A stretch of 63,464 bases of DNA, counting the filler, from Perkinsus chesapeaki ATCC PRA-425 (lineage: Eukaryota; Protista; Perkinsozoa): assembly GCA_013115145.1 (NCBI GenBank). It is 11 parts of 11 records of this genome, joined end to end, with 100 filler letters (N's around TTAATTAATTAA, not from the genome) between each part and the next. Parts side by side here need not be neighbours in the genome. Positions count along the whole stretch, not along the records: positions 44,021 to 46,501 come from JAAPAO010001593.1; 10 more parts are not named here. One strand, written 5' to 3'. The notes beneath the pieces are model-generated. The model searched no databases, was not told the DNA's origin, and saw only the letters and a program-made list of their open reading frames with translations. Both the position numbers and the translations under genes were made by a program. Of this stretch, positions 1 to 63,464 are shown piece by piece. Every line of letters begins with the position of its first letter. Within the stretch, counting starts at the first letter, position 1.

Positions 1-126
1 GATGTCAGGGACCTGTGCTGATAGAGTCGAGGGCAGATTTCCAAGTCGCCAGTACAAAGCCAATTCCCGTCTCGGGCATCGAGAAGATGGTGCTCTCGGC
101 AGAAATACGATGACTAGCAGCCATAA
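1..126 (-). CDS. 3-hydroxyisobutyryl-CoA hydrolase / crotonase-family gene fragment (2 exons visible, runs off window start)
   Basis: Splicing out a 43-nt GT..AG intron (13-55) gives AASHRISAESTIFSMPETGIGF-VPDI. This matches the SHRIAxExTxFxMPETxIGFxPD motif of HIBCH-type crotonases. The 5' part of the gene is not evident. Confidence 0.7.
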
Positions 127-333
127 CTGCAATCTTTCCTTCTTCAGCAATTATCATTCGATAGAACACAATATCAAGCATTATGCGAGAAAAAATTGAA
201 ATGAGAATCACCGCCCGTGGCGATGAGATTCAACTGAGGATACAACGGGTAGAACGTTGCATTTCGAATGCAAGTGATGATGCTTGCATCCTAAGAAGTG
301 CGTCAGACCTATAAGATGCATCTATATAAGGTA

Positions 334-1104
334 TCAACACTTATCATGAGATAGGACTATGGGGTGTTCGCCCGAGATGCCCCGAGTAGCTTTCAATACA
401 CCTTCATCGGTATAGTGAATCCTCATGCCATAATCCAAATAAGGATAATTCAAATCTGTGGCTATGTCATCAACTTGACGAGAATTAACCCAGTAGACCT
501 CTTTATTGGGAACCTTTAACAGTCTGAATTTAATATCATGAAGTGACACGGCCACTCTCCCGCTCACAAACCGAGCAGAGTAGCTCATACCGGAGGCACC
601 GTTAACCAGGTCATACGCACCGGACACATCTCCACTGATGTCTCCTTCCGCCGTGCAGAACTCACGGAAAAGCCCAGCTGGAGGGAAGCGCATATCCTCC
701 TCTACTTGCAGCTGACGGTTTTGGGAAGAGCACCCTCTCCTAGTAAAATTGAGATAGGTACCTCGGTGAGGAACCAAAAGCCTCACCACATCAGTCTTCT
801 GCTGGTACTCCAATGACCATTTGTGGAGAATGTAAGGGAACTTGAGGTTGTCAACTTCTTTCATCGCTTCGAGGGTAATCTTACCGCTGGACCGATCAAC
901 AGTGTAAGAGGAATCACCGATATTGACGGTAGCAGTGTCACCGGCGAGGTGCACGGAAGTACTGCCGGATTCATGTGAGGCGAGCTTGGATACGAGGTTG
1001 CCAGATGCCTTATGGCAGTACTCACCCACTGGGATACTCTGAGCTTTGCAAGCAAGCACATGTGCGAGCACCAGAGCAACGATAGATATGATGTGACGGT
1101 ACAT
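334..1104 (-). CDS. Secreted protein of a lineage-specific (Perkinsus-type) family, two tandem ~120-aa domains
   Basis: Intronless 256-aa ORF with a hydrophobic signal peptide (MYRHIISIVALVLAHVLACKAQ). Two similar halves begin PVGEYC and PAGLFREFC, and each ends in a Cys. Confidence 0.7.
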   Translation of the reverse strand: MYRHIISIVALVLAHVLACKAQSIPVGEYCHKASGNLVSKLASHESGSTSVHLAGDTATVNIGDSSYTVDRSSGKITLEAMKEVDNLKFPYILHKWSLEYQQKTDVVRLLVPHRGTYLNFTRRGCSSQNRQLQVEEDMRFPPAGLFREFCTAEGDISGDVSGAYDLVNGASGMSYSARFVSGRVAVSLHDIKFRLLKVPNKEVYWVNSRQVDDIATDLNYPYLDYGMRIHYTDEGVLKATRGISGEHPIVLSHDKC

Positions 1105-4100
1105 TAGTAGGTTATGCAGGTCGATGTCGAAGATAGAAGCTGGCCAATAGATTGAGTGGTGGTGGTCGGATCTAAAGGATAAGACAACTGAGTGACTGAG
1201 GGTAACAATGACGCTCTTGCCGGGTACTCCAACGACAAGCAGACAATGGTGGCATGCTCAAGATCCGTTCCGGCCAGCAGCCGTGCTCGATTGGTCCCGG
1301 TTGGCTACCCTCAGCTTATAGTTAGCTGAGCTATTGAGCTATTTCTCTGCAGCATTGGGTGATAACGTATATCATTAAACGATAAATATTCACCACTAGA
1401 TGCTGCTTTGAAAAGCTTAACGTGGAATTCTGCAGGTATCAAGCCGAAACACAGAGACGCGTCACGCGTGCCTTTTGTTCCAAGTCGACAGTCTTAACTG
1501 ATATGTAGATTGGTTACGGCCCGCTTTAACACTGGTTCTCTCACGACGGATTCTACTTTGAAGGTCATAATTATCTCCTGAAAACTCAACTCGATGCTCA
1601 ACAGTGATGAATCGAGGACTCTCTTTGTATGAGCTGTAAAGGAGGCGATAATGCGTATTTGGAAAAGTAGTTATGAACATGGGATAGGTGACCCTACTCC
1701 TATTAGTTTGAGTTCATCCGCAACAACAGTTGAACGCGTGCGCTAGGGGTTTCTGCACCCCTCCGAAACCCTTGGGTTGGAACTTATTACCGGCTTTAAA
1801 CAAAGCCCAATACAGATAGGCGTGTTGCGCTTCGACATCTCGTGCATCGAGTACGAATGGCACTCGTGTGCGACTCGTGTGCTTACTGATATTTCCCCAT
1901 CACTGTAGTTTAGCTTCCTGTGCTACTATATCTTGCTGAAGATCCAATAACGTAACATTTGCGGTAGATGTGTTGTACCATCCACGTCGTAGCAAAATGA
2001 GTAACACAAGCGATTTAAACTGGATATCTCTGAGTGGCCCGTGGGAGTTAATCCACTGATATCACTCCGCAGTAGGAGTGGCAACTTCGAGCAGCAACTG
2101 GCTTATAGCAGCCCGTACGCGTGCCCCGCGTCTCAGTTGGGCAATTTCCGGGCGCGCCCATAAAATTGCTATCGCCGCCCGTAAAAGTTCTACCGCCGCA
2201 TGTTGAATTTCTATGTTTGCCCAGGGGATATGATTTTCTACCGATACATTGCCGAGTTGGGGATCCCAGCTACAAAAGTTTGATGTAACATATTGAATTA
2301 GTAATTATTATGGGTATGTATCACGTATGAATTAAGGGTACTAATGTATGTTGCTCGCTGAGCCCCAGAACCAAAACTCTATAGTCTATGGCATATGCGA
2401 GACTGTATTATACGTCATCTTCAGTCATTTGGATAATGTAATTTGACCTGGCAGAACTCATGATCTACGCAATGACTAGGAAGGGTCAACGGCGCAAGCA
2501 CTGTTAGACGTTGATGTAGCCCCCCCCATGTTGGAGAGGTATCGTGTACTATAGTTGCCTCAAGCAACTTGCTATTGAGTAATGCTACTACTCAAAAGTT
2601 AAGCCTTAAACTGATATATCGTGTTGCTGGTTATAGCAAATATGTATGTCGGTGAATGTGAATGAATCTAGTAACCTTTGGTCAAGTTCTTCTACGTAGG
2701 CAGGCTCCCTAGGGCGGCTTTTGGAAGTGGGGGAGTTTGGTGGCTGAAATGAGAGATCCTAATACTTGTTCGTCTCGTTAGTGGTATCCAGCCCGTCAGT
2801 GAAAAACATAATTGACGTTTCACATCGCGAAATGCGATCAGGAGGCGAAAATCGTAGGAAGCAGCCCTAGTGTTCTACCGAGATGTGTGAGAGGTGTTTC
2901 CGGCCTTTTATTGCCAAGCACTGATGAGACAGATAACTGGGCTGGTAAACTTTCTCTGTCGCATACAGTGAGGTTTCTTGCTTGATCCTCGGTGGCTCCC
3001 TTTCACAATCCCTCACAGAGGGGTCCGCTAGACTGGTCGCTACACATGGCTGTGTGACGGGATGTAAATCCTCGAGGCCCCAACGTGGAAATGCCAGTAA
3101 TCTGACGGATTCCGCCCAGATGAGGTGACATCATATTATGATGGTCCTAAAGTAAAATGCGGATGTGCAGCCAATACGGTGGCGGGTAGATTCTCCCCGG
3201 GAGAAGCTGTGAAAATTTCCTTGGGTTTTCTCGAGTATGGCGCGTTATTAAGAGTACTAAGCGCTGCAATTGCGATATTCTCGGCTTTATTGTGGTTATA
3301 TTGTGGTCTCGATGTGGTGATGAAATTTAATGCATGGTTGTCAGGAAATACGAGGTGATTGAGTCACAGTGATTTGGGCAAGCGAATGCAAACGTTTTCA
3401 TTGCGTGAGGACAGGATATTATAATAGGATGTTGAACAAGAAGCGACCTACGAATTAACAAGAACGACTACTGCTAACTTACAACTACTACAGCGACCAC
3501 TCTGCTAATCTACAGAAACGAGTTTCGTTACGGATTATGAGTTTTCAGCCGCTCGTAGTGCCTAACAGCGGCTTGGTAAATTACTTGTCCGTTTTTGGCT
3601 TCTTTGCCATCATTGCTTTCTGACCGCTGGGTTCGAAATCCTGTAGATCAGTCTCTTTATGAGACTCTGAGATAGTCCGAGACTCTCTTACCAGCTCCGT
3701 TTTGTTGATTATTGAGGTTACTGTGATCACTTATAGATACTTGATCATTGTAGTGGCCATGTATCATTCTCGAGAAGTGTCAGCAGCGTCTCTTCGCACT
3801 AGGTTGTGTTCCAGTAGTCAATTGCTGCGCCACCTCAAAATACAACCGAGAATAATACGGTATCGCATGCCACAAGATGCCTGCTCGGTTTGAATATAAG
3901 TATGAGCTGCGTAATTAGACATGAACTTATGGTCGCTATAGTTGAGTCGCACTGCTAAATTAACAATGCTGATAAGGAGCAGGGGGCAATTTGAATGATA
4001 AACATTCACTCCCCCAGGTCCATGCGATGGCAGTCGAGTCGCGGCTTTTTTCGTAGAGAGTACTGGCTACTTCTATCACAATTCACCGAGCCATAGTCGT

Positions 4101-4499
4101 ACTAACAAAAAACAAGCGATCTCAATGGACATCGTGATGGATTATGGTCATCTTACTTCTTCAACACCCCCGATTTCGCTCCTCGTTAGAATAGCTGTAT
4201 CACCCGTATCTAGTTGAAGTAATGCTTCGAGCATACCGTAATACGATCTCACTCTTTTTTTTCTCTAGGTCACCAGTTGAATCGAAAACTCAATCTTGCT
4301 CACCTGGATTAGCCTCGTGAGAATTCTCTACTCCGGGGATGGCCACCTCTGGGTAGTGAAGGATTGGAGCTTCCGCATCTAGCTGGAATGATAAGGGCAC
4401 CGGCAGCAAAAAGCAGGGCGCGCACTAGCTTGCGGCCTGAATTCGGGCAGAGCCAACACGCTCCGTTCCACGTTCCAATGTCGGGGTCTGCGCGGAAGC

Positions 4500-4596
4500 G
4501 CAGAAGAAAAAAACATTTCCGGAAATTTACGGAAATTTCCAACGGAAATTCCCGAAATGGAAATATTTTGCTGTTTCCGAAAAATGAAACACCCTG
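4500..4596 (-). mobile_element. Probable single end of a DNA transposon (CAGGGTG terminus with subterminal GGAAAT repeats)
   Basis: The minus strand reads CAGGGTGTTTCATTTTTCGGAAAC... with several clustered (C)GGAAAT(T) motifs in both orientations. No partner end or target-site duplication found. Confidence 0.35.
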
Positions 4597-5944
4597 AGTT
4601 CTGCACTAAAGTCGAGAAGATGATGGATGAGCTTGAAGGCTCCGGAGAAGCTAGTCACCCAGTCGTCATTTTTAGACGCTGGGCCAGCATGTATCGTAAA
4701 GCTGGAAGGCTAGAGTTCTCTCGGATTGTTGAAGAAGAAGTTTATCTGGTTGGCAAACTTTCTGGTGCCTCAGGTCTGCGAATAGATTGGCCTTTGAGAG
4801 CATCTTTATATGAATTAGTTTTGCAACAGTTAGCAGTTAGTTTTGTCCCCGTGCCAAGATGTCAGACAGTGGCTACGGTGCGCTTATTGCTAAAAAAATA
4901 CAGTGGCTGCGGTACAAAATGTATTAGGAATCTGCGTTGCAGCCTCGGCGAAGGATACGTATGGGGGAATTTCAGTCTAAAGTGTCTAAAGCTCAGACGA
5001 GAAAGGGTCCTGCTAAACCCAAAGAGCCTCATTTTCAGCCATTGATTCAGTGATTCCGAGCCATATATTGCCTGTCTTATAATCAAACCAGCCTCCGTGC
5101 ACGCAACGCGCTTGTCTGTGATGAAATGTAAGTCCTCGTTGTCAACTGACGAGCATCATGCTCAGAGCATGGCTTCATGCCATCGCAGGACGGATCAATA
5201 CGCGAATCGTGTAACGCGATCCGATGAACGTCCAATATAATCAGCATCATACGTTGAGGCTCAGCGGCTGAGGGTATTAAGCTAGTTTATACACAAATGT
5301 TTGTATCCAACGGTATGCTCCCTGTCGTCCTAGGCTGCTACTGCAGGTAATAACAAATATCAACGCAATACCAGAAAATCTTTAAGAGGCTTGTACCCTT
5401 CCGAACAACTTGGCAGAGGACGAAATACCATTTGACGACAAGGCTTATCAAGAATTGAAGAGTAGCACACTCTAAACTTTTGCGTGATTATCATATCATT
5501 GCATTATGCGCTTTAATGAAAGTATTAATGGTGGTCAGGGAAATAAGTAAAGACTCTAGTGTAAAGTCAGGCAACAAGTTTGCGCACACAAATACCATTT
5601 TAAAGTTCAACATTTAAACCAGGACCAGGTTATAGCTCATAACATATGAGCTGTAGCGCGAACATGGATAGTCATAACTCACGACAACCCCCGGAAAACG
5701 AGCATGCCTCACAGTCTGATACCACTTCTGATACAAGTTCTCTCGCAGTGAGGGTACTTCCTAATAGAAGGCTCCTATAGCAAGATTAGTGTGTATGAAG
5801 GTAGCAATGCAGATATTGCTTGCAGACACGACAATACGGTGACGGTGACATAATTCCCTCTCGTCGCACAATCAAGGAAATGTAACGTAAGAAAGTCTAA
5901 TATCTCGCTTGTGATCGACTACACTTCCGTGTATCAGTATTCAC

Positions 5945-6589
5945 CCGCCAAGTGCAGTCGAGAGTCCCAGAAGGTTGAGAAATACAATGCATATCAGTGG
6001 GGCATTTCTTGAACCCCTAAAAAAGCAAGGCATACTGTTGGCTGTGGTGATCACTTGAGGGCCTTACCAAACAACCCAACCTGCAGTGACGGCTGTACTG
6101 CTTCCCATAGTGCCAACAATATTGATTAGCATTTCCCTGAGGAGCGCCAGGACAGTCAGAGTTTTGAGAGCAGCTCTTAGTGCAAAAGCATGTCGTAGGG
6201 GTACATGAAGACCCGTCCTAATAAGATATTTTTTACATTTCAGCAAGCACGAGCTCTTACCCATCTGCATACTGGATACCAGCCGTTGCCTCCGCACGTA
6301 CAGTTGTGTGTGACGAAGTTAGAATCCAGATAACAAGGAGGTCCAGCCGGTTTGGAGTAAGGAACTGATTGGAGAAAGCAACCCAGCGCAGTATTTTCCA
6401 ATTCGATAATCGCCCAAGCTTTTTGCCAACGACTCCTCTTACCGAAGGGCGCCTGAGTTGTGGTGGGCTCCGCGTCGAGTTCCATCCTAAAAAGAAATGC
6501 AGTAGAAATCGAGCTCGCAAATATGCATACTTCTCCGTAGAGCTGATAACAAAGCTTCCAACAATGATGATAATGGGGACGGTTTTCAT
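5945..6589 (-). CDS. Secreted cysteine-rich protein (at least 5 exons, 3' end uncertain)
   Basis: Manual GT-AG splicing gives MKTVPIIIIVGSFVISSTEKMELDAEPTTTQAPFVPYSKPAGPPCYLDSNFVTHNCTCGGNGWYPVCRWDGSSCTPTTCFCTKSCSQNSDCPGAPQGNANQYCWHYGKQYSRHCRLGCLGFKKCPTDMHCISQPSGTLDCTW. The frame stays open across four introns. Confidence 0.7.
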
Positions 6590-7872
6590 AGTATATGTAA
6601 TATAGAAGACTAGAGAGAGCCTTGTGGGACCATCCCAAGACTCAAGGTGAACTCGGCCTAGGTTGACTGTGGATATTCCGAAACAATACAGAGCTTGTAT
6701 AACAGAAGGCGCACTCGCATATTGCCGCTGCTGTGACAGTAGTTTTGTCACCACTTACATGCGTACGACGCATAATACACGAAGTAGTACTACATGAGTC
6801 TGTGATTGCTTTGCATTACTTCATCGGCGGATAACTTCTTTTCGCGGCGCTGTTGATAACCTACCCTGCCTCCTCGCTTTCTGGCTGAATGAATTACGAA
6901 CGGCTCGGACAAAAAACAAGCATGGTGCTCTATTGGCTATCGTGACAAATAGGCTCAGAGATGCAAGTTTCGGCTGCGATGGTCATAAACTAAGGGATCT
7001 GCAAGTCGTGCGATGATACTTGTCGATGACTCGCCCACCAAGAGTCCTCGGAGCGCAAACACCTCTATCGAGTGATTAGCGTTCATCGCTCTACCTGCAA
7101 ATATAGCTCCTTCGCCTATCTGCTTAATAAGCATATTAACAGCAGCATGATAGCATAATAACATAAGCGGTGCATATGCAGGCATAATCCGGACGATAGC
7201 CATGGACCCGGATTTATAATATCGGCTCCGGCATATGGCCCTATGCCCATATGATATGGGCAATCAATAGTCAACCATTGCTTTATTTAACAAGACTTGA
7301 ACGTGCTTGTTCTACTTCAAGCCGTGTGACCTCATTGAAATACGCAGCTGCCGCCAGCACTAACAGGATCTGTGAGACGTACCACACTGGAATCGGTGCG
7401 ATCCGCCTCCAATTTCCCCGCTACCCTCCCGTGGTCTTTTGTACCCCTTCGCCTCCTTCCACATTCTTACGTTACACATAGACTATGCCCATAGTCCTTC
7501 ATCAACTCTATTATCGGACTTGAGGTTCTCCGTCGGACTTCAAGTTCTTTGACTTAATTGCATTATTTTCCTGTTTGAACCTCGGTCGCAGCCCACCCTT
7601 GTGACAGCACGCCAATGACGAACAGCCTGTTCGGAACAGGCTTTCAATGCTCGTCATGTGTCATTGCAGGACAAATATAGGCAGTATGTTAGCACTACTT
7701 TACTTTCCAACACCGCCAAACATGAAGGAGACGCCGCAGCCTCAAACTCTGAGTATAATAGAACGCCGCGAAGAAGCCCTTTAGCTCCCAGTGGAAGCCT
7801 CCCAGAAAATCCAGGAAACAGACTGAGCATGGATATTTAAAACGCGCTTGGAATCCAAACTCTAGCGGAATC

Positions 7873-8079
7873 TGTTGTAATCGTTGTAAGGAGAACCTAA
7901 GATTGCATAGTTTATGCAGAATGCCTCAGTAGCATATTCCTGCATTTGTTGTACATTTTAGCTGCGCTAGCGCATAGCTTATGTTCTAGAGAGTAGAAGA
8001 GCATATTGGCTCCTACGGTTGCACCTCCTTACTACTTTGAGGACTGTGGTGTTCGTCAACTAACTCCCCAACAATAACA
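7873..8079 (+). repeat. 5' LTR (207 bp)
   Basis: Direct repeat of 12630-12836, with TGTTG...TAACA termini. Confidence 0.96.
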
Positions 8080-8098
8080 ACTGGTACTGGAACCGAGA

Positions 8099-8922
8099 AT
8101 GACTAACATTGAGAAGAAGGAGAGTGGTGCTCTGTGTCCGACCTTCTCAGGAGTGGCTGAAGGTGACCGCGCCAATCCTACTAAGTCTGTTGAGATTTTC
8201 TTGAGAAGGTTTGAGACCTATCTAGAGATCAAGGGTATCATACCACCGTCTGATGAGAATGATCAGCAAGCTCGCCAGAGGTACGAGCGACAGCGCGTTG
8301 GACTTCTAAAAGCAGCATTGAAAGACAAAGCTGCGGCCTGGGTCTATTCCCTCCCAGAGGACACTCAGCACTCATACGAGAATGTTCTCCGTGAATTGCA
8401 AGCAGCGTACGGAATCGATGTCCTAGAAGCCTATACCAGCTTCAAGGGAAGAAAGCTGAAGTCTGAAGACAATGTTGACTCATTTGTTGCGCTTCTAAGA
8501 CATGATCTTCACATATGCTTACCGGTGGTAACTACAGATGCTCTACTGAAACTTCAACTATTGGCAGGGTTGCCCAGTGGATCCAATGCCAAAGTGCAAG
8601 CCCTTGCTCGTGACTCCGCCGAGACGTCTTTGGACCAGTTGGTGCTGACTGTGAGAGAACAGATGAGAGCCGCTAGGGTGGATAGCTCCACTACCCAAGT
8701 AGGTGCATTCATGCCGTCGACCTCGAGGAAGGGCAAAGGCAAAGGAAAAGGAAAAGGACGTCAGGGATACCACGAGGCCGTTATACTGCTCAAGATAATG
8801 GGCCTGTGATATGCTATGAGTGCGGACAGAGGGGGCACATTCGCCGCCAATGTCCGAACCTTAGGGCCGAAGAGAATCCGGTCCAGGGAAACAGGCCGCC
8901 GGTGGCGCAGAGCGATCAGTAG
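8099..8922 (+). pseudogene. gag: gag with CCHC zinc knuckle, one frameshift near 8770
   Basis: ORF 8099-8809 is gag-like. The knuckle CYECGQRGHIRRQC lies in another frame and ends at TAG 8920-8922. Confidence 0.85.
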
Positions 8923-11900
8923 GCGCTGCGTCACCAAGTAACTATCATAAGCCTACTGCTATGATTGATAGTACTAAACTACCTACTGCAAAGTGCTCGA
9001 TATCATCACCCGAAACCAATTTGTCATGGTCGGGTAATGCTTTACTCGATTGTGGCTATTCTCTCATTACTTGTAAAGTTGTTGATGTATTACAAAGTCA
9101 AAGTATGGTTCGTAAAGAACCCTCTAGACTAGTTACCCTGTCGAATAATGATTTGGTGTCATGTGGCCGTATTAATGTCGGTATTACCTTGTCGAGCTCT
9201 ACGGCTCGGGCCACTATATTAGATGTTGTAGTCGTCCAGAGCATTCCGGGGAATTTGGAATGCGTTATTGGATTTGACTTTTTCCGTGAAACTGCTTCAC
9301 GATTAACTCTCAGTGTAGATTCTTATTCAGGACGGCCAGTTACGCTACTGAGCGCCCTAGGCCCGTCATTGAAGCCTATTACCAGAGAAGCTCGCTTCAA
9401 GCTTCCGTCATGCGACGTTTTAGAAGAATATGTGGGAGATCAAGTCATGAGGGTGACGTTGGAGGCACCCGACTGTTGGGCCCAGCGGGATACCATCCAA
9501 GAAGGACAGAAGGCATCAGCGGTCTATCAGTGGACGGTTGGTTGGGAATGGAAGGTTGGTGAACGGCAAGACCAAGAAGAAGAACCGCCCCATATTCCGG
9601 GTCCTAAAGAGATACCGGGACTGCTCGATACCTTGACGGACGATGAGTTCAAGGACCTTTCTAATGAATTACAGTCTTGGGTTGATAAAGGATGGCTTGT
9701 CAAAGTAGAACCAGCTGATGAAGAAAAAGTGCGAGCAGTATTACCTATTGTTCCAGTGATAAGCATCCACCGTTCAACAACCGCTCGCCCGACCCTAAAT
9801 TTCAAACGAGTGAACTCACGATCAGTACAAGCAGCAGATCCTTATGCAGCAAGCTGTCCGGCATCGCTGAGAGCATGGAGAAGGTATGATAATGGTATTC
9901 TTCTGGATATATCAAAGGCATACCCAAGTCTACATATTAATAAGCAGCAAAGTTGGTATCAATGTATATATATTAGATTCAATGGGAGGCATGAGCCAGG
10001 CCAGCTTTACCGCTTGGTTAAGTTGGGCTTTGGCCATGCGTCAGCGCCCCGGCTACTGAAAATGACGTTGGACTACATACTGGGCCCTGACGAAGACACC
10101 AGTACAATAGTAAAGGAGAGTCACAAGCATCCGATATACCCAGTACCTCGACACTTAAAGTATTTTGATGATATCCTGGTGCCAATAGGACGCGAGGAGA
10201 CACGTGAACAAGCCCAACATAATGCCGAAGTCATACGGTCGTTACTAGCTGACAACAAGTTGATTACAAAGCCCCCACAACCCCTAGACGAAGCTCGTCT
10301 GTTAGGTCTGGTCATCAAGCGGGATGGGCAAGGCAAGCTATGGTGGTCCCGCAGGAGTCCGTCAAAGACGTTAGTATCATTTAGAGAGCTATTGTTGTCG
10401 GAGAACCAGGCGCCTTCTGCCCGAGAAGTATCATCATGGTTAGGGTCGTTAGTTGCTCACCTTCCGGTACTATCATGGTTGAGACCCGCAGTTGCAATTA
10501 GTAAACGTCTATTAGGCCAATCTATAGGTAGAGACCTACTCAAGTGGGACCAGCCTACAGAACCAGCTATTATTAATTATTGTACTCAACTATGTGACGA
10601 GCTCGAGCAACGAGGCGTCCCGGCCCGAGGCCTATGGCAATTACCACAAGCTGAGGATCTAATACACTGTTATGTTGATGCCTCCGATATTGCAATTGCC
10701 TGTGTGATGACGGATACCGCCAACAACATTATATATCATACAACTACTTTGAGAAAAGTGCCGAAGGGAGCTATCAAGGATTCCTCTCATATAAACACAG
10801 CAGAGCTAGAGAGCGCGATTCTGGGCATTGAGACTTCAATAGGGTTATTCTAATGCTATATTATTTTGCGACTCGTCTGCTGTATATCATTGGTTATCAT
10901 CAATTATTGGTCACAAAAAAATAAAAGTTAGTGGTCTCTATAAAATAATTATTAGTCGACGCCTAGATATTGTGCGATCGCTGATTACCCTATTTAACTT
11001 ACATCTGGATATCCGGCAGATTAAGTCTCATGAGAATCCTGCCGATTCTCTAACTCGAGTTTGCTGGAACTATCAACTTTTATCAGAATCTACCACCCAC
11101 CTCCTGTCTGCTCTGCTTCCGGAGCAGGGGGGCGAGGGACAGTGGTGGCCAACACTGGTCGAGTTACGAAGAGCTCAAGGAGTTGGTGACGATGAACCTT
11201 TGGTATTACATAATGGTCTACCTTTACTTCCTGAGTCATTGCAGCATAGAGTTATCACCCAGCTTCATGAATCTCAGCTACATGCTGGGGAAGCAGCAAC
11301 TCGAGAGCGTTGAGCGTTGCGAAGGGTGTATTCTTTCCCTAGGTTATCTGAAACGGTACACCAAGCTCTACAGCAATGTCAGAATGAAATATGTATCCGA
11401 GAGCGAGCCAAAGTGACACGCATTGACAAGACAAATCCAAGACGCCTAGCAGAAGGAGTTTGGACAGTGGTAGCAGCTGTCAGCTGATGTCACTTATGTT
11501 CACAGTGAAGCATTCTTACTGACAGTTGATGAATATAGTCGTTATGCTTGTGTAAGACGGGTTCGCAGCGAGGCATCCAATGAGCTATGGGGTGCACTGA
11601 AGTCTATATTTAGGAACCCTTACTTGGGCCTCCATACCTGCGCTGCGATAAAGGCAAAGGATTTTTGGCTTTGCAAAAGAGGCTAGCGACTGTAGGTACC
11701 ATTCTAGTCCCTACCAGCGGTCATAGAGCTACAGCAAATGCATGCGTTGAGAGATTACATCGCACTATCAAGGAGAAGTTGGTATTTGTATCTGATTCGA
11801 TGCCACTAAGTGAAAGAATGCAATTATGTGTTTCTATATATAATGAAACCATACACAGTGGTATGAAGGAAACCCCACTGAATACATTGATTGGTCGCCG

Positions 11901-12468
11901 AGTTCGATATGGTGCAGAGTTACCGATGCCGGTACCAGCACCAGAAGGGCTCTCTTTATTTACGATTGGTGAATGGGTATGGGTGTTGCGACCAGATCCC
12001 GAGCGGCGAGCTGGAAACCGCTTCTATCCAAGGGAATATATAATTGTATCTACGTCTACCCATGCTTCAAAAGTACGACCAGTAGGCCAAGGAGTATCGA
12101 ACGTGGAGCTTCTCAATGTTTCTAATGATCGTCTCGTGCCAGCAAGAGGAGAAGAATCACCAGAGACAGAAGACAGTGCATCCGTGCAATCCGAAGAACT
12201 TACTATCAGTTCGAGGTCAAGCCTTGCGTCGGTGGCCAACGACCAAGACATTGAACCTTTGGACAACGATGACATTGAGGCCGATGAAGACTCGATGAAT
12301 GAACAATCTGAACCAGCTGCCCAGTCAATTGGTTCCCCTAATGAAGGAGATGTATCGCCTGCCTTAGCTCCTCGCAGTCGGCGGCCACCCTTAAGGTTCA
12401 GCCCGGGCGGAAACCCAAAGCAAACTAGCTTTGATCAAGAAGGATATCCTATTCCCCAGAGTTCATGA
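8886..12468 (+). pseudogene. pol: pol (protease, RT, RNase H, integrase) with frameshifts and an in-frame stop
   Basis: Protease LLDCG. RT LLDISKAY, KLGFG and YFDD. RNase H YVDAS, NTAELES, FCDS and NPADSLTR. HHCC finger and integrase core (DVTYV, DKGKGF, ANACVERLHRTIKE). Frameshift near 10850, TGA at 11311-11313, further frameshifts near 11480 and 11640. Confidence 0.9.
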
Positions 12469-12629
12469 TGAATTTCATATGAAGAGTCTCCTCAGAAGAG
12501 ATCTAGATCAATGTTTATTCTTGTTTATCGTCGATGATTAAGATAAGTAGCTACTGTCAGTCATAGTAAGTGTCAAGGATATTGATCAATAGTGAGCCCC
12601 TTACGTAGTTGACAAACAGGGGGGCGAGT

Positions 12630-12836
12630 TGTTGTAATCGTTGTAAGGAGAACCTAAGATTGCATAGTTTATGCAGAATGCCTCAGTAGCATATTCCTGC
12701 ATTTGTTGTGCATTTTAGCTGCGCTAGCGCATAGCTTATGTTCTAGAGAGTAGAAGAGCATATTGGCTCCTACGGTTGCACCTCCTTACTACTTTGAGGA
12801 CTGTGGTGTTCGTCAACTAACTCCCCAACAATAACA
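12630..12836 (+). repeat. 3' LTR (207 bp)
   Basis: Direct repeat of 7873-8079 with a single A/G difference. Confidence 0.96.
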
Positions 12837-14304
12837 GAATCCAAATTCAATTTGAGTTTGGATTCTGTTATTGATTTGATTACTCAAGTAATCTTGATTA
12901 CTCAAGATTTGAGTTACTCAAATCTTTACTCTAGCGGACCCACCAGTAGCCGCAAGTGGGATTTTCAGCTGCTCTGCCCAGAAACTATTTGCCATAAATT
13001 GTGAGAGTGTTAAATCAACAATGCGTTTCTAGCCGTCCTTGCGGGAGAGAATACTGGTGATACGACGAAAACTCTTCACATTATAATGCTTTTCATTTGA
13101 AAGCATCGTTAACAAGAGTGCAAACAAAACAAAATCCTCTCGTTAATGGCACAGTAATACTGACCTTCATCTGTTTCATCGTCTTTCTTTGGAGGTTATC
13201 AAAATGTACAATTCATTTCGGCCCAACAACTTATTGGAAACGAATATCGTTTTTCGTTCTCTATCACTCGAGTAATGTATTGATAATCTGAAGTGGGGGC
13301 GCGCGGACTCGGAAAAGGATACGTGCGGTCGAATTCCCGCCTAACACGAAGAGGGACCCTGCTAGGCACCAGCCAGCTGCCGGCAAGCTCTCTAGCAACG
13401 TACTTGCTCGTAATGAGGATCAAGTCCTCTTCTGAAGAGGCTCTGCGTAGTACGTGCTTACAGCCAGCGGGGTCACTCTTTCAGATGTTTCTTGGGATTT
13501 GTATGCCTTCTATTTGTGAAGCCGAGAAAAAGGATAGATGGTGTTCATCCTAAGTATGATATTGTATCGTATCACTGGATGCATTCCCCTCGCACCTCTT
13601 TGTAGGAAAGAGCTGGTCTCATATCTACCGCTCGAGCTTTGCGAAGCTCGCTTTTCAAGGTTTCAACTTAGACGCGAGAGACAGGAGCTTTGAGTTCTGG
13701 AATGTGTAAAAAGGGTCTCAATCGATACTCTACATGCAACGTTGTCATAGCCTATCATGTCAGCCAGTTCGGCATAACAGACTCGGAAACTAAGTTCCCG
13801 AAACTTCTCTGACTCGGTAACTCTCAAGGTTGTAGTCCTCAAAGTGATCGCGGCCTCAACGAAGAACTCTAGCTGTGAATAGTCCGAGGATTGAAGAGTC
13901 GTTAATCCTTGGCGTGCTGTCACACGGAGCTGTGACCCAAAATAAACAAGTAATGGAATCAATCCAGAAACTCGGAACCGGATAGGAATTTCCTATTAGG
14001 AAACCAGAGCTTCAACATAATCGAGTGAGCATGGAATTCTATATAAGATAATAAAATTAGAGGGGCGAAGGAGGTACGAATCGTACCATACAACGAAAGG
14101 ATAGTTAAAGTGGAACCGGGTCACAGTGTGGTGCGACGCTCAGATTCTTATAGTGTCGCTATAAGTTGGCAGCTGTGCATTCCCTCAAGGTTACACCGGC
14201 GCCGAGCGTCCGGGACTCAAGGCTATAGCTAAAACTCAAGGTGTTCCGGAAAAGGAAATGTTAGATGAAATGGAAAAGTGGGGAAAAAGGACGAATGTGG
14301 AAAA

Positions 14305-14612
14305 GTAGAAGAATCGTGGGCAAGACATTGAGCGACTATCGTATTTGTATACGTCGCGCTAAACTGCCTTCTTCGATCAGTTCTTTATTCCAAACCGGTT
14401 GGACCTCCTTGCTATCTAGATTCTAGCTTCGTCACACACATCTGTACATGCGGGGGCAACGGCTGGTAGCCAGCATGCAGTTGGGTGAAGCTTGCACTTG
14501 ATGATCTGTATGAAATTTCTTATCAGGACGGCTTTTCATGTGGCCATACGTCATGCCTCTGCAATAAAAGCTGCTCTCAAGATTCCAGGCCCTCCTCAGG
14601 GAAATCCTAATG
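14305..14612 (+). pseudogene. Degenerate inverted paralogue of the Cys-rich secreted gene at 5945-6589
   Basis: Encodes LYSKPVGPPCYLDSSFVTHICTCGGNGW*PACSW|DGFSCGHTSCLCNKSCSQD with the same intron positions. Premature TAG at 14467-14469, a small frameshifting deletion, and no 5' exons. Confidence 0.8.
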
Positions 14613-15590
14613 GGCAATGGCATGGAGCCCTGCTCTGAGCATGATGCGCTTCAGTAGCTGACGATGAGGACTTGCTTTTCGTCACAGACAAAAGCGTTGC
14701 GTGCTCGAGAGCTGGTTTGATGAGTCATGATTCGGAATCATTGAATCCATGGCTGCAGCCTGCAGATGATGCTCGTAGTGTGAAGCAAGAGCCTTTTTGG
14801 TGTTAGTTTCACATTTTTAGATGGGACCTCTCCCATCGTATCGTTCGCTGGGTCTGCGGCCCCCACCGCGGTCCGCGGATTGCAAATACATTTCTTAAGC
14901 AATACACAGCGAAACGTCATACTTGCGATGTCGAAATGAACAGTACAATTACCCCGGAAGAAAGATGGAAGTGCAACTACTGTATGACGAAATATTGCTG
15001 CGGCAGTAACGATAGAAGGAGGTTCCGTTGTTACTATTGCCAACTATGCTCCTCATATTATCGCCCTATTATCCTCTCCAAGGATAACTGAAAAGGCATC
15101 ACACAATTTCATAATTTCCGGTACATAATTCACAAGCAGATGAGCTGACAAAGCCCCACTAGCAGCTGCCGAGGCTCCATTAGGGCGAGCCATTTGAATT
15201 CCGAATGTATTTTGAATTTAAATACCCGGTCTCAGATCCTGTAGATTTGTTGGTGTTACCCTCCTGATAGTCAGGAGTTCAGAGCAGTCTCTGAACTCGA
15301 ACCAGTCCTATCAGTATAAACACTTGTTTACGCGTCAATGCTGGCACTGCTTGAGGTGGGACCCACGCACGCTTAGGCTTAAGTTAGGTTCTAACTTCGA
15401 TTCGTGCGTTCATTTGAATATGAGCCTTGTCTTCCTTACAGACTTTGCAGTGCACAGTCGGAATGCCTTCTTCGAAGACGGATGACGAACGCAACACTCG
15501 CAAGGTCAAACTGGACAGTACAATACAATTACTCCCGAGAGTAAATGAAGAACACAGTAACAGGGAGGTCTGCTTAAGCCTTTACTGTTC

Positions 15591-15690
15591 NNNNNNNNNN
15601 NNNNNNNNNNNNNNNNNNNNNNNNNNNNNNNNNNTTAATTAATTAANNNNNNNNNNNNNNNNNNNNNNNNNNNNNNNNNNNNNNNNNNNN
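15591..15690. other. Artificial contig linker (44N-TTAATTAATTAA-44N); same linker at 29625-29724, 32675-32774, 36049-36148, 37262-37361, 38443-38542, 43921-44020, 46502-46601, 47997-48096, 59386-59485
   Basis: Ten identical 100-bp spacers whose 12-mer has stop codons in all six frames. This is an assembly concatenation convention. Confidence 0.98.
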
Positions 15691-16445
15691 GCTGTGAACT
15701 TCAAGGGTAGTGGAGCCTCACTGGCTCTCCTAGGAGGAATTGCTGCAGTCATTTCAAGCTTTGCTCTCGGCCAAAAGAAGCCTGGTGCCATGGAACGTCC
15801 GATCTTGGAGGCAGCTACTAAGAAAATCGTGGACAAAAGTGGGAATAAACTTGATATGAATCTGACGGATGCCGGACTTGCTATTGAGAGAAAGGTTCGT
15901 AAGGCCTCTGATAACGCCCAAAAAAACGGAGCTTGAGATCCTGATGAGACATATTAGGATAACCGGTGCCAAGAGCTAAGTGTTTACATGATTTTAATGT
16001 TGTTGATGTCTTCTGTGTTCGCGAGAAGTTTTTGAGTTTCAAAGTTCCACAAGATGAACCTCCAACCAGAGTGTGATCAACGAACCCGAAAACACACCAA
16101 GGTGGTTATATGGTGAAAGTATTCCATTACGTCCAATGGACGTCGTCCATATACCCTTGTGCTCGCATCGCGTGAGTTTCCAAATTGGAAATTACTCAAA
16201 GTATGTATGTTGGTGAATGAACGAAGCGCATTCTGTGAAATTCCATCTGATTTACGTAGATCACATATTCTGCCAGCAGGAATGGAATGTAGCTGGTGTC
16301 AAGAGGTTCTATTCCTCCTGTCAGAAGCCACGTGCGCTACCAGAGGTTCATGTAGAGCTACCCAAGCAAATGAACGTCTGCCGGATAGGCTGTGTCTCAC
16401 TGTTTGTAGGGAAACTCTTCACCAGTGGTCATTCAAACTTTCCTA

Positions 16446-18088
16446 ATGTCTTCGTCGCTTGACACCTTCACAGCATTACCGCGAGAGTGTTTTGGAACGT
16501 TCAAGATTTTCGGTAGGCGCAGTCTCCTTGTAGGGAAGGTGCCTCCGTATGGTCTCAAGTTAAGACTCTTTAGTAAAGAGTCTTAACTCAACTAATACTT
16601 GAAAGTCTTGAGAAGTCTCAGACTTCAAGTCTGCAATCTCCCGTTGCGACTTCAAGTTGTAAGTTGCAAGCTCCCTCTTAGGCGTGGCTTGCGAGTCCAG
16701 TGTATTCGAAGCTCTTCAAGTCGGCTATCGGTGGATCGACACAGCGTCGGTGTACAAGAACGAAGTTGAAGTTGGCCATGCGGTGCGGCGGTGGTTGAAT
16801 GAAACGAGCAACGAGAATAACGACATAATAACCGTCACGACTAAAGTGAGTCGAGGTGCCGCACCTCAGGTGCGGATGAATTTTTATTCTGATTCGGTGA
16901 GTTAGATTTCCCCATACGAGCTCCTCGATGCGAACTCGGCTGCATTAGCATGCTTGAAGCGGCTCTCATTGCCTTCGACGGTTAGGAAGATCATATTAAT
17001 TCACTGGCCAGGAGTGGCGAGAGAGAAGCATCATATGACCATACACCGAGAAGCTCGGAATGCAGCCTGGAAAGTGAGCAACGTCGAAGCTTGCAATACT
17101 TCTGAAACTGGATATCTCAGGTTTTGTGCGGATTGAAAAAGGAAGGATTGGTCGACGTTATAGGAGTTTCAAACTTCAACGTTTATCATCTCAAGTTGCT
17201 TGCTGATGATCTGTCTTCAGAAGTATGGTATGAGCAACCGGCCATCAATCAAGTTGAGATGCACGTCAAATGTCAGCAGAGGGAATTGATGAGGTGAGGA
17301 TTGCGATAGAAGGCAGGTTGTGAAGCAGGCAGCACTAGAATCTGTTAATCTAGAAGCCTTTTAAATTCACAGATTCTTTTAGTAAAAGGCTAGCAAGCGT
17401 GATTACCCGCACTGCTCGGAGACCCAGACTTCTTCATTGTTATAACACAAGTGACTGTTCTCAACCAGGGTCAACCCTGTTCTCAACCCATTGTTTTATC
17501 AATAAATAAACAAAGAACATTAAACAGTAACTAGCACAAGCTAAGGAAAGAAGACAGAGATTGTGTCACGGGATGATTGGGTGATAACAGGGATCAAGCG
17601 CCATTATAGGAGTAATTACTATTAGTCCCGAGGGGTTTTGTACAAGCCACTATGCGGCAGCCGCCTTGCGGCTCCAACTCGCTCCGTCGCAGCATTATAT
17701 TTCCTTCATTTAAATCCCCGAAATAGGCGTCCAAACGCATCAACATTGCTGGAATTTTCTGCCAGAAAATGTAGATTATCTCTCATTTAGATACTGCAAT
17801 GAGCATAGCATATTCCTTCAAGCCTATGCGCCACTTGGAGGCCTCGGAGCTCCCCTGCTGTATGACATCGGCGAGGCACTCCAGCTCGACGTGTCAAGCA
17901 GTGCTGCCGTACTGTTGCAGTTCATCGCGGGCTGCTGTGATTCTGTTGTCGTGAAGTCGCAAACTCCAGAACGGATACGCGACAACTTTCTGAATTTGCA
18001 ACGCTCTCCTTCACCGGAGCTGCGCGAGAGGCTCTCCAAAATGGATGAGAACTTTCACTACTGCTGGGACGCTTGCAATGTTGTGTAA
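16446..18088 (+). CDS. Aldo-keto reductase family protein (5 exons)
   Basis: Spliced motifs: [60 protein letters not shown] and [15 protein letters not shown]. Introns include 16513-16681 and 17294-17790. Confidence 0.9.
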
Positions 18089-21000
18089 TCGTTTCCCTAA
18101 CGAGCGACTCGTGTAAGTCAGTGTCCCACACGAGTAATTCCTGTACGGAATCGGGTTCGCAAAAAAACTATCAAGATAATTGATTCAAGGCTTGGGGAGC
18201 ACGAGTGCTTGGAGTCTAATAGTATAATACTATTAGTATTAGGCGCCCAGCATAGGGGGGCAAAGGGGGAACGTGCCCTCCTGGGTTGACAGGGAGGGGG
18301 TGCTCTGCCCCCCAGGGTGTGGGGGGGCAGGGTTAGTTCGAGAATGCGTCCTGAGTTGCACGGGCCTCGTTCATTTCGCTCCCAGTAGTTGCCCATCAAA
18401 CTAGGAAACCCCAAAGGCATTCGATAGCGCCGCGAAGTCGAGAGTAGCGATTGTTTTTCTTATTGAAATTGGTACGAATTGTGTTCCCGGCAGCCCGGCG
18501 GGCTGCCTCTTGTATACTGCGGTGTCAGATTCTTGTATTACTTTACAAGAAATGACAAGAAATTCTCGTCTGAAAGTTTCAGACTGAAACCGTGCTGTTT
18601 TTCCTCACCGAGCTACCTATCATCCTCATTGTACTAGACCCTGATAACCTAAGTGTAGCTTCAGCGCTCTGGAGAGGGTCAAGAGCGCCTTACGGGCAAC
18701 CATGAAAGATGAGGAATGAGATTGACTATTTCGTTGTCACATTCACAGAGATGTCGTTTATCGAATAGAATCGAAAAAAAACCGCCTACGATTTCACAGC
18801 CGGAGCTGACTTCAGGCGCAAACACTTCGCGTCTTCCCTGATGTTATAGGAGTTGGTACTCAAATCGAATGGACTTCACTCTTTGAGTTGAGAAAGCGAG
18901 AAAAATTTCCTCAACTCATAGGAAAAATTCTAGTTCTGAATTACTAATTGACACCATGTAACTTGTTTGGTACAAGGGACCCGGGCACCGGCGTCGGGCC
19001 CCGGGGTGTGCCCCCTGGGTTTCTGGAAGGCTGGCGCCTATTAGCCTAATACGTATCAACATATGTATTATATTACACAATACAGTAGATGAAGAAGATG
19101 TATTTTCGATTATACGTCGAATGATAAGAGCCGAATGACTTCGGGTTCTAAAGTTTAGAAGCAGCTTCAGGCAGCCGCTTCGTGCCACTGGCATGCCCGG
19201 CCACTGACCTGAGGCCAGCACGGTTCCTTTCATTGAAATGGTCCTTAACATACACTGTACATGGAGTAACACCATGTTTATCAGCAGTAAGGAGAGTCGC
19301 AGCTTCTTGGAGCTTCGTCTTCTTTAAGTTAGCGAGGAGTCGTCGTCGCGGCCGGCATGGTTGAGCCAGGTGAGGCGGGGATACCTCCTATAGGGCAGCG
19401 GGCAAGACAGTCTTCGATGGACTATCCATCATAGTGTTTCCGGACTCACTTCGAACTCGACTGAGCGTTAGTCATGATGGAAATAAAATGGATACTTGAT
19501 TACACTTACTACGTTCAAACTTTGCACACTTATATAGCCTGATGCTAAAGCTTAAAATACACACAATATTGTGACATCAAATAACACAAATAGTGTCCCT
19601 TCATATTGTGTGCCGGGTTGCAGATATACGAACTTCACCACAAGTTCAGGAGTCAGGCCTTAGTCCGCACACGTGTTGATGATGTGGCCTGGGGCAATAA
19701 CCTGTGACGAGGGCAGAATGGTGGGGGAGATCTCGAACTTGCCATACTTAGAGGCGTGGCATATGGAGTAGCAGAGAAGCCTGGGTGTGGTACCCAGGAG
19801 CTCTCTCTCGCGGCTCCACCACGCCATAGTGTTGGCCTTGATGGGGTCGGCGGTGAGTCTCTTGAGGGCTCTCTTGGAGATGTCGGTGGCGAGGTCCACG
19901 GGGGCACGTTTCGTGCCAGCACGGGGTTGTCATCTGCCATCGTTATCGAGCGGCTGCTATGATAGCACCAAGGTCATCGGCGACAGTCAGAGTAAGACAT
20001 TCGTAAGCAGTCACGACAGTCTATTTTTTGACCCTGAAGAACTTCGACAAACTTCGTCTGTAAAACAACCGTCTGAGATACACCGCCCTAAAGTAGTCAG
20101 CTATACTTTTGATAGTATCACGATCGTAGCCCATTAGGTGGAAGAACTCTCAAGTCCGACTCGAGTGCGGCGGAAGTGCTGCGAACTTCGCAGTGCGAAG
20201 TGCTTGATAGCGCCGGCAATCATCAATTGTGGCCTGGGACCAGAATACCGCGCGGGTTCCATCGATACTACCGGTACTATCGGTACTACCGGCGAAGCCT
20301 TGCAAGCTGGGGTTTTCTAGAGTAGCATATCTAACCATCCCGCATTTGTTAACGACCACAGTAAATTACTGTCAGTAATAAACGCAACATCACAATTTTC
20401 GATTAGTATCGAGAGCGAGACGTGCAATATATAACAATAATCCACCGCAGGATCCTGAAACGAGAGTGGCGGTCTGCCAGTCAGATCCTGACTAACATAA
20501 TTTGTTGTTTCGGCCGAGTAATACTCACTGCAGTACTGGTCATCATTGGCGCAGTGGGGAATCCCCCCACTGGGGATATCTGTCGTCGTTATTCTAACAG
20601 AGTCCACCAATAGCAGTGCTTTATACACAGACGATACCTGTGATTAACACTCATTTCCTTTAATAAATCTCTCTTATCCTGGGGAGTGTGCGATACAGGG
20701 GATCCTACGAATAAAAATCAAAATGGACAGCCTATGTGACGTTAAATTAAGGGCATATATAATGGATGGACTCACTTCGACCGTTGATCCCAGACACATA
20801 GCCAAGCGTTCTTCGTCCACTGGATATAGCGATGGTTTATGGCATAAAATTTATGCGCTTGGCGGGTTCTGGTTTCCCCGTAGCGATTGGCGACTAAGGT
20901 TGAGAAGGCCCGGACAGGCTGAGGAAGGATTCAGCATGTTGAGCACCTCGAGTCAACCTACGGGAGTGTTTTTGATTCAGAATATGTCTGGGTGTTTTAA

Positions 21001-23416
21001 TGGGTCGTTTCTATGTAAAGCACCAGGCAGAACAGGCATATCTCTCTTCTCAACGGATGACAAGCTCGAACTGCCACCATACTTGTCGTCGTGGTTAAAC
21101 GAAGGCCCTAACACACGCCATCTCATGAAAGCGGCGTAGAAGGGGCCTCGAAGTTGCGTGGCTCTGGAGAAAGTACTAATCGAGGCAAGCAAAAAATAAG
21201 GATGTCTTACAGCTACGTCCTTGAAGGCGTACTGTTTGGAGCACGCCCAAACTTCGAGCGTCAGTTCAGTCTCGCCACGAAGCATTGGTGGAGCCAAATT
21301 CATAGCATTATCATCTGCGCCTCTGACGACGGAGAAGAGTAGCTCTTGAGCCGCTCAATCCTCTCAAGCGTGTGAAAACCTCCTTATCCATATTATATGG
21401 CTCATATATCCGGCTAGGTAGAACGCGGCTCGGACTTGATCCTAGCCAAGTGTTACTAGGTGTCAAATCAGTTACAGTATCGTTTATCAGTTACACTGAA
21501 GTATCCGTTAAATGTGACTTGTACGCTAGTTCACTTAATTGGCTCATTCGCTTGCGTACCTTGATGTGCACTATGACACTGTAGACTGCAGCGGGCGATT
21601 CCCGCAGTCTACAAGGGTTGACCGCTACTAACGCTCTGTATCGCGGGTTAATCCACAGGAACTGCACAAGCGACTTTCTTGTTGATTATCCTTTCTATCA
21701 ACCGAGTGACTCGGTCCGAGTCTCGAGGCCTGGGGTGTACATTTCGCCAGAACGAGATTACCGTCCATTGAAAAAAGGAAAAGAGTATATCGAGTGAAGA
21801 GCTGGTGAAAACCAAACATACAGTAGCATGAAAAACGATCGAAAACCTGTTGTCAGCAAGTGCTCGTCTTAATGCGAGAGATCAGTTAGAGCTTGAGACT
21901 ATCTTCAAGTTCAATGTGTGACACATGTGTCTGACGCCAGAGGCTCTGACTCAGAGCCCGCTTGCAACACTGTTGCTGCAACAGCCAAGTTCGTACTGCA
22001 AAGCCGATAGAAGTTCTAGAACCACGATAGGATATCGTTGACAGCACGCTTCGTGCTGCACAAATAAGACACCACGAAGAACAACAGGAAACTGCAACTT
22101 GAGTTTGATTGTGGGACTCTGAGCATTTCTCGTATCACACTAGATTGATGCACCTTTTCTCGCAGATATACTGTGAATATCTAGCCTGCCAACATGACGA
22201 CCAAATTACTGTACATGAGATTACAGTACAGTGCAATTACAGTACATTGCAGTTGGCTAAAATGAGTCTCATTACCAGTCAGCGGCTGACTGTCAGCCAG
22301 TCCGACTGGCCCAGTCGCCGTAGCAACAGTGCATTTATCGGTTCACTGAGTAGAAATCACAGGGGGGTATTTAAGAACTACCTGAGGAATCAACTTACTG
22401 CGAGCTTGGTTTCGTAACGAAACCGTGTAACACGAGCGATTTATACCAGATACGGATTTCTTAGCACGCCAACGATTAAGTTCTTCCAGTGGGTAACAGA
22501 ATTTTTTTGGCTTGGTTCTCAGTCTAACAACTTGTTGGCAACAACTCAGGTGAGACGTCGTGGTTGTACGTCTGTCGAATGCAAGAGTAACTGAGCACTG
22601 CTTAGTGTTTACTAAGCCCTTAGTATCGAGTGCTCTCTAAGCTGGTGGAAACTAGAGAAAGGGTTGCGTCGATAAAGCTGTTGAATAGCTCGGGAATGTG
22701 TACGACTTATCGGTGTACGAAGTTGAAGTGTATGTCTCGAGTGTATGTCTTATGTGTACGAACATACGGGATATGACTTCCTCAGCGGAACTCCCACTAA
22801 GCTACCGTCTACACTACTTACAGCAGACTGCTTGCACAGTTTCATTAATTAATAATACTCTAGGTCGGAATGAAACGGCTGGCACGCATACACATTGTAG
22901 CACACGCGTACCCTTATCGCCTTGCAGTCATAATAACTTGTTATGTTTCTAACAAACCTCTCCAGGCAGGAGTCCTTACGGCGCTGTCAGTACCAGTCGT
23001 TATACACCCTCACTGACGATATTAATCTTCCTCAAAAATTCGTAGCAGTCAGGCTACATTTCGTGGTTGCACTGAATCGGTTTTATCATCCAGACCTACT
23101 TATTTCTCCCGGGGAAATTCCCCGGCATTAAGAACCTCCTTGATGTCCGACAAGAGGGATGTCTCTTCCACCACGCGTGGTTCTCTAGCACCACTGTGCT
23201 ACACCAGGAGACTTCGGGTAACTTTGCAATCCCCTCCAAAGTTGCATTGTTACCAGCACGCGAATCAGCTACTGCGTCACCAAAATCATCATCTAAACCA
23301 TCTTCTAACTGGGCTCATTCGTTGATGTTGGTCCGCTACATCCGCTTCCAACTGTAGCACGTTTTTTCACCGAAATTACCTCGCAGTGGATTCTCGAGCA
23401 GCTCCAGTTAGCATTG

Positions 23417-23749
23417 ATGACCATCTCAACGATCCTCGTGATCCTTCTAAATACCGCGGCACTGGGCTCTGCGGCACCTCGTGCCCGTCATCCTTTCTCT
23501 GGTCGCACATATTGTAGATACGTTAGATTTCAAAGGTACTACGAGTTTATGTTCTTCCACGATGAATACGACGTTGTCGAGATCAAAATGATTCTTACGA
23601 ACCTTGAGGATATTGCGCAGTGGTCGACCTATTACGAATACAACAACCAAACTCATTACCTATCAATGATCACTGGACCCAACGACGTCGGCTCCCCTTT
23701 CTGGGATCCTAAATGGTGGACCAAGTTCATCTTTCATGAAGATGAATGA
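23417..23749 (+). CDS. Secreted protein of a Perkinsus-type family (HPxxGxxYC), possibly truncated by a premature TGA
   Basis: Signal peptide MTISTILVILLNTAALG followed by HPFSGRTYC. The same frame continues after TGA 23747-23749 (LLLEGLLAIDG...). Confidence 0.55.
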   Translation: MTISTILVILLNTAALGSAAPRARHPFSGRTYCRYVRFQRYYEFMFFHDEYDVVEIKMILTNLEDIAQWSTYYEYNNQTHYLSMITGPNDVGSPFWDPKWWTKFIFHEDE

Positions 23750-23968
23750 TTACTGTTGGAGGGACTGCTGGCGATAGATGGTTCAAACGGTGCCACTATC
23801 CTTCCACGATCTGGCCCTTTGATACTGCGTAACCCCCTAGGTAAACTCACTTGGTGCTCCTCCTACTTGTCAACTCTCTCAACCTCACTTTCTTCGTTGG
23901 GCTTTGTTGTTTATCTTGCCCAGAGTAAATCACAGTGAAGGAAACACTACAATTTTGTAGCCATTGCC

Positions 23969-24093
23969 CATCACCGTTTCTGTACTCGCTATGATTCACA
24001 GTCCTTGTAGTCTCTGTAAATCACAGTTTTTGTAGTCTTCGTAGATGGCAGTTTTTGGAATCTCAGTGAATCACAGTTTCTGTATGCTCTGTG
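23969..24093. repeat. Degenerate 25-bp minisatellite, 5 copies
   Basis: Units such as AATCACAGTTTTTGTAGTCTTCGTA start at 23969, 23994, 24019, 24044 and 24069. Confidence 0.75.
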
Positions 24094-24372
24094 AATGTTG
24101 TCGTCTGATGACACTCGTAGGATCTTTCGTTACAATACTTCTTGAGTTGAGTAACTATTAGTAACCAGCACTTGCTCGGTTAGGAACTAATACTGGAACT
24201 ACTACACCATTTCCAGATCAAGTTAGTGAAACCCCGGAGCAATTAAATAAAGCCGAGACCATATTAGCAATACTGTACTATCGCTCTGAGAGATAGTATT
24301 TCTCTATGTAACGATTTTTTGTTAAGCCATTACTCAGAGCTCAACTCGAATATCGCAGTGGCTGACCCAGCA

Positions 24373-24867
24373 CTAGAAAGAGCTCGCAGAGAGAGCTTCA
24401 AGTTGGTACCTTACTTCACTTGTCAACGCTTGCTGTTTCCCTTTTATTCCCTTTGCAGCCAACGCTAAATTCTGTAGCAGCCCAAGGGACAGCGGTTCTG
24501 CTTGTTTTGGGGCACCCGCTCTCCGAAGGCAAGCCGCTCGGATTCTCCTTTCATACGCCCTTTGGCTACTCGTCAATTCAAATCCCCTCATCTCGTTGAA
24601 TACAATTGCAACCATTAAATAATCCGCCGCTGATTTGTAACCAGAATCCCGGAGAGCGGCTGTCACCCTTTCCATCTTTTTCTCGTCCAATGGAAACGGT
24701 TCAACCCCCATATTCCGGCTCAGCTCCTCCCAGAGTCTCAGCCGAGACCGATACGTTGCCTTTGTGCTCTCAGACAGCATAGCATGTTGCATTTCCCGAA
24801 CCTCCTTGTCCAGCTCAACCGCGTGTACTGGCTTTGTAAGATACCGCGCACGTTTCCTGCGAGACAT
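24373..24867 (-). pseudogene. Tyrosine recombinase N-terminal (core-binding) part of the DIRS element, catalytic domain missing
   Basis: LSESTKATYRSRLRLW...PFPLD...ALRDSGYKSAADYL...KQAEPL is typical of DIRS YR N-termini. No R-H-x-x-R/Y catalytic motifs follow. Confidence 0.75.
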
Positions 24868-25258
24868 GCTAAACCACTCTGAAAATCAGGAAATTGTTAA
24901 CCAAGAATCAACCCCAAACGGAAGCCATCAGCAAATGGAAGCAGCCAACACCTTCCAGTCCCCCCCGTTTGCTGCACCTCCAACACAGGAACAATCCGTC
25001 GCGAGCCACCTGCTCAGCGAGTTCGCATGAAAGAGAATAGCCACCTGCTACACTCAAACAACGCAACCGATAATCCTGAACCAGATTCACAAAGACAGAT
25101 CCGAGAGGCACGCACTGCAGGCTAAATGTAATCGTCACAATCACAAAAAGCCGTCATCCACGAGTGGCATCACCGCCCGGATCCGGGAACCCTGACCACT
25201 CCTGGTCCTCCCGGCCCAGATAAAATAGCGCCCAAACACGGGGCCAGAAACGCACCCA

Positions 25259-27404
25259 CTAAGCCACCTTCCAGAAGGCATCATTTCTTGGCTGGCACAA
25301 GCTCCGGGTCGCCGTTGCCAATGCAACTGGAATAACCCCAGGTGAGCTTGGCGCAGTCATCCGACTCAGCTTATCAGCCACACCATTCGCACTACTGCTG
25401 ATGTGCACGTACGACATTCTCAAAGCCCTCATGTCACAGGCACACTCCCATGCCAACTCGGCCATAACCATGTTTATCGCCGGGGACGACGTTCTCAATT
25501 TCATAACTGCCCCAATAGCCGTACGGGAGTCGCTTCGACATCGAATGGACGCTGAAGGAGGCAAGTACTTGCGCCACAAACGAACCGCTATCAAAACAGC
25601 CAATGATTCCCATAGGCTCTGGAATCTATGGTCCCCAACCACAGCCTCAAACCTCTTCGTATCCGACGGCAACACGGGATCGAAGAAAAAATTGGAGATC
25701 ACTCCATCCAACGAAAGGGCGCCACCAAACCCCCATGGGGATGCATCCGCGACCATCTCCGTAGTAGTGCCCGCTGGGAACCTTCTAGCGAATAGATGGT
25801 TCGGCCCTGATGCAATCGAGCAGGCCCTCTCCAGCATACACGACTCGTGTAACACGAGAACCACCGCAGCGACCGCGTGATACGGCCGATAGGGATCCAA
25901 CCAATTCCTTTTGTAGGCATCTCCTTGACACCGCCTAACGCCTTCCACAATGGCCCCAGCAAAGCATGAACGAACGGGATAATCTGACCAGACCAGCACA
26001 ATTTACCGCACAGTCGGCGTAGCACTTTCGAGGAGACCACTTTATGTGAGGCCAAGGCTTGTAATACCAACTCTCGCATAGACTCCAGCTTCTTGGAAGG
26101 GATAGAAGCACAGAGAGAGCTGCCAGACACCGCCAAACGGAAACCAATCCATACTAGCTCAGTCCCCCGTTGGAACTTGTGGTAGCTAAATAAAAGACCA
26201 ATCGCCGCCCACAATAACACCGGAAGGGCCAATAGGGTAGTGCGCTCCGCTGGTGACTTGGCTCTCACCGAAATATGCGGGTCATCCACAAAGCAACTCA
26301 CTCTTCCTTCCGAAGGCTTATAAAGTAGCTGAGCCCATCTACAAGCCGCAGATGAGTAACGGCACCATACCAACGGACTAGACCGCACCCCGAACATTAG
26401 AACATGGAAAAGGATCCAGCGACCCTCAAAGTAACACACTTGAAACCTCTTCTCCTCGAAACGAACTGGAATTAATTTAAAGGCGTCCTGGAAATCGACC
26501 GTAAGGCACTCAATGTCTGATCCGGGTCCCCATTCCAACAGCTCGTGCACATTCCGCCGGAATGATTCCGGACAACATCGCACACTCTCGAAAGGACAAT
26601 CCTCTCCGGACACTCTACAAGCTTGTTCAAGCGGTTCTCCTTAGCATCGCAAATGAGCCTGAATTTTGGGGGAGACGTATGAGGCTTTGTAGCTAAGGTG
26701 ATTTTTGTAGCCTTCACTTCCGAACTACCAACCGCCTTCTGCAACTCTTCCAAGCTATCATAAAAGGAACAATAACCAGCTTGACGCTCCTTCTCGTGCA
26801 AGGCCCACGTGTTGTCGGGGTCGGCTTCTGCCGACAAATAGTTAGTGAAAGCCGAAGCGCCAACATAAGAGTCCAACCATTCCTTTCATTCGTCCTCTGC
26901 AGAATCATCCGCAGGGGAGACGGGAAACCAACCGTCAGGAACAATCCTGGCAGATATGCCAATGGGCGCACCCACCTGCAGCCACGAATGGAGTGAACTG
27001 TCAAAGTCAGCCGCCAGATCACCGACAATCTTCCACAGACCAGGCCGGAGCGGTGTATTTGGATTGGATCGTGCACTATCAGCGTCCGAACCATGGCCTA
27101 CACGGATAATCGCCTCCCTAGCCTGATTGACAACCGGCTCTGGCAAGGCGGAAAAGGAACCATTCAACCCCAAAGACCGTGACACGGCCTCGAAGTTGCT
27201 TCTAATAATATCTTCTAGTTCTCTACGTAACTCTTGCATCTTAACCCGGCCATCTGGGAGGAATTTAGTAGCATCATAAGCCCGCCTTAAACCGTTCGAC
27301 GATTCTGGAACCAGCGGAACGGGAGCATCGCAACATGTCAACAGTGACTGGTGAATAGACTCATTTGTAGACACTGTATCATTCGTGCGATGTGTGGCTG
27401 CCAC
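25259..27404 (-). pseudogene. DIRS-type reverse transcriptase-RNase H, broken into four ORF pieces
   Basis: ORFs 26886-27404, 26472-26876, 25699-26613 and 25259-25999 join into one pol-like chain with KFRLICDAK, VDFQDAF, FVDD, LCGKLCW and DAS motifs. Confidence 0.85.
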
Positions 27405-28879
27405 TAATCCACCCTGCCGGACAAGGACCGATCAGGTACGGCCAGCGCCAGGCCCACCGGAGAGGGAAGAGCTTTTAGCACCAACCTTCGGCACATCGGT
27501 CGACTTGGACGAGCCTTGCTTCGGGCACAAGTTGCGCCCACGCGGGAGGTCGTGGCGGCCATTGCAGCCTTGGCATAGGTGGATACGACCATCCTTACAC
27601 TTGTCCCCGCTATGGCGACCATCTTGATAAGCATAGCAGTATTGTTGACTCACGTCACGTGACGCTTTCTGCCTTCCCGACCGGCCCTTATCCGTCTTCT
27701 GAGGAGCGCTGGTCTGGGCCCCGAAATGTAGACGCATAACCTTGTGATCAACATGGCGCCTCTAAAACGCCGCGTCATCCGCTGCCCGGACAAAACAAGC
27801 TCCCCAAGTCAACGTGGTATCAGAGTCCTTGTAAGAGCTGATGTGAACGCTACGCATGAGCTCATCCGCTTCGACAATTATGGACCAAAACTCATTGAAG
27901 GTTTCTGACAAACTTTCTATACCATTCTTGTATCTCTCAAAGTCTGCGAAACTCCCCTGCTGTAACAGAGCCATAGCATGCTTGAAGATTATGAAGCTCT
28001 CACGCCATTGAGACAATGAAGGAGTAGATGTAGAGACCACTTTGGTAGGAACACCATCGTCCATCAAGGGTCCATCGGTGGACCTTCTCTTCCCTCAACC
28101 TTTTACGTTGACCCGATGTCCATACACCGAAATCGACGAAGGGGGCTTCACCTTCCAATAAACGAGACTGGAGGGCGGATGCTTGCTCACGAGTTGGCAA
28201 TTGGTGAACCGGAACATCACCGTACTGCTTCTTGAACAACGTCAAACGCGAACCATAATCATCCGCCGATGGCAGAGCCAAGGTGCCTCATCCACTCCAT
28301 CCAGAAAGGAACTCATCTTGAGCCTCTTAGAAACCGGACCCTGTCCATCCGAGGAATGGGTAGGAGCGTGAAGCTTGTCAGAAGAAGCCAAAGAAACCGT
28401 TGTACGAGCCACAGACGGTAGACCGCATTGCTCTCGGCACAAGTCATACAACAGCATCACATTGCTCCTATAGACAGCGTTATCGATGGATTCAAGGGCC
28501 TCTACCACATATTTCGGATTCACGAAGGCAAAGTTTGACACCAGAGGCAGGCAATCCTTCTTCCCTCCGAGCTTCAAGCAGAACTTCTCCCATAATTTAT
28601 CACCAACGTCCGACATCACCCTCAATTCCCTGATGTCGACTCTAGCAGCCTCAACTCTACTGAGGAGGGACACGGGGTTCGAGGGAGGCGCCGGCGAGGA
28701 TGAGGGAGGAGTTGCCATAAAAAAATCAACCGTGATACAACTAACCGAAGTCAAACGTATATGCTGGATTGAATTCGATTGTGAGATCATAACTACACAC
28801 GGACATCCTCAAAGTCAACAAAAAAAACAGGACCGTATTCGAATTCATCTTGCACTCTTATCAACTTCCTCCGCACATG

Positions 28880-28992
28880 TCGTCTCGATCTTGAACTCTC
28901 AAGCCAGGGGGCCTTGCTTGTCCATTACAAGTTGTAACTCTCACGCACCGAGAAATTATGAGGTATGGGCCCTTTTTTTGCACCACCCTGTA
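28880..28992 (-). mobile_element. Tc1/mariner-like terminal sequence (TA|CAGGGTGGTGCAAAA...), single end
   Basis: The minus strand begins TACAGGGTGGTGCAAAAAAAAGGGCCCATACCTCATAATTTCTCGG. No matching second end is present in this contig. Confidence 0.35.
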
Positions 28993-29465
28993 TAACAAAA
29001 CTGGCGTGTCTTACGTATTTTCCTGGGAATGGGACAGGCCTAGGCTAGGCCGCCTGGCCAATGAATCAGTGTATGGCATACACTGTATGCTCATGCACGG
29101 GAGGCAACTGGCGCTCCCGTTGCCGAAATCCCCTCAAATATAAGCTGTGAAATGCCAGGTCGAATGAGTGACAATTACACCAGGACAATGTCACCGGGAC
29201 AACTAATCCAAAAACGGAGCAGTTCTTGCATCACAATCGAGCAGAGGATATGAGGTATCATCCTTCGGTCCACAGTGGTTACAGTTGATATGATGAGAGA
29301 CAGCATGAGCAGTACACAGAGGGCTCCACCAGAAGAGTGTTCGGATAGTAGGGGCTCTTCGCATGCGTTCGTAGTGCGAACTTCGCGCAGAGTGGATAGC
29401 ACAGATTGACGTGAAACGCAACACAGTGCAAGCTTAAGCGTTGATATGGGGGGTGTATAACGATT

Positions 29466-29613
29466 GGTACACATAAATTACGCACACTTGAAACTCGTAC
29501 ATGGCATTTTTGACTTTTAACTGGTACATCAAATTCCCGTACACTCAAATTTCTGTCGACAAAATGTGATACACCAAAAATAGGTTCAGGGCCAAGTAGT
29601 ACACAAAAATTCC
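29466..29613. repeat. Array of about six GTACA(C/T)-N-AAA(A/T)T motifs near contig end, transposon-subterminal-like
   Basis: GGTACACATAAATT, CGTACATGGCATTTT, GGTACATCAAATT, CGTACACTCAAATTT, GATACACCAAAAAT and AGTACACAAAAATT lie within 150 bp. Confidence 0.5.
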
Positions 29614-30355
29614 GTTCATATGAGNNNNNNNNNNNNNNNNNNNNNNNNNNNNNNNNNNNNNNNNNNNNTTAATTAATTAANNNNNNNNNNNNNNNNNNNN
29701 NNNNNNNNNNNNNNNNNNNNNNNNGATGATGACACATTTAATGATATAACCATTCGAGCAATCGTATGGGATGAAAATGAATTATCAAATAAAATTAATT
29801 AACATTATGTTGTTTCATTTAAAATATATCACTTCTGTTGTGTTGTTATTCATTTACATCGGATTTAGAAAACGTGGTGCAATTTACAGGATGCCCGCTG
29901 TCCTGATGTACTCTCTCAGGACACAGTAGTCTGGGCAGTCTTTGCCCGCATTAATAGAAAGTAGACAATAATGCTGTCACAGTTCTGTACGCACGCCCTT
30001 TGTTTATGCGTGTAAGAGGGTAGTAACCCATCATCAGTCTCCACACATGGTTGTGAGGGGCAGCTGTCGTCTACTCATCTCGACTCTTAATCTTCGATCT
30101 CCCTTAGTAGCGGGACACGCTCATTCTATGAACTCATTTCACTGAGCATTTCTGTGGGTCTAAAAATATCCCGACATTGTCAGGAATCGAAGATGTTAGT
30201 GTCTGAAAGAAATGATACTCTCACAACACGATGGAGAACTTACAACTGAGAGCTTATATCGATTATTAATACTAGTTCGTCTATAGGAGTTACGAATTGG
30301 ATTGCCACTCCTTCTTCAACGACTGTATTCTAATCCTCGATACGTTAGTTTTTTA

Positions 30356-31110
30356 ATGACGTTGAAATCGATATTTGGTTTTGCTGGTACAGTCGTTGGT
30401 TTGGGCCTTTCACTCGCACCAATCCCCACTATGATTGATATTATAAAAAATAAATCAATTGGGGACTACAGTCCATTCCCGTATGCTGTTACACTCGTAC
30501 AGAATCTAATGTGGGTGCTATACGGTAGAATAACACCAAATCGAGACGACATTGTCATCGCCAACTCACTGAGTGCTATCGTTGAGCTATCCTATTGCAT
30601 CATATTCTGGTTCTATGCGAAAACAAGCGTTAAGAGACGTCATCTAGCGTGGTTACATGGAGGATCAGTGGCTTTTATCCTCATCGTTGTGAGCTTCGCT
30701 AAAGCCGTTGAATCCGGCATTAGTGTCAATACCTCTCTTGGCATTATGGCAAGTGCATTGAATGCCCTAATGTAAGCGACGATGAGAACCATAAGGTTGT
30801 ATCTCGAATTCGGACTTATCTCAGGTATGGTTCACCACTCGCAGTATTGAAGGTTGTCATTCAGACCCGATCGGTCCGTTATATGCCATTTTTGCTTTCT
30901 TTCATGACGTTGATGTGTGCCGTGATTTGGTTTGCATGGGCACTCGTGGCCAATGACGTATTCGTACTGATTCCTAATATTCTAGGTTTAGGCCTCGGAA
31001 TTGCTCAAATGGTCGTCTGGTTTTATTATAGACGTTTTGGGGTGCCTGATAATGACGATGAGATTATCACGGAAAGTATGATGGAGGAAGATGTTGAACT
31101 GATCGAATGA
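30356..31110 (+). CDS. SWEET: SWEET (MtN3/saliva) sugar transporter, 2 exons
   Basis: Two MtN3 repeats (LAPIPTM...KSIGDYSPFPY...WVLYG and YGSPLAVLKVVIQTRSVRYMPFLLS...IPNILG). One 53-nt intron at 30772-30824. Confidence 0.93.
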
Positions 31111-31322
31111 ATCTCATACTTCTGATTGATTGCTCACAATTGACAATATACAATGTGTCATAATTAGTATTGGCAGCTCCGTTTGCGTTGACGGTAGTTC
31201 GGTAATCACTCGAGGAAATGTAATGATGAGACTCTCGTTATTCAATTATTGAAGGACAGAGGCGCCTGATCCCCCAATTTGGTGCAAAATGACAGGACAA
31301 GATGTATCAAGCTTTTTTTAAG

Positions 31323-31380
31323 GCTCTGGTGGCTCAATCGGATAGAGCGTTGGTTGCGGGTTCAAGTCCCGCCCAGAGTA
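31323..31380 (+). ncRNA. tRNA-derived gene lacking the anticodon arm (tRNA-Arg-like pseudogene or Pol III RNA)
   Basis: Acceptor stem GCTCTGG/CCAGAGT+A, D-arm GCTC-AATCGGATA-GAGC and T-arm GCGGG-TTCAAGT-CCCGC. Only GTTGGTT lies between the D and T arms. T6 run at 31396-31401. Confidence 0.75.
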
Positions 31381-32570
31381 TTAGCGTTCCCACTGTTTTT
31401 TACAAAGTTATCACTACCTTTTGATGTAGTGATAGCGTGTAGCTTTTATTAACAACCCCCGGCCGCACTGGAACCCGCATCTTTTAGCTCTCGAGTTCGC
31501 ATAGCCTTACAAGAAGGCGTCTTTGTAAAGGAGTTAATGTCACGCACGGATAAGGGTTTTTATAGTGCAATGCCGAGTAAGCGGTGTTTTGTATCCCGTC
31601 TCAGCGATCCGCTGTACTGTGTAAAACAACAGGAAAATAACAGTATGGAAATGCTTATATGACAAAAAGATGATCTCTGCAATCGTGATTAATGGATGAG
31701 AATCATTGTTGATATTCTAACTACTCTTTCTTCTTCTTATCGTTCTTGGAAATAATAATAATAGGGACCGCTACTCTGGGCAAATCAATAACGTCGAAGC
31801 CGATGGTACAGTTTTCACAACAATCATTAGGAAATCTGCCTCAGCAAGATGATGGTGCCGACGTCGTTGCTCCAGGGGGGATAGAATCGTTATCACCATC
31901 TTGGATGATGTCATCATCGAACGTGGAACAGCCTTCTCGCCTTAGATCCGATAGATGTTCAGTTGCTCGATGCTCCTCCAGAAGCCTAATATACACACAA
32001 ATCGCCAAGTGGAGCACCCGCCATGAAAAGACGGTTCCGCTGTCACCACAGCTCACACTCAGGATCTTACTTGAAGTTTGTGATATCTAGTATGGTCAAA
32101 CAGTCGTCCAAGAGACAGGTAGCAAAATTCCAAGTACGTAATTTGGAGTGGCTGTTTCAGAGAAGTATGATGATGAAATAAGCTGTCCTAGTCGAACTTG
32201 GTAACATGTCTACTGTGGGTTTTTATACTACAGCGTAGAAAGGAAGGCTGTTTAATCATACAGTGTCGAATACGTCGCTTGAATGCAAAGGAAATCACAT
32301 CAATACGTCCACCTTGCAGCGAGAAGCCTCCTATAGCTAGTTGAGGACTCATTGCCCTCCCCCCCACAGTGATTTGACGAAAGTGCGGTATGAACGTGAT
32401 CACCTTAAAGGATGGTTCTGTAGGAGATGCGGACGGATATTAGCTACTCTGTTAACCAACTGCGCGAGATGGTAATCGGCTAAGACAAACTATGATGATT
32501 GAACGATATGATGGGGGATGCTACATAGAGTGTGAAGTGCATCGAGGATATCTTGAAAGCGAACCTGAAA

Positions 32571-32674
32571 TAGGATAATAATAATAAAGATATAGGATAA
32601 TAATAATAAAGATATAGGATAATAATAATAAAGATATAGGATAATAATAGTAAAGATATAGGATAATAATAGTA
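32571..32674. repeat. 22-bp AT-rich tandem repeat (TAGGATAATAATAATAAAGATA) x ~4.7, runs into contig end
   Basis: Units start at 32571, 32593, 32615, 32637 and 32659. Confidence 0.92.
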
Positions 32675-33212
32675 NNNNNNNNNNNNNNNNNNNNNNNNNN
32701 NNNNNNNNNNNNNNNNNNTTAATTAATTAANNNNNNNNNNNNNNNNNNNNNNNNNNNNNNNNNNNNNNNNNNNNTCGGTGGCAGTGGCTACCGCAACAAT
32801 ACTGGTGATGGCAATGGTAGAAACTGAGAAACGCATTGGAGGAACCGAAAAAGTAAATAACTTAAAGAATTATGGAATATTTACGAATGTAACTATTCAT
32901 GAATGAATTGAATGAAGTAGACACCACACTCAATCTAGCTGTAGTAGTTCGGTCCTGGAAGGATTTGTATCCTGTCCCTTATGCCCAAGTTGCAACTTGC
33001 GGTGGGGTTACAACTTGCCTCATCATTTTAGGAAACATAAGGTCTCTAAAGACTTGAAACTAAATACTGCATGAGTCACTTATCCGTTTTCATCTGGCAT
33101 TCCACAGTGCGGACTAGATGCTCGAGCGGGAGACATCCTGGTATGCCTTCCTGCACACGCTTGCTATAGAGAACTGATCAACGTGATGTACTCACTTGAG
33201 AAAGGTCACGCA

Positions 33213-34581
33213 TCAGCCTATTAACAAGCGAATGGGCAGCACGGGTAGAGACGCTGCCTTGGGCTGAAGTACGATAGGTAAACCAAAACTGTCAACTAGA
33301 AAACGATTCTGGCTGTTACCTTTATCACCGATACCGATAGCCTGATGGTAGTTATCAATGGCTTGGGCTGAATAGCCTCTCTTGCTCAGCACGAAAGCGA
33401 GGAGTTGATGAGCTTCCATGGCCTCTGAACCTATCAGATGCGCGACGCAGTTATCGGAACTGTTTGGTCAGCTAACACGAAGGTGGCCAACATACAGTTG
33501 CCATTGGAAACCGTTTTAAGAGCCCTCAGACAGGCTTCGGTTGCTTCCTCTAGCCTGCCACTTTGACAGAGTGAAAATGCTAAATTGTTGTGATATTTGG
33601 CAATCTCCTTCGAGTGTGGGAGGGCTCGAGAATGCTTTCGAGAGTTCTCCATATCTACCGCCCTGAAACACGAACATTACTAAGCCGATGGATGTCACAT
33701 ATACAAATGAACGTACTCCGTGAAGCTCGCGATTGCTTGCTCGTGATGGCCGGTCTTAGAATGGAAAATGCCGATTTGGTTGCGTACTTCAGGATCCGCT
33801 GGAGCCATGTCCCTGGCTCGCTCTAAGTAACTGAACGACGAAGCGGGCCCCCTTACTGTAATCTTTCCGATCATCGTCCGGGTTCGAGGCCTCACGTAAG
33901 AGCGGTGGCATGCTGTGGATCGACCTTCCCATTGAGGTTTCCATCCTGCGAGCCAACACGGAGGTGCTCGATACCGATCAGTAGCCAAGGGACATGCCAG
34001 CTAAATTGATGATGCAGCATTCTGGACGTTTGGTGGACCCTACTCCGGACAGTGCTTAGTCGCTGACCGGTAGGCTTGAATAGCACGGTCAGACTCATCG
34101 TTGGCGGCAAACGATCGTCCTAGAGCGATCCATGCTGGACCGAAACTGGGAGATACCTGACAAGGGAGGCACTCTAGACTCTCCGAGGGCACCGTCACGG
34201 AAGAGTGGGGTTGAAAACAATGTGCTTTCGAAGAGACTCACTTCTAAGGCTCGCGCGAGGAACCGGCGTGCACTCTCCCTGTGAGCCTGGGCGAAATTAC
34301 CACCTGAGCTCAGCAGCAGTCTGTCAACAAATGCTTGAACGTGCGAACTCGGGGATTTGCGCAATCTGTAATATCAAAACTACCTTGCTCCTACCTGCTT
34401 GTAGAGCAGCGGCGTGATGATACATGCCTGCCGCATACCAAGGCTCAGGTCTATCGGCAGAACGTCTTGACGTTTTTCCTTCATTGAGAAGGTTGTCCGC
34501 GTAAAGGAAGATCTCGTCAGTCGCATCGGTAGTGCCGAACTTAACAAGCATATCGACGTACCTGCCGTTTCGGTCGCTCAT
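33213..34581 (-). CDS. Tetratricopeptide-repeat protein, multi-exon, boundaries approximate
   Basis: TPR-like segments PEPWYAAGMYHH, PADPEVRNQIGIFHSKTGHHEQAIASF, YHNNLAFSLCQSGRLEEATEACLRAL and AHQLLAFVLSKRGYSAQAIDNYHQAI lie in successive exons. Confidence 0.78.
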
Positions 34582-35860
34582 CTTCGTTAAGCAAAAAGGT
34601 TGCTAAGTTAACGACTTAGCTTTATGTTATGTAAGACTAAGAATGACCCAGTATCTTATTCTTACACTGGTGATATATCCAGGTTGTCGGGCGCCTTGGC
34701 CACAATATCTCTTGCCACTTCTAGTCCTTTACGCATGTCTGTGTGATTGACGGCACAGTCGCGGACCTACCGACAAGCCCGCTGGCGACGCAAGAGTGCT
34801 GAGATGGACATTACCCAGAGGCTCCTGAGATACACAGAGTGGCTGCTGGGCGAGGGTGTCAAACGGGAGGCACAAATTTGCTGGGAAGCCGGCCGCCTTG
34901 ATCCACCACTCGTAGACTGGAAGATATAGATTAAGATACAGCGCGTGAAATTCCGGCTTACTCGGAGGGATTGAGTTGATGCGGCTCTGCTCTCAGAGAG
35001 CTTTGTCTGCTGCGATCGAGCGCTGATTTCAGGGCTATCGGGTAACGCTCCGCACGCAGCTTGGAGGTAACTAAACCGCTTCTATGAATCATAGTAAACG
35101 CTTGTTTGCTTTTGCAGTTCTTAAACGTGAACGTGCGTTGATTCAGTCTGCCAAATTTGTCGGCGACAACTGTCCTTGTGTATCGTGACAAATCCTCGGG
35201 CGTAGTATGTCGAAGCTACTATAGGGAAGCATGATGGCACACCGTTGCGATGAACACTTATGACCCGCTCCAAACAGCCCGCTCGAGCAGTCTACTTAAG
35301 GCTCGAAGGCCGTTAACGACTTGCTTTCTTCTGAGAAAGCAAGTCAGTAACCTCCTTAAAACGCGAAAATGTGTAATGCATTTCGCAGCCGTAGGATGGC
35401 TGAAGAAGAAAACCCTAAGATATTCTGGAGGTTACTGTTGGCAGCGGCCTGCGGCCACATAGGATGCGCAAGGAGACAGCCGACACAAGGGGGAGGGACA
35501 CCTGTTTCAGATCTGGATGACTTCCGTCATCAAAAGCGGGTGGTTTTAAACGATGCCGTGAAGTCCGCACGCTGTGTAGGTCTTTCTCGGAAAGGTTAGC
35601 AGCTCGGCGTCATTCAGAAGTTCACTAAATGACTCAGCGACCCATCAAGCTTGTTCACCACTCTTCTGTAAGATGTGGCCCACGAAAACAAAATCCGTCA
35701 GAATCGGGCTGTCTCCCGACACAAAGCTTGCGGATTCGCTGCAGCTAGCGTGGAGCAGAACATCCATATCGGTATTAAGTAAAGTCTATAATTACACATC
35801 AAGTCTTCGTGATCATTGTGCTACTTTAGTTAGTTGACCTTAACCCACTGAGTTTTCACT

Positions 35861-36048
35861 ATGCGTTTCTCCGTTCCTTCTATTGCTCTTGCTAGTTTTG
35901 CTGCTGTGGCTACTGCCACCGAGGATGCCTGTTCGCAGATGTGCAACCAAATCGACGGTTGCCATGCTTCAAAATATGGCTCATACTGCAAAGGATGGAT
36001 GACACCTTCTGTATGCTTTGGTATCGTTAAGAAAACCGACGGGTCCTA
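35861..36048 (+). CDS. Small secreted Cys-rich protein (C..C...C..S.YGSYCK...VCFG family), truncated by contig end
   Basis: Signal peptide MRFSVPSIALASFAAVATA, then DACSQMCNQIDGCHASKYGSYCKGWMTPSVCFG. From recall this pattern resembles Perkinsus MOE-like secreted proteins; not verified. Confidence 0.7.
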
Positions 36049-36888
36049 NNNNNNNNNNNNNNNNNNNNNNNNNNNNNNNNNNNNNNNNNNNNTTAATTAA
36101 TTAANNNNNNNNNNNNNNNNNNNNNNNNNNNNNNNNNNNNNNNNNNNNATACTCTACAGTAAATGCTCGTAGGCAGTAGCTAGTGTGACATTAATTACTT
36201 TATCAAATTATGCCATCTAAGCAAGGAAAGCCGGAAAAAGTTTACAAAACAATTAGAGGCACATAGTCAGCGCCAGCTAATTGCGCTAGCACAATACTTA
36301 TACTGCAACAAGTACACTATGTACTACAATATGACTACTTTGATATCCATGAAGAAAAAATAAACTTGACACCTGAACTCGCTCACAACGATATTCTCAA
36401 ATTTGTTTTTCACAACAAAACGAAGGAATGCGTCGTGCAAAGTATTGAAGCAACCCACGTGTTTCTCAAGAAAAAACTAAACGCAAACATTACAAAATAA
36501 TTATGGAAATCGGCATCAAATCAAATTCGAGATTCGATCAAGAACCTTGATTTGAGGTATATTGTATTGGAAAAATGCCCCACACCTAAATATAACCCCT
36601 GCCCCACCCCGAGTCACTACTACGTTGCAGAATGTAAATACCAAGTAGTACTTGGCAAGTACCAACCAAAACCAAGTTCACAGAATAAACTTGATCGGAC
36701 CAAGGAGTCAAGATTAATTACTCGCAGCCCTTCACCTCATAACATGAAGTAAACACAAGGAAAATAGCCAACTGTTGAAGATACGCTGCGACACGGGTTT
36801 TCGCGAAGTCACGAAAACGGGCGAGTTCGATCCTCGTATTCGCCCCTTCTCTGTAATTTTGAACCACCTCGGGTTTATTCACTTCAAG

Positions 36889-36973
36889 AATCTTGCTACC
36901 TTTGCTAATTGTGCTGCTTTTGCTAATCTTGCTGCTTTTGCTAATCTTGCTGCTTTTGCTGCTCTTGCTACTA
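36889..36973. repeat. 18-bp tandem repeat (AATCTTGCTGCTTTTGCT) x ~4.7 in an AT-rich contig
   Basis: Units start at 36889, 36907, 36925, 36943 and 36961. It creates low-complexity ORFs on both strands. Confidence 0.85.
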
Positions 36974-37361
36974 CAGGGTCCACCTTGCTTACATTGCAGC
37001 ACTTTCAATATTCGCAACTTTTGTTTAAAAGGGCAAACTGGCTCGATATATTTCAGCACTTCCGGGTACATTACCGCAAAGTCAGATATTGAATTCAGCA
37101 AGTTTGCTCCTTTATATCACAATTACTGCTGTATCGCTTGGTTTTGCATATATTGCCTATATAATCAATAGTAGCAATACGACACTACTAACAGCTATTA
37201 TACACTCTAGCATACTAGCACTATTTTACTACTTGCTCAGTTGCTCTTTCGTAACGGAGCCNNNNNNNNNNNNNNNNNNNNNNNNNNNNNNNNNNNNNNN
37301 NNNNNTTAATTAATTAANNNNNNNNNNNNNNNNNNNNNNNNNNNNNNNNNNNNNNNNNNNN

Positions 37362-38442
37362 TCAAGCCTTGCGGAACTACGGGTATCTCTCGTCCAGGCT
37401 GGTATAAGTGTACACTTTCGCCATGTGCAGGGTAAGTGTAATGTCATCGCCGACCGCCTGTCACGTCTAGGTATCCTGTTCCCGCTTCGCCCGGTTGCCA
37501 CGGATCAGTCCACCACCATCAGCCAACTGCCTCTCGTAGGCGTGGCCTTGGAGGTATCTGGTGAACTCCTTCACATGGTTGAAGCTGCGACAGCGTGTGA
37601 CACCACCATACCTACAGGTCTCGAAGCTGGTACTGTGAAAGGGAGGTCAGTCCTACGCAGAGGAGGGGCGATATATATCCCAGAGTCTTGCCGGCAACGT
37701 GTGCTCGCACTCGCTCATTCAGGAAACCATCTTAGCGGTCGTCGCACTGTAGGGGCCATAGCTAATTTAGCCTGGTGGCCATCGTGGAGACGCGATGCGA
37801 AAGAATGGGTGAAGAAATGTGCAAGGTGTGCCAGAGAAGCGGCTAGCATTCAAACTGATAAACTTGAAGGCAAACTATCATCTCATTTTGCAACCGAGCG
37901 CTTCTCGGAGGTATACATCGATGCGTGCCGCCCTGATGTGGGATTAACTGTGTTCCTCATCGTTGATAATTTCTCCCGTTGGGTGGAGCCTTATATCACT
38001 GAGGACGCTTCATCCAAGTGCGCGGTAGAAGCTTTGGTTCTTTGGTGCGCTCGGTTCGGGTGTCCTAGAAGTGTACGATGTGACCAAGGAAGCCACTTTG
38101 TAGCTGAGACTTTCAAGCATTACTGTGAGTCTAACAACATAGAGCTTTCCTTTGGGAGCCCCTACAACCCGATGCGTCAAGGGTTGGTCGAGAAACAAGT
38201 AGGAGAGCTCAAGAAAGGCCTCAGGAAGCTCGGTAGGTGGGACGCAGTTGCGGTGTCACTAGTTTGCTCTGCAAGCAACAATAGTGACATCGGCGACACA
38301 GGGTTCACTCCCCATGAACTAGTTTTCGGTGAAGCTGGAAGGAGTGCTCTTTGGCAGGCACTTGCCGATGATGCAGAGGAAGCAAATATGTGGTGTCGTA
38401 TGGATGTGAAAGACTACTGCCAGAGCCTGGCTGCCCTACTCA
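37362..38442 (+). mobile_element. Ty3/gypsy pol fragment: end of RNase H plus HHCC and DDE integrase, open across the whole contig
   Basis: HVQGKCNVIADRLSR, AHSGNH...CARC, VYIDAC...IVDNFSRW, RCDQGSHF and NPMRQGLVEKQV. Confidence 0.92.
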
Positions 38443-38542
38443 NNNNNNNNNNNNNNNNNNNNNNNNNNNNNNNNNNNNNNNNNNNNTTAATTAATTAANN
38501 NNNNNNNNNNNNNNNNNNNNNNNNNNNNNNNNNNNNNNNNNN

Positions 38543-38822
38543 GCGTCCACCAAATGATATTAATAAAAGATCTGTTAGTAGTTATAAAGTTATAGCATCT
38601 GCTCCTGGTTGTCCTACTATCGATCAAGGTTCAGTAAATGGTCAAGGATCAACTACTGATGAAGGTTGGGTTGAATGTGCTATATCATCTCAAGGTAGAA
38701 GAGGTAATGATGTATTATTTATTAGACAACAATTTCAAGTATCGGTTAATGCCACTAATCCCAGTGGCCAAGGTCCAACCGCTTTATTGCATGTATCCCT
38801 CGGTAGGAAGGCTCCGACTTGA
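38543..38822 (+). CDS. 3' end of a second J-domain/FN3 paralogue (FN3 part only; 5' part lost at contig start)
   Basis: 38543-38804 matches 42319-42580 with one difference seen. It then reads RKAPT* with TGA at 38820-38822. Confidence 0.8.
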
Positions 38823-40981
38823 CCGAGCTTCCCCAGCCAGCCATTCGGCCCTAGTGAGCCACTGGGAGCTCCACGGCTAGGAAAGATGCGTGGTAAGGGG
38901 TGTGCCGGTCTGGAGGCATCTGCGAGACTGGTCATACGTGGGACTGTGATTCTTTTTGCGAAGTCGATTTGAGTTTGCTGGGCACCGATTGTACTGTGGC
39001 AGTCCAGTAGAAAGATGCCAATTATGCGTCGCTCCGCCAGGAAGTCCCAGACTCCGAGGCGCCTAAGTCTTGGCGGTCTCCGAGGCGTTGCTCAGCAGCA
39101 ACACGGCAATCATCACATGTCCATGCACTCGCCGATGGAGGTATCTTATGCCACTCGGGAACCGCTGGAGCTCCGTCTCAGCCTCGTGCGGCCGGCGCCG
39201 GTAGAGGCAGAACCTCCTCGTCGGACTCGATCTCGCCGATCTCGGATATCGTGGACGGGCCTCCTCGCGGAGGGATTCGCAGAGGCATTGACATCCCACC
39301 CCATTTGCCACCCTACAGCAACATGCCTCGGACTCCAGAGAGGCCATCTGGGCCACAGATGAAGTCATTCAAGCTTTCCAAGGAGCATTGGACAACGCCA
39401 GGTGAGGAGGCTCCTTGCGAACGAGGAAGTCCACTGTCAGCTACTACGGCATCGACGCCCAGCGGGGTTGCTTTGGTTTCGAGCGCCAGCGTTGCGTATG
39501 AGGCTGCTCGGGCGGAGGTGAGGGTTCTGGTCGGGTGGGTGATGATTGCGGTTTAGAGAGTGGAGCCGAGGCTGGCGTTGGGGAGCATGCAACCACCATT
39601 CCCTGCTATGCAAAGGGAAAGATTCCGGAGGCTCCCGACGGGCGACTCGTCGTACAGCCCCCTGGGGTACGACACTCAGGACGAATCTCAGCAGTTTAGC
39701 CCTCCCAACGCTCCACAGTGGATACCACTGGGAACCGCGGATGCTGGAGGAGCGTGCATGGCTTCCTCGTCCTCCTCAGAGGGAAGGTGTGATGGTGGGG
39801 GTCGATGGATGGAGCAGGCATCTGGACAGTTACCAGTGCCCGATCGTTGTCACCGACAGAGCTTGCCAAACGGACGAGAGCTTCTTTCGTCTTCACTCTT
39901 CATCCCTACAGCCCCACCACCAGCATGCAGCTCGCAGATTCACTAGGGACAGTTGGGTCCAGACCACCCCAGCTCTGGCCTCCCCGACGAGGCAATGGCC
40001 CGCACCTGCTGCGATGGTGGACACTAGACAAGGCCGAATAATAAGGTAACAGCAGTCCCTAGTTAGGAGCACTTTGCCGCTGCTTCTGCGAGACTGTACT
40101 AATATCGTATCCTTTACATAATTGTCTGAGTGCTTGAAGAGAGGGCATGCCGAGCCTGGCTATGCTACGGTACTACCATTTCGGTACCAGCTTCCTTATG
40201 CTGCTGTTCAGCTGATATCAAATCGCTGTGAGGATGCCCCTCCCCCCTCAATACCGTTTCCCTTAGGATCACCAACACCTACCGTCGCCTAGAGCCCAGC
40301 GTCTACCGCAGCACACCATTGCCACCGCCCACTGCTACTGCTGCTGCTGCCACTGTCAGAGCAGAGGCCCCAAGGTCGGAAGACCTTTTGATCGTCCTTA
40401 CCAGTGTTTGTTCAGGCCGCCTCATGTTGTTCGGTTTTCATCCCCTCCGCCGCCACCGCCTCGGGTCACCTACAGTCGGTCCTTCCTACCGATATCTCCT
40501 CAAGTCAACACTTCGTCGAGTTTGGTCACCTCGTCCCAGTCCCCTCCCAGAGCCCTGGGCTCCTACGTCCTTCGCCCGGCGGCGGCCCCAGTCGGCCAGC
40601 CGCGCCTGTTAGCGTCTCAGCAGGTCTACCGCGCCGGCTTCTAATGTGCCACCGCAGCCGCCGCTGCTCTAAAGTCTAAAGCTATGTATATCTCCCGGCT
40701 CCTCCGATGCCCGATTAGTTTTGTGGTTCATGTTAGTGTAATTAAATTGATTATTTCTGGCACGATGTGACTGAATCAGTCTTCCTTCCTGAAGTTAGTT
40801 TTCCTTTACTCCTCGTCTCTCTTGCGTTCCTCGGGACCGTCTCCGGTCGGGAGAATGTTGCCTCACCCCTCCAGTGGTCATTAGCAGACGTCACGCTGTT
40901 CCTAACTAGTAGATTGCGTCGCTCCGTCGGGTGTTATTTGCCGTTTGCTATCATCAGTATCTTTAGGCGCTTGCCATCCGT

Positions 40982-42706
40982 ATGTCTGGCTATGGTCGCA
41001 GGAGCTCGGGGCGGCAGACGCCAGTGCCGATGGATATCAGCCCCCCTCCCACTCGAAGACGAAGCGCACGGCTCTCTCCTCTCGATCATGGCCACTCTGC
41101 TGGGGGGATGACGCTGCTGCAGATTCCTAGACTGAAGGGCCTGAGTCGCTGCCACAGTCAACCAGTGATACCCAGTGTAGGGCGTCTGGTCCTCAAGCCT
41201 GCCAAGAGAAGACGAGACTCCGTGGAGGACCGCCAGTTGGAGCAGGAGGGAGCTGGGGGGCCGGCATCGGGACCGAGGCCGAGGAAGCTGAGGAGATCGG
41301 TGGTGCTGAAGATGCGCAAGAATCCTGTGACGATTGCTCCGAGCACGTCGGGGAAGAAGCGCGGTCGGAAGTCCGCGGGAGCACAGGAGACTCGAACACC
41401 CGTGGAGTCCCCGGCGGTGAGACGAAGACTGATACCGTCAACGGGCACCAAGAGGTCACATCGCCCAAGCGAGATCCCCCAACCTACGCCGGATACCTTA
41501 TCAAAGCTAAGACGACGCTTGCCGACTGCATCCTCGGCAGGGAAGAGATCCGCCGGAGAGGCGGAGCTGCCAAAGCCGTCACCCTCCGCGTCACCACCGT
41601 CCAGGCGGAGAGTGGTACCGCCAACGGCAAGCAAGAGGTCGGTTAGGAGCGGCGGAGGTCAGCAGCGGGTGTCGTCTCCGCGGAAGAGACAGAAGTCTGG
41701 GCCCGGCCCGTCTCCTACTGGTAACTCTCGAGGGTCCACGGGGAGCGGCAACATTCCCCGGATGACAGTGAAGATGTTGAAGGAGGAGCTCACTAAGGAA
41801 GGCATCGATTTCTCGGGATGTGTCGAGAAGTCTGAACTGGTCGAGAAGTTGAGGCAGGTCAGGGCCGCCGGCACCGTAAGGCGAAAGGCTCGAGGCTCGC
41901 CAGCCGTTTCGAAGCCGCAAGAGCTTCGCCCGCCGAGGCGGTCTCTACGTCTCAGCCAAGCCGCCGCACTGGCGCAGCAACCGAAGGCGGTACTGAAGTC
42001 AGGGTTGATGATTGAACTGGAGAGGATAGAGGGACTAGGGAGAGGGGCAGATCCGATAGAAGTACTTGGTATGATGAAGAGACCAAATAATGTAAATGAA
42101 GTTAAAAAGATACTTCGAACACTTTGTAAAGTATTACATCCCGATAAAACAGCAAATGAGCCACATTTGAAGAATAGAGCTAATGCGGCATTTCAACGTA
42201 TTAATGCCGCAGCTCAAGATGTTATAAAATCGATTGAAGAAAGGACAAGTGGCGGCCCACCAGGAAGAGTAGAAGGTTTAACTTATCGTATGGAAGGTGA
42301 TGTTTTGGTGGTTCAATGGCGTCCACCAAATGATATTAATAAAAGATCTGTTAGTAGTTATAAAGTTATAGCATCTGCTCCTGGTTGTCCTTCTATCGAT
42401 CAAGGTTCAGTAAATGGTCAAGGATCAACTACTGATGAAGGTTGGGTTGAATGTGCTATATCATCTCAAGGTAGAAGAGGTAATGATGTATTATTTATTA
42501 GACAACAATTTCAAGTATCGGTTAATGCCACTAATCCCAGTGGCCAAGGTCCAACCGCTTTATTGCATGTATCCCTCGGTCGAAAGGCCCCCTCCCGTAT
42601 CCCTCCTCCTCCTTCCTTAGAGGGCCTCAGGAGAGGGAATGTTGCCACCGCTGCAGCTCGATCCCATGGCCTTGGGGGCCTTCGTCGACACAACACTGTA
42701 TTCTAG
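40982..42706 (+). CDS. Intronless 574-aa protein: basic R/S/P-rich disordered N-terminus, SAP/HeH-like helix pair, J-domain (HPD), FN3 domain
   Basis: MTVKMLKEELTKEGIDFSGCVEKSELVEKL (SAP/HeH-like). PIEVLG...LCKVLHPDK...NAAFQRINAA (J-domain). PPGRVEGL...VQWRPP...SYKV...FQVSVNATNPSGQGP (FN3). Confidence 0.82.
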   Translation: MSGYGRRSSGRQTPVPMDISPPPTRRRSARLSPLDHGHSAGGMTLLQIPRLKGLSRCHSQPVIPSVGRLVLKPAKRRRDSVEDRQLEQEGAGGPASGPRPRKLRRSVVLKMRKNPVTIAPSTSGKKRGRKSAGAQETRTPVESPAVRRRLIPSTGTKRSHRPSEIPQPTPDTLSKLRRRLPTASSAGKRSAGEAELPKPSPSASPPSRRRVVPPTASKRSVRSGGGQQRVSSPRKRQKSGPGPSPTGNSRGSTGSGNIPRMTVKMLKEELTKEGIDFSGCVEKSELVEKLRQVRAAGTVRRKARGSPAVSKPQELRPPRRSLRLSQAAALAQQPKAVLKSGLMIELERIEGLGRGADPIEVLGMMKRPNNVNEVKKILRTLCKVLHPDKTANEPHLKNRANAAFQRINAAAQDVIKSIEERTSGGPPGRVEGLTYRMEGDVLVVQWRPPNDINKRSVSSYKVIASAPGCPSIDQGSVNGQGSTTDEGWVECAISSQGRRGNDVLFIRQQFQVSVNATNPSGQGPTALLHVSLGRKAPSRIPPPPSLEGLRRGNVATAAARSHGLGGLRRHNTVF

Positions 42707-42840
42707 ATATTATTATTATGCAGCTGCGTCTATCATTCTGACAATGTAACCACACCACTATCGTTTGCACAAGTCTGCATCACCGTCGGTTCTTGCGCTA
42801 AGTCAATTCCGAGTCGGGCAGTCTCGGTCTCCTCTCTCTG

Positions 42841-43266
42841 ATGGACTTCTTCCCGGCTATCATTCAGCTCCGCACCATGACATGGATCCCATGGACCATC
42901 GCCTCGGCCATGGCTCTCATCGGGGTCCTCGGCTTCCTTATCACCACGTCCAATGTTGGTAAGAAAGGGCCTGAGCCTATCGCTGTCAGGCGCAGCGCTC
43001 GTCTGAGGGAGCGAAAGGTACCGGCTTTTGTGAGGTCCTGTCCTCATTACGCGTTCAGGAAGCCAGTGGCGACGGCTCTGAGGACATCCCCATCACATCT
43101 GGTACAGCCCCATGGCCGGATCGACTTGATCGTTCTGTTAGGTGACAAGAGATCCGCGGTATACTATATCATTATGGCCACGCTCGCCATCGTCTTCGTT
43201 ATGGTAAATTGGCCACCCATCCGAAAATATTACACATTATCTTTCAGCTGGCTTCCGTGCTCGTAG
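42841..43266 (+). CDS. Hypothetical small membrane protein with two hydrophobic segments and an RRSARL motif
   Basis: WTIASAMALIGVLGFLIT and VYYIIMATLAIVFVMV are hydrophobic stretches. No family recognised. Confidence 0.35.
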   Translation: MDFFPAIIQLRTMTWIPWTIASAMALIGVLGFLITTSNVGKKGPEPIAVRRSARLRERKVPAFVRSCPHYAFRKPVATALRTSPSHLVQPHGRIDLIVLLGDKRSAVYYIIMATLAIVFVMVNWPPIRKYYTLSFSWLPCS

Positions 43267-44020
43267 TGGCCATCCCAGAAGTGTCTCGTCCCTTCGACTC
43301 CCATCTGCAAGCTTTCTCGGCTAAGCTGGCCTCCTTGTCAGCTGTCTCCCGCGGCGGCGGGGCAGCCGAGCTATAGATATCCCATGCATGTGACCTGCTA
43401 TGTCTCCCTCTTTCGTTGACCATCCGCCGCGATTCCATCCAAATGGTCAGCTTTTTCATGGACCTTTTCTCCTTCGCCGTATCAGGCTTCAAGGCAGTGC
43501 AGACAGTGCATTCCTGCTACAGCAAGGCCATGGAGCTGCATTCTCTCGCCACCAAGGAGATTGCCGTAAGCGTGGAGAAGTTGGCCGCAGCCCTGCAGTG
43601 CCTGCAGGCCCCTCTCCGATTGGCCCAGGTTGCCTGATCATCTCGGCTTGTCTATGTCAGCCGTTCCATGTTGCAGTTACTTCACGTCAGAATGCCCACC
43701 AGCGACGCTGTGAGTGCAGCGGTTGGCCTAGCTCGTCAGGCCGTCCATGAAGCCGAAGAGCTGATCGACACTCTCATGGTAAGAAGTTTCACATTTGCGG
43801 AATGAACCTTCGCGCAACATTTGTTTCAGTCTCTCGAGGCCGGTGATGAATTGTAGATGCATGACGTTTGTATATCTGTGATACTTCGCTTCGCTCATGC
43901 GAGCGCGGTTTCATTTCCGTNNNNNNNNNNNNNNNNNNNNNNNNNNNNNNNNNNNNNNNNNNNNTTAATTAATTAANNNNNNNNNNNNNNNNNNNNNNNN
44001 NNNNNNNNNNNNNNNNNNNN

Positions 44021-45407
44021 CCGATGGAATTGGAACCCGGATTTTCCGACGTGGAATTGGAACCCGGAAGCGATGTTCACTTTAATCGGCCCCAGGTGTT
44101 TCCGGGTATGGTGGCCAAGCGCCTGGGCTGGAAGAATCCGGTTGTGAGACTTGCCTTGCGGCTGGGTGCGTGGTCCACCCTATACGAGCAAGCAGGTGCC
44201 ATGATATTCTTCAACTCCATCGATCAGGATGTGCTGTTGGCTGTGGCAGTGTGGATGGTTTGATATCCCGCTCTGTGATTGGCCGGCGGCTCTGAAGCAA
44301 CCCTTGGCTGTGGTGCGTCGCACTGGCATGTTGGGTCGTGTGGTCGATGATAGGGTGTATGCTTTGCGCAAGCTGCCTTCTGCTATTTTTAGAAGACCTG
44401 ATGATGCCGACTGGTCCGCTGAAAAGGAGAGCAAGTTTGGATCTTATTGTCGGAAGTTCACTCTGTCCAGTGCCAATAAGTATATGGAATGGTTCTATCT
44501 TTCTGCGCTGTCATTGGAGAGGATGGTGGTTTCGAAGCAGCTTGGGAGGGCGGATCTGGCCGGTTTTGATCACTGGTGGAAGCGCCGCCACCACATGCTG
44601 GCTGGAGGTTCTTCTTCCTTCAGGGCTGCCGCCACTGCACAGATTCGCGATCCGCGACTACGTAGTGATGATAGGCCTGGGAAGAAGCTGGTAATGGAGA
44701 CTAGTTTGCTGAGGTCGCCTGCAGCCATTGTCAATGATGAACCGCTTGGCGTATATCGCACTAGTACCAAATATGAGCCGGGTGCCAAGCAACGTGCGTT
44801 ATATGCCGTTGATGATGATTGTTATGTAGTTACGGCCTATGCTAGTTCCAATGCCGAGAAGGAGATGTCCGGAATCAGGTATGCTCTCCCAAAACAGCTA
44901 CCCACTGATGCAGTGGGCTGGCAAGTCATGAGTGAAATGCCTGGGTTGTCTTGGCTGTCTGTGGATTATTCTGACTACAACTCAGAACACACGACTGCCG
45001 AGCTAGTGTTGATCAACTTAGCTCGTCATCAGGCTTGGTTGGACTACTTGCCCCTTGGGGTGAGTGATGCTGTGCCCGACAAGCTGCAGGCCACTGCCTG
45101 GGTTGCCCTATCGCAGTTCAATTCCTACTGCATCGGCAACGACATGAATTGTAGGAAGACACAGGGCCTGGGCAGTGGTGATAGAGATACGGCCAGAAAC
45201 AACACTGGGATACACGATGTGAACGTTGACGTCGCTAGGACTGACCTGAAGCTATGTGGATTTCCCGTTGACCCAGTTTATGGTGATGACGAGGACATTG
45301 CTTTTTCGGAGTTGTGTGAAGCTGTTGCTTACGGGAGCTACCAGCGCAGCGTGGGACATGGCATTAACCCATTGAAGGTGTTGGCCGGCTTGCATCATCA
45401 TGAGTAT
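44021..45407 (+). other. RdRp: Endogenous viral element: totivirus-like (Ghabrivirales) dsRNA virus RNA-dependent RNA polymerase, truncated at motif E, one frameshift near 44250
   Basis: Ordered motifs: WWKRRHHMLAGGSSS; STKYEPGAKQRALY (44763-44804); DYSDYNSEH (44964-44990); GLGSGDRDTARNNTGIH (45165-45215); YGDD (GDD at 45282-45290); GHGINPLK; HEY. These are colinear with the totivirus pattern STKYEWGKQRAIY / DYDDFNSQH / SGxRxTxxxNT / GDD / EFL. Confidence 0.88.
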
Positions 45408-45801
45408 GCAAGTACCAGAGTGGTTCAAGCTCCAGCTAAATGAGCGAGAAAATCAGGTGATGGCGTTTGAGCTGTATGCAGTAGCTGCCGCAATCGAAAC
45501 GTACTGTGTAGACCCCAGGAGGAGTTATCTGGTCTGTACGGATTCGGAGGTTGTCCGTAAGATGGTGAGCCCGGGATCAGGGAAACCTGCGGACATGAAC
45601 GCGGTTGTTGGGCGTATGTGGGATCGCTTAGCAAGCGGGCTCGTAAGCGCGTACTTCTGCCGGGTTGCTAGTGAGGCGAACCCAGCGGATGGGCCATCCC
45701 GAGGGCTGCCCGTGAGCAGCCAGTGGGTAGAAGTGCCCTGGAGGACACCTGGTGTCCTCCAGGGCACTTGGTCCAAGCTACTTGCTATGACGAGCAGCTA
45801 G
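45400..45801 (+). mobile_element. DIRS-type RNase H fragment (lacks first DAS motif) fused to the viral RdRp
   Basis: QVPEWF...RENQVMAFELYAV...CTDSEV...RVASEANPADGPSRG matches the E, D and final D RNase H motifs, as in the DIRS element at 25259-25999. Confidence 0.82.
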
Positions 45802-47733
45802 TAAGAGATACACGAGGCGCGTCAGCGCCGGTGCAGAAGCTTGAAGTCGTGAGCACCATAGGTGCTGGTAGAGGAGAACATGCGTGTTGTGTTCGTAGTG
45901 CACCACAAGATGGGCAGGCACCAGGCCTGCTCAATGGGGCCACGCAAGCTGACCGGGCACAGCTACAGCTGCCAAAAGGGGGCTGCGCAAGGTGGAAGAA
46001 TCTCGAAAGCATCACGGAAGGGTGAACGGGCCCTGACGATGGCCGGGCCAACCAGGTGGACGAGTAGGACCCAGAGACCGAGCTGCAGCTAGCGAGGAGG
46101 CCGCTCAAGGTCGGGAGGAGCGAACGACAAGGCCGAATTTCCTGACTGTCAGGGCGACGCTCTAGCATACGGAAGGCCGCTCTTTAGCACCGGAACCTCC
46201 TGTTCCGTTCCCCGCGTCACCCATCCGCTGACGCACGCGTGCACATGGAGTTACGCTTCGCCGGATGCCCATAGGATTTTACAACGAGACACTAATGTGT
46301 ATCGATATATAGTTCGTTGTTGATAGCTTACGTAGATGGATTGGTGCCACTGGAGACCGTTGGAGTGAGCCTGTTATTCTTGGTCATGTTCGTTGGACGA
46401 TCAATCACTCAGAGATAGGAGATTCCAGTCTCTGTCCTCAGATTTTGATGTTCTCAAGACCGATTGTGTTGCCCTGTATGCGTGCTCCTGTTACTGAGAC
46501 CNNNNNNNNNNNNNNNNNNNNNNNNNNNNNNNNNNNNNNNNNNNNTTAATTAATTAANNNNNNNNNNNNNNNNNNNNNNNNNNNNNNNNNNNNNNNNNNN
46601 NTATAATTAATAATAACAATAGTATTAGGCACACTCTTCATGCCTAATACTCAATTCAATAATTCAATTTATGTCACGTACTCATTTATTCTGTAGCGAC
46701 ATATTAACGGGGATACTGCCAGTAACCCGGCATCATTATGTTTTTGATTTTTCATTGTTTAATCCTTTGTTCCGTTACATTATTGGTCAATCAAGTGAGG
46801 GATTATTTACTTTTAAATTTCTAATTTAATCTATTACTGCTACTACTGCTACTACTATTGCTACCACTACTATTATCACTCATCACCCCTCATATCATCA
46901 CTACTACTATTTCGCTTTTATTACTACTTTTGTTATTACCACAATTATCACTTCTACTAGGAGTTATTTTTAGTACTATTAACTTCCATCACCGCATTCG
47001 TTTCTATTTCTATTAACACGTGTATTACCACTATTATCACTTCTATTAACACCACTACTACAGATGTTGCACGGTAATATTGAACACTGGTATTCACTAA
47101 AACAGCAACTACCTAATTGACACGACTAATAATCATAGAGCATGAGCCTTGTGCTATTAGTTTCTGTTTAGTATTTAACCACTTGTTGTTGTTACATTAT
47201 TGGTCAATTAAGGATTATTTATAGTGTAACTCGGAGCTAAAGTTAAAACTAATCTAGTACAACTAATATTTAATGCACATTTTACTTACGAAACCAATGA
47301 ACTAAGCGTGTTTGTGGTTTCCGAACTAAGTGATATAGGATCGGTAGTATAATTATATTTAGGATTATAGGAGGATTATATTATTATGGTAGGATTATAA
47401 TTATATCAGTATTCTGCATAAGGGACATTGTAATAATTACACAGGGTAACTTCATACTATAAAAATACACACGAATATATTGAATATACTGATACTATAC
47501 ATACTGTCGCACACACTAACATAGGGCTTTGTCCACATCTATTCATTCACGTATTACACTCATTAAGCAATTCTCAATATTGTTAATTAGTGTCAATTGT
47601 TGTTGTCACATCCGTGTACTCCCGTCTCGGGCCATACCACACCACACCACACCACCAAACTAGTCCAAACCAAACTTGTAAGGGTTGTTAGTATATACTT
47701 AAGTAAAAAACTCTGTTTCTCTTCAGAAATAAA

Positions 47734-47996
47734 ATGCCACCACGCAAGAACAACAGACCGAAGTGCAGTGTTTGCGCAAAGTTTTTGACCAAGGCTGGTC
47801 TTTGTATGGCTTGCATTTCGCGTGATGTAAGCTTGCAGGTTATCTCGTATATAATCTATTTTCTCCTCAGCTTCGTAATGAGAACCACAAGAAAGAAGAG
47901 GAGGCTAAAGCTGCAGTTGTTCAACAGGTAGGTCACTCTCTTCGACTCATATATACTTTTTTCTTTCAGCAGTCACAGGCGCCCATACCACCAGTA
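47734..47996 (+). CDS. Hypothetical protein 5' end with CxxC..CxxC motif (3 exons, truncated by contig end)
   Basis: MPPRKNNRPKCSVCAKFLTKAGLCMACISRD|LRNENHKKEEEAKAAVVQQ|QSQAPIPPV, using introns 47827-47870 and 47928-47969. Confidence 0.6.
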
Positions 47997-48221
47997 NNNN
48001 NNNNNNNNNNNNNNNNNNNNNNNNNNNNNNNNNNNNNNNNTTAATTAATTAANNNNNNNNNNNNNNNNNNNNNNNNNNNNNNNNNNNNNNNNNNNNCTAC
48101 TCACTCATTCATTATGCCTGCATCCATCAACGAGTTGCGTCAAGAGAATGAACGGAACATCTTAACAATCTTTGCGCACTGTGAAGAATTTGAATTCATA
48201 TGAAAGCTGGTCCTTCCTCAC

Positions 48222-51200
48222 CTATATGGTTTTTATCCATTAAATCGATTAGTTCCGCCTCCGACAACAACTCCGGTGGCTCCGTCATTCCTCGAGACAT
48301 GACAAGTTCTGTAACTTTAACACGTTGATAGAGAGCTACTGGAGGTAACTCATCCGAAGTGCCTTTCCACTTCACGTACGGATATACCTATATGACCGTT
48401 TTTACCCGAGTAAAAGCGTCCCAGTTCCAACTACCTCCAACCAGTTCTCTTCAACAACAGTGAGACCGGTAGCGTGGAATGTCTCATCTCCCACTGTAAC
48501 CTCAATTTTCGATTCCGCACCTAATGGTCGCAGGTTCGATTCCCAGGACTTCATTTTTCTCACCAATTGCATCTGGTGCAACACACGCCAAAAAGTGCCT
48601 CGCTATTAATTCATATATTCTCCATTGATCGCCTTGTAGTTGTATTTGCGATCCTGGCCCTGCCAACTGAACTGGATGTATTGGAGGGTGGGCACCTGGA
48701 GCGTTGGATTGGCTAAGATCCTTTGGTACATGCCAGCTCTTAATCTTTCCGCTATGAAATTTCAGACCTCTTCTGGAGAGGAAGTACGAGCCTGGAGCAC
48801 CTGGTACTACCCGGTGTTCCAACACCGGCGGCGCATCTTTGAAAAGATAGCCAACCGAAATCGTCTTCACTTTCTCAGCGCCGATAGAAAAATGATTAAT
48901 AATAGTTTTCTGTATTTCCGTATTAGTACCACTAATACGCGCGTATCCGTGAATCATGGACACTTGACGGAAGATAATCGCTGACTGTCTGGCTACGGAT
49001 GAATCACTCAGCAGAAAGTGTTACGCTTATATTTCAATAAAATTATCTGTTTGAGAATGAAGATACGGAAAACGTCTAATGCTCAAGATTCCGACATGTC
49101 TCACCATCATCATGATTCCCCCTTCGTGGTTGTGTAAATTTTCCTTGCATTAATTGGTTTACGAATCCACCCCAAACTTGGCTGCCTTCATGTACCCTCA
49201 CCAGCGCTACTAAATCTATAGTTGGATTGAATCGATCGGTCTCTGTCCTTGGATATGAAATGATACCTCTATTGTACCTAAGATAAGTACTGCCATAACC
49301 ATTTTCACCCGCTACGTCCGCCCATGGCCATATATTATATCTCGAATTTTCCGCTAGCCTTGTCAGATCCTCTATACGGTATTGGGGATTTGACATACCA
49401 GACTAGCACCGCTAGTAGCGAAACGCAACACTTGAAGGTTTTTGGTGAAGAGGTTTCGGTTCCATACATGCACTAATTTACTGTCGTAGTATTGTTTATA
49501 GTATATTCAGTGGTAACCACTGTTTAAACTCGAAGATAACCGTTATCTATGTACTACATAGTATGTAGTACTGTACTTAGTTGTCGGCCAAAACCCGGGC
49601 ATACTTCTCCTCCGCAATACATGTTTAGCATATGCTGACCAAGTAGTATCAAGCGCCAGATTCAACAGAAGGCCCTGAGTTTCCGTTCTAGAATACTTCA
49701 GTCCATACCCTCCTATAGTATTCGCTCGACACACAGCTAGCTGCTACTAGACGTTCAGACAATTAGACAATCACCTCAAGCCGGGAAACGTTGCCACTGC
49801 TACCGGAATTATCAGCAACGACCGCCACAATGCTCGTTCAAGGAGCATTATTTGCATTAGCAGTGTCCTTCCTTATCTGCACGAGTTGTGCAGCTACATC
49901 AACAATACTCATATCATACGCGCGTTGCTCGAACATGAATGTACAGCCTTTATAAACTTGTCCTTTTTGACTTCGTTCAGTAAGCTCCTCAACGAGGACA
50001 AAAGTGGAAGTAGCCAGCACTACCAGTCGTTGTGATGGCCACTTCCACTGTCCGTCTGCAAGGCGTATGCCATAGGGTAAGTCAGTGACTTGAAGTCGCG
50101 GAACCTACAATTCGTCACAGTTCCGCCTTTTAGATGACCGGGACACTACGTCTGTCCCTTATAGAAAGCCAAAGGAAAGCGTCACTGACGTCCAAACTGC
50201 CAACGCCCGCTTGGGAACGCTTTAATAGAAATCACACTGGTTACCGCCAACTCAGCAAACACTCGATAAATCATCATCCAGTCGTGGACAACACCTCGCA
50301 ACAATTGTACCGCCGAGCTTTCAAGGCATCTCGATTCGAGGTTCGAAGAAGTCGGTGACTTCTTCGGATCTCGTATCGAATCGAATGGTGACTCCAAGTC
50401 ACCATCAGAGCCTTTCTCTCGAATATACGGCAGCAATACTGAAGAATACAGCCATTCATAGTGGAGACTCGACGAGATAACCACTGACATACTCGGAAAA
50501 ATGGTGACTCGATAACTTGAAGTCACTGATTTACGAGTAGAATGAACCAGCAGTAATGAATTCAATAATGAAATTATCTCATCATTTTCGATGTTTAGAG
50601 ATATTCCGCTGCGCAAGATCAAATGAAATGTCAGCTTGATATTTCAGTTCAACCAGCCCACCCGTGGGGCCGGGCCGGCCTGTTGCCTAGAAAAGTTCCG
50701 CCATGTGGAACGTTTGAACAATGGGGTTGTCCGTCATATTTTCCCACCTACAACTCCTCAGCTATTCTCATAGCCTGCCGCGAATCTATTCTCAATTTAC
50801 TGGAAGCTAACTTGGCAAATTCTACCGTACTCAATGGCAATGGCCTCCATCTTGACTTCGGGTTATGGGATACTTGAGTCACAACTCCTCCGCCAAACTA
50901 ATAACAAAAGTTATTAAGCAACTTAACTTAGTTTACAGCTTAATATAAAGTTAAGCTCAGTAACAGTAGGTCCAACCAGTTATTGCGTGAATCAACAAGA
51001 ACAACCACTAGTAGACAAGACGTAATATAAATGGTACCTATACGAATAGACCTTCTTTCATAGACGCATGCCGAGTGTAAGTATATTAAATAGATAAAGT
51101 TAGAATACTCAGCCGGTGATACTAATAATGTTAGTATACTACATGTTATAAGTAGAAATACTTATTCATATAATGTGACTTATTACCGCGCATCATGTAG

Positions 51201-53672
51201 TACATGACATGTACTGTTAATTATACCATTATTATAATAGGAAACAACACTACTCTATAACCACATTGATCTGCATTAAACTCATCCCCAATCTTACCTG
51301 TCGAACATGTTGTAGGCATCTATCATAAAGTATAGTAGTAACAATATGATCATACAGCCTATTCCGTCCCCAACGCAGTCTAGCATCGACGAATTTGATA
51401 TCTTGAGCTGGCTTCACTGAAGCATCATTTACAGGACCAACTGGTACTGATATCTAAGCAGTAGATGGTAATGGTAGATTACGGAGAGAATGATTTTGGA
51501 TGATCTTTCTGCTATTTGAAACGTCACTGAGGTTTTCAAATCCATGGCAGCTGCCAGAATTACCGCTTACCCAGGAATAACGCTCACCATTCGGCAGATT
51601 TAACTTCCACACAGTACTACAACTTACTAACAACTCCTAACTCACACTCAATAGCAACATTTGATACATATATATTATAATAATTATATACATGACGTGT
51701 CACCACTTGGCCTGTTTCCAATACTACCGTGCAGTTTATGGTCCAAAAAGGTTCCCGAATGAAGCTCTTCTGCCTGAGCCAGCGCTGCACTACGAATCCA
51801 AGCGTTGGGAATTGGCATGGCCCATATGATAGTATTCCCTCTTGAAGGGGCAGTTTACGTTTATAACGCAATGTGAGGAATCTGGTGAACGAGGCGCCTG
51901 ATGCAATGGATTATTGTACACTCAATCGCCCAAAGAAAAATCAAGCTCAACGCTCGAAAGGTAAATTTTTATATCATTCCCTACAATAAAGCCTACTATA
52001 ACATTTTCCTATAACTTTACTTGTTCCCACCACATGTACTCTACATTATGAGTCATTATTAGCAAACCCACGTCTCCGTGGTATTATCCGTACGAGCCCC
52101 TCAGACTACTTCTGGGAGAACTACCCCACAATACTTTAAATCCTAGCAAACAACCCAGTACTACCAATCCTCAGGTCAATTTCCTGTCTAGCATCAACTG
52201 CAGCCGCCAGATGAGGATTCGGTCGAGCTAGATCCCTACACGCTCTTGTTAGATCGGCTTGAGTTAACGCGGAGAAATTAGCACGATGAATATCCAGCCC
52301 TGGCTTTGCCTGATCAGAGGAAGGAGCGGTACGGAATTACCCTGGATGAATCGGTACAAATTTGCATAATAGACACAAAATTCTTTCTGACACCTCTAGC
52401 TATTACCTCCCGACACACTTGTATAACCTCATACGCTATTGCCTCCCCTTCTCTATCACAATCCAGCCAAAGTATCAACCAATCACATGTTCGAGCCAAT
52501 CTCCTTAAATTATTAGCAATAGGTCCCATATCGTTGCCGACAGACCTACCACTCTCATCAGCAGCAGCTGCATAACCTATCCAATACAACTACGTCCCAT
52601 AACACGTTAAAGACTATATATCAGTAATATTGATAAATATCACTCGAGGGCGTTGATAAGCCCTCGATAAACGATCGATTGAAACGCTATAAGCTACTAT
52701 CTATGTATAAGTCATATTCCAACGCCTATCACTGTGACATTGATATACACCATAATTAATACATATCATTCGTGATTCGATCGATCCTAATTATGACCCT
52801 ACACCAATAATCGATTCTATGTATCATTACCTTATAATGAATAAACAATAGTTAGTAACGCATTTTTGATATTTTTCCTTGACTCAATACGGACTACGCC
52901 CGAACCTCTCTCTACCCCTTTTACTACTTAACAACTGGAGCAGCATACAACGCCGCTGGATCTGTCCTGTCCCACTGACCACGATATTCCGGGCCGAACT
53001 GCAGCCCCATCAAATGCCCTCTGACCGCCGTTACTACCATCATAACCTGGAAATGATACTAATATATAAAGTCCGCATGATTCATGCTCCCAAACACAAC
53101 TTCACGAAACATCATATTTTTATGTAGACTCTGGAGACTTGATTATTTGTGGTACCCGAGCTTCGATTGGCAATGATGCCCCTCAACTGCAAATTGGGAG
53201 GGACCGCATTGTGCACACCTTCCCCATGATAACAACACCTCCTGTATCCCGATAAACTATTTCAAATGAAGGAAACCAATGAAAGTATTGTTTAACAATT
53301 ATAGTTGAACTAATCCATAAAGCTCCGTAGAATAATCAATGAATAGATTCATTGAGTTACACTAATGAATTAAAATAATTAATTATTATTATTCGAAACC
53401 TACTGCCGTCTACCACTAAGTGATGATATGACCCAATGTGGACAGCGCCATATCACTATTAAAAATACGATCCTATCATTTCCTGGCGCACTTGACCTCT
53501 CCTTTACTACATCAACATTGCCCAATAATCTATAGGGAAACTCTCCAACAGGTGGATTGCCATTCGGCACCACACCTCCCCCCAATATACGGCATAATTC
53601 ACGCGCCACAGAATTCTTTTCCGCCACATTTAGCGCCCGGATACGACGACCTCCAGCCGCCTGGGGATTCAT
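48222..53672 (-). CDS. TOP3A: DNA topoisomerase III alpha (multi-exon, 3' part beyond contig end)
   Basis: [87 protein letters not shown] (catalytic Tyr), [23 protein letters not shown]. Confidence 0.95.
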
Positions 53673-54376
53673 TTCGGTGAAATAGACTAACATATCCAAC
53701 AAAAGTTAGCACCCCGCCCGAACTCCAAATATTTCCTCGTATGCTCTTTTAGCAGCTCCCCGGAAATGTCTCTCATTAACCGGCTAAGTGACTTTGATTT
53801 TTCGGTAAATCGAGACATCATTTTATTAGGAGGTATCAGATTGGTCCTACTACCCATTTTCCCTCTACATATTCGATCCATCTCGGTCATTTCCGGTTGG
53901 CGAGGAGATTTCGTCCAACTGCCGACGGGAAATGCAATAGGCTGTTCCCTCTGAAAGGCAGCAGCCCTATCCACCCTTAAAGCCTAGTAATCGCCTCTCG
54001 GGTCAATACCAGATCTGATGCATACTTCTCCAGTGGAAGAAGTTCTTCCGATAGTTTATTTTGTTGTGTGAGAGCTCTTCCGAAGTACTCTCACACAACA
54101 CAGTAATCAATCGCCAACGCCAACGAAGCCTACTGCGTAACAGAACTCCTAGGAATAATTATTACAGACGATACGTATTGTATCAGTTTACTAATAGATC
54201 CACCCACCACGTAAATCAAATCATACCATCGTCCCATCGAATCGCATCATATTCCACCTCCGATGAGGCGCTCAATTCCTGTCTTTACTGTTGCATCGCT
54301 CAATTAATGATATATAGTTAATTCTACTATAAAAAAACATCCACGTGAATACAAGAAACACGTTCGCCAAAATAAC

Positions 54377-56400
54377 TTAATCAAATGACCTAATGCTTCC
54401 CATGTCCGTAATCCTCCCCAAATCGCCGGTCTTTTTAATAGTGGGCCACCAGAGCTCCAAGCAGTCCTCATCTCTGGCCAGAAGATCGAACCATGGGGTA
54501 AAAACGTAGTGATGAGATCTTGGCAAACGACGCAATTCGCGAAGATCGGACACCCAACGGGTCTCCTCAACCTGAATAATACACCACTGCACCAGGAATT
54601 TGGCGGAATCGCCAAAGGCTAGGACACTTACATCACGACAGACGCGGAAAGAGCTCTGGAGAACAGAAAAATTAACGGAATTACAAGGTGTGTTGCGAAA
54701 GCGTCACAGCCCGGATGGCGTGAGTGCTTCCAGACATTTTAAGAAAAATGTTCAGAGTCATCCACGACTTAGTATATATCAAATTATGGTACGGATAAGC
54801 AGTGCTATTTGAACTCTATAAACAGTGTAATATATACGGTATCTTATCAAACCAAGCTAACTAATCAGGTCTCCTCCCCCGACTTCTTTACTACCTCTTC
54901 AGGATTGTGCGCCACCGGAATCTGGTCTTTACAGAATCCAATTAGAATATAGTCAATCTCAGCCTCACCAAAATCAGAGCCATCTCCAGTACAACGAGCA
55001 GAATATCTACAGTAATTTCGTGGCGCAGCGGTCGAAACGAAGAACTACTACTTTATTCTGGTCAGCGGATGGAGCTCATTGAGAATCTACAGAAAAAACA
55101 AGTGCAACATTGAAAGCAACCACTTTGCGAAAAAACCCAGCAAATTTCGCAGTGCAAAATCGGCGGGTGAAAGTTCTAGGGACCCTTCCAGCGACTGACT
55201 TGCGCATCGTCTGGGGATTCGATTACTAAAAGACTTAAATAAGGCTTCCCTTTTGCCGGAAAATGGGGACAATTTTTCAACAGGTTTTGACACTTTATGC
55301 AACTTTTACACTATCAACCGCATTCAAACAGCTAGTCACCTGATCCTTCTTGATACCCAATTCCTGCTCTAGTCGCCTGTAGGCCGCCGCTACAACACCT
55401 TGGGACGGAGGCTCCTGAAAATGCGAAGCATTGTAAAAAGCTACACATTTGAATAGATTGCTGCTGCAGCTGCTGTTATTGACTGTCACTAGTCATATTT
55501 TCTATATTTTCACAAGTTAATACTTTCTATCCACGCCTATATAGTATATTACCAAGTACAATGGCTCTGCGTACTACTTAGTAATTATTCAACTATTAAT
55601 TATATATCTAACAAAAAAATGAGTATGCTTATTAAATCCGATACACATTATAAATCACTCGACTATACAACATTATTATTATTAATTACATTACAAATTA
55701 TAATACGTATCTTACCGTATTCTCGTCATCATTAAATTCAGGATGACTGCAGCATGCATTAGCCCACATTGAAGGATAAGTAATCTAATCAAATAAGTAA
55801 CACCAAAACTATCAATTACACCTTACCTTATTTCCCGCTCTTTTTTGTATTAACATTGATCCTGTGCCCTTCTCGAAGAGCAGCACCGAGAATGCTCTGT
55901 GGTAGAGATCTGAACGGCAAGGAAGTGAGTTTTACTCCGATAAAGAAGCCGAGTCAAAGCGAGCGGTCCAGAATTCAGTGAAATAAGGAAAGATGATAAA
56001 TGAATGTTTATGAATAAAAATCCATCGGCGTTGTCAATAGAGATTGATAGCTTTATGGACCATGTTGCAGATCTCAAAAGAGTCACCTTTATTTTGAATA
56101 TTCTTCCATAAATGAGACTCCAACTTGGACATAGGGCCGATCGCCTTGTCATCGGTCGATACCTGGAAGAGCAGCTGGAGGTGTCAGAATAAACCCACTT
56201 ACTTGAATAACCTTTGCCGAATGCATCAGATTCACTTGCTCCTCAGATGAAGCTTGTGGTATCTTTCCAGCACTGGTTGACATTAATCGGCACGCCAATG
56301 AAGATATCGAACCGGTTAAAACCCGACTGGGAAAGGAAGAGAGCATCAAAGATTCGTGTGGATTATACCAACTAATACGAGGCGCCATGTGGCGCTCCAT
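54377..56400 (-). CDS. IDI1: Type I isopentenyl-diphosphate delta-isomerase (NUDIX) with N-terminal targeting-like extension
   Basis: Spliced: [97 protein letters not shown]. N-terminus M..APRISCRVLTGSISSLACRLMSTS. Confidence 0.92.
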
Positions 56401-57095
56401 GCGCCATACTGTCTAATAGACAGTGTACAGTGTCCATTTAAGCACGTTCACTTTCCAACTCAACCCCTTTATATCTTTAACCCTATTTCCAGCTATAAAC
56501 ATGCACCTTGTACGATATTAGTCAATCTACACTTAGAGAGTTGAGCGATAGGCTGCTTAAGATTACCCAGTGGCTGCGGAATTGAGATTGAGGGAGCGCT
56601 GCACGCAGACGCAGTGCTGTGCGCCGCACAGTATTTCCGACACAAAGCACTTAAATAGGATTTGTGCTACGGTGAAGCACCCTGGATGCGGCCCTTTACC
56701 AACGGAGCGTCCGTTTTTGACAACTTTGCCAACCTGACAAAAATGAGTTTCACTGTATCATGACAAGATTATGACACGGTGTCGAAATTGTAAAAGAATA
56801 AACGTTATCTTTAAGCAAATTGCCTATTTCCGGCTTTGAGATAAATGTTATACAGTTGTCATAGATACAGCGTAATTTTATTATGCTGTCAAAAATTTCT
56901 TTACACAAAGAATAGCAGTACCGGTAGTGGTAGTAGCCATAGCTGTTTACCCGTTCAATTAACATTCCGACTAACGCAAGAGAACATTGCAGTAGATATA
57001 GAAATGATACAGTTATGTACAGAAAAAAGATATGTGGCTACAGATGAGAGTATACAAAACAAATAAATATATGGCTCGCGACCCGCATCGGAAAG

Positions 57096-58343
57096 TTATT
57101 GCGCGTGGCTATTAGTCTCACCAAACAAGTTTATCAAGTAAGCTGAATAGTTGCTTAGGTCCTTAGGAAGAGCATTTCTGTTATCCCCGCTGGCCAGTCC
57201 AAGCTTTTCAGCTACCTTGAGCACTGTGTCGGCCAAACTAAGATAGTCCGCGAACTTTACAGTTCGAAAAGTCAAATCCGAGTACGCATCGAGGTTAAAC
57301 TTATCACGCGCCAGCCAATCTACAGCTTCCCGGATCGAAGGACTTGAACGATGTTGTACGTGGAAACGGCATTCAATGCGGAATCCACCAACGTCTTTCT
57401 CTCCCACCCAGCAAAGCTTAGTATGTAGATTTCTTAAGTTGTCTAGCATTTGGCAGAACCTGGGGCATGTAGTTGCCAGTGAACTTGCCACGCTGAAGGT
57501 CATGCTAGACAACGCTTTGATTACGTGACGCAAACGAAGATAAAATCAACGAGAGGCCACTTATCACACGAATTCGAGTAAGAAGTTGTGAATTGTACAG
57601 TCCCATAGTCAAGTCCACCCAACTTGTCAAGGACTTTGTACTGCTTCTTACTCTGGACAACCCGACGAAAGACCCATATATCCTCTGCCTTGAATATTTT
57701 CCCGATATCGTAAATAGTTCCACCGAGACGGGTGTCACTAGAAAACGTGTATCGGTGAAATATGCTTAAGACATATGGGCGGAGTTTAATCTCGATGCCA
57801 TATCTAGCGGCGTATAGGAAACCGTTTTGGTTCGGATACGACGTTGCCATACAAGCATCGTAGATTACCCTCGAGTCGAGACTGACCACCCCCGAAATGA
57901 CTGATTGCTCATGAGTGTTCTCAAAGATGGTGTGACCACGTGATAGCAATTCTTTGCAGAACTGCTCCTTTGGAAACTCTAAAGCGTGAACGCCTAATGT
58001 CCAGTGTCCACCATAATGGGGAGTAGGCAATTAGCGCTTCGGGACGGATGCACACGAAAATAGCGTCTAAGTCATAGACGCCATAGTTTTCGAGCGCATC
58101 ATCGCGGGGTGGCGCGATGAATGAAGAAGAAGCAGAAGTAACGGAAAGAAAAGGTGGCACGGTTGATGAGCCCGGTAGTGAATGGACCACCATACCGTAC
58201 GACTCGAGACTCGAGTCGCTACTAGGCGTAGCGACACCGGCGACAAAAACATTTGGAATACTGAGGCTATTATCACCCAACTCTCCCATTATAACATCTT
58301 CTCCAGATTCGTAAATGAATAAATGAGACTCCAACTTCGACAT
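57096..58343 (-). pseudogene. Unassigned intronless ~400-aa ORF remnant in three overlapping frames
   Basis: ORFs 57921-58343, 57521-58030 and 57096-57533 overlap head to tail, with protein-like composition and no evident introns. No family recognised. Confidence 0.4.
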
Positions 58344-58935
58344 AGGGCCGATCGCCTAATCATCGGTCGATACCTGGAAGAGCAGCTGGAGGTGTCAGAA
58401 TAAACCCACTTACTTGAATAGCCTTTCCCGAATGCATCAGATTCACTTGCTCCTCAGATGAAGCTTGTGGTATCTTTCCAGTACTGGTTGACATTAATCA
58501 GAACGCCAATGAAGATATCGAACTGGTTAAAACCCGACTGGGAAAGGAAGAGCATTAAAGACCTGTGTAGATCATACCACCTTGTACGAGGCTCCATGCG
58601 CATACTATCTATCTAGGCCCGTTAATCTCCAACTCAACCCATTTATATCTTTAACCCCATTCCTAGGTATCAACATGCACCTTGTACTATATTAGTCAAT
58701 CTACGCTCAAATAGTTGACCAATAGACTGGATAAAGTTACCCATGTACTGTAATAGCTGGGGAATGATTCCCCAATCTGCCCGTAGACGCAGTGACGAGA
58801 GGCGCACCTCACAATATCTCCAACACAAAGCACGAAGAAGATAATATCTTCTTCGTAGCTTCACCGTAACACAGACCCTATATTGTAGGGTTTGTGTTAC
58901 GGTGAAGCACCCTGGATGGGGACCTTTACCAACTG
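58322..58935 (-). pseudogene. Duplicated upstream region and first exons of IDI1 (pseudogene)
   Basis: Near-copy of ~56105-56700. It has TGA replacing CGA in exon 2 and TAG (58356-58358) replacing AAG in exon 3. Homology stops after KLESHL. Confidence 0.88.
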
Positions 58936-59485
58936 GAAAATACTAACAAATATAATATGTTTTACGTCGAGTACCGCTCACGGACTAAAGATTGAAAGGC
59001 AAATCGTACAAATTTTAACCCTCCGTCCTCCTTCCCTTTTGATGGCGATGTGAATGGATCACTGTCATCCTAGAGGGTTGCAAATTGGCATCGCGTAGAG
59101 TTCGTCACGGAGAGGCTATTAAAGAACAGTTATAACAATAATCGAGACTGTTCATCACACCCGTTGCCCTCATTCGGTGAGCGACTTTCCAATAAACCTA
59201 GACACATCAATTGTTCCCGGTGGAAGGACTTGGGGTCACCAATGTCCCCAGACTTGGATCACTTACACTAAACTTGTGCAAGAATGCGAAAGGTACTGGG
59301 CGTGCGCTACTCTGTAGCAAGTCATCCCGAGACGTAATAGTAGTTTCATCAACACAAGAACCTGGCATTATGTTAGGATGGTTGCNNNNNNNNNNNNNNN
59401 NNNNNNNNNNNNNNNNNNNNNNNNNNNNNTTAATTAATTAANNNNNNNNNNNNNNNNNNNNNNNNNNNNNNNNNNNNNNNNNNNN

Positions 59486-62400
59486 GCACAGCCTCGATGC
59501 ATGAAGTACCTTGATCTCACCATCGCAGACTATCTTCACCTTGCGAAAGTATCCATAATCTTCGGCATTAGTGATGAGACCACTTGAAGTTGGAAAACCA
59601 ACCACCCTCCAGCGCCTCTCGCTGAAAGGGGTATCATTAGAGTTCGTAACCACCTTGTCGAACCTCGTAGTTGCCCGCACACGGACAATACACCCTGGGT
59701 AGAGCTCATGCTTAGTACTGGAGATAAGTTTCTTCTCTGCTAATTGTACTGCATGGTCGACGAGTCTCTTCCACTCGACTCCGGCTGGATCGGCATTGAA
59801 CATATCATTAGGGATCCGACCAGTAACAGAGTGACATGTGGTATTATATGCCCTCATAACTCGAGCAACAGCAGCATCCACATCCATAGATGCATCATCA
59901 GCGAGCACAGCACGCATCCAGCGTCGCACGGTGCGGTGTAGTGATTCAATCATACCATTAGACTGACTGGAACGTGCCGGCGTGTGCAAACGAGTGACAT
60001 TGGGAAGCCTACACGCCAAGAAGGCAGCAGCGTTGTCAGTCAGCAGATACACAGGGCGTTTCCCCAAGATCTCCCAGCTTCTCTCGAAAGCCTGCTGTAT
60101 AGTAGCTGCATCTTCACCATCAAGCTTGATTAGACATGCATACTTACTGACAGCACATTGCTGAGAGAGATACGGTGCTGGTAAATAAACAACATCCGCA
60201 CTAACAACCGAGAAAGGCGTGGCTCCGGCTAGTCTATCAGGCGAAAATATACTAACATCATGGCCCACTATCATGGGTCTGGACTGCCGAGAACATATGT
60301 CGCAGTTCGACAGCATTGCTGCTGTCTCATCCAAGATATTAGGGAACCAGCACAGTCCTGATAGTACTTCGACTATACGCCGAAACCCGCTATGGCAGAG
60401 GAGCGAGTGGACACCATGAACAACCTCGGCCTTCAGAGTATCTGGCAGTACTGGTACAGTAACCACCAATCCCTTACACGGGGCATAGTATTCACGAACC
60501 AGCATATCATAGTCGTTGATGCTTATGTCAGGTAACACCTGTTGAATGTCCATTGGTACAGACTCAGGGACCAGCCGGCCACTACGGAGAGCTCGGCGAA
60601 CCTTATAATAAACCTCGTCATCATACTGGGCGTCTATGATCGCCCCGTGGTTCAAAGTAAGGTCCTCATCAAGCAACCGCACACCCGGCTGCGCCACCGT
60701 GGCCGCGCCGCCAATGTCAGCCTCGACATTAATTCCATGACGGTCATGACGGTCGCCCTCCATGGATGAGAGTATAGCGAGGAACTTCTCATCCACTCGC
60801 GTTAGGATGTCACTGCCATTGGACTCGCTTTCTACACGACGCACCTCCAGACTCTGCAGCACCTCCGCGATATCATAGATGCACTGGAGCCTTCGGCTGA
60901 CAATAGTACTGGCCAAACCACCTTTCTTGACCGCCTCTCCTTTCAGGAATCTACTAACCCAGGCGCGTACGCACTCATTGTCCACGTGCAAGACGACGCG
61001 GCCATTTACATACGGCGACGCCCAGATCAGTGCCTGCGCAGCAGCGCAAAGCTCATTGATATTTACATGTCTTAAGGAGGCTCGGCGGTCAAGCAGCCAC
61101 GATACATCTCGAACCACCACTCTTTCGCCATTCTGCCTTTCATAGGCCAAGGTGGCACCCATAGCGATGCCACTGGCGTCGGACTCGATGTGCCAAGCCA
61201 CCACCTCATCACTCGTAGAAGGCGGACAGAACCAGATCCCGCTGGCGGGGTCGCCCTCGCACTGGAGCTTCTCATAGATGCAGGCCGCGAGGTCGACAAC
61301 ACTCTCGTCCACCACAGAGTCCCAGCCACCAGAGCTGGATGCCCGCAACAGCATAGCCACACATGGCCGTAACCAACCTGCAATGGGAACGTGCCCTATA
61401 AGGCGCCCACACCACGCTGACAGTTCTCTGCGAGTGATAGGATTGGATGTGTCCATCTCCAAATCCAGATCCGCGCGCCGTTTCCACCGCAGACGGCCTG
61501 CTTCTCTGTATAAATCTAAGCCAAGCACTCGCGATGACTCACCGATCTTACAGGTTTCCTTACAATACATATTTCCCTTGGCCAATGCTTCCCGTACAAG
61601 CCGGACCGATTCAGGCTCAACAGCTGCCTCTCGCTCCCCGCACCCTTCATCTTCGATTATTATATCATCTATAAATGATGAGATAGGGTATGGGATACCA
61701 CGTAGAAGCCAGCTGATAACGGCAGTTGCCACCTTGGGCGCCACTGAAAGACCAAAAGGTAGCACTTTCATACAGTACACCTTCTGATTGATGAGCACAC
61801 ATAAGTACTTGTACAAGCATGGCGCCATATGTATGGCATAGTAGCATTTTTTGACATCCAAAGTGTAACCGTGCACCACTGACCTCCACCGATGGAGCGT
61901 TTCGGGACAATTCACGATACCACGAACAGGCTCGCTCTTGAGGCACCGGTTAAGTCTCCGGAAATCGAGGCACATTCGCAATGGTGTGGTGGTCTTGTGT
62001 GGCTATGACACCAATACCCAAGGCAAAATATTATATACCTCTCCTTCGTATGGAGCTACCCAACCGTTCGATACCATCTTCTCCACCTCCACAGTCACTT
62101 GTGCTTCTTCTTCTGAGGTCAGGGATGGGTTGTAGTCCCCCCTATTCGCCATAGTCATAGGGGAAGGGCCTCGGCCATCCCGCCATATCCAGCGACATGT
62201 GAAGTGGCAGTCATTGGCTTCACGAATAACCTCAAAGTCATCAGCTGTGATCACCACCTTACCGCTCTGATACACATGAGCGTGAACACCAGGAAGATCG
62301 GGTAACCGGCACTCGTTGACTAGCGTGTCACCACCCTCGTCAGAACTTTGAACTCGCGCTGCAGCGCCGACCTGCACCTTACCCGCCTGGTTCCATCGGA

Positions 62401-63464
62401 GGCCTTGAAGGTGACGTCCCGCAAAATCGACGCCTATAACAACCGCTCCAAGAACGGTCTGGGGTACCACATGGAATACATGGGGCACTGATTTTTTCTG
62501 GGCAGTGCCGCTTTCATCGAAACTAACCAGGAGGTGAATAATACCAATAGTCTTCAGGAGGCCAGTCCCATCCATCTGGGTCAAGGATACTGAAGGGCCC
62601 GCGTCATCCATTACCCAGCCTTGGGCTTTGACGAAACCAATAGAAATAAGGGATATGTCGCAACCAGTGTCTACTGCGGCTTCGATGGGAACACCTCCAA
62701 CCTCACATATTAGATGTGGACGAACTACATTCGCAAGACGGCATCGTCCACCTGACGTCTTGCTAAGGGAAAACCCGACTCGGCACTGGCAGCACCAGCC
62801 AAAGTAGTATCGCCAGTGCGACTCGGACCATTACCATTGGTGGCCGCCGCCCCACTAACGTTAGATTGTCTCTCAGAGGCCCTTCTCGGACAGTCCCTGG
62901 CCATATGGCCACGCTGACGGCAAGCAAAACACTTGACCCTCTTAAGATCATTGGGCCTGTTTGTTCGTCTCTGGCCACTGCCATGAGACCTTGCCCTGCC
63001 GCACTCGGCAGCCGTGTGGCCTGCTGTTTTACATGCATAACAGTACTTGCCACTTGTGATGCTTGCTGCAGCTAACGCATCACTAGTCTGTGCGTTGTGC
63101 TTGAGAAGTGTACGGGCTTTGACCACGACGTCATTGAGAACCAACTCGCGCCCGTCTTCCTCGAACGCCTCGATAGCTCTTCTCACTTCAGCGGGCATAC
63201 TAGCCATAAGGCTCTCCTTCAGCAAGACCTCTGAAGCAACGGTAGAAGTGACTCCCAGCACACGCAGATAGCGCTTGAACTCAGCGATGACGCCATCAAC
63301 CGAGTCTTTTGGACTCCACTTGTGTGTCGTCAGCAACCTCCAAGCCTCACCAGTCTTCAACGAGTAAGCTTGACCCATGCGCCTAACCACGTGGGAGTAG
63401 ACCCTATCATTCTCGGGCTCGTCTTCAACCTCGTCAAGTGCCTGACGGGCAACCTCCTTGGCAG
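59486..63464 (-). mobile_element. LTR retrotransposon internal region (gag with two CCHC knuckles; PR-RT-RNaseH-IN), LTRs outside the visible piece
   Basis: gag is open from the window end to 62725 (CYACKTAGHTAAEC, CFACRQRGHMARDC). Protease AVDTGC in the -1 frame. RT CLDFRRLN, LDVKKCY, LPFG, FIDD. RNase H ESDAS, NINEL, HVDN. Integrase HxxxCH..CDIC, SADV, LTDN, NGMIESLH. One in-frame TAG at 62003-62005. Confidence 0.93.

Follow-up and report, generated by a model that had tools for sequence, protein, structure and literature searches.

A broken endogenous toti-like polymerase joined to the tail of a putative DIRS-lineage retroelement in Perkinsus chesapeaki

Layout of the fused locus

We analysed a window of 63,464 nucleotides from Perkinsus chesapeaki ATCC PRA-425, made of 11 contigs joined by N spacers, in which a fragment of a virus RNA-dependent RNA polymerase (RdRp) and the tail of a retroelement lie together on one contig of 2481 nt (window positions 44021-46501, JAAPAO010001593.1). 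A protein search placed the NCBI gene model FOL47_002230 (KAF4649284.1) over this locus; its 600-residue product, P0001, splices virus and element into a single protein and is probably an annotation artefact. From left to right, the locus contains the following features, with the evidence for each in brackets.

44021-44096, no strand: end of an unrelated dispersed host repeat (depth, divergent flanks)
44097-44245, plus strand: upstream part of the RdRp, in the frame that precedes the frameshift (homology from 44108)
44245-44250, plus strand: frameshift break, approximate (same letters in the contigs of 4 of 4 runs guessed to be DNA)
44250-45407, plus strand: RdRp fingers and palm with motifs F, A, B, C and D, cut inside E (profile, model)
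~44763-44795, plus strand: RdRp motif F (alignment)
44964, plus strand: Asp of RdRp motif A (alignment)
~45174-45210, plus strand: RdRp motif B (alignment)
45282-45290, plus strand: RdRp motif C, GDD (alignment)
45375, plus strand: Lys of RdRp motif D (alignment)
45399-45407, plus strand: RdRp motif E, His-Glu-Tyr (alignment)
45407-45408, plus strand: virus/element junction (graph branch point, upstream letters of the parent element)
45408-45801, plus strand: 5'-truncated RNase H of an RT/RNase H element of putative DIRS-order type (P. chesapeaki gene models, profile)
45731-45769, no strand: perfect palindrome of 39 bp with 19-nt arms (run contigs)
45802-46156, plus strand: element tail of ~355 nt, in which no recombinase, methyltransferase, internal complementary region (ICR) or split direct repeat was detected
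46157-46310, plus strand: terminal segment, likely an inverted terminal repeat (depth, reverse strand of P0004)
46311-46501, no strand: host flank (run contigs of 686-853 nt, extending beyond the end of the window's contig)

The viral part spans about 44100-45407 on the plus strand, which amounts to ~1.3 kb or ~435 codons. The original prediction had given it ~460 codons; the polymerase and its one frameshift stood, and the stretch from 44021 to ~44095 turned out to be host repeat. Its stop-free frame at 44205-45443 matches Pfam RdRP_4 (PF02123) at E 2e-15, with 57.1 bits against a curated cut-off of 22, which is the outcome that the viral reading had anticipated. The upstream part alone gave no significant match (E 1.9); bridging the two frames with an X yielded 122.1 as against 105.6 bits, a score that 200 shufflings of the upstream part never reached. 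Motifs F, A, B, C and D follow one another in the predicted order and the profile match stops at motif E, where the polymerase had been said to end. An AlphaFold model of the fragment (86 sequences, pLDDT 93.6) presents a toti-like fold; in the alignment, palm motifs F, A, B, C, D and E stand in order.

Between motif B and the GDD there are 39 residues, against 40-46 in all 138 pattern-matched homologs (149 examined). This spacing, below that of every matched homolog, suggests a second, in-frame lesion, probably a short deletion just before the GDD. Because 432 viral codons are free of stops and just 2 of 50 conserved columns are altered (a number equalled or exceeded in 36 of 85 homologs), neutral decay of the viral piece lies below about 10%: a test on these stop-free codons rejected 10% (P 0.005) and was borderline at 5% (P 0.07). 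With the thumb missing and the frame shifted, a working polymerase is predicted to be absent.

At the junction, the assembly graph branches exactly at 45408 into the letters that lie upstream in the parent element, and a parent or sister copy reads ...KVWYSKG-QVPEWF across the same point. The two halves had been thought to be read from the same bases in different frames, which proved wrong: 45408 is the first base of the element, and the join runs through the ATG, which takes two bases from the virus and one from the element, so that the 'M' was created by the join itself. The claim that virus and RNase H are cut at a single point held, in the form of a base-precise join at 45407/45408. The last letter before the junction is G in the parent and T in the virus; in all 136 homologs that matched the pattern, the residue after motif E is Leu, whereas the element starts with G, and therefore no microhomology is seen or expected. 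Neither filler nor host letters were found at the junction. The viral plus strand and the element tail run in the same sense, with the element's 3' end kept.

The RNase H keeps the catalytic residues Glu 45469, Asp 45541 and Asp 45688. The first catalytic Asp, which in the parent (YADATG) lies 25 residues upstream of the break, is lost, as the original prediction had it in describing an RNase H without its first DAS motif; a working RNase H is thus predicted to be absent. The downstream ORF also has the retroelement RNase H homologues expected of it, namely three P. chesapeaki RT/RNase H gene models: P0004 (96% identical over 45409-45726), P0005 (63% over 45409-45750) and P0161 (45% over 45412-45762), whose own Pfam matches are weak and under the cut-off. 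Only 4 of 106 residues differ from the sister copy and 7 of 517 letters from a run contig, and by sequence the viral and element parts look similarly young. The sister model P0004 is without most of the RT and may, judging from the gene model, be internally deleted, in which case deletions may occur in the subfamily. The RNase H frame stops ~35 codons after NPADGPSR, and within the tail that follows, 46075-46111 is conserved in a diverged subfamily. The RNase H was correctly recognised, and the element extends past 45801 to a terminus at ~46310.

Of the palindrome at 45731-45769, 25 letters are absent from the contigs of sequencing runs X1, X2 and X5 and present in run X3; the difference stems from a small inverted duplication in one copy or else from an artefact of the graph. 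Over 45408-45749, an element subfamily differing at 46 of 342 letters occurs at ~7-8 times the viral depth in X2, X3 and X5, which are one sample, with none in X1. It may reflect a recent expansion in one isolate, and contig filtering could explain its absence from X1. An Rfam scan returned one hairpin match, which we take as chance.

The element family's 3' end lies at 46310/46311, behind which many contigs diverge into different flanks. Depth over the element's last 155 nt is roughly double that of the adjoining inner piece, and 46168-46272, read on the reverse strand, forms the start of the P0004 model (94% identical). These two observations suggest that the element has inverted terminal repeats; an adjacent inverted copy would look alike. 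On the other side, the left end of the viral piece is hidden by the repeat end and the contig break. This left repeat has a depth of ~500, as compared to 65-108 for the viral part, carries a 17-nt direct repeat twice, 27 apart, and in its other copies enters different flanks at 44088-44099. It has no significant match to the element tail, and no further copies of the left repeat or of the element terminus were found within the window, a 16-mer with 2 mismatches at 26521 being attributed to chance. In some copies the end of the left repeat resembles an intron 3' end (…TTTAAT…CCCCAG/G), with one copy that misfits; it could be an Introner-like element or the end of a DNA transposon.

Presence in host DNA and relatives of the virus

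Five sequencing runs guessed to be DNA, from two studies, contain 80-94% of the sampled words. Four runs were compared in detail, their type ('DNA?') being guessed, from two samples and two studies: three are a single sample, and the fourth, from the other study, may be the window's own source. The junction 31-mers were found in 4 of 4, and in each a contig of 1374 nt covering 44064-45437 is identical to the window, with 0 differences and no gap. Recovery of the same junction contig in all four runs and both studies therefore argues that there is no assembly chimera, and bears out the earlier claim of a single-contig junction in genomic DNA. The element side of this bridging contig reaches 30 letters past the junction and so misses a 31-letter bridge rule by one, because the 31-mer graph ends where a second path joins; that path carries the parent element's letters before 45408. 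The span from virus to element terminus lies in no single run contig, and its linkage rests on the window's own assembly.

The viral contig has a depth of 108 in X1, where long host contigs have 85 and 82, and of 65 in X3, where they have 73, 100 and 159, and it reaches 0.45-0.70 of the right flank depth; the comparison is rough and gives no copy number. Contigs of two runs guessed to be RNA had no match to the locus, from which nothing is concluded on expression or a live virus. The sequence is present in host DNA runs (of guessed type) and joined to host sequence, as is expected of a non-retroviral endogenous viral element (EVE), and it displays the fragmentation and decay of one: both ends cut, one frameshift and a short B-C spacing. 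The locus is a real, young, broken EVE in P. chesapeaki DNA. That it is the fossil of a dsRNA virus, as originally proposed, agrees with an RdRp fragment that lies in DNA, cut at both ends and frameshifted.

A HMMER scan with the RdRp returned 245 proteins at E up to 0.001; among the best 150 listed, the top non-self relatives are 40-41% identical and are environmental sequences without names. Named matches are only 28-32% identical, with TM scores of 0.89-0.91, and among viral models (BFVD) the structure model matched best to Riboviria sp., Hubei toti-like virus 6 and Ahus virus (TM ~0.9), the last of which NCBI places in Ghabrivirales. The viral part shares the RdRP_4 family, motif order and fold with Ghabrivirales toti-like viruses, the nearest named ones being Hubei toti-like virus 6, Ahus virus and 'Totiviridae sp.' QDH87804, and by sequence it reads as a toti-like, Ghabrivirales-type RdRp fragment. 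With ~435 codons it is shorter than the ten best relatives, which have 840-990 residues, and it differs further in its frameshift and in the absence of ORF1, the thumb and the C-terminal part. In an RdRp tree of 68 sequences, built with no classified references, the EVE falls in a 15-member clade with a support of 0.99; its branch of 1.53 is the second longest of the 68, and the tree holds no close exogenous relative.

A scan of IMG/VR with the single protein gave 0 relatives. An alignment scan gave 147 relatives among 239 candidates, of which 80 were kept, and no long nucleotide match was found between the EVE and these 80 loci. A large ORF1 of 1046-1184 codons overlaps the RdRp ORF in all nine IMG/VR viral contigs examined, and none of five ORF1 products had a Pfam capsid match. 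Searching PDB sequences with the single RdRp protein gave no match, and the RdRp profile gave weak matches to norovirus RdRp and P-loop kinases alone; Foldseek with the RdRp model retrieved generic RdRps from PDB. The full-length RdRp relatives (P0008-P0017, L009) carry a C-terminal P-loop region, at profile positions of about 776-916, which matches adenylate kinase (E 3.6e-05) and is missing from the EVE. One further relative, P0003, is a toti-like RdRp fragment on a 1.9-Mb ladybird beetle contig and is probably another EVE of this virus group.

Class of the retroelement partner

We scanned metagenomes for relatives of the RT/RNase H and obtained 8 from 231 candidates. Two of them, L001 and L004, display the order gag-like, RT/RNase H and recombinase-like ORF, and match the parent profile at E 9e-66 and 2e-43, as compared to E 0.24 or no match for the gypsy-like RTs of the window. 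The recombinase-like ORF of L004 matches PF00589 at E 0.0013, below the cut-off; that of L001 has no Pfam match and the same motif pattern as L004. L002 has a pair of 132-nt direct repeats downstream. With a profile of four relatives (L001, L004, L005, P0162), the window's RNase H scored E 2e-20 and two gypsy-like ORFs of the window, used as controls, 0.003-0.006. Atlas neighbours include RT clusters with a Dam methyltransferase in 19-26% of members, a lead toward the DIRS order. This sequence evidence places the RT/RNase H with the tyrosine-recombinase retroelements (DIRS lineage).

The tail is another matter. No tyrosine recombinase was found in it with Pfam, Atlas or a profile, a weak one that also missed the window's other DIRS-like element, and an Atlas search with the upstream half of P0161 gave no match. 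Nor was an ICR seen in the tail, the best inverted match being 7 nt and equalled in 268 of 300 shuffles; no methyltransferase or 3' end of a recombinase follows the RNase H in the ~355 nt before the terminal repeat; and the tail holds no direct repeat from which split direct repeats (B1-A2-B2) at the element 3' end could be made up. A recombinase-like motif noticed by eye at 45862-46092 was rejected: it had no Pfam match, scored at most 0.76 in Atlas and was equalled by 108 of 150 shuffles against a weak profile. Applying the DIRS1-like and Ngaro-like definitions as worded in passages of PMC3266345, PMC3783388 and PMC6681497, the tail fails both, and the element is not a canonical DIRS1. Among known systems, the nearest to the partner are the tyrosine-recombinase retrotransposons treated in these papers (DIRS1-like, Ngaro-like, PAT-like and VIPER-like): the relatives that resemble its RT/RNase H closely, L001 and L004, carry a recombinase-like ORF directly behind theirs, and likely inverted terminal repeats and an AT-rich end recall DIRS1-like elements. 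What sets the fused element apart is a tail in which no methyltransferase, ICR, recombinase or split direct repeat was detected. Of the original label 'DIRS-type', the RT/RNase H lineage was thus retained and the downstream hallmarks were not. A recombinase, if there is any, must lie upstream or act in trans. An upstream recombinase is the order of VIPER-like elements. With an RT/RNase H, a terminus that is likely inverted and neither recombinase nor ICR downstream, the partner family would fall outside the described DIRS superfamilies.

A second DIRS-like element lies at 24373-28808 on the minus strand, with an RT (PF00078, E 8.8e-05), an RNase H with a DAS motif and an ORF that resembles a recombinase N-terminus by eye, with no Pfam match; a 25-nt tandem array at 23974-24097 lies beside it. 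It was rejected as the parent of the fused element (BLASTP E 1.1, profile E 0.011) and is distant kin.

Origin of the fusion and its context

The original prediction held that the element's reverse transcriptase made the fusion by switching templates; its viral RdRp, presence in DNA runs, base-precise fusion and polarity were recovered here, and that the join arose during reverse transcription is what we infer. We give somewhat better than even chances to a switch from element RNA to a viral plus strand. A dsRNA virus has no DNA stage and mainly its plus strand is exposed. cDNA synthesis would have begun at the element 3' end and copied about 900 nt, after which the RT, with no homology at hand, would have moved onto viral mRNA at motif E and copied 1.3 kb or more of it. 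Integration, probably by the family's own machinery, would require a second jump, back to the element 5' end, which is hidden from view; later, a different repeat would have come to lie at the left end, and the frameshift and probable small deletion would have arisen. An element-to-virus jump would put a viral plus strand 5' of the element's 3' tail, both in one sense, and on the right the hybrid ends precisely where the family does, like other copies of it. Passages of PMC6797480 document LTR element-virus hybrids without sequence homology in mosquito cells. Two of four join geometries fit a template switch, however, so polarity gives only about twofold support, and the blunt junction also fits end-joining or deletion. 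The possible internal deletion of P0004 and the lack of a recombinase seen for the element family likewise weigh against the switch, and DIRS-type integration is thought to need a circle, which a one-ended hybrid could not form (passages of PMC3266345).

Because the left end of the hybrid is hidden, a join made at the DNA level is a real rival, one we regard as quite possible though short of probable: viral cDNA from any host RT would have been patched into a break in a resident element copy, or a deletion would have fused a neighbouring EVE with the element. The blunt junction is at home here, the exact right terminus would stem from an ordinary earlier insertion, another repeat adjoins the other end of the viral piece, P0004 looks internally deleted, and the several other retroelement-like ORFs of the window imply that elements are common targets. 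The same-sense polarity with the 3' tail kept, the similar apparent age of the two parts and a junction without filler or host letters all sit less well with it. That the viral cDNA was brought in by the left-hand repeat, perhaps acting as the partner that made or integrated it, with the right junction secondary, is improbable: viral homology does start within about 12 letters of the repeat end, but its other copies end at the same place with unrelated flanks, as expected of an element end in its target, and we know of no RT link for this repeat. Least credible of all, and very improbable, is an assembly chimera or viral cDNA contaminating DNA libraries. At 2481 nt the window contig is short, none of the run contigs reaches from one end of the stretch to the other, the bridge has 30 letters on one side and the run types are guessed; yet the same 1374-nt junction contig emerged from independent graphs of four runs in two studies, it is about as deep as long host contigs (a rough comparison), and the frameshift is fixed in all runs, which is unexpected for a replicating virus.

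The template switch also has a fuller version, in which the locus would be a complete terminus-to-terminus hybrid: an atypical DIRS-lineage element ending in inverted terminal repeats, its interior replaced by dsRNA virus RNA via two template switches, integrated by the family machinery. We consider this rather unlikely. If true, the locus would directly document, for the first time, that a retroelement of the tyrosine-recombinase lineage wrote an RNA virus into a genome, and would speak for an unsampled toti-like virus that recently infected Perkinsus. Mouse IAP-LCMV hybrids are reportedly a further case of non-retroviral RNA sequence joined to a retroelement. The closest likeness is to LTR-virus hybrids and EVEs (Aedes Ty3/Ty1 with Sindbis virus and CFAV; passages of PMC6797480), in which non-retroviral RNA is joined directly and with no evident homology; here, in contrast, the partner is of DIRS-order type, the virus dsRNA and the host an alveolate protist, with one junction visible.

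Passages of PMC12548735 report Mononegavirales-like EVEs in P. olseni, of the same genus as the host here, and call them the first EVEs of Perkinsozoa. They also mention, citing RdRp-scan, one toti-like RdRp fragment of P. chesapeaki, listed as the phylum's sole trace of an RNA virus, with no word in those passages of integration or of a retroelement junction for it; two supplementary files of that paper gave no match to Perkinsus or FOL47. This fragment is very probably KAF4649284.1, and the viral sequence itself is probably not new. Perkinsus is unmentioned in the main text and one supplement of PMC9752661, whose online database may hold an entry for the P. chesapeaki fragment. Work on totivirus-like sequences in the nuclear genome of a red alga is cited in the reference list of PMC9651163. 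In a mostly title-level survey of the literature, with few subscription papers, we found no report that the fragment is endogenous, none of the fusion and none of any RNA virus joined to a DIRS-order element.

EVEs from RNA viruses are attributed to the reverse transcriptases of LINE and LTR elements. The locus offers a base-precise junction with a third RT class, that of the DIRS lineage, and a template switch here would make a little-known class of retroelement a way for RNA viruses to reach genomes. It also turns the sole reported RNA virus trace in Perkinsozoa into an endogenous fossil, not a live virus, and, given the youth of the EVE, a relative of the virus may be circulating in these parasites of shellfish (clams) to this day. 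The finding is a single decayed locus that shows no sign of function.

Elsewhere in the window, a host gene with DnaJ and SAP-like domains lies on a neighbouring contig at 40967-42706 and has no link to the fusion. Inspection of the translations by eye assigned 8078-12468, 37362-38442 and 59486-62830 to gypsy-like gag/pol and integrase ORFs.
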